NCBI GenBank assembly: GCA_004431415.1
Contig: QPMI01000524.1
Coordinates: 62,001-126,000 of the forward strand
From: Cyanophora paradoxa CCMP329
Taxonomy: Eukaryota; Plantae; Glaucophyta
DNA length: 64,000 nucleotides
Reading direction: 5' to 3'
The notes under the pieces are model-generated. The model ran no database searches and had not been told where the DNA came from. It saw only the letters and a program-made list of their open reading frames with translations. Shown here in pieces: positions 1 to 64,000 of this stretch (within the stretch, counting starts at the first letter, position 1; every line of letters begins with the position of its first letter). The translations under genes and the position numbers were made by a program.

Positions 1-394
1 TCTTCACCAGCAGCCTTAGGTCCGGCCAAAAATGGTCCCAGAGCATCATCTGGCCCCAGAGCATCGACTCCAATCGATGGCATCTTACGCTTGAAGGATG
101 AGATCTGTTTCTTTACAAGGTCCTTGATTTCGAGTAGTGTGCCAGAGATAAAAAGTCCTTCTGTAATGAAGGGTTCAAGGAAATCGTCGATGTCCGATTT
201 AGCCGTATCCTTTGAACGCAAAAGCTCCCAAGCCAGGCGCATGCGCCGATGTAGCGGGATGCTTGCTACTTTGCATGCACTCAGATAGTGGTCATCATCG
301 TAATAATGAGCGCACTGAGCTGATATATGCTCCAGTACATTCACCAGGATAAGAAACTCAGACACCCGTCCCCAGCTCATGACGCGATGCTTCA
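1..394 (-). CDS. Internal exon of an unknown spliced protein, running off the left edge
   Basis: Open frame KHRVMSWGRVSEFLILVNVLEHISAQCAHYY...FLAGPKAAGE follows a CTGAT...CGCAG acceptor near 395. About 50% GC. No family recognised. Confidence 0.4.
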
Positions 395-2196
395 CTGCGT
401 ATCATACATCAGAAGAAGCCAGATAAGGTAATGCAAAGGTACAGAAACATCATTGGGCATACATATACCTCGAATAGGAGATGCAGACAAAGCAACAGAC
501 ATTCACAGCGGGCACCCCGAGATGCACACCTAGTATGAAGGGGCAAACATCAGACAAAGCAGTTACACAGTCGTCGGGAGGCAGTACAACCACTGAAAAC
601 AGCGTACCAAGGACGGATACAACACAGAATGCAGACCGAGAGGAAGCAAAGTGGGACAAAAGAACCACTCAACGCCCCGACTTGAAGGCCACCCACGCGC
701 TGGAGAGCGAAATAAGATGATAGCTAAACCCTCATTATGGGCAGGAGGGATGGCGCATGGGACGGGCGACGCACCAGAAATGTTAGCGCCAAAAAGAAGG
801 GAAGACAACCAGGGCAGCAGACATAAAAGGCTTTAATCCGATGACCCCTACAGATCGAAGAGCCATACATTAGCAAGTGCGGTCACCGCTGAGAGCCGCG
901 ATGCAGGATCTGAGCTTATAACAAGTGCGTACCGATTTTCGTCAAAACCGAAGCTGCAGTCAGTAAAACGACGGTGACGGTGATGGCCGGCAAAGGAGCG
1001 GAAAAGTCCCAACCCTGCGTAAAGCCACACATCAACTCCATGGCTCGCAACTGTACTATGCGCGGCGAAGGCAGCACGGCCTCACGCTAGCCGGGGCGCT
1101 ACTAGCGATAGAATCGCTAATAGTCAATAGGTGGTCTCTAGCACCGCATGCGCAACTGACTAACCGCGGCAGTTACGGTTGCATGCAACTAACCGCGAGA
1201 CCAAGGGCCCCAAGTCCAAACATTACGACCGGCGAGCGACGATAGATGTAGAGAAAGCGTGCACGTACCAAGCACTATGATCGTTGCTTCTAGGACCCAG
1301 CCGAGCCACGGACGACGCAAGCCCGGAGCGATGAAGCTGGCGCACGAACGAAGCACGCCTGGCCAAGCCAGGATAGCGGGACAGCTCTTTCCACTTGAAG
1401 CCGAGCAGGCCGCGAGGCCACCGCCCGCGGAAGCTGATCAGACTTGAGGCCAGGCACGCCAGCGCCACGCCAGGGATTGACTGATGTCCGGGTACAAAAA
1501 CAATGCAGGAGATCAAATTCTACGGCCTTAGTGGCGCCCGTACGCGTCGGACGCCGTCACTTAAAAGACTGCAGCACTTTAAGCACAGCCGCGACAGTAC
1601 GGCGCTGGCCTCGACGACTCTCGCGCGCGCGCCGAGCCTAGCACAGGAAGGAATCCCGCCGGCACCCTGGCCGGCGCCACCACCAAGCCGCACAAGCGGG
1701 ACAAAAAACATCACTAACAGACTCTGAGACCGGGGCCGGGAATCAGAAAGGCCGGCGCCGCCGGTCGCAGCAGCTGATACGACTTCGACGTCGACAGACA
1801 GCAGCTTCATTCAAGACAAGCAGAGAGTCCAACGCCTAGATCCCCTGCCATGAGCAGCAAGAACAAATTCAACATGCAAATACAATGACATACACACACA
1901 CAGCTACCTAGGCGCGGCAGGGCGGGGGGCTGCGCGGCGGAGCAGGGCGGCGGACCCGGTGCAGGCAAGATGGGTCCACGGCGGATGCGAAGCGCAAGCG
2001 CGGCCGCCCGGCGGATCCCGGAGCTGCTGCAAGCAGAAGCGGGCGCAGTCAAACCGGGGCAGCTGGGGACGGGGCGGCAAAGGAGCGGCGTCGCGGGGCG
2101 GCCCCTGCCACCTGTACGGGGGCCCGGATGCATAGCGTCGTTCCAGGGGCACAAAGTTGTAGGGATGGGAAGGGAGAGGAGGGGGGGGGGGCGAGG

Positions 2197-2480
2197 CCTA
2201 GGGCTGGGAAGCGGACGCTGGAAGCCTAGGGCTGGGGTGCGGGCGCTGGAGGCCTAGAGCTGGGGCGCGGGCGCTGGAGGCCTAGGGCTGGGGCGCGGGC
2301 GCTGGAGGCCTAGGGCTGGAGCGCGGGCGCTGGAGGGGGCGCGGGCGCTGGAGGCCTAGGGCTGGACGCGGGCGCTGGAGGCCTAGGGCTGGGACGCGGG
2401 CGCTGGAAGCCTAGGGCTTGGGCGCGGGCGCTGGAAGCATAGGGCTGGGGTGCAGGCGCTGGAGGCCTAGGGCTGGGGTG
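2197..2480. repeat. 28-bp G-rich minisatellite (CCTAGGGCTGGGGCGCGGGCGCTGGAGG)n, array 1
   Basis: Tandem copies visible directly, flanked by poly-G runs. Confidence 0.9.
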
Positions 2481-2807
2481 GGAGTGGGGGGGGGGGGGGG
2501 GGGGGGAGGGCGCTGAGGTTTCATTAACGTGAGCGATGCGCGTTGCATCCTGCACATGGCGTCAGCGGGATGCGGGCAGCAGGGGTACAGACGCGCGGAC
2601 CAGAGGCCAGAAAGCTCGAGAGACTCGAAGACCGAGAGGTGCGCGAAGGCCGAGAGGTGCACGCGCCTGATTGCCTCTCCCGTCCAGGGCATGCAGCCCC
2701 TCCGGCCTGCCACCTGCACGGGGCCCGGGTGCCTAGCGTCGTTCCAGAGGCACAAAGTTGTAGAATTGGGAAGGGAGAGGGGGGGGGAGGGGGGGGGGGG
2801 GGCGAGG

Positions 2808-3188
2808 CCTGGGCTGGGGCGCGGGCGCTGGAAGCCTAGAGCTGGGGCGCGGGCACTGGAGGCCTAGGGCTGGGGCGCGGGCGCTGGAGGCCTAGGGCTG
2901 GGGCGCGGGCGCTGGAGGCCTAGGGCTGGGGCGCGGGCGCTGGAGGCCTAGGGCTGGGACGCGGGCGCTGGAAGCCTAGGGTTTGGGCGCGGGCGCTGGA
3001 AGCATAGGGCTTGGGCGCGGGCGCTGGAGGCCTAGGGCTGGGGCGCGGGCGCTGGAGGCCTAGGGCTGGGGCGCGGGCGCTGGAGGCCTAGGGCTGGGAC
3101 GCGGGCGCTGGAAGCCTAGGGCTTGGGCGCGGGCGCTGGAAGCATAGGGCTGGGGTGCAGGCGCTGGAGGCCTAGGGCTGGGGCGCGG
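2808..3188. repeat. 28-bp G-rich minisatellite, array 2
   Basis: Units start at 2891 and 2919 (28-bp period). The array is preceded by a ~100-bp block (2707-2807) similar to 2104-2196. Confidence 0.9.
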
Positions 3189-3249
3189 CAACGATACTGC
3201 GGGCGGAAGCGGGCGCACTCAAATAAGAAGGATGGAAGATGTCGCGCCA

Positions 3250-5560
3250 ATGCGCGACCGCCCGGCAGCGCTGCTGCAGGCGTAAGAGGACGCGATCAAT
3301 TCGAGGGAGCGGGGACGGGGCAGCAGGACAGTGGCGTAGCCGGACGGCGGACCAGGCGCAGGCGAGAGAAGTCCACGGCACGTGCGGGGCTCGAGCGCCG
3401 GCGGCCACCGAAGCTGCTGCGGGCGGGAGCGGGCTCGATCAAATCGGGGCAACGAGCCGTCAGGGCGGTAGGAGAGCGGCAGAGCCAGGCAACGAACCCG
3501 GCGCAGGCAAACAGGACCCACGGAAGGTACGGGGAGCGAGCAATTCGACCGGCGGCCCTGCTGCGAGCAGGAGCGGGCATGATCAAATCATAAGAACATA
3601 GGACGGCGCGGCAGGAGAGCGGCGGAGCCGGGCGGCAGACCCGGTGCAGGCAAGAAGAATCCACGGCGGGTGCGAAGCCCAAGCGTGGCCAACCGGCCCA
3701 GCTGCTGCAAGCAGAAACGGGCGCGATCAAACCGGGGCAGATGGGAACGGGGCGGCAAAGGAGCGGCGTCGCGGGGCGGCGAACCCTGCGCGGACGAGAA
3801 GAGGCCGGGCGGCGGACCAGGCGCAGGCGAGAGGAGTCCACGGCACGTCCGGGGCCCAAGCGCCGGCAGCCACCGAAACTGCTGCGGGCGGGAGCGGGCG
3901 CGATCAAATCGGGGCGACGAGCCTTCAGGGCGGTAGGAGAGCGACGGGGCTAGGCAGCGAACCCGGCGCAAATCATAAGGACGAGGGACGGCGCGGCAGG
4001 AGAGCGGCGGAGCCGGGCGGCGGACCCGGTGCAGGCGAGATGGATCCAGGGCTGGGAAGCGGACGCTGGACGCCTAGGGCTGGGGTGCGGGCGCTGGAGG
4101 CCTAGAGCTGGGGCGCGGGCGCTGGAGGCCTAGGGCTGGGACGCGGGCCCTGGAGGCCCTGGAGCGCGGGGCGGCGAACCCTGCGCGGACGAGAAGAGGC
4201 CGGGCGGCGGACCAGGCGCAGGCGAGAGGAGTCCAAGGCACGTCCGGGGCCCAAGCGCCGGCGGCCACCGAAACTGCTGCGGGCGGGAGCGAACGCGATC
4301 AAATCGGGGCGACGAGCCTTCAGGGCGGTAGGAGAGCGACAGGGCTAGGCAGCGAACCCGGCGCAAATCATAAGGACGAGGGACGGCGCGGCAGGAGAGC
4401 GGCGGAGCCGGGCGGCGGACCCGGTGCAGGCGAGATGGATCCACGGCGGGTGCGGGGCCCAAAAGCGGCCGCCTGGCAGCGCTGCTACTAGAACGCGATC
4501 AGTTCGAGAGAGCGGGGGACGGGGCGGCAGGACAGTGGCGTAGCCGGCGGCGGACCAGGCGCAGGCGAGAGGAGTCCACGGCACGTACGGGGCCCGATCG
4601 CCAGCGGCCACCGAAGCTGCTGCGGGCGGAACGGGCGCGACCAAATCGGGGCGACAAACCGTCAGGGCGGTAGGAGAGCGGCAGGGCCAGGCAGCGAACC
4701 CGGCGCAGGCAAGCTGGACACACGGAAGGTACGAGGCGCGAGTGTGGTCGACCGGCGGCCCTGCTGCAGGCAGGAGCGGGCATGATCAAATCATAAGAAC
4801 AGGGGACGGCGCGGCAAGAAAGCGGCGGAGACGGGCGGCGGACCCGGAGCAGGCAAGATGGGTCCACGGCGGGTGCGGAGCCCAAGCGTGGCCGACCGGC
4901 AGCGCTGCTGCCGAGGGAAAACAACGCGATCAATTCGAAGGAGCGGGGGACGGGGCGGCAGGACAGTGGCGTAGCCGGGCGGCGTACCAGGCGCAGACGA
5001 GAGGAGTCCACGGCACGTGCGGGGCCGATCGCCAGCGGCCACCGAAGCTGCTGCGGGCGGGAGCGGGCGCGACCAAATCGGGGCGACAAACCGTCAGGGC
5101 GGTAGGAGAGCGGCAGGGCCAGGCAGCGAACCCGGCGCAGACAAGCTGGACACACGGAAGGTACGAGGCGCGAGCGTTGTCGACCGGCGGACCTGCTGCG
5201 GGCAGGAGCGGGCATGATCAAATCATAAGAACGGTGGACGGCACGGCAAGAGAGCGGCAGAGACGGGCGGCGGACCCGGAGCAGGCAAGATGGGTCCACG
5301 GCGCGTGCGGAGCCCAAGCGTGGCCGCCCGGCGGAGCTGCTGCAGGCAGAAGCGGACCGGATCAAACCGGGGCAGATGGGGAAGGGGCAGCAGAGAAGCG
5401 GCGGCGCAGGCAAGCTGGACACACGGAAGGTACAAGGCGCGAGCGCGGTCGACCGGCGTACCTGCCGCAAGCAGGAGCGGACGCACTCAAACCGGGGCGG
5501 ATGGGGACGGGGCGGAAAAGGACCGGCGTCGCGGGGCGACGAACCCGGCGCAGACGAGAA
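3250..5560. repeat. ~144-bp diverged satellite with higher-order (~432 bp) organisation, interrupted by a short 28-bp minisatellite array at ~4049-4170
   Basis: GATC/GACC anchors (mostly GATCAA/GACCAA) at 3294, 3437, 3581, 3725 and at 4497, 4639, 4784, 4928, 5071, 5216, 5360 (spacing 142-145). A partial copy lies at ~1915-2100. Confidence 0.85.
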
Positions 5561-6966
5561 GTGGCCCTGCATCAGCGGCGGCGCTGATGCAGGCAGACAA
5601 TCACCTGATGACCATTAAACGCAGAAGCGCACAAACAGCAAAACCGCCGCTCACCGTGGAACAATCGGCCGCATATACGCGACTTCCGCGCCGCTGCGGA
5701 TGGTCCGCGCTGCCGGCGATCGCTCCGGGATCACATCCTTCGATCGATCTGCGGCGGACAACATGATTCGACAACCACAGCCCAACCTCACACTTGAGGC
5801 CGGGCAGGCCCGACCTCACAAGGATCACACCGCGTAACGGGGGGGTACACTACCACAACCGAACGACCGTGGCCCACGGTCGTTCGACGAGGGGGGGTAC
5901 ACAGATATGTAGACTTTCCGCAAGCCGACACTGTCCCACCCGCGAACGCCGTCCAGTCTGGCACACACGAGATGCCAATGCCATGGAAAATACCGGTACT
6001 TACCCTCCGAGGCTCACGCGCGGATTTCCTAATACCACACTTCCGCCTCGCACGCGGCGCTCATATCTACCTTCGCTGATCTTGCCACGACACGACAGAC
6101 CCACGAGGACGACCTCGGCAATTGGTGGCGCCATTGGCCGGTCAAGCTAGCAAGGAGGGCCTTTCGAAAGCAGCGGCGCACGCTCCAACCAGGCGAGCTT
6201 CGTGTAACACGGGCATCCATGTGCGTACACTCGCTCGGCCAGGAAACCCGACAGGCGCCTGAAAGTAGCGCAGCAAACGCGATGCACGCTACTATGTTAG
6301 ATGCTGGTGTCGGGAATGGAGTACAAAAGAGCCACCAGCATGGATCAAGTTCAAAAGACGTGCGCCACATACCTGCACCCTGAAGACCCCTGACATCGAC
6401 CCAATTCTGATGATGGCCGCATGCACAGCCCTCATTTATGCTACATGGATAGAAGGAAGACTGTCACTACTCGAAAAACACGGCCGTATCCCTTGAATGC
6501 AGCGAGTGCTACTTATTTGGAACCGACCGCACCAATTCAAACAGTACTATTCAACAGCAGAAGCTTGCTTCTCCTGACCATCAAGCTTCTCGAGAGATCA
6601 TAAACATGACAACTAGCAATCCATCTTAATTTCAAGAACTCAAAGCTCATAGCTGTAATGGAGGCTCACCCTAACCCTCAGCATGCTCATCGGGAGCCTC
6701 TTCCAGGGACGGTGGCTCTGAACAGCATAACGTCCTGACAGCAACACCTGTGTCCATAACGACAGCGCTAGCATTGCTTAATCTATCAAAAACGCATGCA
6801 CAGCACTCATATATGATATGAGGATGACTGCCAGCCTGCACCTCGAGAGTTCTGCAGCACAGTGCAATCGTGATTGCCGCAATCATAGTTCTACTTAGTA
6901 CGCCTATAAAAAGTACGCTTAAAAACAGATTATGCCATGAACCACGGGTTCGGCCGCTACTACTTG

Positions 6967-8400
6967 CTATTGCTTGTGAGACAACTCAGCGACGAGTGCA
7001 CCTGCCTCCTCCACGAGGGACCGAACCTGCTCCTTCGTAAGGGCATCCTGTAGAAACAGATACGGCGATCATATGTCAGTCGAAGACAGATACGGACAGC
7101 AAATGACACCGGGATTCCCACACCTCAGCCGCAAGAGCTTCAGTCCTCCCCCGCTTCCTCGTTCCGACACCAACATGCTCCTTTTCGATAGCAGCCATAA
7201 GGACCCTAGCCTGCATAGTTCGGATTACAGCTGGCAATCGCAGGTGCACAGGATTTGCAATAGCCCACCTTAGACGCAAGATCTTCATTCCTCCTCCGAA
7301 GGGACTCCAGGTACTCGTCCCTGTGCAAGGGCCAAATGAGCAACATCGAAGGGAGACATGTAAAAGCATACGTAAGGCTCACCTCGACTTCTTGTGAGCC
7401 ACAACGATGTTATTAAGACGGACAATATGCCAGCATAACACCGCGAACGAATCCCGGATACGGGTCATCAGCACCATGGCAGAATCAATCAAGACATCTG
7501 CATCATGAAGCTGAGAGGCGGAGAGAAGACCCGAGCTGTCGTCCTGGAGGTCCTTCTTCAGCTCAGGAAAACATGGCATGACTTTGCTGATTTCACCCAG
7601 AAGCACGTCAAAGTATTCAGCACTACCAGGCATACTGCCCGGCAATGCAAGCAAAGCAAGCGACCCCTGAGGAGCTAAAGCACAAATCAAAACACAACCG
7701 GTAGTGCCCAAAGAAATAACGAATGACAGAGTACAAACCCGTTACAGGGCATTCAATCCGTTGACCGTCTTCTGATCTGAGCGAGCATTCTGAATGCTGC
7801 AGTTCTTCATGGTACAGATCGTACACCCGAAGCAGGCTCTGTATATGACTATCGAGCACTCCCCTGTGTACGACAAGTACAAGCCGAAGGAAATCAAGAT
7901 TCTTGGCTACAGTCCGAATCGCTTCTTTACCAGGACTCGTTGGTCTGACCCGCTGCATGATGATAGCACGGACCAGGGGCGCCAAACGACACAATGAATT
8001 CAGATGCGAGTGTATGGATCGGCTCCAAAGACGCCATACACCGCCTGCTTCCATCACGCTTGATAGGCAGCTGCGGATCCAATCCACGAGGTCGCTTACA
8101 TGACCGGACTTGCACGGGCAAGCAGGGAACTGTAGAACCATTAGAAATTTGAAAAACATGCGCAACGATCAACACGTACATGATGGGACTCGCACTGAGA
8201 GATAGAACTCGACACAGGCGGCATCCAGCAGGTACAGTTTACACCTGCAGCGATACACCAGGTCATTAGCATTTAGACCGCATCAGAGCGGACCCGGAAA
8301 CACGAGCATGCGCACGGAGCAAGAGCACCAGGCGCGCAGAGCGCTCACACGACGACTGAACGGTAGTAGGACCAGGGCGCAGGCGTCTGGCGGCAACGAT
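6967..8400 (-). CDS. Orphan multi-exon protein (5' end not resolved)
   Basis: In-frame exon chain through GT-AG introns: ...FPACPCKSGHVSDLVDWIRSC...|APQGSLAL...HKKSR|DEYLESLRRRNEDLASK|ARVLMAAIEKEH...LAAE|DALTKEQVRSLVEEAGALVAELSHKQ*. About 50% GC, unlike the host genes. Confidence 0.5.
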
Positions 8401-10143
8401 GGCAATGCAAAGAAGTCAGCAGCAGGCCAGCGCATATAACAAGCAGGACAACAGTGGCAGGGCAGCGCGTACAGCGGTCCGGTCTAGATCCGACAGGCAG
8501 CGATGGCCTGAAGTACAAAAGCAAAGGAGGACTTGCGGCCTGAATGCGCCGCACACCGAGAGAGGCTGGACGCGACCAGGGTGCGGTTGTGAGCGAAGCG
8601 GAGCATATAACGAGTCGGGCGCCAAAGACAGGGCGGCACGTACAACGGAACGACGGGAGCTCCAGCTAGGGCGACACCAGCACGGCCGCCGGGCCAATTC
8701 CGAAAAGTGGAACGAGGACGCTAACAACAGCTAAGATGCAGCGGCCGCAATGCCAGGACGTGCGGCCAGAAGGGTATACGCAACACCACATAACCGGGTA
8801 CACCAACGCCAAGTAGTCGATCGCGAGCGATCGCGAACGTCCGACGTCGACGTCGACTGCCGATCGAGACAAGTCAACTAGGACCCCAAGCAAAGACCCG
8901 ATCTCGGAGACTTCAAAAATCATGTACCCCCCAGAATCTCATAACAATAGTACATAGGTCGCAGAGCTTTTAACAATGGGCCGTACAATTGCAGACCTTT
9001 ACAACTCGAAAGTCCGACAGGTACTCCTTAAACGTCATTGGATGGAAGCAGGTACTACTCGATTGACGGGTCACGAGTCGGCAGTAAGTATAGCCTCTGG
9101 TCTCTTCTTCCCTTCGGTCAGAATTGAGACCCGAGGCTGATGCATATATCTTCTACCCGGCTCGACCACTAGCGCACGCTCGGTCCAGTTACCCGCTATC
9201 GGTGACCAATCGGTGCCCTGTCCGTGTCGCGTGCGTGCCCTCAGGAAGGAATCCTCCCCCCCAGATCCGAATCCGGGTGTTCGGCCCCGGAACCGAGAAT
9301 CCTAACCGCTAGGCTAAAACCGCAACCGAAATGAAAGTTCTCAGGCGGGTATTTGAACCGCCTCCCACCCACGAGTCGGAAGGAAGGTGGGACCCTGGAA
9401 AATATTCCAACCGCCCCACGACGCACTGCGGCAACGCGGCGCCATAGCGAGCACTGCGAGCGGCGCAGCTCATGCTCGAGATCGCTATTCTAGCGCTGGG
9501 AAGTTCGTATCCAAGCTCAAAGTCGAAAGTTTTCGGAATCGATCCGACTCACTCGAAAATTTGATCCGCAGGCATGGGCCAGCCGATTCCTCTCCGCCAA
9601 CATGCAAGAGCAATGCACACAGATGCGCATAGACTAAATAGAGAGTGTGCCGTCCCGAAATTCGCCTTCGAGCACCGGCGCAGCGAGCATCAACAAGCTA
9701 TATATGTTCGTTGGATGCTTATCTGAAATTTAGCATGCTATACGCGCGCGAGAAGCCTCCGACATCCAGTCTGAACCGGAAAATCGATCCTATACATGCC
9801 TTTCTAGTTCTCGATGCGCCTGCACTGCTCCAGCTCTCGAAATATTTCTGCATGCTCTTGCGATGTTTATCTAGCGATGCATGGTTTGAATTCAAAGACG
9901 TCCGGCCTCAGCAGCTCTCACTAGGACTAGACTCACGAAAATTGCGCAACGTATCTAGATCTACCTTGATCTTTAATTGATCTTAAATCAATGTCCTTCC
10001 ACTTAGATCTGGATAACTCGAAGGAATCTGGATGGGTGGGATGGGCTGGGGGGAGGGGGGGGGGCCTTCCCCGCGTGAGCGGGTGTCTTGTTAATATATT
10101 AAGGATATATATATATTTTTTGGTGAATTACCGGCCACAGTCT

Positions 10144-10800
10144 CTAGACACCAGCACTGCGGGGGCTGCTCAGGGCCCAGGGGGCATAAAGACAAAAAAG
10201 CAAAAGAACTAAGACAAGAGCACGAAGAAAGATAAGACAAAGAGCCAAAATCGACAATAAAAAAGGAAAGACACAGAGCTCGAGACAGATCGATAGCGCG
10301 CGAGAAGAGACGATAAATCGAGCAGATCTAGGGACAGAGGATAACTGACACGAAGAAGAGCCAGAGCTAGAGATACCATCAATATCAGAAGGAATTACAT
10401 CACTAAGAAGCGGGGGACAAAATTGAGAAAGATAAATAACAGGAAGAAGACAAGTAAGAGGAACAACAAGACGACGCGGAGGCGGAGGCGAAGCAGGACG
10501 ACGCGAAAGGGCAGAGCTACGGCACGAGGTCGAGGAGGACACAGGAGGCGGAGCAGGCGGATCAAGAGCAGGCAAAAGGACAGTCAAAGGAATCACTAAA
10601 GCCGGCCGGGGTCGAGGCGGGCAATCGAACTGCAAACGACGGCGAACAACAGGTCGAGCACGAGGACTATAGCTAGTATTGAAACTAACTCTAGCATCAA
10701 CACTACGATCAGAATCCGAACCAGACCGAACTAAAAAATCAAAAATAGACCGCGCCCGGCCCTGTGCAAGTGCGGCAAGTGCGGGCCGCGCGCGGAGGTG
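10144..10800 (-). other. Strongly pyrimidine-skewed (minus-strand T/C-rich) ORF segment ending in a hydrophobic helix; possible mobile-element remnant
   Basis: The + strand at 10190-10750 is A/G-rich. The 356-aa minus ORF ends ...LELCVFPFLLSILALCLIFLRALVLVLLLFCLYAPW.... Confidence 0.3.
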
Positions 10801-10959
10801 CAAGGGGGGGTACTGGTACACATTGCAGGGTACTTGGGGGGGAGGCGGGGGGCGCAGGGGAGGGGGGCGGAGGGGGCAGCTAGAGAGGCAAGGCGGGCGG
10901 CCGGGCGAGGCGGGCGGGGTGGCGAGGCGGGTAGGTGGGGTGGCGACGCTGGCGGCGGC

Positions 10960-11570
10960 GGGCGGGAAAGCGGGATCCGGAGGAGAGACAGGTGGCACCG
11001 GGCCCTGCACGTAGCCTGCGCATGCGCAGAACCGAGGCGTCAGCTCGCCCCGGACAGCGGCCGTGCGGGGGCGGGGCCCAGCGGGGGCGGCCGGGCCATG
11101 GCCAGGTGCGCAGCAGCAGCGGCGGAGCGAACCTGGAGTCGACGAAGTTGAAGCAGCCGGCAGGGCGGCGGGCGGGGAAGCGGGCGGAGCGGCAGGTGGC
11201 GCCGGGCCCTGCACGTAGCCTGCGCATGCGCAGAACCGAGGCGTCAGTTCGCCCCGGACAGCGGCCGTGCGGGGGCGGGGCCCAGCGGGGCGGCCGGGTC
11301 AGATGCGAAGCAGCAGCGGCGGGCGAACCTGGAGTCGACGAAGCTGAAGCAGCCGGCGGGGCGGCGGGCGAGGAAGCGGGCGGAGCGGCAGGTGGCGCCG
11401 GGCCCTGCGCGTAGCCTGCGTGCGCAGGGCCGAGGCGTCAGCTCGCCCCGGACGTCGACAGCGGCGGCGCCGGCGCGGGGCCCAGCGAGGTCGGCCGGGT
11501 GACGCGCGCGGCAGCAGCGGCGCCGGCGGGCGAACCTGGAGTCGACGAAGCTGAAGCAGCGGGCGGGGCG
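10960..11570. repeat. Three ~200-bp tandem repeats
   Basis: GGTGGC(A/G)CCGGGCCCTGC(A/G)CGTAGCC at 10991, 11195 and 11391. GAACCTGGAGTCGACGAAG also recurs three times. Confidence 0.85.
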
Positions 11571-12843
11571 ACAGGCAGGGAGCAGCTGCTGAAGCAGCTG
11601 GCGCGCGGAGCAGCTGGGAGCAGCGGGCAGGGAAGCAGCCCGGCGCAGCGAACTAGGAGCAGCTGTGAATACTGCGACGCCGCCACCGGCCCTCCACTAC
11701 CGTAGTACAGCTAGTACGGAGCGCCGGCCGCGGCCGCCGGTCAAGCCACGCATCCGGTCCGGCCGCGCCGCGGCGGGCCGAGGCGTGCGAGTGGTGATCC
11801 GCCCCGTACTTGCGCTTGAAGGGCTTGACATCGCCGAGCTGAAGTCCGCCTGAACTGGATCATTGGCGGAGTCCGCCTGGAGGGTGGGCGAAACGCCGCG
11901 GCCCGGGTGCGCACCGGAGAAGGCGCCCGCTTCTTTCTGCACTCTCTCACGGCGGGTACTGCAACACGATATCGGCATCCATTCCCCCCCTGCTCGAGTC
12001 TCGAAACAATCCAACTCGCAGGAGCGCTTTTTTCCGGCGCCCGGTACAACAGGTACTTGAGGCGGCCTAGCGCGCCGCACGCCGCTTCTCGAGGCCAGGC
12101 ATGTATGACAAAGTTTGTAGAGCGCATTGAGAGCAATCAGGAGCACGTGGTCCGGCGCGTATAGCAACAGCAGGTGAGGCGCGACCTCAACATGTTTGCG
12201 CAGCCCCGCCCTTGCATTTTTTTTCGCCGCTCGCAGCGGCTACGATGCGATCACACCTATACGAGAGCGCATGCAAAGAATCGCATCTTACAAAAATTGC
12301 TGACACAGAAAGTACGCCGCACCAACTCACCAGGGGAGCAAGGGAGGGGGTACCCCCCCTTGCAACTAGAAGACGAAGAAGTACGCCGGCGCCTGCGGGA
12401 TACGACCAGCGAAGCAGAAGACGAAGGCAAAGGATATATACCGATCGCGATCGCGATTAATTCGCGATCATATCGGATCAGGAGGAAATTCCGAGAAATT
12501 ATAAAACGGCCATGTCTGCACGCCCCTGCGGGTCTGTGGAGCGCTACCGGGGGTAGCGGCGCGGGCCGCGCCGCGCGCGCGGCGGCCCCAGTCGTGCCAC
12601 CGTCACGGCGTGGCGCCCGGCACGGTGGATCGTGCCACAGTGATTTCGCCGAGTCGGTCGGACCCGGGAGCTCGACCCGACTAGTAGTAGTCTAGTACTA
12701 GTGCTCTCGACGGGAGGCGAATGAATGGCCTCGCACACATCCACTTGAGGAGCTGCCATATGCATGCCCCCGATTGCATGTCGGGCAAATCACAGTGGCC
12801 ACAACTTCGAGGCCTCGGCATCGGCCCGGCGGGCGCGGGTCGC

Positions 12844-15800
12844 TCAGGCGGGGAGGGGGACGCGGATGTCGTCGGAGAGGAGGAGGACCAGCGAGGCGAG
12901 GAGGAAGGGGACGAGGAGCGCGTACTGCGCGGCGCCCCGCCGCATCAGAGCTCACTTCGAACTGGAGTGGGAGGGGCGCAGAGAGGGGGGAGCCGTGGCG
13001 GGCGCTCGCCTTGAGGGTGCGGTAGAAGTAGAGGTTGAGGCTGACGGGCACGGCGTCGCTGAAGTGGAGGCCCTGGCCCCGCCCCGCCCCGCCACGGGTC
13101 AGACAAGAGAAGAGCCTCGGGGGTGGAAGCCGGGGGAAGGCGGGCACCTGCTCGTTGACCATCTCGAGGACGAGGGTCGTCTGCGGGGGCGAGGATCAGG
13201 GCCCAAGGGGGACATGGAAGGCGGGGGGAGGGGCAGGGCGCGCCCGCGAGCGGGTGCTGGGTACGGGGATCTCGATGGAGTGGACCCCGGGGGAGGAGAA
13301 GGTGGCGGTGGCGAGGACGCGCCGCCCCGCCAGGCGCGCCTGCTCGGAGAGCGCAAGTCAGGTCGGAGCCGAAGGGCAAAGAAGGGGGAAGGGGGGTACG
13401 CGCGCGCCCTGACGGTGTAGGCGGCGCGCTCGCGGGCGGTGGGCTTCCGCTCGTCCGTGATCTGCCGCGGGCGGGGGCGCGGGTGGGCCCCGGGAGGCGA
13501 GGGCGCGGGGGCGGGGGCCCCATCGAGGTGCCCCGGCGCTGGACGCGCCGGCCCCGGGCGCGGGGGGCGCACCTCGAACCAGAGGACGAAGGAGCGCCCG
13601 AAGAGGTCCCTGTACCGCCGGCTCTGCGGCAGCACCTGCCCCCCCGCCCGCCCCGCGTGAGGGGGGCACAGGAGGCGGCGGTCGGGGGGGGGGGGGGGGG
13701 GGGGAGTGCACGTGGACGCCGAGGTACCCCTCGCGGGCGACGAAGCCCGTGCGGCCGAACCCCTGCGCGGGGCTGCGCGCGCGGGGCTCGGGCGCGCTCG
13801 GAAGAGTTCAGGTGAGCGGGAGCGGACATGGCCTTGAGGGGGTGGAAGGGGGTGTTGGTGCCGAAGGCGTACAGGACGCCGTTCATGGTGCTGACGAGGA
13901 GGGCGAGCTTGCCGCTCCCGGCCCGCAGCTCGTCGGCGAGGACGAGCGAGTACGAGTTCTCCCCCAGGTCCACCCGCTGGACGCAGCCCGTCGGGCCGTG
14001 CGCCACGTACACGTGCCCGTCGAACGACGGCACCACGACGTGGTACCCGGGGCCCGCGGCCGCCCCCAGCCGCAGCAGCGCCGCCGGCGCCAGGATGCGG
14101 TCCTCCGTCCGCAGGGGGAAGTGCGGGAGGTCCCGCCCGTCGTCCCCGCTCCTGCGGGGGCGCACGCGTGAGCCGCTGACCACAGGCGCGCCGTCGGGCG
14201 GGCGCCACAACCCAGGCCGAGGCGGCGCGAGGCGCGAGGCAGCCAAAGGCGGGGGCGGGCGGGCGGGGGCGGACATGGCCCAGAGGACGCCGGAGTCGGT
14301 GCCGACGACGACGTCGAGGACGCCGTCCCCGTCCACGTCCCCCACCGAGGGCGGCTGCGCGGCGAGCCCGATGAGGCGCCGGTCCCACAGCTCCTCCCCC
14401 CGCCCGTTGAAGACCGCCACGTTCCCCCGGCTGTCCACCGCGATCAGCTCTGCGCCCGCGTCAGGGAGGAAGGAAGGAAGGAAGGGAGGAGGGGGAGGAA
14501 GGGAAGCTGGCCGAGGGCGCCGTCGGCGTTCAGGTCAGCGAGGGTGACCTGCCCCTGGATCTCCGCCATCTCGATGGGGAACCCGGGCTTCGTCTTCCCC
14601 GCCCCGTCCAGCGCGTAGAGCCAGCCCGCGCTCGTCCCCACCACCACCTCCACCCGCCCGTCCCCGTCCACGTCCCCCACGGACGGCGACGAGTACCTGT
14701 ACCCCGAGTCAGACGAGGGGGGGGGGTGAGAGGGGGGTACGGCGCACATGTAGGCCCGGTACTGCGTCTCGTCGGTCGTGAGGTCGAGGTGCTCCAGCCA
14801 CTTCAGCTTCCTACCCCCGCCAGCTTAGACGGGGTGAGGGGGCGGGAGCGGGAGGGGGGTACCCGGTGGCGAGGTCCAGGACGGCGATTCCGCCGGCGAC
14901 GTACTTCGTCAGCTGCAGGCCCGGATCCAGCTGGGAAGGGGGCACGGAGTAAGGTCTGGAGGAACGGAGGCCGGGGAGGGGGGGGGGGGGGGGGGGCGGG
15001 CGGGAGGGGGGTAGTAGAGGGCCCGCACCTCCTTCGCCCGCGCGGGGTCCGCGTAGTGCTCCCTGTTGGACGCGGTAGAAAGACTTGGGTCAGGGGGTGC
15101 GCGGGAGAGGCTCGAGGGGGTACATGGCGGACCGGTCGAAGTAGAAGGAGACGGCGAGGACGAGCTCGTCGCTCCCGTCGCCGTCGACGTCGGCGATGAG
15201 GGGGGTGCAGAGCACGTGCGGGTCGACGTCGACGTACCCCTCCTTGTGCTGCTGCTCGCCGTAGGTCTGGGCGAGGGTGTCCCACAGGCTGTCGACGGGC
15301 ACGCGCTGCTTCTGGAGGGAGCCCCCGGCGGAGGCCTTGAAGACCTGCCACGAGGCCAGCGCCTCGTCGCTCAGCTCCTGGCCCTGCCCGCCCCTCTCAG
15401 CCCGGCGAGGCGAGAGAGGGCGGGGCGAAGGGAGCGGGTACCCCCGACACGGTCTTCTTGACGGCCTCGAGCTCCTCGGGGGTCGCCTCGTCTGCGGCGG
15501 GGCGTCAGGGGGGCGGCGGGGCGGGCCAAGGCGGGGGGAGCGCGGGGGCGGGCGGGCCGGCGGGGATCGGAGCGGCGAGGTCGATGGGGAGCTCCGAGTC
15601 GTCGTACTGGGAGAGGCGCCGCCTCCGCGCCGGCGGCTGCGGCGGCTGCCGCTGCGCCTCCTGAGGCGCGGCGGCGGCGGCCTCGCCCTGGGCCGCCGGG
15701 GCCGCCGGCGTCTCGGGGCGTTCGCCGCGGGCGCCTCCGCGGCCGGCGGCTGCGGCGCGGCCTCCCGAGCCGCCTCCGGCGCGGGCGCCGAGGCTGCCTC

Positions 15801-17212
15801 CGGGGCCGGCGCCGGCGGAGCGGGGGCGGCCTCGGGCGCGGCGGGGCGGGAGCGGTCTCCTGAGCGGCAGCCTGCGGCGCCGGCTCCTGCGCTGCTGCCG
15901 CCGTAGCGGGCGCAGCGGCCTCCGCGGCGGCGGCGGCGGCCGCGGCGGGCTCCTGGACCGGCGCGGGCGGGGCAGGCGCCTTTCCCTCCGCGGGCGCCGC
16001 GGCGGGCTCCTCTGTTGCTGGGGCCGCCGGCGGAGGCTGCGGCGGCGGAGGAGGGGGCACCTCCTCCACCTTCGGCGGCGGAGGAGGGGGAGGGGCTACT
16101 TCCTCCTTTGCGGGAGAGGGGGGAGGGGGAGGGGGAGGGGCGCGCTCCAGCGGGGCGCTGGGCACGACGTTGCCCGTGCGCGGCTCGGGCATTTCTGCCA
16201 AGGGTTCGATCGGTCTCACGTGGGGGGCGAAGAGGGAGCGGGGTACGGGATCACCGGCGTGGCGGTGGGCCTCGCCGTGGGAGGAGTGGGCGCCGAGGGC
16301 GCTCGCGCCGTCCCACTCGTGCCCCTTGCTCTCGTCGATGCCGACGTACCAGTCCTTCCGCACGCGCAGCCGCGGCACCCGCATCGTCCTCTCCACCAGC
16401 GGCAGCCCGTCCTCCCTGCCGAGGAGCTCGGGCGGGCGCGGGGCCCTGGGAGCGCGGCGCCGCGCACCGGAGGAAGACGACCTCAGCGTTGGCGGTGACG
16501 ACGAGGACCTCGAGCGAGCCGTCCTCGTCCACGTCGTACGCCAGCGGGCTCCCGTGGAAGCTCGCCGACGTGAACGCGTACGGCCAGCCTGCCCCGCGCG
16601 TCGGACGGGCCGGCGGGCGGGAGGAGGAGGCGAGAGGAAAGCGCTCGAGCGGGCGCACCGGGCCGCCGCTCGCCGTCCGAGCCGGAGAGCAGCTCGATGG
16701 AGCGGACGAAGGTCGCCACGGCGACCGACTTGCGCCCGTCGCTGAGGGCCGGGCGCACCGCATCAGCGCGGTCGGGAGCGGTCGCGCCGAGGCCGCCGGC
16801 ACCTGCTGAGGTCCGCGATGATGGGCGTCGCGTACACCGACGCGTCCACTTCGGCGGTCCAGAGCGGGTCGATGTCCACGCCGCACTGGCTGGAGCTCTC
16901 AAAGAAGAGCCCGCCCGTGAACTTGCTGATCGTAGTGTTCGCCCGCGAACCGAACTTTGTCGCGTCCGTCCCGCTGCGCCGTACGCGCGGTCAGCAGCGG
17001 GGCGACGAGGCGGTGAGCGTCCGGCGCGGCGCTCACAAGATCACGTCCTCGATGCGCATCACGTCGGGGCCCTGAAGGAACTTCTCGCCGCCCGCGGAGG
17101 GAACTTTTTTGCTTGACGCGACGGGCTTGGTGATCTGCGCCCGGCACACATCTCCGAGCAGCACCAAAACCAGCACCACGTATCCCACGGGCCGAGGATG
17201 GCACGGCGCCAT
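12844..17212 (-). CDS. DEX1: DEX1-like FG-GAP repeat (integrin-alpha beta-propeller) membrane protein, multi-exon
   Basis: Signal peptide MAPCHPRPVGYVVLVLVLLG. Plant-DEX1-like blocks: WTAEVDASVYATPIIADL, GWPYAFTSASFHGSPLAYDVDEDG, VPRLRVRKDWYVG, VDPHVLCTPLIADVDGDG, VVPSFDGHVY, LGENSYSLVLADEL, LVSTMNG. C-terminal TM YALLVPFLLASLVLLL. Two apparent single-base deletions in the Pro/Ala linker. Confidence 0.88.
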
Positions 17213-17404
17213 CCTACGGCCCCTTCCTGCGAGCGCCGGCGGGCCTTTGAGTGTGTACCCCGGCTCCACCCACTTTGGAAGGCCAGCAGCCAGCAGCCGA
17301 AGGAAGGCACCAGCACACTTGACGCGCTGCGCATACAACCGTCTAGCCAGCAGCTGCGTAATCACCCATCCAGCGCCCCGCGCGGCGCGTAGCTAGCGAG
17401 CGGG

Positions 17405-19338
17405 ATGTCGGAGCGCCTCAACTGCGTGGAGGCGCTCCGCATAGAGGCGGTGCTGGCCGAGATGAACGAGAAGCTCGGCCTGCTCGCCCTCCTCACGCCC
17501 AATGCCATCAAGCAGCGGGAGGAGATGTCGCAGCGAGCCGGCGATGACATTTCTAGGATGATCACAGACCAGCGTGAGCTGGAGTCGCGCTTCGAGACGC
17601 TGATAGCCAACCGGGCAACCCTCAAGGGCATGGCGAACAAAGCACGATACAGGGAAAACCTCGAGGAGATCAAGGAGGTGTGCCTGGGGCCCGTCCGGCC
17701 CCCGCGCCGCGCTGACGCCGTGCAGACCGCGAGGCAATTGAGGCAGAACACGAAGACGCTCGTGCGGAGTCTAAAGGACAACCCGAACGTGGCGGACAAC
17801 ATCCTCAAGATCCAGAACGAGTGCAACTTTGTGCAGGTTCGCAGGGCGGCGTGCGCCCCGCGCTTCGCGGCCGCTGAGTCGCCGCGCGCGCAGAACCTCA
17901 TCAACAGGACAGTACAAGAGTTGCGGGAGCAGTGCCGCTTCTCTAGCCTGCCGAGCGTGGTGGAGGAGGAGCAGGGCAAGCAGTCGCTGCTGCAGGTCCC
18001 CGCCCGCCGCTGCCCCGCGCCGAGCTAGGCCGCCGCTGACGCGGGACGCGCACAGGAAGTCATGACACGCGAGAAGGAAGCGTCGGCGGCCGTGAAGAAC
18101 CTGCAGGTGCGGCGCGGCGCGGCGCGGCGCGCGTGGGCGGGGCGGCGCGGCCGTGAGCGGGCGGCGCGCAGCAAGAGCTGGAGAGCGAGAAGAAGGAGCA
18201 CGAGAAGGAGATCCAGGATCGGAGTAGGACCATCGCGAAGCTGAAGGAGCAGGTGAAGGCCCTGCGCGGCACCACCGACATCGAGATACGGTGCGGGGCC
18301 CCGGCCCGCGCGGCGGGGCGGCGGCGGGGCGGCGGGCCGGGCCCGAGCGGGAGCGCAACAGGTACGCGACGAAGGAGGCGAAGGCGCACTCGACGACCGC
18401 CGTGCGGACGTACAACAAGGTGCCCGCGGCCGTTCCCGCCCCCGGGGCTATCCCCGTCGCAGATTCGATCCGGGGCGGGGCGCGCAGGTGGAGGGTGACC
18501 TGGACGCGGAGCGCCGTAAGCTGCAGACGCAGCTGAAGATCGAGGAGCGGGTGAGCGACCCGGGACCGCGGCGCGGGCCCCCCAGCCCCACCTGAGCCCG
18601 CCCCTTCCCCCGGTCGCAGGTGAACAAGGAGACGGAGGAGTTCCTGAAGCGGCGGCACAAGTCGCTGCAGGACGAGGTGGAGCGCTGGGATGCCAAGTAC
18701 GAGCAGGTGCGCCCCGGCAGGGCAGGGCGGGGCGGGGGCGGGGGCGGGGGCGGGGGCGGGCGGACGAGGGGGCGGCGCTAGAGGGGACCCTGTCCGAGGC
18801 GCCAGGCATCGCACCGTGCTCTCCGCCGCCGCCGGCGTGGCCCTCGCCTGTGGAGGGCGGCCTCCGCTGCGGGCGCAGCCAGCCATAGGACGGACGCGAC
18901 CGACCTGGCCGGCCCCGCGCCTCGCACGATCGATCTCACCTCGGGCCCCGCGGGGGCGCGCAGGAGATCGAGGAGAAGACGCGCGAGTACCAGGACCTGA
19001 AGTACCGAGAGGAGCGCGACGTCGCCCGGGTGCGGCGCTGCGCCGCCCTCGCGTGGGGTCCGGTCGGGGCGCTGAGGGGAGCGGGGCGGCAGCTGAACGA
19101 GCTGATGGAGATCTACCGGAGGGACCAGGAGGAGGCGGCGGAGCGCTCGAAGCGGGAGGCGGAGGAGGCGGAGCGCCGCGCCGTCGAGGAGGCCATCGCC
19201 AAGGAGCAGGGCGGCGCCGCCGCCAAGATCCAGGCCGTCTGGCGCCGCCGCATGGTCCAGATCCAGCTCAAGAAGAGCAAGGGCGGCAAGAAGAAGGGCA
19301 AGGGCAAGGGCAAGGGCGCCAAGGGCAAGAAGAAGTGA
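17405..19338 (+). CDS. DRC9: Dynein regulatory complex subunit 9 (IQCG/FAP122-like), 10 exons
   Basis: Spliced coiled-coil protein with DDISRMITDQRELESRFETL, LKDNPNVADNILK, VERWDAKYE, IQ motif AAAKIQAVWRRRMVQ and tail KKSKGGKKKGKGKGK. DRC10/IQCD is a less likely alternative. Confidence 0.85.
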
Positions 19339-19554
19339 GCCGGTCCCCCCTCGCCTCCCCCTCTGCCGCCCCCCCGCCCCCCTCCCCGCCCGTGCAACCC
19401 TCTTCGCCAGTCCCCCTTCCCTCCCTCGCTCCTCCACTCGCTGTCCTCTCCCGAATACACTGCTTTGTCCGTCTGGGCAGCCGGGCAGCTTCGCTCGACC
19501 TTCCAAGAGCACAACCAGTGAGAACTGGGGTCTCACGTCTCAGATCTCGGGCCG

Positions 19555-21933
19555 CTAGGCTTCTCGGAGGGCGACGGTGGCGAGGAAGCCCTCCGGGGCG
19601 ATCGTGAGGCGGGAGCGGGGCCGCACGGGGGGCGCCCCGGGGGCCGGAGAGAGGGTGAAGCGGCCGGCCACGGCGGCGACGGCGAGGCGGAGCTCCAGCT
19701 GCGGGGCGCGTTCGAGGCTCGCCGAGCCACGCGGGCGGAGATAAAGAGAGGGCGGGGCCCGCTCACCATGGCGAAGTGCTGCCCGATGCACGAGCGCGGG
19801 CCCAGCGAGAAGGGCGCGTACCCCTCCGGCACGTCCTCCTGCGGCCCGGCCCCCGGCCTGGCCTCAGGGCGCAGACTGGCTGCTGGGGCCGGGGGGTACA
19901 GGGCGCACGCGGGTCCAGCGGCCGGGCACGAAGTCGTCGGGCCGGTCCCACAGCTTCGGGGAGCTGCGGAAGGAAGGGGGCGGATCGGGGGTACGCGACT
20001 AGATGAAAATGAAGGCGGGGCACCGGTGCATGGAGTAGAAGTCGAGAATGACGTCGACGCCGGCGGGCAGGCGGTACCCCCCGACCTCGGTCGCGTCGTC
20101 CGTCGTCCGGACGCTCCCCGCTGCGGCGAGGGTCGGAGGTCGATCGGCCGGGAGACGGGGGTACCCAAACAACGCACGGGCGACGGGGTACAGACGGAGT
20201 GCCTCCTTGACGGCGCGGGTGGCGCGGGGCAGGGCGCCGGCGGCGGAGCGGAGGCGGGCGGGGAGCTCGGGCGGGGGGCAGGCCTCGAGGGCGCCGAGGA
20301 AGGCGGCGCCCTCCTCCGCCACCGGCCGCCCCTCCTCCGGGTGCTCGGCGAGCAGGTGCAGCGTCCACGCCAGCGCGTGCGCTGCGCGAGAGACGTGAGC
20401 GCGGGGGTGATGCGAGGGGGAGGGGGGTGCGGTGCTGCGCGCCCGTGCTGTCGTGGCCGGCGAAGAGGAGCGTGAGGCACTCGTCCACCGCCTGCGGCGC
20501 GGGTTCGGCTACCGGCTGGAGGGTTCCTCTTCGGGGCGGGGGGCGGGCACCTCGTCGTCGGTGAGGGGCCGGCAGAGGCCGGCGCAGGGGCCGCCGCAGC
20601 CGCAGTTGACGCGGGAGGCGAGGAGGCAGTCCAGGGCGTCCCGCGGCGCCCCCGCGCGCCCCCCGGCCTCCCCGGCCTCGCGGCGCCCCCGGACGACGTC
20701 GAGGAGCCAGCGGCGCGAGGCGCCGAGGTCGGCCTCGAACTGGGCCCGCCGCTTGCCGCCGGGGACCAGCGCCCGCCACGGCTCGAACGTCCTCGCCGAG
20801 ACCTGCGCCCGGATCAAATTCGAGGCCGGGCCGGCCCCCCGGGGGGTACCAAACCCGCCTCGCTGGCGGCCCGGAGGAAGCAGCTGACCGCCTGCGCCGG
20901 CGTCATGCGGGTTCGGCGAGGGAGAGTATCGTCCGGGGGGTACGCGCATCGGAGGAGAAGGAGGCGCGCTGGCAGTCGGTATCGACGGAAAAGAGGGCCC
21001 GCGTGACGGCGTCTGCGCACGCAGGGGCGCTGAGGGGAGGGGGGTACGCGCAGGATCGCCGGGGCAGCATTTGCGGGCCGAGGGTGAGGCGGGTCGCGAG
21101 GGCGTCGACGTCGACGGGGGCGCCCGAGCGCGCGGCCGCCTGCGGAGGGGCCGCGCCGCGTCCGTGGGAGGAGCCTCGGCGGGGGCGCTGGGCCGGCGAG
21201 GCGGGCACCTCGAGGATGGCGGAGAGGCGGCGGACGCTGTCCCAGACGGCGGGCAGCTGGGCGTCCAGCTTCAGGCTCCCGAACGCCGGCTGCGCTCGGG
21301 GGCGTCCGGGCGAGTCGGATCGAGCGTCCGAGAGTCCGAGGGCGGAGGCGCCGGCGCATGCGCACGGAGAGGAGCTTGCGGGAGCGCTTCCAGCGGGGCC
21401 CGTTCGCCGTCACGACCCCGAGGCCGACCATGGCGCGCAGCGGCCTGTACGCCTTCGCCGCCTTGGGGCACTCCAGCAGCGCGCGGACGGCCCGCGGGTC
21501 GGAGGTCACGACGCGGACGTCGAGGAACAGGATCTTGAGGAGCCACGTGGGCCCCGCCTCCTCCGCCAGTCGCCGGAAGCTAAGCAGCGGGCACACGCGG
21601 TCCAGCGCCTTCACGTTGCCCCAGAACCTGCGCCGGGCGCGGGCGGCCGCGGGCGCCGAATGGTCAGCGCTCGGCTCGACCGGCGGCGGGCTCAACGCGG
21701 CCGGAGAGCGCGCGAAACGATCTCTAGCGCTATTCAAAAGCGCGCAGCAGTGCCGGCCGGCCCCTGTGCTTCGAGCTGGCCATGGCACGGACGCACCGAC
21801 GGTTCTGCGGGCACGGCACGGCGGCCGCCCAGCCGCGCATCGCCCGCGCGACCCTGGAGAAGCGCCACGCGTATAGTACGCCGTATACGAGCACGGCGCC
21901 GAGTAGCGCCGCGCCGACCAGCGCGGCCGCCAT
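19555..21933 (-). CDS. Cytochrome P450, ER-anchored, multi-exon
   Basis: N-terminal TM MAAALVGAALLGAVLVYGVLYAW, C-helix NGPRWKRSRKLL, I-helix LLFAGHDST, ExxR (KEALRLYP), heme motif FSLGPRSCIG. Confidence 0.92.
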
Positions 21934-22129
21934 CGACTCGGAGGTGGCTTTGACACGACCGGCCGGAGACGCAGACTAGTATGTACACAGCTCCGGGCAG
22001 CTGGGAGCGACGGCCCACTGGACAGCAGCGCGCGGAGGCGCCGGACAAGCCGCCGGCTTCGAGCCGAACTTCAAGCCGGTCCCGGGTACATGTGCTGGAC
22101 TTCGAAGTGACCTTCATCTGGCCCTTGAG

Positions 22130-24924
22130 ATGGTGCTCTTCGTGCCGGCACTCGCGTCCCCAGCGAGACCAACGCAGCTGCGGTCCGGCTGGCCGTCGCC
22201 TCGGGCGTGGCACGCGACGGTCTCGCAACCGCCCACCCCCGCCGCCGCCACACGGCAAGACCGGCGCAGCGTGATCGGATGCCCTCACTGGACGTCCGCT
22301 ACGACCAGGCGACCCTCCGCCGCGACCGTTGTCCGGCTGCGGCGCCGCTGGCTCGCGGGCCTCGGCGACCGCGTCCGCCGGCGCGAGGGCGTGTCATGCA
22401 TCGATGACGCGATCCGACGGCACTTCCGTGGCCTCGCGGCGCGCTGCGAGGCGCGGGACGGCGAGCTCGAGGGGACCGCGGAGTCGCCCGAGGGCGAAGC
22501 GGCCGAGTCGTCGGGCGCCCTCAAGGAGTACCCGCCGGTGCCCTCCCCGCTCTGAGTTGCCTCCGCGCGCCGCCGACCGCCCCCCGCCCGTCGCGCAGGT
22601 CGAGAGAGGTCCGGGCCGAACGCCTGCCGCGCCGGCGCGCCGCCTCGCTGATCCGCCGCGCAGGCCGCATCCTGGGCGCCACCGTGCTCGTCGCCAGCTC
22701 CTGCACGGGCGCCAGCATGCTCGCGCTGCCCGCCGGTGCGCCGCCCGGCCCGCCCGCCACCGAGTGCCCGCGTCGAGCGCGGGCGGCGCAGTGCAGTACA
22801 AGGCCGGGTTCCTCCCCTCCTCCGTCTGCCTCTTCTTCTGCTGGGCGTACATGTGCCTCACCGGTGCGCCCCGTACCCGTCCGGGGCCCGGCCCGGCCCG
22901 TCCGCGACGTGACTGGGCCGGCGCCCCGCGGGGCAGGCCTGCTGATGGTGGAGGTGAACGTGGCGGTCGGAGAGGGTGCCAACCTCAGCAGCATGGCCGA
23001 GGCGACCCTCGGCAAGCTCGGCAGGGCGCGCCCCGCCGTACCCCCCCGCCCCCCGCTCCCGCTGACCCCTCGGGCACCGCGCAGCTGCTGACGATCCCCC
23101 TCGTGCTCATCGGCACCGCCGCCGTCATCTGCGCCTACATCGTCGGCGCGTCCCCCCGCCTCCCCCTCCCCCCCCCGCCCGGCCTCGGGCCCCGCTGAGC
23201 TCGCCTCGCGGCAGAGGACGGGCGGATCCTGGGGCGGGTGCTTGCGGAGCAGGTGGGGGCGGGGCTGGACCCGGCGCTGGGCCCCGTGCTCTTCGCCGCC
23301 GCCTTCGGCCTCCTCGTCTTCGCCGGCACCAGCACCGTCGACATCGCCAACCGGCCCGCCCCGCCCCGCCCCCGCACCCCGACCCGCGAAGCTGACGCCT
23401 GCTGCCACGCCCTCCTCGGCCGCCCCGCGCAGGTTCCTGTCGGTGGCGTGGGGCGTCCTCTTCCTGACGCTCGTCGGCATCGCCCTCCCCGACATCGACC
23501 CCGCCCTCCTCGTCCACCAGGTGCGGGGGGCCGGCCGCCGCCCCCGCGGGGGGCTAGCCGGCGGCGCGGGGGGCGCCCCTCGCCCCTCCAGGCTAGGAGC
23601 AGCGGGGGCCGGGCCCCCCGATCCCGTCCCCCCCTTGCTGACCGCCTCCTCTTCGCTCGCCAGAACTGGGCCGTCACCTTCGGCTCCGTGCGCCCTCGTG
23701 TACCCCCTCCGGGCCAGCGTACCCCCCTAACCCCCGCCCTCCGCCCGGGGCGCGCAGCTCTCGGTGGCGATCAACGCCTTCATCTACCACTCCGTCCTCC
23801 CCTCCGTCCTCAGTGCGCGTACCCCCGGCTCCCCGCCCCCCGACTCATCGCCGCGGGCCGCAGCGTACGTGCGGGGCAACCCGCAGGCGGCCAAGGAGGC
23901 CGTCATCTACGGTACCCCGGGCCCCTGCCAAGAGGTCAGAAAAGCTCAGCTCAGCTGACGTGCCCCTTCCTCTCCCAGGCACCGGCTTCCCCCTGCTGGT
24001 CTACATCATCTGGGACGCCGCCGTCCTCGGAATCACGGTACCCCTGCTCCCCCTGTCTTCCGTAGCCCGCCCCTTCTGAGCGCGCGGCGCAGCCTTTCCG
24101 CGGGTGGCGCGCGTGGGAGGGGAGCGGGGGTAGCGTCCTTCAGGCCCTCGAGACAGCCACCGGCAACCCCGCGTGCGTCCTCTTCCGTACCCCTCGGTCG
24201 AAGCGAATCCGAACGGACGCCTATCCTGTACCCCGCAGTCTGCTGCCCGTCGCGAACGTGTTCGCGTTCCTGGCCGTCGTGACGTCGTTCCTCGGCCTGG
24301 GGGTAGGCTTCGTCGATTTCCTTGCGGACGCCTTCCGGGTTCGAATCCGCCCGGCGCCGCTTTCCCCTCTGCCCTTCCGAGCGCCGCGCAGGTGCAGAAC
24401 GAGGGGTGGCGGCGGGCGGTGATGTGCTGCCTCGCCTTCTGCCCCCCGCTCCTCTTCGCGGTCTACAACCCCGACGTCTTCTTCCAGGCGCGCCCGTACC
24501 CCTCCCCGGCCCCTCCCCGCCTGACGCGCGGCGCGGCAGGCGCTGGCGGTGACGGGGGTGGCGGGGACGTGCCTGACGGGCGTGCTGCCGGCGGCGATGG
24601 TCTACAGCCTGCGCTACGGCCTGCCGGAGTGGATGCGCTTCGGGGAGCCCGAGCCGCAGGCCGAGCTCGAGGCGGAGGAGGCCACCGCGGCGGCGGCGCG
24701 GGGCGGCGAGCTCGTGCCCCTCCCCCGCGAGGCCGTCGGCGGCCTCGTCGGCTTCTCCGTCGCCCTCGTCCTTTACCAGGTGCCGCTCCCGCCCCCCCCC
24801 CCCCCCCCCCCCCCCGGGCCCCGGGCCCCGGGCCCGCCTCTCACCGTCCGCTGTCCTTCAGGTCTGGGAGCAGTTCATCTCCCCCTTGCTGGCGCCCGTC
24901 CCCATCGTCACCGGCGCCGGCTAA
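22130..24924 (+). CDS. tyrP: Tryptophan/tyrosine permease (TyrP/Mtr family) with putative plastid transit peptide
   Basis: ILGATVLVASSCTGASMLALPA, AGFLPSS...CWAYMCLTGLLMVEV, AFIYHSVLPS, FAFLAVVTSFLG and LTGVLPAAMV blocks with multiple TMs. Ser/Thr/Arg/Pro-rich N-extension starting MVLF. Confidence 0.8.
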
Positions 24925-25462
24925 GCCGGGCGACTCGTCCCGCCCGCGCCCCGCCTCGGCTCTAGACGTGCATTTGGCGCCGGCGTCTTTGTACGAGTAG
25001 CAGCCTAGTGGTACCGCACCAGCCTATAGCTAGTAGACAGCTGTGCATCAGTATTCACCCCAAGCAATATGTCTAAATATTGCACTGGCGAGAAATCTAA
25101 ACGATAAATTGCACTGCATTGCACTGTACCGCCCCTGATATCGCGATCGTGAGCTCGATCATGATCGATATCGTGCCGCCGCGGCCGTGGAATCAAGCTT
25201 GCAATTGATCATGATCGATTTCATGATCATGATCATGAGGGCAGACAGGCGGCAACGCTGCTGGGCCGGGAAGACCGTCGATCGCGACGTCGGACGAGGG
25301 CCGCCGCGCGGGAGTCTCGAGTAAGAAACTTGACATATACACATAAAGTCTCGAGGGAGGAGCTTTGACATAATGTACATGTATATGTAAGAAAACTGTG
25401 GCTCGGCGGTTTGAAGAAAAACGAAAGGCAGATCGGGATCCTGAACGAGGCGGCGCGCGCAC

Positions 25463-28400
25463 TTAGCTGCAGGTGCCGGCGGCCGCGGGGGCGGGGGCGT
25501 TGAGGCGGGGGCGCTTGTGCGTGCGGGGCGCGGGCTTGAGGGGCCCCTCCGGGTGGGGGACGTCGAGGCCCCTCTCCTCCGCGAAGTCGGCAAAGACGCC
25601 CAGCACCTCCTCCGCGCGCCGCCTCCGTGCCCCGTTCCCCATGTTGCAGCGGAGGGCGACGCTCTGCAGCGCGGAGCGGCCCCACCGGTCCTGCCCGCCC
25701 CCGTCGCACCTCGGGACTTAGGCATGCGCAGCGAGAACCGCTGGAAATTAAAGCCCCCAGGAAAGCGGACCTCGAGGCGGAGGCTGGCGCCGGCGTCGAG
25801 GAGGGCGCGGACGGTCCCCCCGGACCTCGGTCCCAGCGCGTTGGCGGCGAAGTGGAGGAGGGGCTCGTAGCCATTGTCTGTCACGCTCAACTCCGCGCCC
25901 CAGCGGGCCTCCTCCAGAAATGCATGGCGCACCCCCAGGGCTTCCAGCTGCGGGCCGTCGAGCTTGAACGACTCTGCGCCCAGGCAACAATCAGCTGCGC
26001 GGGGCCCCGGGGTGGAGCCGCAAGGGACATAGGCACCAACGACATAGGCAGCAATGCGGGACCTCCCCTCACTAGATGCAGAAAACGCCAAATCGCTCAG
26101 TAGCATCTGCAGCGGGTTGCGGCCGTCGCCGTCCCTCGCGGAGAGGAGGTCGATGGCCGCCCCGGCGCGGTCGGCCGCCTCCAGGAGCGCCCGCGCCGCG
26201 TCGAACTGTCCCCAACGGCAGGCGACGTGCAGCGCAGTGGAGCCCGCCGCATCCTGCGCATGCCGCGATCGGTGACCGGAGTCAGCTCGAGGGCGCGCCG
26301 CGCGCAGCCGCGGGCCGGGCGTACCCTGCAGAGCGGGTCGGCGCCGGCCTGCAGCAGGGTCGCCACCGCGTCGACACCGATGTCGCGATCGGGCCACCGC
26401 ATTTGCTCGACGGCGACGTGGAGCGCGGCGCAGCGCTCCCCCTTCTTGGAGCTCGCGAAGAGGAGCGCCTCGTCGCCCCCCTTGCGCGTCGCCGCCTCCG
26501 AGAGCACCCACGCCGCGTCCGTCCACTTGTCCTCCCAGTCGCACGCGAGCTGCAGCGCCGCCGTGTCCGGCAGCTCCTGCCGCCGCGTTCGTCTCGCGGT
26601 CGTCCAAGAGGCCAGGCCCCGCGCGAGGCGGGAAGGAGCGGGCTGAGGGCGAACCTTCCAGCTGCGGAGCCGCTCGGCCCCGGGCTTCAGACGCGTCACC
26701 ACGAGATCGCAGTCGTAGTAGCCTTCGAGATCCTCATCTTCGATGGGACGTGGTGCGGGGATATCGCTAGCAGTGGCGCCTTCGCTCGGGAAAACGACGG
26801 CGGGCCCCGCGCGGGCGGCAACGGCTCCGGCCAGCAGCGCCCGCGCCGCGCTCAACCAGCCCGACCGGCAGGCGATGTAGAGGGGCGTGCACTCGTCTTC
26901 GTCCTGATGCGTGCGCGAGCTCGGGCGCGAGGGGACGGGCCCCGGCCAGGCCAGCGCGCGCGCGCGCAGGCGAAGACAGACCTTGGCGAGGGGGTCGGCG
27001 CCGGCCTGCAGGAGGGCCACCACGAGGTCCGTGTCGGGCTCCCGCTGGACGGCGCAGTGGAGCGGCGTGCGGCCCGCCCCGTCCCTCGCAGACAGCAGCT
27101 CGCGCTGGCGCCCCGCGCGCGCCGCCGCCTCCATCAGCGCCTGCGCGGCGTCCGCCCGCCCCAGCTTGCAGGCGATGTGCATGGCGGTGGCGCCCTTTGC
27201 ATCCTGTCGGCCGCGTGAGCGGTTCTGCGGCGAACGCGCGGGGCACGCTGCCGCGGGCAAGCTTCAGGCGGCACCGTGCAGAGGGGGTCGGCGCCGAGGG
27301 CGAGGAGGGGCCTGAGGAGGGCGGGGGAGTACTTGGCGGCGAGGTGGAGGGGCGCGCTCCGCCTCCCCGAGCACAGCGCGGCGTTCGCGAAGCCGGCCAG
27401 CTTCCACTCCCCAATCAGCTGCGGCGAGAGCCGGCGAGGTCAAAGTTGGCGGGGGGCAGATCGCCAGGGGCACGGAACGGGATGGCCGACCTTCCGCGCG
27501 AGGTGCGCGTCGTAGAAGGGGGTGGTGCACGCGAGAGCGTGGAGGGGCGTCAGGCCCTCCGGACCACCGCCGCGGAACGACTCGTCGTCCACGCGCAGGT
27601 ATCGGAAGTAGGGCGGAGCCTGCCCGGGTCCGCAGGCGGTCGGCGCGGAATCCGGAGGCGGTCGCGATCGCGCGAAGCAGCGGGTCGCACCCAGGGGTCT
27701 GCGTTGATCGGGTTCCGAAGGCGCAAAAGCGGCGAGACGCCCAGCTCGGCCACGAGCCGCTGGGCGACGTCGAACCCCTCCCGCCCTTCGAAGGCATAGA
27801 GCGCTGCAGGCAGGACGCGTACGCCCGGGCCTCAGCAGCGGCGAGCACGGCCAGGCGGGCGGACGCTCTCGTCCCGACCGGACGCACCTCTGAAGAGGGA
27901 GGCGACTGCAAGGCGGGGCACGTCGAGGCGCGCCTCCTCGGGCCGGGGGCACGCCCTCCCCTCGAAGTGCGCGCGCAGCCTCCGCAGCGACGCTGCGTCC
28001 ATCTCGATCTGCGGCCGCGGGTGCGAGAGCGCCTGAGCTTTCGGTGGCCGCGATTGCGATCTTGAGGGCGGAGGCGCACGAGGCCCCAGCAGACGACGAG
28101 GCGGCCGGGGCGGCGGACCCCGGTCTTCTCCACGAGGCGCTCGACCTGCTGGCGCTCTCGAACGCTCCCGGCGAGCTGCGCGTGCCCGGCGCGAGTCGTA
28201 AGAAGCTTCGGAGCGAGAAGACGGGCGCGGGGCGGGGGGGACGCGCGACGTAGAGGTCCCGGAGGGCGGGGAAGCGGGCGGCGAGGCGCTCGAGGCCGCT
28301 GGGGTCGTAGACGTCCTCCAGGTCCGAGACGTCCAGGCTCTCCAGCCGCGGGAAGCTGCGCGCGGAGGCTCGAGTGAGCCGCGGCGCTCTAGGTCGCGAT

Positions 28401-29376
28401 GCGGCGGCGGGGCGCTAGCGCTGTGCTCACTCGAGGCCTTCGACGCCGAGCTCGAGGGCGTGCGGGAGCTTCAGGAACTCGGAGCCGGCCCCGCTCCCCG
28501 CATCCCCCGTCAAGAAGATGCGCGTGCCCCTGACGGCCCGTCGGCAGAGCGCAAGAGAGGCTGCGCTTGAGGAATAAGAGGGCCGCTCACCGCAGGAAGA
28601 GGCGCTCGAGGGAGGCGGGGCAGGCGCTGAGGAGGCGTCGGAGGGCGGGGAGGGGAATGTAGAGGCCGGAGAGGTCGAGGTGGCGGAGGCGGGGCAGGGA
28701 GAAGCCGGCGGGGAGGTCCGCGAGCGCCGCGAGCTCGGGGGGCCCGAAGTCCCACCTCCAGTCCTCGGGGTCGTCCCAGGCCGCGGCGAGGCAGAGGTGG
28801 GTGAGGTTTGGGCAACGCTGGATCCCCCGCAGAACATCCAAGAGGGCGCGGCTACGTATACAGCTGGCCATGGGGCCGACGCCACCATCGAGGATGATAG
28901 AGCGAATCGCGGGGCCTAGGTGCAGCCGCTCGATGCGCTCGCCGAATCGCTCAGTCAAACATGAGACGTCCTTGGCCAGCTGCACGTACGCGTGCGGCAA
29001 GCTGGAGTCGGCTTCGCAAGAGCTCTGCGATAGCAAGAAGCATGAGGCGAATTCGAAGCCCGCGCGCGTATCTAGGTTAACGTATATACAAACGCACTGG
29101 TTGGTTTTCTAGAGCTTCGCTGCCGCCGCTGACGAAGACGGGCTCCTTGAAGAGCGTCGAGGAGGAGCCATGAGCGAGCTGCTGAAACCGGCGCCGCACC
29201 GAGGCGAGGCCGCGCAGGACACTCATCGTGCCACTGCCCGCCGCCAATTTCTCCATCACCAGCAGCAACAGATCGTCTGCATGCGCGCATCAGCTTGGAG
29301 GCCGGCGCGCATGGCGGAGGCGCCCCGCTCACGCACCCGGCAGGTTCATGATCGATACATCAGCGCGCTCGGCCAT
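25463..29376 (-). CDS. F-box + LRR + ankyrin-repeat protein, multi-exon
   Basis: Spliced F-box IMNLP|DDLLLLVMEKL...LASVRRRFQQLA. LRRs CPNLTHLCL, LPRLRHLDLSG, FPRLESLDVSD. Ankyrin motifs GATAMHIAC, GRTPLHCAV, TPLYIACRSG, GSTALHVAC. The frame is continuous across exons. Confidence 0.8.
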
Positions 29377-29553
29377 TCTTGTTCCGGGCTATACGGCGCC
29401 GCCGCAGCGACGGCGCTGCAGCGCGGGAGTTTCAGTAGATCCTAGAGTGTACCCCGGCCCGGACCCCGCCAACAGGCCCAACCCTGGCGCGCGCCAGCAA
29501 AGGGATCAGCGCTGAGCTAGCTGTACAACGAAACGCAGCTGTGAGCGCCCGCG

Positions 29554-31934
29554 ATGGCTCCTGCCAAGCGTCAAAGAACAGAGGAGCCGCCGCCGCCGCA
29601 CGAGCTGCAGGCCGCCGCGTTCGAATCCGAGGACGGATCCGGAGGCGCTGCAGCTGGCGCGCCGGCCTCGCCGTTCGACCTGCTGCCCGATGCGGTGCTC
29701 TCGCTAATTCTCGAACGCCTTGGTCTGCGTGTCGCGGCGGCCGCGCGCGCGGTGTGCCGCCGATGGCGCGACGCCGTCGAGGCGGTGCATTGGCGCCGGA
29801 TCGAACTCGTCGTCCGCGGGCGCGCGGCGCGCGCGAAGGCGCTCGCGGGCCTCCTCGTCGGCGCTGAAGACCCGGAGGTCGATCCCGCAGCGGCGGCCGC
29901 GGCTGGCGGCGGCGGGGCCCGGCGGTGGATCCGCGTCGCCGCCGGGGGGTCGCTGCGGCTGGACGCGGAGTACCTCGAAGAGGCGGAGGAGGCGGAGCTC
30001 GAGGAGCTGCAGCTGGCGGACGAGCGGGGGCCGCACATGACCGCCCTCTCCCTCGTCCGCGCGTGCGCGGCGGCGAGCGGCGGCGGCCTCGGCGGCCTCG
30101 AGCTGGCGCTGAGCCCGTGCCCCCTCGTGCAGCTGGACCTCCTCACGCAGCGGGCGCGCCCCGCCTGCCCCGCCCTCCACAGCCTCGCCCTGCGCACCGA
30201 GTTCCCCAGCGACTTCTGCGCGGACTGCCTGCAGCCGTCGACCCTGCCCTGGCTCCTCCGCCCCTTCCCCCGCCTCACCAGCCTCGCCCTCCCCGAGTGC
30301 TGCGCCCTCGACGAGGACGCGGTTGCCGCCCTCGCCCGCTCCCGCCCGCGGCTCAAGCGGGTCCGCCCCCCTCTCCCTGGACCCCGTCTGACCTCACCTG
30401 ATGACCTGAACCGCCGCCCTGGCCCGGTCTGGGTCCAGCTGGAGGTCACGCTGGAGTACTACGCGGACGGCGCGGCGCTCTCCGGCCTCTCCGCCCTGGA
30501 GTACCTCGACGCCCGGCTCCAGCTCTGGAAGCTGGACGAGTCCCGCGGGGAGGGGCCCGACGTCTGGCGCGACATCTACCCGCTCGACCCCGCGCCCCTG
30601 GTCAAGGCCCTCGCCGCCGGCCCCGCCGCCCGCTCCTTGAAGGAGTCCGTGCTTGCCCACGCCCGCCCCGCCGGAGCGGCGGCCCCGCGCCGAGCTCAGA
30701 CGGCGCCCCGCCCGCTCTCCCGCAGGCTCTCCTTCGGGACGACCGTGGAGCTCTCTTGGGCCTCCCTCAGCGCCCTCCGCACCCTCCCCGCCCTCGAGCG
30801 CCTCGGGGGCTTCCTCGCGGTTCGTCTTTGTACCCTTACAGTCCCTTACTGCAAACACCACTCAACCCCGCCCTGAACCCCACTCTCCCTCCTCCCCTTC
30901 ACCTTTCTCCCCCCCCTTTCCTCCCTCCTCCAACCTTCCCGGACCCATCCCCGCCCCCCGCCCCCGCCCCCCGCCCCCCCCAATGCCATCCCCCATGCCC
31001 TCTCGCCTTATCCATGCCCCATGCCCCCACCCTCCCAACCCACCCACCCAGCTTCACCTTCCCTTCCCCACTTCCCTCCCTTTCCCCCCCTCCCCTCCCA
31101 CCCCGCCCCCCCCTCCCCCCCCGCCCCCGCCCAAACCGACTGCCTGCGCGGGGCGCAGATGTACAGGCGGGCCGACGGGATCGACCTCTCCGAGAACCTG
31201 AAGGCCTGCCCCGCCCTCCGGAGCCTGCGCGGCCTGCGCCTCAGCCGCGCGGGCGACGGCGACGAGGACGGGCTCGACCAGATCGCCCGCCGCCTCCGCG
31301 GCCTCGCCGAGGCCTTCCGGCGCTCCCGCTCCCTCGCCGACCTCGAGCTCCACCTCGGTCAGCCCTCCGACCCGTGCCCGCCCCGTCCCCCGCCCCGCCC
31401 TCCTCACGGCGCGGCAGACATGCCGCCGCCGGCGGAGGCGCTCGCGGAGCTCGCCGCGCTGGCGGCGGCGGCGGCCCGCCCTCCGCGGCGCCTCGAGCTC
31501 CACCTGATGGTCGACCCCGCCACGGGCTGGGCCGCCGCCGCCGCGGCGGCGCTCGCCGCGCACCCGCCGCGCCGCCTCGTCCTCACGGTCCCCGTGGACC
31601 GTGCGGCCCTGGAGGCCGGCCGCCTGGACGCCCTCTCCGCCTTCGCCGCCTGCCCCGCAGGCGACCTTCAGGTCCCCTCTACCCTCCCCCCTCCCAATGC
31701 CGTACCCCCTGAGCGCAGCCCATGCAGGTCCGCCTGTGGGCGAGGCCCGCCCCCGATGGGGCCGGCCGGGCGGGGTGCGGAGGCCCCGCCGGGGTGCCGC
31801 CGGCGCCGTGCCCCCAGGAGGTGATCGAGGCGTGGCTCGCGGGGCTCTGGCGGGCGGCCGAGGGGGCCCTAGGCCTCCCCGCCGCCCGCGTCTCCGCCCT
31901 CATCGACGACTCGCTGTACGACTGCTGGTGGTGA
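29554..31934 (+). CDS. F-box/LRR-like protein, multi-exon
   Basis: SPFDLLPDAVLSLILERLG...ARAVCRRWR F-box. CPALHSLAL, FPRLTSLAL and LPALERL LRR-like motifs. Basic N-terminus PAKRQR. Confidence 0.8.
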
Positions 31935-32667
31935 GGGCGAGCGCGCCGGCGTGCGAGGGGCCGGCGCTGGCAGCTGCGGATGGCCGTCCTTCGCCGGGCC
32001 CAACTCGCGTTCGCAGCTGCAGCCGTGGTGCTTTATGTGCGATGGGCCCATGGCCAATTGCAGGGTAACGTATACGCAGTGTCCGTAGTGATTGTAGTAT
32101 CATTGTACTCGGAGCTCGAGCGCATGCGCCCATGGCCAGCCTGCTGCTCATAATCATGATCGATATCGATATCAGCCGCTGAGCCGGTCTCAGAGTCTGC
32201 AGCTGGCCATGGGTACGGTGGCCAAATAAATATAATTATAAGGGGCAGCGCCGCTTGCAATTGGCCATGGGACGCAACCCTCATTGATTTAAGAGGACTG
32301 CAGCTGGCGGGTGCACGTGGGCCGGGCGGGTGCCCCGGGGGATATCGATGGAGCCCGGGGGGTGCGCGCGGGGAGGGGGCGGGGAGGGGGCGGGGGGAGA
32401 GGGGGGGGAGGGGCGGAGGGGAGGGGGGGGTCGATCGCGACCCGTCCGAGCTCGAGTCATGATCACCGCGGCCGTCGGCTGATCCGATCCGATCTCGATC
32501 GCGAGTTTCGGATCGACCGCGACAAAAACTTCGGATCGGAACTCGAGACTCGAGCTCGGGTGTCGACAAAAACTTGAGCTACAAAAACAAATGCCGAGTA
32601 CCACGCTTGCGAACCTCCCGAGTCCCTGAATGCGGGAACGAAAATTCCCACGGGTTGCCGCCGGAAG

Positions 32668-33052
32668 TAATGCGCGCGCTTAATTAGTAATGCGCAGCTT
32701 TATTATGCGCCCCCTAATTAATGCGTTTTCCGCTGCCAAAACGCATTAATTTGGGACCGCATAATTTTAACGGCATAAATATCAAAATGCTTATTATAAA
32801 CTGCTCTATGTACCCCCCCCTACCGCAGCCAAAAAGCTTCAAAACGCACTAATTAGGTGCCGCATTAATAGCCATAATAGCCATTAATAGCCTTTTTTTT
32901 GAGAGACTACGGTGGCCCGCGTCGGTGGGGGCCCCGTGGCCATGGGGCGAACCCCACCGTAGTCTCTCAAAAAAAACTATGGCTTTAAGTAGTCCGGCGG
33001 CGGCTCCGGCCGGGTCCAAAAACGCATTAATATCTGGCGCATTAATTAAGTG
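32668..33052. repeat. AT-rich foldback/MITE-like element with two perfect inverted repeats
   Basis: 14-bp arms at 32716-32729/32738-32751 and 23-bp arms at 32893-32915/32954-32976. About ten CGCATTA-like motifs change orientation near 32730. Confidence 0.6.
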
Positions 33053-33410
33053 TTACACCAACTTACACGCCGCAACTTGGCAACTTCCAACTTCCGAAGG
33101 CTACTACAGTAGTACTACTAGGCTAGTACGTATAAGAGCCTACCGTACTAGGCTACTACTAGCCTACTAGTACTGTTGGCTGCAGGCTGCAGCCTGCAGG
33201 CTGCAGCTGCGCGCAGGCCAGGCGCTGCGGATGCGGATGCGCAGCTGCAGACTGCAGTGTGGCAGTGCTATTTTGTGCATGCGCACTGGCGGCACTGTGA
33301 CGTATACGTATACGTACGCGTGTGCTTCAGATTTGTACGTATACACTTTCAACGTTTGCAGTGACTTTGCACATTTGCAGCTTGCCAGCTGCAGTGTTGG
33401 AACTGTTGCC

Positions 33411-33428
33411 ACGGACCGTCGGACCACA
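33411..33428. repeat. Left target-site duplication of the LINE (ACGGACCGTCGGACCACA)
   Basis: Identical 18-mer at 49020-49037. Immediately followed by T7 (33429-33435), the poly(A) tail of a minus-strand element. Confidence 0.93.
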
Positions 33429-33912
33429 TTTTTTTGAACAACCTGTTGCATTCGTACACACTTGACAACAGTCCCCCGCTCCTCGCCTACTGGATACTGG
33501 GATGCTGACTGCAGGAGGAGATAGGTGACAAGAGTGCTACAGCTACTAGTCGTGTCGAGCTGGTGCTTTAGCTGTAGTCTACCGAGTCGCCTCCAGAACA
33601 TAATATGCGCCGGTCCTCTAGCAGTGAGCGCGGCATGATGAGCTGCACGGTCCTAGATGCCCGCTTGATGTCTCGTAGAACTTGGCCGTGGTACGCTGTG
33701 TCCTATCTAATAGTGGCGGAGATGCGGTAGGGGGGAGAGTCCACGGTGTCGTCGCGCCCGTCGTCGTCGCCGCCGTTCGAAGTCCAGCTCCGACCAGTGG
33801 GACGAGGCGCCGCGCTCCGAGACCTGCGCCACCCCCCCCCCCCCACCCCCCACCTCCTCCCCCCCCGCCCTCCCCTCCCCCCCCCCCGGACCTCCTTGCT
33901 AGCCTTTGTATT

Positions 33913-35620
33913 TCAGGATGTTGTGCCCCGAGGGGTCGACATGAAGGAAATGATATGTGGCTGACAGGCGCAGTGATGAGCTGAGAAGCTGGCGGGCGTG
34001 TCTGGAGGGCAGAGCAGATGTGGGAGACGGGCCAGGCCTGTGGGGGTGATCGCGTCATGGTGGATGCGACGGCAGCCGCAGGTTGCGCACATGTCTGGGA
34101 GGTATTGGAGTATGCTGCGGGGCTTTCGAGGTTTGCGCGGCTTGGGAGGGGGCGTCGGTAGTGGCATCGGCGGTGGCTTCGGGGGCGGTGGCGGCGGCCG
34201 GGGCAGCGGGGGCAGCTCTTCCAGTCGGGCTGGCTGGCGGCGGCGGAGTTTTTTCCGGGGTTTCGAGGTTGCTTGGCCCGCGGGGGCGCGCTCGCTAGGC
34301 GGCCGCAGAGTGGTTTCTGCCGTCGGTTTCCATTCGCCTGGGGCGAAGAATTTAAAGATGGAGCCCTCAGGGAGCCCCGGAATGGGGTCCGGTGGCGGGG
34401 CTGAGGCGTCACGCTTGCCGCGTTTCTGTCCTGGAGGCTTCCGAGGGGCCGGTGCGTGTTTGCGTTTGCTGCTCGGCGGCTCTGACGGTGTTATCCCTGG
34501 GCGACGTTTGGCGCTGGAGGCCGGGGCTGTAACGTCATCCTCCACCGTGCGTTTGGAGCCAACGGGTGGAGGCCTGCTGGTGGACGGTGGCGGGTGTTGC
34601 GGGGCCCCGTGCTCGTCTCTGAAGCGTTTAGCTGATGTCGGGGGTGCTGCAGGCGTGACTGCAGGCCGTTTCGCTACGCGGGCGGGGGGCTGCGGGGGGT
34701 AGAGAAGGGGTAGTTCCAAGTCGGTCGTCGAGGACGTGGGCTGGGAGGGGCTAGGATTGCGGACTAGCTGGAAGCCGACTCCCGCTGCGCTGTCGACGCA
34801 GAGACCGGTAGCGAGGTGGCGGAGGCACCGGCGGGCGGAGGCAAAGCTTGTCCCGCAGGTGTCGCAGCGAGGGCGTCGTGCGTCGAGTTCGCGGAGGCGG
34901 GCGCTACGTCGGGGGGGCTGTTGAGTAGGTTCCTCTTCCAGCTTCTTCCAGGTGAACGCCGCCAGCTCGGCCGCCAGGGCAGGAGCTGCCCGCCGAGGTA
35001 CTCCGTGACCGTGACTTGTTGGCGTTCGAGCGAGGGGCATCGGGTAGTCGGGTTGAGAGGGATTGGTGCCGGGGCTGGCGTAGCAGAGACCTGAGCCAGC
35101 ATTGAGGCCTTAGCCCGCTTGGTGCGTTTTTTGCCCGACGTGATGCCGTGTTCCTGTTCCAGGCTATGACTGCGTCGCAGCGGGTTTTCCAGATGGTCCG
35201 TGCATGTTCGTCCGCTAGTTGCACCAATCCATTCACTGCTTGCTGCGAGGTCGTAGCTAGAGTTCGAACTCCGAAGGCTCGGAGTAGGACGTGAATTCCT
35301 TGCGGGGCGACAAGCTGGAAGAGAGCGCGAAATTCGAATTGATGAAGGAGGTCGGCTGCTTCGAGAATAGCTAGTTTCTGGCCCAGTGGGCAATCCGGAG
35401 CGAACTCGAGCGGAGGGCTGGACATGCCAGGGTCTAGTAGGAAGGGGAATAGCGAGTCCCAGGAGCTGCGAAGTCCCGTCGGCTTGTGTTTCATCACGTG
35501 TTTAAGGACGTGTTCGCGGGCGGCTAGGCGAAAGACGTTGACGGCAGTAGCAGCAGCAGGGCATACCCAGATGTGATCGAAGTCTTCCTCTGCGAGGCGG
35601 CAGCGGGGGCAAATCGGTCC
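33913..35620 (-). CDS. LINE C-terminal region: zinc knuckle, WxxRC motif, extra Cys/His fingers and Pro/Lys-rich tail (frameshifted)
   Basis: CPRCRLAEEDFDHIWVC (35561-35611), IWKTRCDAVIAW, CDTCGTSFASARRCLRHLATGLC, CATCGCRRIHH. Stop at 33913. Confidence 0.75.
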
Positions 35621-36051
35621 CTCGGGCAGATTGCCGCATAGATGTCCGGGCGCGTGCGAGCACGGACTCGCAGCGTGGCCAGAGATGCAGTCAGCAGTTT
35701 CGAGCGCGTCGCGCGAAGCTGAACCCCGGCTTGGGTCTTGCGGCGTCCATCTTTGCGGTGTGCGGACATGAGGGAGAGAGCAGCGTCGATTTGGCCGCCA
35801 GTGAAGCGCAGGAGTCTACCAGCTTCGAGTTGACAGCTCCACTGAATGAAATCCACGAGGTGGGCTTCCTCGTCCATGTGTTTGCGCGGGTCTCCGTTCA
35901 CGCGGTACGCCAAGAGGTGGCCGGCGTATCTCTCTGTGCCGGTCGGTAGCTCCGCAGAGCCAGGCTTGGTGCCATAGCGGATGAGCGGGGTGGTGGACCC
36001 GCATCCTGCGGGGAGGTATAGAAGGGCAGGGAAAGGCCCATCGTTGCAGCT

Positions 36052-39000
36052 TTTCGCGAGGCGATCGGCCTGGTCGTTGTAGCAGTCGTACGCTGGATTG
36101 GGTACCAGTTCCGCTCCCGGCGCCCGGCGGGCTCGCGCCCGGTCTTTCTTGGTCGGGGCAGGCGCAGGGGCCGGTGGGGGCGATTTTGAGTTCTCTTCGG
36201 CGAGGGTGGCAACCTCAGCTGCGCGGAGCGATGCCGGGCGGGTAAGGTTAGAGAGAATCTCGGCGCGAGGCAGATGCAGCCTCCGTTCTCTTTGCAGTTT
36301 TCCTACGACCTGGGCGAAGGCGGCCTCGTCTGATTTTGGCGGGGGATCTGCTGCCGGATCTGGTAACGTGATGAGCGTTGGCGAGGGAGGGCAGGAGTGA
36401 GCAACGAGGGAGTCCTCTTCGCTGTCGCTTGCCTGCCAGTTGTCCTCGAGTGTTAAGCGGGTCTCGCCTCCGTCGTCGATTTCAGAGTCAGGCGGCGTCG
36501 GCAGCATGCCACCGTGGTGCAAGGTTGCCACCGTTCGCCGGCGCCGGCTGCCGAGCGTTGGAACGCATGCTGTTTCTGGAGTCGCAAACGCGAGCTGATC
36601 CGGGGGAAAGGTGCGGAGCCTATTTCAGTGGTGCCGAGGTAAAGGGCAAGTATAATGAAATGGGTGTAGGTCCGAAGCCGTTCCGGGAAGTCCCGGATGA
36701 GTGTGCTGAGGCGTTGCGTCGACGGGTCACCCGAGAGGACGTAGGCTGTCATGAGGAGAAGGATCCCACAGGAGGAGCGGGCAATCTGGATGGGGCCGTC
36801 ACAGGCGTCTGTCGAGAAGGATGTCCAGAGAGGCGGGGCGAAGGGCTCGTCATCCCTTCGAAGCCAGATTCTGACAAGGTCAAGGCCGAGGGCTGTTCGG
36901 TCGGGTCGGCTTCGGTTGCCGCCGTCGTAGATTCGGATCGAGCGTTGTCTGGGGGCAATGAGAAGGAGGACCCAGTGGTCGGCCGAGTCGCCTTCCGCTG
37001 CGGGAGGCGGGACGGGACCAGAGCAGGGAAGAAAACCATGCGGTACGACCGTAGTGGCCGTGGCGGCAGATATTGCAGGGCTTGTGCTGGGTTCAGGGTG
37101 TGGGGTTGGGCGCCTGCACCGACCGTGGAGATCGCGGTAGGAAGGAAGCAAACGTCGCCCCACGGCACACGGGACGGGCTGCCAGGACATCGAAGAAGGC
37201 ATCAACCACACGGTCCGAGACTCCACGGGGAAGTGCACTTGCAATAGTCCGAGCTCGCCCATCCCTAGGTGCGGGGGGTAGGTCTAGATCTGTGTAGAGG
37301 CGAGCGAGGTCTGCGACGTAGAGGTCCGGGCAGGCGATCGGGAGGGTCGGCTGTCTGTCGTAATGCAAGCACGTGGGAGCCCAATGATGGCGTTCTCCGC
37401 TGCATGGTCGCCTCGGTTGAGGGCTGGACCCCAGCAGATGCGAATTTGGGGAAGCAGAGCCTTCTCGGCTTCTGATAGAGCTCGGGGGAGGGGCGGTACA
37501 GGGGGCGGTAGCTGATGGTTCGGCGCCCCTGCTTGCCCCGAGGGTGGTGAGGCGGGAGGAGACACGGAGCGTGTTGTGGGCACCGGTGAAGGCGGGTCGG
37601 CTAGTGCGGGTGCCGCGACAGAGCCGAATATTGGTGCCGACGGGGGCTCCGGTTGAGGCGGCGTCGCAGACGGATGCAGCTGATCCAAGTCATGTGGGTG
37701 GGTGGGCCCGGTCCAGTCGGCAGGGAAAGAGGGCTTCGGTGGTTTGTAGCCTTGTCCTGTGAGGCTGAGGTCTGAAAGGTAGAGGGCAGCGGCGTATCGC
37801 AGTCGAATTGCCGGGAGGATGGTACGCGATAGTTTGCCGGGGGCGTTTCCGGTCATGCGTGAGATGTAGCCCGAGGCGATATAGTCTGCAGCTGCCATAA
37901 CCAGTAGGGCGTCTTCGCCGCGATCCGCTCCTGGCCAGCTCGGCGAGTTGAGGGTACTAGCATCGCAGAACCAGCGGGGACATTGGGGGGTCGGGCCCCC
38001 AGCTTGCTCCTGCCACGCGTCTGCCCAAGCTTGAAGTTCAGGGAGAACATCAGCGCATGGCGCGTGAGAGCCGTCGATGACCCTTATAACTCGGGTGCGC
38101 GGCGAGATGAGCGCCAGGCGCCAGTGGCGGAGACGTGCCCGACCGTCAGGCCCGGGGACGGGCGGGAGGGGGAGCAGGAGGTAGTCGACGTCGGTCGGGC
38201 GGAGGGTCGCTTTGTTTGAGCAAATAAATTCTGGTGCGCAGTCCGGGTCTAAGAGGGCTCGTCTAGCGGCACGGGGAGTGGCAAAGATACAGTGGGGAAG
38301 GCCTGGCGTCCGTGCACGTTCATGCACAGCTCGGCGAGCGACAAGGCGTAGGAACGCGGCTACATGCTGCTCTTGAAGGGGCATTTCTTGAACGAGGAGC
38401 GCAGAGGCAGCTTCACGGTCGGAGAGCGTGAGAGGGTCACGCATAGATGCCGCCTGCACTTGCTGGCGCAGAGTTGGCGGCAGTGGCGCAGCCCGGTAGT
38501 TTGGGTAGGCGGCTGAGGCTCCAACGGTGGGCGGGGCGGGTGGTATGCACAGACTGCATCTGCGTCTGTGAACTTGCCGTGCGATGGCCGCTCCGGGAGA
38601 ATCGGGCTGGAGTGTTGGGCAACACGGCCGGGTGGCATAGAGTGCAGAGGGGGCGGGGCCCGCTCGCCAGTCTTGGAGTACAAAGTCAAGGGAAGTGCAC
38701 GGGCGGTCCGGGTCGCAGCGGTGGTATGCTGTCGTCGGGTCGCTGGGGACAGGGGCAGGTCCTCGTCCCAGTACCAAGCGGGGCACGCAGCCGGGAGGGA
38801 GCCATTTTCAGCTAGCTGCCACCGAGACGGCGAGGTGAGCCAGATAGTCTGGTCACGCAGGGCTCCGGAGGGTACAGAGGGCCAGTGAGAGGATAGTCGC
38901 GGCGAGCATTCGCTCTGACTGCGAGTGCATCCCAGTATTCTGTGCGCGACGGGCCCATTGTTGGGAGAGAAGCGTCGACTTCAGGCCAAAATATTGGGTT

Positions 39001-39995
39001 AATGGGGAAGTGCAGTGGAGAGTGATTCTGGTGCGATGCCGACTCGGGAGGGCGGCGAGCCAAGGTGTGTAGCGTCGTAGGTAATCGGCTGGAGCCGTAA
39101 TCAGGAGAGAGCCCTCAGGCGGCACACGTGCATGGGCCCGCGGTATGCGAATGGCGTTATTCCAGATTATACATTGCTCGGCTGGGTGTGTCGCGAGGTC
39201 AGGGGCAGCCGCAGCCAGATCGAGCAGAAGGTGGTGCGGCGTTCCGAACTGAGCAAGCTCTAAGATGTCGGGGTTTGCCAGGTATTGTTCATATTCGCCA
39301 AGCGTGTGGGGGGCAATATAGACCTGGGCACGCCCCTCGTCATCTTTAGGCCCGTCATGTAGATAGGCCTTTGGAATATTCAACCCTCCGTAGACACTGC
39401 AGTATTCCCGGGCCGCTGCCTCCGCTGTCGGCGGCTGGCTGCGAGGGGGCGGGGCAGGGCCCGAGCGCGTGACATAGGGACGGGTGGCATCGAAAGGCAT
39501 TCGTGGTGGGGCAGCCCTCGGGGGCTGGTGGGGCGGTCCCGGGTGGGGCGGTCGGGGCTCGAGCTTCGTGAGAGGGATGGTTTTCGGCTCATGGGCCGGG
39601 GTCCATTTAAGAGTCGGGAGGGGGGCGTAGCCTGCTCTTACCCGGGCTGCAACAATTGCACGTATTGCTAGTATTGTGTCGCAGTATGGACTGCGGAGGA
39701 CTTTCCGAAGTAGGAGGGGGCAGCCTGTGAGGCAAAAGCGCAGCAAGATCGAGATCGTGCCTTTGCTGTCGAGCGTGAGGGTGCCTCCATCCTTGCCTAG
39801 ATACGTGAGCGCGAGCATGACGGCCTCAAGCTCGCCAAGGCCGATGTTGTATTGGACTCCGCTGACACGAGCTGAGAAGGTGACTGTGGCGGGCAGCTGG
39901 GAGTTTCGGGCTGCAGGCATTACCACGCCGAACGTCGTTCGGACTGTGAGTTTCCCTGCGTGTCTGGTGCTCCCGTCGGTCCAGATTGAGGTGGC
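36052..39995 (-). CDS. RNase HI domain of the LINE, split by a ~3.5-kb insert
   Basis: IWTDGS (39969-39986), LGELEAV, TLDS and LKWTPAH (39591-39611). The final helix YNDQADRLAK appears only at 36052-36081. Confidence 0.75.
36700..37230 (-). CDS. Ulp1/C48 (SUMO/ubiquitin-like) cysteine protease domain, catalytic residues intact
   Basis: VSDRVVDAFFDVL...RMVFFP...DHWVLLLIAPRQRSIRIYDG...PIQIARSSCGILLL, giving His-Asp-(Gln)-Cys with C48 spacing. Two frameshifts upstream of HW. Confidence 0.72.
37790..38370 (-). CDS. Second Ulp1/C48-like domain, catalytic Cys absent
   Basis: DYLLLPLP...RHWRLALISPRTRVIRVIDGS, but SWPGADRGEDALLVM replaces the expected QxNxxDCG motif. Confidence 0.6.
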
Positions 39996-41487
39996 CAGTG
40001 CGTCCGGTGCCGGCGCATGTGTAGCCTCGATCACTCGAGCTAGTGCCGCCGGCGGGTTCGTTGTGTTCCGGTGGGCCGACGGGATGAGATATGGGTCAAG
40101 GTCTTCGCGACGCGCAGGAAGGGGTGGCTTCGTTTCAGTTACGTCGAGCTGCGCCGCTTCGTCCTGAAATTCTGCCCACCAAGGGGCAAGCTCGAGCCAG
40201 ATGGATCGCGCGGCCCCGTCGGGTACTTCATAGTAGACAGAGTGGGGTTGGGCGTGTGCATCGGCATCCTCGGAGTCGGAGTCGTGCGTCGGTCGCGGGG
40301 GCAAGGATCGGATTCGACGCGGGCGGGGGCCGGAAGCTAAGCGGAAGTCTTGTCGATTCATCGGAAGTCCAACAAAGGCTAGCCTTTTGTGCAGCCTTGC
40401 TAGCCTTTTCTGGACGTGCGCCGCGGTTGAGAGTTGGTGGGTCAAGCTTGCAGGTGAGCTAGCCTCAGAGGCGGGCTTGTCTCGTTGGTTTAGCACGCGT
40501 GGGGGAACAAACAGCTCGTCGGCTGCGCGGCGACGGCGTTTGGAAGGATGACCAGGCGGGCCTGTGGCGGCAATGCGGGCCACGCGGACATGGGTGGCCC
40601 ATTCATGCCATTCGCACACATCAGTGGCTAGGCCGAGGCGTTTGTGCAGGCCGGCGCTTCCGCAGTACGACGGCGCTGGCAGGGGACGAAGCAAGCTTTC
40701 TCACCAGCGGTCTCTGCAATAATTTCGTTGCGTCCGCGGAGCTCTGAGTCGTCGAGTCGCCAGTGGCGCAGGTGAACCATGTAGACCTTTGCGGTTTCCG
40801 CTGTTGCTTCTGGGTCGAGATTCGTGGCTTCGGGGTCTGCGATCAGAGGCGTGGACACGACCTCGGCTAGGTAGCCCGCTGAGGTCCATACCAGCGTGCC
40901 GGGGGTGAGCTTGGCGATGAGGGGGCTAGCGCGGACTGCCTGGCGAATATCAAGGGGCGGGGAGTAGGGGCATGCGATATTCTGCGCGGAGCGGGCGGGG
41001 CCAGTTGGGGCCCTCCGCTTTGTCAAAATGTTCACGTTCAGACAGTTCTTCGCGTAGCCAATCCCACCATTCCGGCTGTTTACGCTTTGTGTAAGGGACC
41101 CTGCAAAGCTGCCAGAGCTCTGACCAGGTTGGGATGCAGACTTCACCGTGAGTCTGAACTGTGATGTGGGCCATCGTGAAGAGGCCACATTCCATGAGAA
41201 AGACGCCAGCCTTGGCTAGGAGGGCGGGAGAAAGTTGGGAAGCCAGGATGAACCGACGGTCAAGTTTAGCTTCTGTCCTGAGAGGCCTAGCACCCATCCA
41301 TTCGCTGCGAATGTCGTCCAGTTGGCGAAGGCATGATCAGACGCGGCTAGAGCCCGTGAAATGGACAGGCACAAATGTGTGTCCTCTTGCCGGGAAGTTG
41401 GTGTGAGGTTCGAGTATTCGTAGGGGAGCAGGCAGAGCCCATGTCGGGCTTGGGTATCGAGAATGCGTTGGCGGTGGAGCTGGCCAA

Positions 41488-43030
41488 TTAGGGAGTCCGG
41501 GAGAAATAAGCTGTCTCGAGCCGGAGCCGCTCGTCGAGTGTCTGAGACTGGAGCAGGAGCGTGGAGACGTGGCGCAGCTGATAGAGAAGGTAGAGTGCTG
41601 GTGTACTGGTTGATTTAGCGTGACCTGCTGCGTGTCTAAACACTTCGGACCAGACGCGCTCCAGTTGTGCACAGCGAGCTGCACTGAGCGTCATGATTCG
41701 CATCGGGTAAGCCAGTTTAGGATAGATAACGCGGTGTAAAACAGTGCGAAATTCATCAACGGAGAGATATTTTGGGCCAAGGAGGTGCATTGCGGTGCGT
41801 GCATGTGAAAGGAGGAGGCGAAATTGGTGCCCCCAGTCAAGCGACGCTGTAAATAATACTCCAAGGACTCGGAATGCCTCATTTGGTTGATGGGTGGTGC
41901 CGATGGGCTCGGCTTGGGGGCCCAGTCCCACTTTGATGGGTGCGAGCGTGATCGGGCGTGATGGCCGCCAGTCCGGTCGCCAAAAGGCTACCTCGCTCTT
42001 CTTTGCATTCAGGCGTATGTTATGAATGTGAAGGAACTCTGAGAGCCACTGGAAGAAGCGCTGGAGGGTGTGTGGGGAATCTGCAAACATCGTCGTGTCA
42101 TCCGCGTAGGCCAGGATTGATAGGAATGAGCGGGGCCCAGCTGGAACTTTATAGGTCTCCCCGGGTCGCGCGGCGCCTGTGGTGCCTGGGACAAAGTCAC
42201 GGAGCTTCCCGGAGGGAGTACCTGGGAGGGGGCCCATGCGGTATCCGATATTGGTTGACCGTGCTTCTTCATCAATTGCTGTGAGGACCGTATCGTAGAA
42301 TATACGCCAGTGAAGGGGGGCTTCGATCCCTCCCTGTGGCAAGCCGCAGCGAACTTGGAACCATTCTGTACGGCCGTGGGGGGTGAGGATGGCGGCCGTG
42401 CGGTGTCGAGCTGCGTAGGCATGCAGCTGGATATATGCGTGGCCGGCCGGGTGTTCGTGCATGCGTAGCCGGCGGAAGCTGGCTTCCATGCTTTCCCAGG
42501 AGACACTGTCGTACGCGCTAGCGATGTCACCGAGGCCAATATATATTGGTTTGCGGTGGTCATGGGCGTCCTCAAGGGCCGCGCGGACCGCGTACAGGAC
42601 TGGGTCGGTAGATTCGTGCCGACGGAAGCCGTAGTTGGGTCCTCGCAAGATCTGGTGGTCTTCCAGACGGGAATCGAGCCTGTCGGTGAGGATGCCCGTA
42701 ACAAGTTTCCAGAGAACTTCCTGTAGCGTGATTGGGCGAAGGAAGCCTAGATCAGTGGCATTGTCGCGTTTGGGGATGGTAAAAACCTGTCCGCGGAGAA
42801 GATGGTCGCATATATGGCCCTCAAGCGTGGCTTTGACGATCGCCTTGATGACCTCGCGGGAGGTGGTCCAGAATTCAGTGCTCGCCCATGCATCAACTTC
42901 AGCGTGGCTGTGCTTAAGGGTGAGAAGTTGACGATCGGCCTTTGAGAGGCGCGGGGGGAAAAAAATCATTTTGAGCATGCCATTGGTGAGGCCTGACGGG
43001 CCGCCGGCTCCGTCTGATGTGGCTGCGAGG
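41488..43030 (-). CDS. Non-LTR reverse transcriptase
   Basis: AGGPSG, TIPK...LRPITLQE, NYGFR, DIASAYDSV, GLPQGGIEAPLHWRIFYD, LAYADD, LNAKKS, FRVLGV. Confidence 0.95.
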
Positions 43031-44109
43031 CGGGCTGAGATTTCCCGATCGTCGGCATGTCTGTCATGCCATCAAATGCAGCAAGCTGGACGTGGGGAGA
43101 GGTGCGTACTGGCGGATCCAGTGTTCGGCTCGTTCGGGATGCGAGGCCAGGCGAGCGCGGATGCGGTCGGGTGTGACTGCGGCATCGCGCGGGTACCAGA
43201 ATCGTTCGTCGAAGAATTCCTTATATTCTGTCTTCACAGCGTGCGGCGCCGTGATAACGTGCACGAGACCGTCCACCAGTTTTGTGAGATAGGGCTTAAC
43301 AGTGCTCCTGAATTTGTCGAAGAGAATCTGGATTGCTTGCCCATCGAGGACGAGCGGGAGAGCATGTGGCGGCGGGCATCTATGTCACGGGACAGTTTGT
43401 CAGTCTGGAAGCCCCGGCGATGTGCATCAAGAGCTGCCATGTTTCGATTTGTCCAGGAGGTTAATGCTGCAAAGTAACGCGACCAGCAGTCTTCGGGAGT
43501 CGCACGGTCTGAGGCGCCCGGGAAAATTGGGGCGGTTTCTAGGGGATGGGTAGTAATGGAGTTCCGTCTCCGGGCGTTGAGCTACTTCAAAATTGTGGAG
43601 TTCAACAGTTTGCTCGAGTTGTGTAAGGTAGTGTAGTGGGGACGAGCTGGAGCTGTCTGCGTTGTCGGGGCAAGTGCCGGTGGGGTCCAGACGTGTCAGC
43701 GTGGCGCGCCCAAGCTGAGAGGCATCCTGGACTTGAAGCAGGATACCGGAGTCATGCTCCTTCGTTCCTGGGGTGAATATTCTTGGGGGCCGGTCGCGGC
43801 GTTGGCGGTATTGGAGGAGTTGGGCGTCGCTGAGGTCAGGCGATTCGGCCGCGTATTTAATTGCGTCCACGAGGGCATTCATGAGCGCTTGGACTGCCCG
43901 CTTGACCCGCTTCGGGTAGTTTGGATGCGTCCGTTGTTGTTCTGTGGGGTGGAGGATGAGGTTTACTTGGGGTGAGGAGCGGGACAACCAGGTCTGGACG
44001 TGCAGCTTTGCTCTGACGCGTGTTTCTGCTGGTTGCGCCAAGTAGGTGAAGACTGGGGTAGGGCTGGGTTGAGGGCGTACGCTGGGGCGCACCGCATTCC
44101 CTTCATTAT

Positions 44110-44965
44110 CTAGCGAGGAGAAAAGCCCTCAATGTTGAATGAGGTGATCACGGGGAAGTGGTCGGAGCGGATTGCGGTCAGGACTCGGGCAGTGTAGAGT
44201 GTGCGAGTGGCCTGCATTCGCGCTGCCAGAGTTTCAGACGCAAGGATCCCATCCAGTCGCGCAGCCGTGTGGAGGCGCTGTGGGGCTGGAGTGTCTGGGC
44301 CTTCGCCCTGGGGCCCCGTCCGAGCAGCCTTAACCCAGGTAATATCCCCTGGAGTGCCGAGGTCGATCAGCTGCCAGTCGTGGAGCAGCGTTGTCCAGAA
44401 ATCCCGCTCAGGGGCTGATTTGCGAGCTCGGGCCGTGGAGATGCGGTCGCGGCGAGGGTCATGGACCGCATTAAAGTCACCCATTAGCACTAGTTCGGTG
44501 TGTTTGAAATCCTTGTGTCTCCAGTCATTCAGGACAGTTGTAGTTAAATATTCCATGACGTCATCTAGTTCGCTCTGGGGAAGTGAGCGATGGGCATGTA
44601 CACGTTCAGGACAAGGAGCCGCTCGGCTGGAGATTTCTGATAAAGAATACCAATTAGGCGGCCGGGACTGAATAAGTTTTGACAATGTCGTGTTTGAATC
44701 GGTTGTGCACCACAGGGCGACGCCTTTGCCGCGTCCGGCCTCGTCAGCGTTGGTGGGGCCTGAGACGTAGAGAGTTCCTTCAGGGCGGGTGCGATGTATG
44801 GTGCGTACGAGTCCTTGCATTCGTGCGCCTGGCAGGCTGAGTTCTTGGAAAGCTGCAAAGTCCGCAGCCCAGGTCCCACGGTTTCGTTGAGAGCCGTTAG
44901 AAGGCGGTCTGCCGGTCACGTAAGGTCTCGAGCAGTCCCTGGACGTTCCAAGTGACGCAGCGAAT
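44110..44965 (-). CDS. AP-like endonuclease (EEP family) of the LINE
   Basis: IRCVTWNVQGL, FQEL, GKGVAL, LNVYMP (alternate frame), LMGDFNA, ITW, ARLDGIL, SDHFPV. Confidence 0.92.
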
Positions 44966-44999
44966 CTCAGAGTTGAGCCGTGGGCAGGCCGCGGAGGGC

Positions 45000-47900
45000 T
45001 GCCGAGGCCCGGCCCCTGAGAACGAAACGTCGTTCATCGTTGGGCGAGGATAGATGGCGGTGTTCTGATAGAAATTAGGTGGGTACAGTTCCCCAAGCGA
45101 GAGGGGAGCTGGAGGTAGCGGCTGGGCGCTCGCAGGGGCGGGGCCGGGACTTTCGTCGTTTAGGTCTTCGAAGTCGGATTCCGGGGGTCCAGGTCGGGTC
45201 CCCCACGGCGTTGGTAGGGGGCCGGGGGGGCGTCGCTGTCAGATGAGTGGAACGTGGCCATGTTCGATTGCCAATCGTCGCTGAGAGGCCTTGTGTCCCG
45301 CGTTCGGAATTGAAGAACCCGGGACGCAGCCCTGCAAAGGGGCGGCGCGCCTTTTTTGTCGGGGGTGGATGTGAGGGGCCGGCGTTGCTGGCTTCAGCCG
45401 CACTGTCTTCATCTGTGTCCGCTTCCTCGTCATAGTCTGGCCATGGAGAGCTCGAGATCTCGGAGGTGCGCAGTCGTCGGGGTCCGAGTCGTAGGGCTCT
45501 GCGGGTCCAGACGCGCGCGGTCGGGTGTCTACTAGGTCAGGGAGTTCAGCATCGAAGCCGTCGCTGTCACGTGCGGCGAGTGCGGCGGTCAGCGATATCG
45601 ATGCTGCTGCCGGTGCAAGCAGTGCCGTGGCCGCCGTCAGCGGGCCCGTCGGTTCAGGGCATGGCGCCGGGGCCGCGTGAGATGTCTCAAACAGGAGGCA
45701 GAGTATGAGCAAGGGTAAGAGGCCCTGCGAAATGTGCCTTGCGGCAAGCACACGCGTCCGGCAGCTTGTGTCCGGTGTGTGGGACTGCAGTAGCGCTTGA
45801 TTCGGGCAGCGCTCGTCGTGAAAGCTGCGGCGAGCGTTGTCACAGCATTCTGGGCGTCGCCGGCAATTGCTCTTGCCAGGGAGAGGCTCGTGCGGAGGGG
45901 GCCCCGCAACGGGGCCCAAGCCAGCACCGTGAACACGTCTCCTGCTGTAAGAGGTCTCAGAAGGGGAGGGCGTCGGGGGTGTGGCGCCCGCAGGGCGGGA
46001 CAGGGGCGCCGCAGGCTCCTAGGGTAGAGCAGCCGTGTGACCGCACGGGCGGTCAGGCGACGCGCGAAGGGCACGAGCATGACGCAGGCGTAGAGGAGAA
46101 GCAAACTTATCCAAGTTACCAGTGCACTGAGGGCGTAGGCGGGGAGCATGAGTGCCAGAAGCAGCCCGATGGCGACTGGGACGAGCAGTCGTTGCGCCTT
46201 TGGCGCGAGGAGGCGTAAGCTCGTCATCGCCTGTATAGAAGCCTGAGCGGTCGCAAACGCTGCAAGGAGGGCTGTGAAGCCGGCAAGAGGCAAGAATCCG
46301 TGGAGGACTCGCGATGGGAGGTCGGCGTCCAGCTTGGAGAACGCAGAGCGGGCATGCGTGTTCATTCGTACGGCGCAGTGCTGCAGTCCGTGCGCAGCGC
46401 GGCGTCGGGTCCTCGTTGCGAGTAGGACGGCGAGTTCGAGGAAGGAAGTGGCCGGTGTAGGCTATGGCTGAGGGCCACCGCCAACTCGTCGGTGAGTCTC
46501 CAACGGCGGCGCCAGGCCTTAGTCAAGAACCAGAGTAGGCGGTCCCAGGGTGATGGGCTCCAGTTTATTTTGGCTCCGCGGGGTCGTGGGCCGAACCAGA
46601 GGGCGCTGCAAGGGGGTTGAGAGTGGCGCTGACAGTAGGCCGGATAGATCGGCCGAGGCGCCGCAGCTTCTCAGCTCCCTCGTCGATGCCTGCCAGCGGG
46701 GCGAGGGCCACGAGAAGGAGGAGGAGACCCCCCAGGGTGAGTCCGGTTTGGAAACGGGAGGGTATGTGCGTGCAGGGTAGTTCTCTTGACCCGGGGGATA
46801 GTAGTTGGGCTTGGCGAGAGGACAGCAGATGCAGGCGAAGGGTCGAGCCGTCCCCCCCCTGAGCCCACGGTTGTGCAGGCAAGGGCCTCATGATCAGAAT
46901 CAGCGATGTGGGTACGTCCGCGCTGAGTAGCCCGAGCAGCCGGCTAGAGAAGGAGAGCAGAAGCGTATTTTCAAGGTTGTCCCCGACACGGAACTGAGAG
47001 GAGAGGTACAGCAGAAGGCCGTAGAGTCGGAGCATCGCGGGCAACAGCTCTAAGGTAAGTAGATGCCGTAGCGACGAGGCGGGGGGGCCGGTGGTGTCCC
47101 GGGGGCTACGGGCTTCAGGGCGGGGGTGCCTGCTGCATTCGAGCGCCGAGCAGTAAAAGTCTGGTCGGGCTCGAGGGCCGGGGGCCGCCGGCTGGTGGCG
47201 TATACACGACGGGCCTTGTCCCTGCAGCTTCGCGGTCGCTTCGAGTTCCGGTACCAGCGCGCGCGCCAGCATCTTCGAGGCCTGGAGAGGCTACGCGGTG
47301 CGCGACAGTCGACGCGTAGGCGGGGTCTGCTAGCTTGTGTTCTAGTGTCGGGGCTATAGCTAGCGCTGACGCCCTAGCGACTTCGCGCGCGAATACAGGG
47401 GCTGTATCGAGACCTGGTGCGCTAGCGCCAACTTTCCGGGTATTTGGCATGTTAATGTACCGGGCTAACGGTGATTGGTGTTTGGCGAGCGAATCAGATG
47501 CTAGGGCGTACTCGGCTGGAAAGGAGTTTTTTTCTCGTCTGAGCAACGCCTCCCGCGGCCGGGATGCAGGCGACGGGACAGGGGGAAGAGGCTCGCCCGG
47601 GGTAGGAGCGAGCGGCTCGCCTAAGCGCAGGCTTGTACGCCAGCGTCGGCGGCCCTGTGCGGGTGAGGAGGCGTTCGAGTTACCCAGTGACGCCCAAGCT
47701 AGTTCCTTGGTTGCTGGGGCCCATTCCGGCGGCTTCCGGGGACCGTGGACTGCAGCCGCTGGCCGGGAGCCATGGTAGTCTGTCCGGGCCGTTGAGGAGT
47801 CGTCGGTGTGCTCCGTACCGGGGCTAGGCTGCAGCTCAGGCGGTGCAGGCGCACACGCAAGGTGGATGCCGTGCTCCTGACCGACGCGTTGCGATGGAGC

Positions 47901-48041
47901 GCGCCCTCCCGCCTGCACTGGCCGGTTTCTGGCAGCTACGATGCGCCCGAAGAGCTCTACTAGCCCCGAACGGCGTGTTCCGGTCTGCGCCGCTGCCATG
48001 TTGCGGCCGTAGCTGACCGCCTCTCGCATTGTTAGGAGCAC
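45000..48041 (-). CDS. 5' coding region of the LINE with several hydrophobic, TM-like segments (frameshifted, function unknown)
   Basis: Overlapping ORFs 47115-48041, 46565-47272, 45637-46365 and 45239-45919. Hydrophobic runs include LLVPVAIGLLLALMLPAYALSALVTWISLLLLYACVMLVPF and GLLPLLILCLLFETSHA. Confidence 0.45.
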
Positions 48042-48543
48042 GGCCCGCGGGGCGAGGGCGAAGGCTCTTCCTCTACCGAGCTCCAGGTGGGCTCCACCTC
48101 GGGCAGCCCCGAGGCCGGGCTGAGCCGCGCGCAGGGGTCGAGTCGCTCAGCCGGCGAGACGGGGCGGTGAGGGCAGCACGAGGACCCGTGCCCGCGAGGG
48201 GTCCGCTTGGGCTCCCGACGGGGTCCTTGTCGGTCCTTCCTCGGCCCCGACCGCGGTACGCCTCCCGCGGCTGGCGTTGGGGCGGGGCTGACAGTTGCTC
48301 GCAGATCGGAAGGCGAGGCGCGCGAGAGCGATGGGGCGGGCACACAGGGAGGGCCCTCAGTGCGCCGCGCTTCATTCTTGATTACAGTGAGCGTCCGCCG
48401 GGCGGGCGCCGGGGCGTGGTTGACAGCCGCTCGCGGGTCAGGGGCGAGGCGCGCGAGGACGACGGCTCGGGCGCGCTGGGGGGTCCGCGGTACGCTGCGT
48501 GTCAGCCTCGATCTCGGTGAGCGCACGCACGGTGGGCGCCGGG

Positions 48544-49023
48544 CCGTAGCTGACCGCCCCTCGCAGTGCTAGGAGCGAGACCCGCGAGGGCGAGGGCGAG
48601 GGCTCGGGCGTGCGGGGGAGGGGCTCGGCGCGCAGCGTTTCGGCCTCGATCGCGGTAAGCGCCCGCACGGCTGGCGCCGGGCCGTGGCTGATCGCCTCTC
48701 GCAGTGCTAGGAGCGAGACCCGCGAGGCGAGGGCGAGGGCTCGGGCGCGCCGGGGGGGCCTCGGCGCGCAGCGTTTCGGCCTCGATCGCGGTGAGCGCCC
48801 GCACGGTGGGCGCCGGCGCGCCCGAGCCCTCGCCCTCGCCCCCGCGGGTCTCGCTCCTAGCACTGCGAGAGGCGGTCAGCTACGGCCCGGCGCCAGCCGT
48901 GCGGGCGCTCACCGCGATCGAGGCCGAAACGCTGCGCGCCGAGCCCCTCCCCCGCATGCCCGAACCCTCGCCCTCGCCCTCGCGGGTCTCGCTCCTAGCA
49001 CTGCGAGAGGCGGTCAGCTACGG
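48544..49023. repeat. ~210-bp inverted repeat built from 138-bp monomers at the LINE 5' end
   Basis: Arms at 48544-48753 and 48813-49023. Monomer anchor TCGCAGTGCTAGGAGCGAGACC at 48561 and 48699. A degenerate copy lies at ~48006-48067. Confidence 0.9.
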
Positions 49024-49037
49024 ACCGTCGGACCACA
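49020..49037. repeat. Right target-site duplication of the LINE
   Basis: ACGGACCGTCGGACCACA, identical to 33411-33428. Confidence 0.93.
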
Positions 49038-49129
49038 GATCTCTAGCTCTCGCTGCTCGTGATCGATATCCTCGATCGCGATACCAGTAACGTTAACGTA
49101 CTACGGAACCGCTGAGCGCCGAATATCAG

Positions 49130-51435
49130 TAACGTACTTCGTGAAATGGGCATCTTGTCGGATATCAAGAGTGCTGTGGTGCAGTCCAACTTGTACGGTT
49201 TCAGCAGCACCGATTGCTCCGGATCCAAGGTTTATTCGAAGTCGTTCGACCGTTATCTGGGGTCAAGCGACAAGCAAACTGTCTGCTCGTCGACCGGCGT
49301 GCAATCCTATTCCGCGGACAATCCGACCTTCGCCTTTGGCAGCAATTGGTCCTGCGCGCCATGGTTCGTATGTAGAAGTATACGTATACGCGTACGTATA
49401 CGTATATATATACGCACATGCATATATATGCACACATGGATATCCGATGATCGATGCATAGGCCTGCGCATACGTATATATACCTGATGACGTCGACACC
49501 GTTCAAATTCATGCGATAATATCGGCTTTAATTCTGATACATACCCTTCTGACGCGTTTGTACACGCAGCAAGCAAACCTATGGATATCCATTCACGGAC
49601 AAGGGCTGCAGCGAGGCTGTCATCGGTACATACGGCAATAGCGGCGCGCTCCCAGCCGGTGCGACATCGATATTATGATATGTATAGCTATATAGTGTCA
49701 ATATTTTCGTGCCTGGCCATGCTAATGTGCACCTGGCCGGATCCGGAGTCGTCAATTCTAGCTCTAACGTGCACGTGCGCATGTGCCACGGTGCATGGTG
49801 CAGTTGTGCAACAGAACGGCGGAGACATCGCCGAATTGATTATCGAAACCTGTCAGCAATACGACCCCATCTACTGTTCCAAGGAAGCCGATTACTTCAA
49901 ACTTGAGCCTGGTATCAAAGGTGCACGCATTTCTGTCGCCTTGTGATGCATATGAATAGTCATCACGAAATATTATATACTACGATGATATATATCTAAT
50001 CGATGATCATGATCATGCATATGATCTTGCATATGAATAGTCATTATGAGCAAATTGCAAGGCCACCAACACCGCATCGCATGCGCAGGCCTCTCTGGGA
50101 CTACGATGGGCTGCACGCAGTGCCCTCCATACGTCACGGCGACCTACACGGATGCGAGCTGCAACGTTCCCACCGGCAAGATTTATCTCGGCCATACCAT
50201 AAAAGACCTCCCCTCGATTGAAAAGTTCCAGGTACCGTTGTACCCGCACCGAATTTTACTTATATACGTATACCTCGTATAACTAAATGATGATGCAAAT
50301 GAGCACGTGCACAAAATCTAAATATTAATTGACCCTACGCACGCACGAAATTAATAATGTGCACGTGGCATGCGCAGAGTTACTGCACGGAATCGGGAGG
50401 GAATTATTTCAAAGTACACGGCATCGGCACTTACTCAACAGATTGCCTGCCCTGCACGGAATCGTGCGCGCGCCCCTTTCTTCCCCCCCCCTCTTTCCCC
50501 CCGCCCCCCCCCCCCCCCCCCCCCCCCTCCCCCGTCCTGCAGCCTGCAGCTGGCATCCTGCCGCAGCTTTAACCCGCATTATTGACTCTGCGCACAGGGT
50601 CGAGGCTACTGCTTTCGCTGCGGGATCATGGTTCTGGAAGAATGGTGGCATACCAGATCCCACCGCGAGAGGCTGGTACGAGGTGTATGACGAAACGGGG
50701 ACAGCAAGCACCTACCACGACTGGAATTGGTGCACATGCGGTGGATGCATGCTCAAATGCACTGTATCTCAAATAATACGTATTACTAAGTTAGCTGTAG
50801 TCGCGATTGCAGCGCTAGAATCAATATCCGTCCGTAACCGCAACTTAAATTAACCTGAACACCAACTCAAATTAAACTCAACACCGCGGCAGGGTTTTGT
50901 CCAAAGGATTCACGAGTGGATTCAACGTCACAGGGGTGCGATCCACGGAGGGCGGTCCGATTACTATCACGAAGCGGGCCTTCTCGGAGCCCAACAATGT
51001 CGGAGTGGAGTGGGACGCGGTCAACGACACGCTCTACGATGTCTCGACGGCGGAGGTGCACGCGCTCGCATTCAATGATTTGTATATTATGAAGTTTGCT
51101 TGTTTTGGGGAGCCGACGCGCCGACTATGGGCTGCAGGAGGATGCAGGCTACTTCGTGACGGAGCTCGAGGAGGACTTTGCGGAGGCCGAAGCGTGCGCG
51201 GAGGCCGTCGGCTCGGACCTCGTGCGTGCGAGTCGTGCCCGCGCGCGTGACCCGCGGCCCTGATTATGATCCCCCCGGCCCCCTGCAGGCTGCACTCGCG
51301 ATCGCCGACGGGTTTGATCTAGGCGCGCGCACGCCGTACGCGTGGACGCTTCGATTCGAACACGAGTTCAATAGATCTAGGGTTTGTAGAAATTCATTCG
51401 ACGATCATGCCATTGACATATGCATGATCACATGA
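49130..51435 (+). CDS. Cys-rich, probably extracellular orphan protein, multi-exon, 5' end unresolved
   Basis: Exons such as NVLREMGILSDIK...NWSCAPW, YGYPFTDKGCSEAV, TYTDASCNVPTGK, SWFWKNGGIPDP, GFNVTGVRS. Bounded by GT/GC-AG introns, some AT-rich. The 3' end is uncertain. Confidence 0.55.
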
Positions 51436-52110
51436 TGATGATCGAGACTGTGCGCTCGCAATTGCGCTGAGGTATATTCCGGTACGACGGTACCGCGGGT
51501 CGCTATCAATGCGTGTGCCACGGTAACGGAGGCCATGGGGGCCGCGGCCGGGGATCGCGTACTTGCACGTCATGATCACACCAACGCGTTTGCAACTGCG
51601 GCGTGGATCATGATCAGCCCTCCCGTGTCTGGCACACCAGGCTCTCAGCTGATCACGAGCAACCATTGCAAGGAATTCAAATGATTTGAAGGTAGCCTAT
51701 AGCTAGTAGAAGACCAATTCATATAGCGCTACAGTACTAGTACCCAGTGCACGTGTGACTAGTGGACGCTGAAATTGAAGTACCGGAAAATCAGAGTTAA
51801 CGTTTGCGCCGGCCACTGCGTCAACGTGCACGCGTGTCGGAAATTACTCGGAATAATTATTCGGAGCACTTCAGCTACGTATACTAGTACATGCGCATCT
51901 CCCTAGCTGTCTCAAAGTCAATCGATTGTCGCATGCGCAAGCACCAATCATCTTAGATTCCGATCGCGCGCTCGAGGCCGCCAGGCCGGGCCCATGCACA
52001 TTAAGCAGCGGTCTGGATCGACATTCGGCCGAGTCGCCGGAGACAGCGGCGGGCAGGCTTGACCTGTCCGGGGAAACGCTCTGTTCCTTTGCTCTTCTCT
52101 GGGGCGAGCT

Positions 52111-55100
52111 TCAGGGCGCCGCCGCGAGGGCCTCCTCGGGCCCGGGGGCGGCCTCCAGCTTAAGGAGGGCCTCGGGGGCGCCCTCACCGGCCCCCTCCCC
52201 CGCCCCCCCCTCCTGCAGCGGCGTGGGACGCTCGTGAGAGGGCAGGTGAGAATTAATTTGAAGAGTGGAAATGCACCGCGGGGGTGACGCGGACGCGCTG
52301 GCCGTCGAGTACCCCCCCGCTGAGGAGCATCCGCGCGAGCGGGTTCAGCAGGTGCCGCTGCATCACCCGCTTCAGCGGCCGCGCCCCGTACGCCTGCGAA
52401 CGAAGCGAACGTGTTAGGGAGAAAGGAGGGGGTACGGGTAAAAATGGGGGTACGGGGTCGAAGCCGGTGTCGGCGAGGAGGGAGCGGGCCTCGGGGGAGA
52501 CCTCCAGCGCGATCTGCGGCGCGGGGTGAGGGGTACAAGCCTTGAGGGGGGGGGGGGGGTGAGGGGGGGCGAGGGGTCCCTCGCCTTGCGGTCTTCCAGC
52601 ATGGCGCGGACCTGCCGGGCCGGGGCTGCGAGTCGGGCAGAGCCGGGGGAGAGGGATGGAGAGGAGAGGGGAGGCCTAGGGCGGCCCGAGGGCCGGGGGC
52701 GCGCTACGCCTAGGGCGCTGGCTGTGGGCTATGCCTGGGCCAGAGAGCAGGCAAAGGTGTTGGGGCGGGGGCGGGGGCGGGCGGTGCGGGCCTCGGCGAG
52801 CTGGAGGTCGACGATGGCGGCCATGTCGCCCCGCGAGAGCCGCTCGAAGAGCACCACCTGCGCCCCCGTCGCCCCCGCCCCCGCCCGGCGCGACCGGGCG
52901 CTCCAGGCGCGGGGGCGGGCCTCGTCGATGCGGTTGATGAACTCGGGCTGGAAGTGGCCCCGCACCTGCCCGCGCCCCCGGAGGCGGCGGGTCAGAGCAG
53001 CAGCGAGGCCGGCGTTGCGCCCGGGGGGAGGGTGGGAGGCCCAGGGCGGGACCCCGCCTCCAGCGCGACGGGGCCCTGCTCTAGGAGCGAACTCTCAGGG
53101 CCTTGGCCTCCTCCTCTCAAGAAGGCCCCAGTCCCCAGCTCGGGGGCCCCGGGGCGGGCGGGCCCCCGTCTCCGGCTAGCTCGAGATCTAGAGCCCCGGG
53201 GCGGGCGGAGGGCGGGCGGGGGGGCGGGCGCACGGCCTCCATGACGGCGGCGCGGGCGCTCCCCGCCGGCTCCCCCTCGGGCAGCGAGGCGAGGTACTCG
53301 GCCCCCAGGTTGCTCGTCATGATGATGATCGTGTTCGAGAAGTCCACGGTGCGCCCCTGCGCGAGGCTGAGGGGGAGCGGCGAGGCGAGCTGGTCGATTG
53401 TGGGTATGGAGGAGGCGTGCCTGGGAGTCCGTCAGGCGGCCGTCGTCGAGGAGCTGGAGGAAGAGGTTCTGCACGTCCCGCGCCGCCTTCTCCACCTCGT
53501 CTAGCAGCACGATCTGGGGGGGAGGGCGGGGGAGGGGGGTCAGGGGCCCGCCCCCCGGGAGAGCTACATGGGGGTTCCCCATAAGAGTTCCCTGTTAGCC
53601 CCGCCGGGACTTTTATCTAGCTCTCCCTATCTATCTATCTTCGGGAGAGTTCAGAGGGGGCGGGAGGGGTCGGCCTTCGCTGGGCACCTGGTAGGGGCGG
53701 CGGCGGACGGACTCCGTGAGGGTCCCGCCCTCCTCGTAGCCGACGTACCCCGGCGGGGCCCCGATGAGCCGCGAGACCGAGAACTGCGGCGCGCCCCGGC
53801 GGGTGAGGTCCCGTCTGGAGCCCGGCGAGTCGGGGCGGGGCCGGCGGCGGCGCGCCTTCTCCATGTACTCGCTCATGTCGATGCGCGTGATTGCGTTCTG
53901 AGACGGCGGGGGCGGGGGGAGCCGCTCAGAGCAAGACGCGTGCGAGGCAGAGCACGGTCGCGAGGGCAAGCTATAGCGCACGGGGGAGTCGAAGAGGAAG
54001 GCGGCGAGGGTCTTGGCGAGCTCCGTCTTGCCGACCCCCGTGGGGCCGAGGAAGAGGAAGGAGCCGAGGGGGCGGTGCGCGCCGTGCAGCCCCGCCCGCG
54101 ACAGCCGCACCACGTTCCTGCGCCCCGCCGGGGGCCCGATCGGAGGGGGGCGGGCGGGCGGGAGGCTTCAGCCGCAGAGGGCGCTCCTTAGAAGGCTAAG
54201 AACGGGGCGGGGCGGGGCGGGGCGGGGGGGGGCGGACGAGACGGCGGCGACGGCGGCGGGCTGGCCGACGACGCGGGCGGCGAGGGCGGCGTCCATCTTG
54301 AGCAGCCGCTCCCGCTCCCCCGCCAGCAGGTTCTGAAGACGCAGGAGGGGTCCCTCAGAGGAGTTCGCCCGGCAAAGCTAGCTGAAGCGGGTGCGGGGGG
54401 GCTGAGGCCGGGGGCGCACAGAAACGGGGACGCCCGTCGCCTTCGAGACGACCTGCCGGCCGAGAGGCGGGGACGAGGACGAGGATGAGGACGAGGACGA
54501 GGCGGAGGCGGGCGGGCGGGCGGAGGCGGAGGAGGAGGGGTAGGCGCGCACGGCGGCGATGTCGTCCTCGTGGACGGCGTCGTGCAGCATCGCGCCGGCC
54601 CCGCCCGCCCCGGCCCCCGGCCCCCTGCGCGGCGAGCGGCGCGTGAGCGGGAAGCGGAGCGAGCTGCAAAGGCGGGCGAGGAGGGCGGGGGTGAGGGTGC
54701 GCGCGCGCTCTTTGGGGACGGAGGCCTCGAGCTTGGGGATGAGGTCGTACTTCAGCTCCGCCGCCCGCTGCAGCTGCCCCGCCCGCCTGCCCCCGCCTCT
54801 CAGAGGGGCGAGGGGGGACGGGGCGGGGCGGGGCCGGGGTGGGGCGCGCGTGGCGGCCTCGAGCTCGCGGCGGGCGTTCTCCAGCTTCACCTTCGCCTCC
54901 TTCGCCCGCCCCAGCCGCTCCCTGCCCGCCCCCGCCCCCGCCACGTCAGGCGGGCCGGGCGACAGCTTCAGCGGCTCGGCTTCCGAGCTTGACGCCTGGC
55001 GGGAGCTTGTGAGGGGGCGGGGGCGCACTTCTCCTCGCTCCAGAGGGAGGTGAGGCGCGCCAGCTCGTCCGACCTCTCCCTGAGCTCCGCCTGCCCCGCC

Positions 55101-57628
55101 CCGTCGCTCTCAGCGCGCGAGGCGGGCGGGGGCGGGGCTCGGGGGCGGGGCGGGGCGGGCCTGGAGCTTGGCGCGGCGCTCGGCGGAGGCGGCGTCCTTC
55201 TCGTTCCGCAGCGCCTCCAGCTCCATCTGGCAGGGGGAGGCCTCAGCGCGGGGGGCGGGGGGGCAGGGGGCGAGGCGCCGGCGGGACGCGGGCCCGGCTC
55301 TATGCCAAGCGCCTCGCCCGGAGACGGATCCGGGGCGGGGTAGCCCCCCGGGGCATGTCCCCCAGGCCCCGAGCAGAGCGGACCTTGAGGGTGATGATGG
55401 AGCGGTCCAGAGCCTCCACCGGCTCCGGCTTGCTCTCCTGCGGGGGTGCGCGATTCAGGGGGGTACGGCGCTGAACGGTTCGGGGGTGCGGGGTCGCGCG
55501 GGCCTGCTGAAGGCGCAGGCGCGAGCAGGCCTCGTCCACCAGGTCGATCGCCTGGGTACGGTATTCGGGTCGTTGGGGGAGGGTGTGGGGGGAGCAGAGG
55601 GGGGGTAGGGGCGCCTTGTCGGGGAGCTTGCGCTCGGTGAGGTACCGCTGAGCGTAGACGGCCGCCGCCACCAGCGCGCCTGGGGGCGGGGGCGGTTAGG
55701 GGGGACGGGGAGCGGAGAAAGGCGCTCCGCACCGTCCTTGATGGCCACGCCGTGGTGCACCTCGTACCGCTCCTTCACTGCGGAGGGGAGCGAGGGTGCT
55801 CGATTCTTGGGGGGGGGAGGAAGACGGGGGTACGGGGCGCTCACGGCCGCGGAGGATGGAGATCGTCTCGGGGACCTGAGGGGGCCACCCTCAGCGCGGG
55901 AGACGGGAGGAGCACGAGTACAAAGAGGGGGGCGGGGGGTGGGGGGTACGGAGGGCTCGGTGACGAGGACGGGCTGGAAGCGCCGCGCGAGCGCCGCGTC
56001 CTTCTCCACGTGCTTCCGGTACTCCGTCAGCCTGCGGCAGGGGGGTACGCCGTTAGGCATTGGCAGGGCTAGAAATAGAATAGAGCGTACGCACGTGGTG
56101 GCGCCGACGAGGTGAAGCTCGCCGCGGGCGAGGGCGGGCTTCAGCAGGTCCGATGCCCCCATGGCCCCCTCCGCAGCCTGGCCGCACGATCAGAGGGAAG
56201 GGCGGAAGAAGGGCGCAGTGCGAACCCCTGCCCCCACGAGGGTGTGGATCTGCGGGCGGGCGGGGTGGGGCGGGGCGTGAGATGCGATGTCGGGAAGGCG
56301 GGGCAGGGCGGAGGCGCGCCTCGTCGATGAACAGGATGAGCTTCGCGCCCAGGGAGCGGGGTACGCGTGCAATCAAGGTGCAGCTGGGGCGGCGGGGTAC
56401 AGGGGTACAAGAACGCCGCACCTTCCCTTGCATGGCCGTGACGTCCCGCAGGACGCCCTTCAGGCGCTCCTCGAACTGGCCTGGGGGTACGTGGATTCAG
56501 GCGCGAGATAAGGGTGGGGTACATGGGAGGCCGGCGGAGCCCACCCCTGAACTTCGCCCCCGCGACGAGCTCGCCTGTGGGCAGAGGGGTAGAAGTCAGC
56601 GGGGGGAGGACTCTTGGGAAGCACATGGTGGGGCGAAGGGTACGCGCCGAGGTCGAGGATGACGACTCTCTTGTTGCGGATCGACTCGGGGACCTCTCCG
56701 TTTACGATGCGCTGCGCGAGTCCTGCGCGCGCGGGGCTCTCCTCAGCGGGGCTCTCATCAGCGGAGGCGGCTTGGAGCGGGGGACGGCGGGTGTTTAGCG
56801 CGCCTTCCACGACCGCCGTCTTGCCTGCGGGGCGCCCGACCGTCAGCAACGAGGCGCGGCGAGGCCGGAGCGCGCGGGCGGGCGGGGTGCGGCCCAGGGC
56901 CGGGCGCACCGACGCCGGGCTCCCCGATCAGGACCGGGTTGTTCTTTGTGCGCCGCGACAGGACCTGAGCGAGCGCGCGCGCGCGCGCGCCCGTCAGCGC
57001 GCGGCCTGGATCGCCGCGGGCGCAGCCGGGCGCGCGCCTGGATCGTGCGCCGGATCTCCTCGTCCCGCCCGATGACGGGATCCAGCTTGCCCGCTTTCGC
57101 CGCCTGAGAGCCGATCCCTGCGCTCAGCGGAGCGAAGCGCGCGGCAGGGCGGGGCGCAGCGGAGCGCAGGGCGAGCCTCCGTCAGGTCGCGGCTGTACTT
57201 TTTGAGGAACTCTCCAATGGGAACGGCCTCTGGTGCGACCCACGGCTCGCTCTGCGGCTGCTGTCCGCCGCCTGGGCCGCCGGGACCCTGCCAGTTCCAC
57301 CGCTTGAAGCTCTGCGCATGGCGCGCCGCCGGGGCCATCCCGAGCTCGTCTCCCACGCGCGCGTACGCGCATCGCCTGTACGCTGCGCGTGCACGAATCG
57401 TCATACCGGTCCAGCGCTCCGGCGCCGAACCAGCGCGGCGGCATGCGTACGTGCAGCTGCTGTGCGGCTGCGGAGGTTCCCTCCGCTAATTCCGCCCATT
57501 GCCCTTGCGCTCTGCATTCCGCCGAAGGTGCGAGACGACGCCGCCGCCCAGCAGAGCGCGAGCGCCGCCGGGGCGGCCCGCCGCGATGCAGCTGCGGCGC
57601 TTGGTATCTTCCGCGCTGCCTGCAGCAT
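52111..57628 (-). CDS. clpB: ClpB/Hsp100 disaggregase without Clp N-domain, organelle-targeted (Hsp78-like), ~35 exons
   Basis: KYSRDLTE|[63 protein letters not shown], coiled-coil M-domain, [41 protein letters not shown]. Arg/Ala/Ser-rich presequence. Confidence 0.95.
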
Positions 57629-58105
57629 CCTCGATCGCTCGTCTGCAGTAGGTTGTTCCAGAAGCCTCGATCGAGGGGTACGTCCAGTCAGGTCTCGTAG
57701 GGTACGTGGAGTTAGCTCAACTTGAGATTACTGGTCCGCTAGCAAACACTTACCCCGAGCTTATTTGAGCTTTGCAACCTGCGCCGGGGGAGCGCGTACG
57801 GAAGTCGGCAGACGTCCTTTTGGAGAACCTTTTTGCCTGAGCCGCCACCGTCAGCCTACAGCTATAGCTACCGGGCGAGGCCACGCTGAAGTTGCCAGGC
57901 GGTTTCGTAGGATTCCCTTCGGACGGTCCCTCTCTCTGCCGAAACTGATCGGCTATTTCTACGAGCGTGTGAGAGCGATCTACGATCGCGTGCTGCTCCC
58001 GAGTCGCCGAAGCCGCAGCTCGCGTCCGTCCCCGTCACGGACAGCCGGGCTCCCATCGTCCCGTCGGGCCTCCGTCAGCACGGAGGCACAATAGTTAGGG
58101 GCAAG

Positions 58106-61100
58106 ATGCACCTCCAGAGGCGATCGCCGGCGGCCCCACGGTTGCGTGCGACCGAGGGGAACTTGCCCATCCTATTACTACTTTTAGCCATTTCCTTGTG
58201 CCTCGCGACGCCGAGTAATGCGCAAAAGGCTGGTACGCGCTCTGTGATGTGCCCGGACGCGCTGCGTGCGCCGTAGCTAACCGCTGGACCCTCGCTCAGT
58301 GCCGGTGTCGAGGTGTACGCCCTCGAACCCCACCATCACGGAGACCGTCGCGGGGATCAACAGCACGGACTACTGGTACAACATCAACGAGACAAGGGCA
58401 CGCATGCCGTCCCCGCCTCCCCCTCCTCTCCCGGCCGCCCCAGCTGACGCCGCCGGGCTCGCCTCAGATCGCGAGCCTCATCCGCGCGGGCCGGCCGCGC
58501 TTCGTCGACGTGCGGTTCACCACCTTCAAGTGCATCGACGGTGCGCCGGCGCCTCGGATCGCCTCGCCTCGCCGGCGCCGAGGGCGGCGGGCGCGCAGGG
58601 CGGCACATGCACGGGCAGGGCTCGCTGGGCACCCCCGGGGGCGACTTCGCCGAGCTCCTCCTCGCCATGGCCACCTTCGAGCAGACCTACAGGGTCCGAC
58701 CCCGCCCCCGCCCCGCCCCGCCCGCCCCGCGCCCGCCGCGCGCGAGCGACCGAGCGGCGCCTGACGCGTGTGCGCGCTCCACCCGCCCAGGTGAACCTGA
58801 CGGACGCCGAGGTGGAGGGCATCGTGCAGGGCTTCGCCGCACAGTTCGCTATCCCCGGAGAGGTCGGACCCGAGCCGACGCCTCCGCCGCCGAGCTCGGC
58901 CCCGCCCACCGCCGCTGACGGGTGCTGGGGCGGGCGCAGCGCCCCTTCTACTGGCACACGGACGACCACTCGCTGCACGAGCTGCAGAAGCACACCGCCA
59001 ACGCGACGCTGGATCTCAACTGGCCGACCGCCGACGGCGCGCGCGCCTTCCATCCCGCCTCTGGCCTCGTGCCGCCTCGTGCTCACGGCTCCGCGCAGGC
59101 GTGAAGCGGGCGGAGCTGCTGGAGCTGCTGGCGGACCAGGCGTACGTCGGGTGCGGGCACATCAAGAAGATGCTGCAGCTGCCCGAGACGTACAAGACGC
59201 GCGCGAACCTCGTCAAGGCGGCCATCCGGGCCTTCTTCCGCGGGCTCTGGCGCGACCGCGTGGCGCCCAAGGCCGGCGGGCCCGTCTACGTCATCGAGGT
59301 CCTCGAGGGGGACCACCGCGAGGGCTCCGCCCTCGCCGTCACCTCCACCGGCTGCGCCAACGCCGCCGTCGTGTTCGACCCGTCGCCGGGCGGCGTGGCG
59401 CCGGCGGTCGCGCCGCTGCCGGCGGGCAAGGGCCAGGTCTTCGTGCTCCACGTCGGCGGAGTCGTCGACTACCTCCGCCACGTCATGTCCCGGTGCGCCC
59501 CGGCCGCCCCTTCGGCTTCCCCCCGGCTGCCTCGCGCGGCGTCGCCTGACGGCCGCTGCTGCGCGCAGGTACGTCTGCCTCAGGACGAAGCGCGCGGCCT
59601 GCGACGACGTGGCGAACAAGGCGGCCGCCGACACCATCTTCGCGGACCAGCTGACGGCGACGGTCTCGGTCCTGGCGAAGGGCCGGCCGCAGCACTCGGT
59701 CTCCTTCAGCGCCGCGAGCGCCGGCCTCTTCCCCGGCGACGCGGTGGCGGGGGCGGCGCCCTCGCGCGCCGCCGTGCCGGCCAGCTTCGGCATGAAGTTC
59801 TCGGAGCTCGCGTCGACGACGACGGCTTCGACGTCGACGTCGACGTCGACCTCCACCTCCACCTCCACCTCCACCTCCACTTCGACGTCGACGTCGACGT
59901 CGAGCGGCCACGCGCGGCGCCACGAGCGGGAGCGGTACCGGCGCGGCCTGCGCAGCACTGGCGCCGCCACCACCACGACGACGACGCCGGCCACAACGAC
60001 AACCACGACGAGCAACTCGACCAGCACCGGCGGGTCGACCGCCACCGCCGGCTCCTCGCCCTACGCCGACGGCCGCACGACGGTCCGTCGGGACCAGGCC
60101 GCCGCTCTTTCGAGCGCGCCGGCCGTCCGCTGGCAACTGACCGTCCTCGCGCAGGGCTGCGTGGCGACGGACGTGACGGTGTCCGTGCAGAAGAACTCGA
60201 CGGAGTCGGACCCGACGAAGGTCTGGAAGCTGCTGACGCCGGCCAAGATCCGCTCGATGGTGCTGGCGGGCAAGCCGCGCTTCTACGACAGCACGGCGGC
60301 GACGTGGCGCTGCATCGACGGGCGCACGATGGAGGGCGTCTTCGGCACGCCCGGCGGCACCATGTCCGAGTTCCTCCTCGGCCTCTCCGCCTTCGCCAGC
60401 GCCGTCGGGCCCCTCACCAGCGAGGACCAGGTCCGAGCCGCCCCCGGCCGCCCCGCGCCGGCGCCGCGCCGGTCCGCGGCCGTCCCGACCCCGCCGCAGG
60501 TCCAGGCGCTGATGGACTCTTACGTGGCCACGTACGGCGTCGGCGGCGGCCGCCGCGTCTACATGCACACCGAGTGCGCCGCCGCCGCCTTCCCCCGCGC
60601 CGCTCCGCCAGCGGCGGTGCTGACGGCGCCGCAGCGAGCACAACGTGGAGGCGATCATCGCCGACATGCAGGCGAAGGCGCCGAAGGAGGGCATCCCCGC
60701 CCACATGAACCTGGGCGGGGAGATCCCGCCGGCGGCGCTCTGGGCCCGCCTCCTCGACTACATGTCCACGCCGAGCTACATCGGGTGCGGGCACATCAAG
60801 CTCACGATGAACAACCCGACCCTCTACGGCGTCAACGCGACCGTCGCCAAGTGGGCCGTCCGCTCCTTCCTGCGCGCCGCGTGGGCCGACGGCGCCAAGG
60901 GCGACGGTGCACCCCGCCTCCGAGCACGGCAGCAACTCGCGCCTGACTTGTGCTTGAATTTCAGGCAAGATGGTGCTGGAGGTGCTGGAGGGGAACCACG
61001 CGGAGGGCGCCGTGGGGATCGTCGCCACCAAGGGCTGCGGCGCCCAGTCGGCCGCCGTCGTCCCGCTCCCGAGCCACCTCGCCGACAACGTCGAGGTCCC

Positions 61101-62446
61101 CTCGGGCGCCGGCTCCATCTTCGGTCCGCGGCCCGACCCCGGCACACGGCCCCCGGAGCCAGCCTAGGGTTCCGGGGCCTGAGAGGATCCTAACGCGCCC
61201 CGCCCCGCGCCGCGCAGTGTTCCACGCGAACGAGGTCGGCTGGCTGCGCTCCTACACCTCCTCCTTCTTCGCGTCGCGCCTGCCGCCGCCCCCGGCGACG
61301 ACCGCCCTGGCCCTCAAGGCGGAGATGGACAAGAGCTTCGACGCCGGCCTCGCCAACACCGTCTCCGCCCTCGCCGGCAACCTCATCGTCACCACCGTGC
61401 GCCCTCGCTCGCTGGGCCCGGGCCCCGCGCAGCGCAGCCCGCCCCCGCCTGACCCACGCGGCGGCAGGTGACGGTGCACGCGGCGGGGAGCCCGGCGCTG
61501 GCGGGGGCGCTCTACACGGACTTCGCCGCGGCGGCGCTCCTCTCGGCGGCCTCGGGCACCTCCTTCTCCTTCGGGCTCCGCATCACCTCCCTCAACTGCG
61601 CCGGCTTCACCAACGCCGTCATGGACGACCTTAAGGCCAAGCTCGCCGAGTGCGCCGCCCCGCCGGGCTTCCATCCGCCCGTCCGCCCTTCGCCGCGCCG
61701 CCGCTGAGGCCGGGGCGCCGCAGGAAGATCGGGGTCGGGAAGGCGCGGGTGCTCTTCCCGACGATGCGCTGCCTGAGCCCGGACGCGGCCTCGGCCGTCC
61801 GGCACCTGCGCCTCCTCCGCCGCCGCGCCCTCGCCGTCCGCACCGACGACGGCCGGTGCGCGCGCCCCCTCCCCCGCCCCCTCCCGCTGGGCGGGGGCCC
61901 CTCTGAGCGGCTTGCGGGCGCAGGGTGCTGCTGCAGGTGACGGACGTGCCGGAGGTGGACGGGCGCGTGACGGCGCCGGCCGCCTCCGAGGCCAAGGCGC
62001 TGGGCCTGGGCGAGGCCTACGCCACCTTCCAGCGCCTCCTCGCTGCAGGCGCGTCGCAGCGCGCACCTCCGTCCTCGAGCTAGAAGTCCGTCTCGCTCAC
62101 CCCTCCCCGCAGGCTCGCTCTCGACGCTGGGCTCCTACACGCTCTCCGTAACGCTGGCGGCCGAGGCACCCAACGTGCCGGCGCCCACTCCGGGGCCCGC
62201 CGTGGCCGACTACAACATGGCCGCCGCCGTCGGCATCGGCGTCGCCGTCGCCGGGTACGCGCTCGAGAGCTCTCCTCGTCTTCTGCTCTGACCAGCTCTC
62301 CTCGCAGGCTGATCGCGATCGTGGCGACGGTCGGGGTGATTTACGGGCTCCACCGCCGCAACCGCCGCCGCATGGGCGTCACCGCCGCCGACGACCACGG
62401 CGTCACCAAGAACTACGCCGTCGGCGCCGGCGCCGGCATGGCCTAA
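58106..62446 (+). CDS. Type-I membrane protein with two zeta(CDCA)/beta-like carbonic anhydrase domains
   Basis: Signal peptide LPILLLLLAISLCLA. Domain 1: CIDGR..GTPGGD..WHTD..GCGH. Ser/Thr linker. Domain 2: CIDGR..GTPGGT..MHTD..GCGH. C-terminal TM AAAVGIGVAVAGLIAIVATVGVIYGL followed by HRRNRRR. Confidence 0.72.
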
Positions 62447-63000
62447 GCAGGCCCAACTGTTCAAGTCCAAGTAGGCACATCTTGGCAACGGTTCAAATTT
62501 CCGTCCGAATTTCGCAAGCTCCTGCTTCTTTAACGTATCAATTCTCACTCGCTACTGTTCAACGGTTCTCATATCGTCAAGGGTTTCGATCGCTAGACTC
62601 ATGACATACAGTGATTGTCTCACCGGTGAACAGCATTTCCATGATTCATTAGATTTAAAGCACCTGAGCTCGAAAGAACTCCATCTATGTGTACGTAGCA
62701 TATGCATAGTATATCTAAAGTAGCTAGACCTCTCGATCCGGCGCTGCTCGACATGCTTCGCTTCAATTTTAATTCGCCCTGATTTGTACAGTTGTCAGTT
62801 TGGATGTACATGTCACACAGTGTGGTTCCCATAGTCCCGCATGTTGTGTGTGCGCACGCCGGGGGACTCGGGAGGGGGCGAGGGGGGGCCGGGGCCGGTG
62901 GGGAGGGGGACCGTCGGACCGTTGATGCATTTATGTATAGCCATAGAAAGAAATAAATTAAATATAGATTCGGATCATGATCATTAATATTTAGCTCAGA

Positions 63001-63147
63001 TTGGGTACAGGCTAAGGGGGAACCTACAGAGGGGTACAGAGATCTTATATGGGGGTACAGAGTGCTGTGGGGGTACAGGATGGTACATGCAAGGGTACGT
63101 GTATACATGTCACGGTTTGGGTACACGGGATCGGGAGGGGTACACGA
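63001..63147 (+). promoter_or_regulatory. Cluster of ~8 GG(GG)TACA/G motifs upstream of U2, candidate snRNA enhancer
   Basis: GGGTACAG, GGGGTACAG (x3), GGTACAT, GGGTACGT, GGGTACAC and GGGGTACAC, located 80-225 bp upstream of the U2 start. Confidence 0.35.
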
Positions 63148-63224
63148 AAACGTTGCTCCCACTGTGCCGCGTTCGCGCTCGATCGCGAAGTAGGCATAAA
63201 GGTGTGAAAATTTCCGAACAAATC

Positions 63225-63408
63225 ATACCTTCTCGGCCTTTTGGCTAAGATCAAGTGTAGTATCTGTTCTTCAAGGAGTGATATCCTTGACGCTACCAAT
63301 GGTAGCTCGATATCACGATAATTTCTCTGTGGCGGCGGGATCACCTGGGCTTGCTCAGGCCCTGCCAGGGTTGCTGCGGAATCGCACTGCCTCCGCGGCG
63401 GCCCACCC
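63225..63408 (+). ncRNA. U2: U2 spliceosomal snRNA
   Basis: ATACCTTCTCGGCCTTTTGGCTAAGATCAAGTGTAGTATCTGTTCTT 5' end with GTAGTA branch-recognition sequence. Stem IIa TCAAGGA/TCCTTGA, IIb GCTACC/GGTAGC, Sm-like AATTTCTCTG, loop IV ATCGCAC. Confidence 0.97.
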
Positions 63409-64000
63409 TTTCTTATCACACAAACAAATGAAAAACCGAAATCTAATGATCTCGAGCAAAGAACCGCTCTGATCTTGCAGATCTAGATGAGCTCCGCCTC
63501 CCGTGGCACTGGCGCATCTTGCCGCGCATGCCGGCGCGGGGGCTGCGGCGCCGACATTAGAAAATTCATCGCGTGCATCGTTTGCCAAGTTGCTTCGAGC
63601 TCATGATCAGCCTCAGCTGCAGACTGCTCTGTCACTGCAGTCGACGTCCGACATAGATCTAGATCTAGAGTGCAAGTAACTCGACATGTACGTATACGGT
63701 ACAGCGCGCGCATGTGCATGTGCATTCGAAATTGATCCGCCTCTAGTACTAGTACTAGCTATATCTATATATAGGCCACGCCGCCGTTGCCGCTCTCGAT
63801 CGCGATCTCGCGGAGCTCGCAACGTGCAGATATCGATGCAGCCTATCTATCTGCAGTTAGTGCTGGCAAGCGACCGTATATCTGACATGGCCTAATTATA
63901 AAGGGCCCGCTGCGGCGCGCGCTCGGAAGGGGTCGTGCTCGTGCACGCCGCTGCGGGGTCCGGGGAAGGGAAAGTCACTCGCGAATTTGGGGCGATGGCT

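Follow-up and report, generated by a model that had tools for sequence, protein, structure and literature searches.

How does an RNase H come to have its last catalytic helix 3.5 kb away from the rest of its fold, with two protease-like domains in between? The question is raised by a retrotransposon in a 64,000-nucleotide stretch of DNA from the GC-rich glaucophyte alga Cyanophora paradoxa CCMP329 (contig QPMI01000524.1, positions 62,001 to 126,000), which was analysed as a whole and is referred to here as the window. Working from the letters alone, an earlier sequence-only reading had described the RNase H of a LINE as split by an insert with two Ulp1-like (C48) domains, one intact and one degenerate.

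The locus belongs to a young copy of an APE-type LINE with a giant ORF; this copy occupies 15,591 nt of the minus strand (33429..49019; a 15.6-kb LINE). Both of its ends are bordered by an exact 18-nt target-site duplication, ACGGACCGTCGGACCACA at 33411..33428 and the identical copy at 49020..49037, and it has a poly-A tail of seven residues (33429-35, T on the plus strand). No second copy of the element is found within the window. Over its length it is colinear with P0020, a stop-free 3,720-aa ORF on an ENA metagenome contig, through the APE, the reverse transcriptase (RT), the RNase H, the insert and the C-terminal region. The APE-type endonuclease (44113..45033, minus strand) matches Pfam Exo_endo_phos at E=6.2e-4 and is 31% identical to residues 42-304 of P0020, whose own APE region matches the same family at E=8.1e-8. 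The RT (41491..43071, minus strand) matches Pfam RVT_1 at E=2.3e-21 and is 52% identical to P0020; its nearest solved structures are R2 RTs (E=1.2e-11), with L1 ORF2p at 1e-4. Downstream of the RNase H, direct reading in the corrected frame reveals a CCHC zinc knuckle (CPRC...H...C; 35561..35611, minus strand), for which the Pfam search gave no match and which has a counterpart in P0020 (CPHC...FLHVFTC). ORF2 is thus laid out as APE, RT, RNase H from beta1 to the His loop, and the insert, which itself consists of a Pro-rich linker, a domain that we call X1, a dead C48, a live C48 and a further linker; the last RNase H helix, the CCHC knuckle and a tail follow the insert.

The N-terminal part of the RNase H, from beta1 to the His loop, comprises 154 aa (39579..40040, minus strand) and is delineated by the motifs WTDGS (39983-39969), ELEAV (39833-39819), TLDS (39776-39765) and KWTPAH (39608-39591). 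The catalytic codons are those of Asp (39977-75), Glu (39833-31), Asp (39770-68) and His (39593-91), corresponding to D22, E70, D91 and H150 of this part, and they lie on the minus strand between 39977 and 39591, where the sequence-only reading had placed them. The last helix, YNDQADRLAK, with its catalytic Asp codon at 36066-64, is found at 36052..36081 (minus strand), and the claim that it occurs nowhere else also held: no NxxAD helix follows KWTPAH in any of the three frames, and across the 127,996 codons in the six frames of the window, N[DE]x[AV]Dx[LIVM]A[KR] is matched a single time, at this very site. The full acidic set (D, E, D, D) and the loop His are therefore present, and in order. 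The D-E-D-H order and the N-x-x-(A/C)-D-x-L-A helix are shared with E. coli RNase HI and type-1 RNases H generally, and the residue spacing of D-E-D-H is 48/21/59 here against 38/22/54 in the E. coli enzyme; the distance from the His to the last Asp, in contrast, is ~1,180 residues against 10. At the level of motifs, the interruption of the RNase H by ~1,180 residues, between the His loop and the last Asp-bearing helix, is confirmed.

The assignment as an RNase H is based on motifs, language-model features and predicted docking, and not on a curated profile. The domain is apparently too divergent from the cellular and LINE type-1 enzymes for Pfam PF00075 or PF13456: searches of Pfam, NCBIfam and PDB sequences, in which the two parts were queried separately and each in its own frame, returned no RNase H match even at E up to 10, so that the RNase_HI profile match which the sequence-only reading had proposed as a check is missing. 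The only profile match of the N-terminal part is PHROG 531 'Rnase H' (E=0.097). Alignment with hhalign to E. coli rnhA gives local matches solely at beta1 with D10 and at the last helix with D134 (residues 130-139 on the helix side), neither of them significant (E=0.15-0.24). In the space of language-model features, by comparison, the ten best family-bearing matches of the N-terminal part all belong to RNase_H or its clan, the top one at 0.93.

These mixed signals leave some room for the view that the RNase H was never split, the N-terminal part being truncated or something other than an RNase H, and NDQADRLAK being a lookalike that belongs to the domain behind it. Such a view could draw on the missing curated profile, on the AlphaFold2 model of the N-terminal part, which is unusable (pLDDT 36), and on the presence of a conserved ~130-residue domain behind the helix (42% identity to P0020 in alignment segment D). 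We regard it as improbable. The four catalytic residues of the N-terminal part are invariant in P0020, and all five catalytic positions are kept in both families; the helix pattern is unique not only in the window but also in P0020, where the helix reads NDQVDKLAK (residues 2929-2937); and the language-model neighbours are RNases H.

A further argument against an unsplit RNase H comes from docking. Two-chain ESMFold2 complexes were predicted for the 154-aa N-terminal part with a 46-aa piece containing the helix, alongside three controls. The pair scored an ipSAE of 0.62, and the best control 0.02, the score being the model's own confidence, which may draw on the model's memory of RNase H folds and not on physics. 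Of 78 solved complexes, 51 attain the docking mark, as do 2 of 108 mismatched pairs. Contact agreement between runs is 55% or more, and the pLDDT of the partner is at least 53. The contacts with the lowest predicted error place Ala17, Asp18 and Ala21 of the helix piece on Trp20-Ser24 of the N-terminal part, Asp22 included, and on the strand 36-40, while the wider interface also takes in the Glu70 region, Asp91 and the His-loop residues 147, 149 and 150. The helix Asp is predicted to lie adjacent to D22.

What, then, is the nature of the intervening block? The insert (36082..39590, minus strand) amounts to ~1,179 codons, 10 bases missing from the assembly included, and is framed by Pro-rich linkers at both ends. 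Its conserved domain X1 (39006..39440, minus strand) aligns with residues 1815-1975 of P0020 and shares 32-36% identity with P0020 and with P0021, a Cyanophora paradoxa EukProt protein; no Pfam or PDB match was found for it. As assembled, the stretch contains two in-frame stops and several frameshifts, which could be taken as signs of an independent nested element or of an assembly chimera. Contigs of four independent runs (X1, X2, X3 and X5) tell otherwise. Between 35623 and 39003 they reveal single-base undercalls of the assembly, with an extra G or C in the reads behind 39003, 38869, 38744, 38608, 38532, 37327, 37157, 36994, 36601 and 35623, and one further undercall within 38196-38715. Of the ten sites, nine have the extra base at full depth in all four runs; at site 36601, just behind the live C48 core, and also at site 35623, some runs contain both contigs with the base and contigs lacking it. 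Every undercall site is a frame change, the corrected frames have no stops in any interval from 40700 to 35624, and homology to P0020 tracks them (NPIF, PAWYWDEDL, AYHRC). Since the extra bases recur in four runs and the frames they restore are stop-free, the breaks are consensus errors of the assembly and not decay of the element. The stretch is thus one ORF in the frames of the reads, and not one open frame in the sequence as assembled; the frameshift repair that had been thought necessary is not needed. This read check of frames covers the ORF from 40100 downstream, behind the APE and RT, and all searches used the pieces each in its own frame, with no joined, corrected or consensus sequence. 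In the one 4.6-kb stretch that was checked, the undercalls amount to one G or C lost per ~400 nt; if this rate holds elsewhere, intact genes and elements of this genome will look frameshifted.

The remaining evidence also bears against a nested element or a chimera. Neither a target-site duplication nor terminal inverted repeats are found at the borders of the insert, in agreement with the sequence-only reading that it is not an independent element. Contigs of other runs span the His-loop border (38993-40065) and cross the helix (35500-36135), the latter extending no more than 54 nt past the helix border on its upstream side, too little for a confident bridge. A single ORF with the same order is found on the independent metagenome contig, and synonymous changes prevail in the frame of ORF2, as detailed below. 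The idea of a nested element or chimera, to which we attach next to no probability, is refuted. The insert is an in-frame domain insertion in the surface loop that leads from the conserved His to the helix of the last Asp, and a fixed, selected part of the family.

The comparison with P0020 gives this conclusion its depth. The two are colinear over all ten segments, at 32-52% identity, and the layout, conserved at 32-42% identity, is the same in P0020, where D/E/D/H is separated from NDQVDKLAK by 1,176 aa, so that the insertion sits in the same place. Among differences to other copies of the window element, 33 of the 40 listed are synonymous (P ~2e-12), and within the live C48 core the proportion is 20 of 22 (P ~1e-9); even the catalytic Cys codon differs between copies in a synonymous manner (TGT>TGC). 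The split layout is a real feature, conserved and kept by purifying selection in no fewer than two families. A HMMER scan of 1.84 billion representatives recovered only P0020 and P0021, the latter a protein fragment with no contig on record that has domain X1 in common; two full families and one fragment are known. Word-index protein searches with a 613-aa ORF and with the helix plus downstream piece returned nothing, as did two metagenome scans with the RNase H and RT alignments, and of 19 RT relatives, for the most part gene models of Cyanophora, not one extends into an RNase H, so that no element lacking the block was encountered among them.

One might still imagine that the block is spliced out of some transcripts and that a contiguous RNase H is made as well, an idea whose only support is that the block is bounded by linkers. 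The block would be missing from copies derived from spliced RNA, and the DNA contigs of the four runs show no joint that skips it; the block is, moreover, in frame and under purifying selection. Among the listed runs that contain the stretch, none is recorded as RNA. We consider splicing very unlikely.

The two C48-like domains were found between the RNase H parts with the motifs that had been described for them, and the C48 profile match proposed as a check is present, if weak. The live, Ulp1/SENP-like domain (36603..37326, minus strand) has the motifs HW (36977-36972), YDG (36929-36921) and Q-x5-CG (36788-36765), with catalytic codons of His (36977-75), Asp (36926-24), Gln (36788-86) and Cys (36770-68), all four of which are kept in P0020. 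As assembled it falls into three frame pieces (37326-37159, 37156-36995 and 36992-36603), its N-terminal helices lying in other frames. It matches Pfam PF02902 with 20.4 bits (E=4.9e-4), just under the gathering cut-off of 20.7, and the same profile region of the P0020 domain scores 17.6 bits (E=3.6e-3). A two-sequence profile finds SENP1 at E=0.0095 with H, D, Q and C aligned, and 10 of the 11 PDB sequences among the matches listed are SENPs. An alignment in which MAFFT misplaced two short frame pieces of the domain was excluded, and the AlphaFold2 model of the P0020 C48 domain is unusable (pLDDT 41.7).

The upstream copy (37650..38447, minus strand) has HW (38126-38121) and IDG (38078-38070), and no Cys: the His (38126-24) and Asp (38075-73) codons are in place, while the Cys position is taken by Asp (37913-11) and that of the oxyanion Gln by Gly. 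The C48 effector NopD is its only match in a profile search of the PDB (E=0.001); language-model features relate it to Peptidase_C48 in 27 of 30 matches (0.94), and hhalign aligns it to the live copy over 197 columns with a probability of 92.9% (E=3.6e-7). In P0020 the corresponding copy is, in addition, without the His and Asp. With its C48 homology supported and the catalytic triad missing, the upstream copy is, as judged from its residues, a pseudo-protease.

What could such an arrangement do? We think it likely that the RNase H is split with the C48 pair as an integral insertion, that its distal helix folds back, and that the pair combines a protease for a ubiquitin-like modifier (Ubl) with a dead scaffold. 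The two flexible linkers would let the helix fold back onto the N-terminal part after translation and complete the DEDD(H) active site, leaving the protease module to hang beside the face that binds the hybrid. The live C48 may be an isopeptidase or endopeptidase for a Ubl, most likely SUMO, that works in cis with the retrotransposition complex and takes SUMO-modified proteins of the host or the element as its substrates. Its dead paralogue, kept despite the lost nucleophile, could provide a non-catalytic binding or scaffold unit.

A different employment for the live C48 would be polyprotein processing, in which it cuts the ~3,700-residue ORF2 product rather than host SUMO conjugates. The ORF is indeed very long and multi-domain, with long linkers, and selection on the C48 domain fits either role. 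Clan CE also includes the processing proteases of adenovirus, African swine fever virus and poxviruses, which cut at Gly-Gly-X. The sole Gly-Gly conserved in both families, however, is buried in the RNase H core (GGT..LDS), and none is conserved at the insert borders or between domains; if the product were cut at the borders of the insert, the RNase H would end up as two chains, and the nearest solved relatives by profile, SENP1 and NopD, act on Ubl conjugates. Processing is somewhat weakened by the Gly-Gly pattern in the two families, and we hold it to be rather unlikely. More speculatively, and with little probability in our estimate, the C48 pair might be a gate: the active site would exist only while the helix is docked, and binding or cleavage of conjugates of SUMO or another Ubl by the pair might control this docking onto the split RNase H. 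RNA-template removal and second-strand synthesis would thereby be coupled to the deSUMOylation of factors of chromatin or repair where the element integrates. If true, this would give the element a built-in counter-silencing and licensing switch, like the HNH-RuvC coupling in Cas9.

RNase H-like domains split by an insert before the helix of the last carboxylate occur in the RuvC of Cas9 (interrupted by HNH) and in hAT, P-element and RAG1/Transib transposases; in Cas9 the insert, HNH, has an enzymatic activity of its own, and its state controls the RuvC site. The topology is shared, in that the last acidic helix returns to the fold after a large insert, but these proteins belong to the RuvC and DDE branches and not to type-1 RNase H, their inserts are not proteases, and none of them is a retrotransposon RNase H. 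Captured C48 (Ulp1) domains are carried by KI-MULEs. They are also carried by Ginger2/TDD DNA transposons, according to the cited account (PMC2836005). Both point to recurrent capture of C48 by mobile elements, yet they represent another class of elements, in which C48 stands at an end or forms an ORF of its own and is not known to be linked to an RNase H.

Among non-LTR elements, the nematode NeSL and Utopia-1_TSP have an ORF with an Ulp1-like (C48) cysteine protease domain (PMC4640811). Theirs is a single N-terminal protease upstream of the RT, with a restriction-like endonuclease (RLE) and no RNase H, whereas the window element begins with an APE and has two C48 copies, one of them dead, downstream of the RT and nested inside the RNase H; it does not belong with NeSL and Utopia. 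A giant ORF with a similar combination of domains is that of the cryptophyte Dualen-1_GCr (Dualen/RandI), a single ORF of 5,287 aa for which SET, C48, APE, RT, RNase H, CCHC and RLE are listed (PMC5029228). If that list follows the sequence order, its C48 stands before the APE, beside SET, and its RLE after the CCHC, while in the window element the C48 pair is inside the RNase H. As in Dualen-1_GCr, the RT of the window element lies closer to solved RTs of the R2 type than to those of the L1 type. Dualen/RandI elements unite APE and RLE in one ORF; here the APE is present, and after the CCHC neither a Pfam match to an RLE nor a PD-(D/E)xK motif conserved between the window and P0020 was found, which leaves the element without an RLE at the level of profiles and motifs.

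The sequence-only reading had called the architecture unrecognised; the grafting of a C48 pair into an RNase H loop is a variant of known themes. Mobile elements repeatedly capture C48 proteases, SET domains, DNA methyltransferases and MBDs, and in the described LINE cases, to our knowledge, the captured domain is always added at an end. Here a pair of enzyme domains is nested inside another enzyme, in a loop adjoining its active site. The element thereby offers a natural domain-in-domain insertion in what is probably a type-1 RNase H, together with a protease pair, one member of which is live and the other dead but retained. It provides a tractable candidate for the role that Ubl proteases may play in retrotransposons, be it deSUMOylation in the host or processing of the element's own product.

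The RNase H of this retrotransposon is encoded in two pieces, with a block carrying two protease-like domains lying between the His loop and the last helix. The element is a non-LTR retrotransposon of 15,591 nt on the minus strand (33429-49019). It has an A7 tail, and the 18-nt target-site duplication on its two sides, ACGGACCGTCGGACCACA, is exact (33411-33428 and 49020-49037). Read from the 5′ end, the element codes for an endonuclease of APE type (Pfam Exo_endo_phos, E=6.2e-4), a reverse transcriptase (RT; RVT_1, E=2.3e-21) and the split RNase H region. Its G+C content is 63%, that of the window 66.5%, and its closest RT relatives are EukProt proteins named tig000... (36-43% identity), one name being recorded as Cyanophora paradoxa. 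Internal direct and inverted repeats make up the 5′ end (48005-49027), with 64-nt units at 48005, 48542, 48680 and 48824 and a match of 91% over 487 nt between 48540-49020 and its own reverse complement; they may represent a structured or repetitive 5′ UTR or promoter. Outside the element, the adjoining 30000-32000 has 73-80% G+C and a strong negative GC skew.

All RNase H and C48 motifs named in the sequence-only reading are found where it placed them. On the minus strand, the RNase H motifs WTDGS (39983-39969), ELEAV (39833-39819) and TLDS (39776-39765), read directly in the sequence, as is the His loop KWTPAH (39608-39591), precede an upstream C48-like copy with HW..IDG and no Cys (38126-38070), a live copy with HW..YDG..Q-x5-CG (36977-36765) and finally YNDQADRLAK (36081-36052), the distal last helix. 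The proposed displacement of this helix holds: none of the three frames contains an NxxAD helix behind KWTPAH, the sequence directly behind it is a proline-rich linker, and among the 127,996 six-frame codons in the window the pattern N[DE]x[AV]Dx[LIVM]A[KR] has a single match, the YNDQADRLAK site. From His to Asp the window counts 3,527 nt; with the 10 missing bases this makes about 1,179 codons. The block (36082-39590) is a domain-in-domain insertion between the His loop and the last helix, with Pro-rich linkers at both ends.

With a 615-aa stop-free segment as the query, a full HMMER scan found two proteins among 1.84 billion representatives, P0020 and P0021. The first is a stop-free ORF of 3,720 aa on an 11.9-kb ENA metagenome contig and belongs to an apparently intact relative; the contig (ERZ27275054, k141_121716) is environmental, has 58.7% G+C and one 11.2-kb ORF, and breaks off ~300 nt before the ORF begins. 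P0020, with Pfam matches to APE and RT, runs colinear to the window element across its ten segments, at identities of 31% (APE), 52% (RT), 32% (RNase H region), 32% (upstream C48), 36% (live C48) and 42% (helix plus downstream). Its RNase H is equally split, with LWHDAS, GEVAAT, VLDSKS and EWVASH followed by 1,176 residues and then NDQVDKLAK. The second protein, a Cyanophora paradoxa fragment from EukProt, aligns with X1, the conserved domain that comes first in the insert, and on into the NPIF and PAWYW motifs. X1 covers ~150 residues (39006-39440), followed by the NPIF and PAWYWDEDL/AYHRC motifs to about 38745; it has no Pfam or PDB match, and together with that motif stretch it is common to the window, P0020 and P0021. 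A Cys/His motif close to the ORF end (CATCGCRRIHH, 33916-34060), with the counterpart CASCGCRRHYH at P0020 residues 3658-3668, may be a terminal zinc-binding motif of the C-terminal tail.

The assignment to RNase H found no support in curated profiles, the N-part (beta1 to the His loop) matching nothing in Pfam, NCBIfam and PDB sequence profiles; motif order, language-model features and helix docking speak for it. D22, E70, D91 and H150 are spaced by 48/21/59 residues, against 38/22/54 in E. coli RNase HI, and all four, together with the helix Asp, are invariant in P0020. The best ten language-model matches with a family all belong to RNase_H or its clan (top score 0.93, 168 shared features), and a PHROG search returned one match, family 531 'Rnase H' (E=0.097). 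The hhalign comparison with E. coli rnhA is below significance, and its only local matches, likewise not significant, pair SIWTDGST with residues 6-13 (D10) and NDQADRLAKS with residues 130-139 (D134). A model in which the N-part, of 154 aa, and the helix piece, of 46 aa, are two separate, unjoined chains agrees with their folding together: the complex prediction scored 0.62, against 0.02 for the best of 3 controls. Of 78 solved complexes 51 reach that mark, and of 108 mismatched pairs 2 do. The pair may have passed because the model has learnt the RNase H fold; that likeness is what was asked about, but the score is not a measurement. At least 55% of contacts agree between runs, with a partner pLDDT of at least 53. 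The lowest-error predicted contacts set Ala17, Asp18 and Ala21 of the helix against Trp20-Ser24, which includes Asp22, and against strand 36-40, while the wider predicted interface takes in Asp91, the region of Glu70 and residues 147, 149 and 150 of the His loop. The modelled arrangement is that expected of an RNase H active site.

In the assembly, 35500-40100 does not read as one ORF: stops fall at 38853-5, 38808-10 and 37284-6, there are frame changes, and the N-terminal helices of the live C48 domain lie in a different frame. We compared this stretch with Logan contigs from four runs of different samples and studies. An extra G or C is present in all four runs at full depth at 39003, 38869, 38744, 38608, 38532, 37327, 37157 and 36994, and in most contigs at 36601; at the tenth site, 35623, contigs with and without the extra base stand side by side in three of the four runs. 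A further gap relative to the window falls within 38196-38715. Each extra-base site coincides with a frame change of the window, and advancing the frame label by one at each leaves zero stops in every interval from 40700 to 35624, the pieces being read separately in their own frames. We conclude that the breaks are single-base consensus undercalls and that the true element is one open frame here. The frameshift repair called for by the sequence-only reading is unnecessary, since the breaks belong to the assembly and not to the element. The corrected-frame pieces gain homology to P0020 at NPIF.E.D, PAWYWDEDL and AYHRC, and the window is identical to the independent contigs over 39004-40065, which holds the RNase H N-part, and over 35624-36135, around the helix. 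Against the four runs, single G or C bases are absent from the assembly at 11 places in 4.6 kb.

Could the block be an independent element nested in the RNase H gene? Its borders carry no target-site duplication or terminal inverted repeat, and no contig joint skips it in the four runs, which argues against nesting. Other copies among the contigs comprise 24, 9 and 14 records with X1 likeness of at least 99%, 95-99% and 90-95%, respectively. Synonymous changes account for 33 of the 40 differences listed between copies, where ~28% would be expected (P about 2e-12), and for 20 of 22 in the live protease core (P about 1e-9); the block is thus evolving like a coding part of the element. Even the codon of the nucleophile Cys differs synonymously between copies (TGT>TGC). 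The split layout of the RNase H is real and under selection. In each of the four runs, a contig of low depth lacks 22 nt within the live C48 core (36875-36898); it represents a sister copy whose deletion shifts the frame. At 36816/36843, 38050 and 40094, contigs of three or four runs diverge (>255 unlike letters); these are branches to other element variants or differently structured copies.

Both tandem domains resemble C48 proteases. The live one (36603-37326) falls just below the cut-off for Pfam Peptidase_C48 (E=4.9e-4, 20.4 bits; cut-off 20.7), and the P0020 copy matches the same profile region at E=3.6e-3. A two-sequence profile finds SENP1 (E=0.0095), with His, Asp, Gln and Cys falling on its catalytic residues, and 10 of the 11 PDB sequences listed are sentrin-specific proteases. 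For the upstream domain (37650-38447) the sole PDB match is NopD, a C48 effector (E=0.001), and language-model features score 0.94, with Peptidase_C48 in 27 of 30 matches. The two domains align with each other in hhalign from the N-terminal helices to the core (probability 92.9%, E=3.6e-7, 197 columns), which places Asp at the nucleophile Cys and Gly at the oxyanion Gln of the upstream copy, in agreement with its earlier description as degenerate. In P0020 the His and Asp of this copy are missing too, yet the domain is still 37% identical between the families. Judged by its residues, the upstream copy is a predicted pseudo-protease that has been retained, most likely an old tandem duplicate.

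Domains inserted before the last carboxylate helix of an RNase H-like fold occur in Cas9, where HNH interrupts RuvC, and in hAT, P-element and RAG-type transposases. We know of no retroelement type-1 RNase H with such an insert, and a full-text literature search for one found none. Among LINEs, NeSL and Utopia-1_TSP are known to carry an N-terminal C48 domain (PMC4640811). Another is known in the cryptophyte Dualen-1_GCr, of 5,287 aa, which is listed with SET, C48, APE, RT, RNase H, CCHC and RLE domains (PMC5029228). It shares a giant ORF with our element; however, no restriction-like endonuclease was found downstream of the CCHC here, and we therefore do not file the element under Dualen. Among solved RTs, those of R2 are nearer to the RT of this element than L1 ORF2p is.

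What might such an arrangement do? The Pro-rich linkers would let the distal helix fold back to complete the RNase H, with X1 and the C48 pair remaining next to its active-site face. The live C48 would act on a ubiquitin-like conjugate, SUMO being the likeliest given the SENP1 and NopD relatives, while the dead copy may bind or scaffold. Host-directed deconjugation is our tentative prediction for the live domain from its sequence. The main rival on function is cleavage of the element's own polyprotein, a role familiar from the clan-CE proteases of viruses; it seems rather unlikely here, as the sole Gly-Gly conserved between the families sits within the RNase H core and the domain borders carry no conserved Gly-Gly.

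The undercalls of this assembly are probably genome-wide. If their rate holds beyond 35500-40100, intact ORFs of this genome would look frameshifted, and other calls of degeneracy in it may be artefacts.
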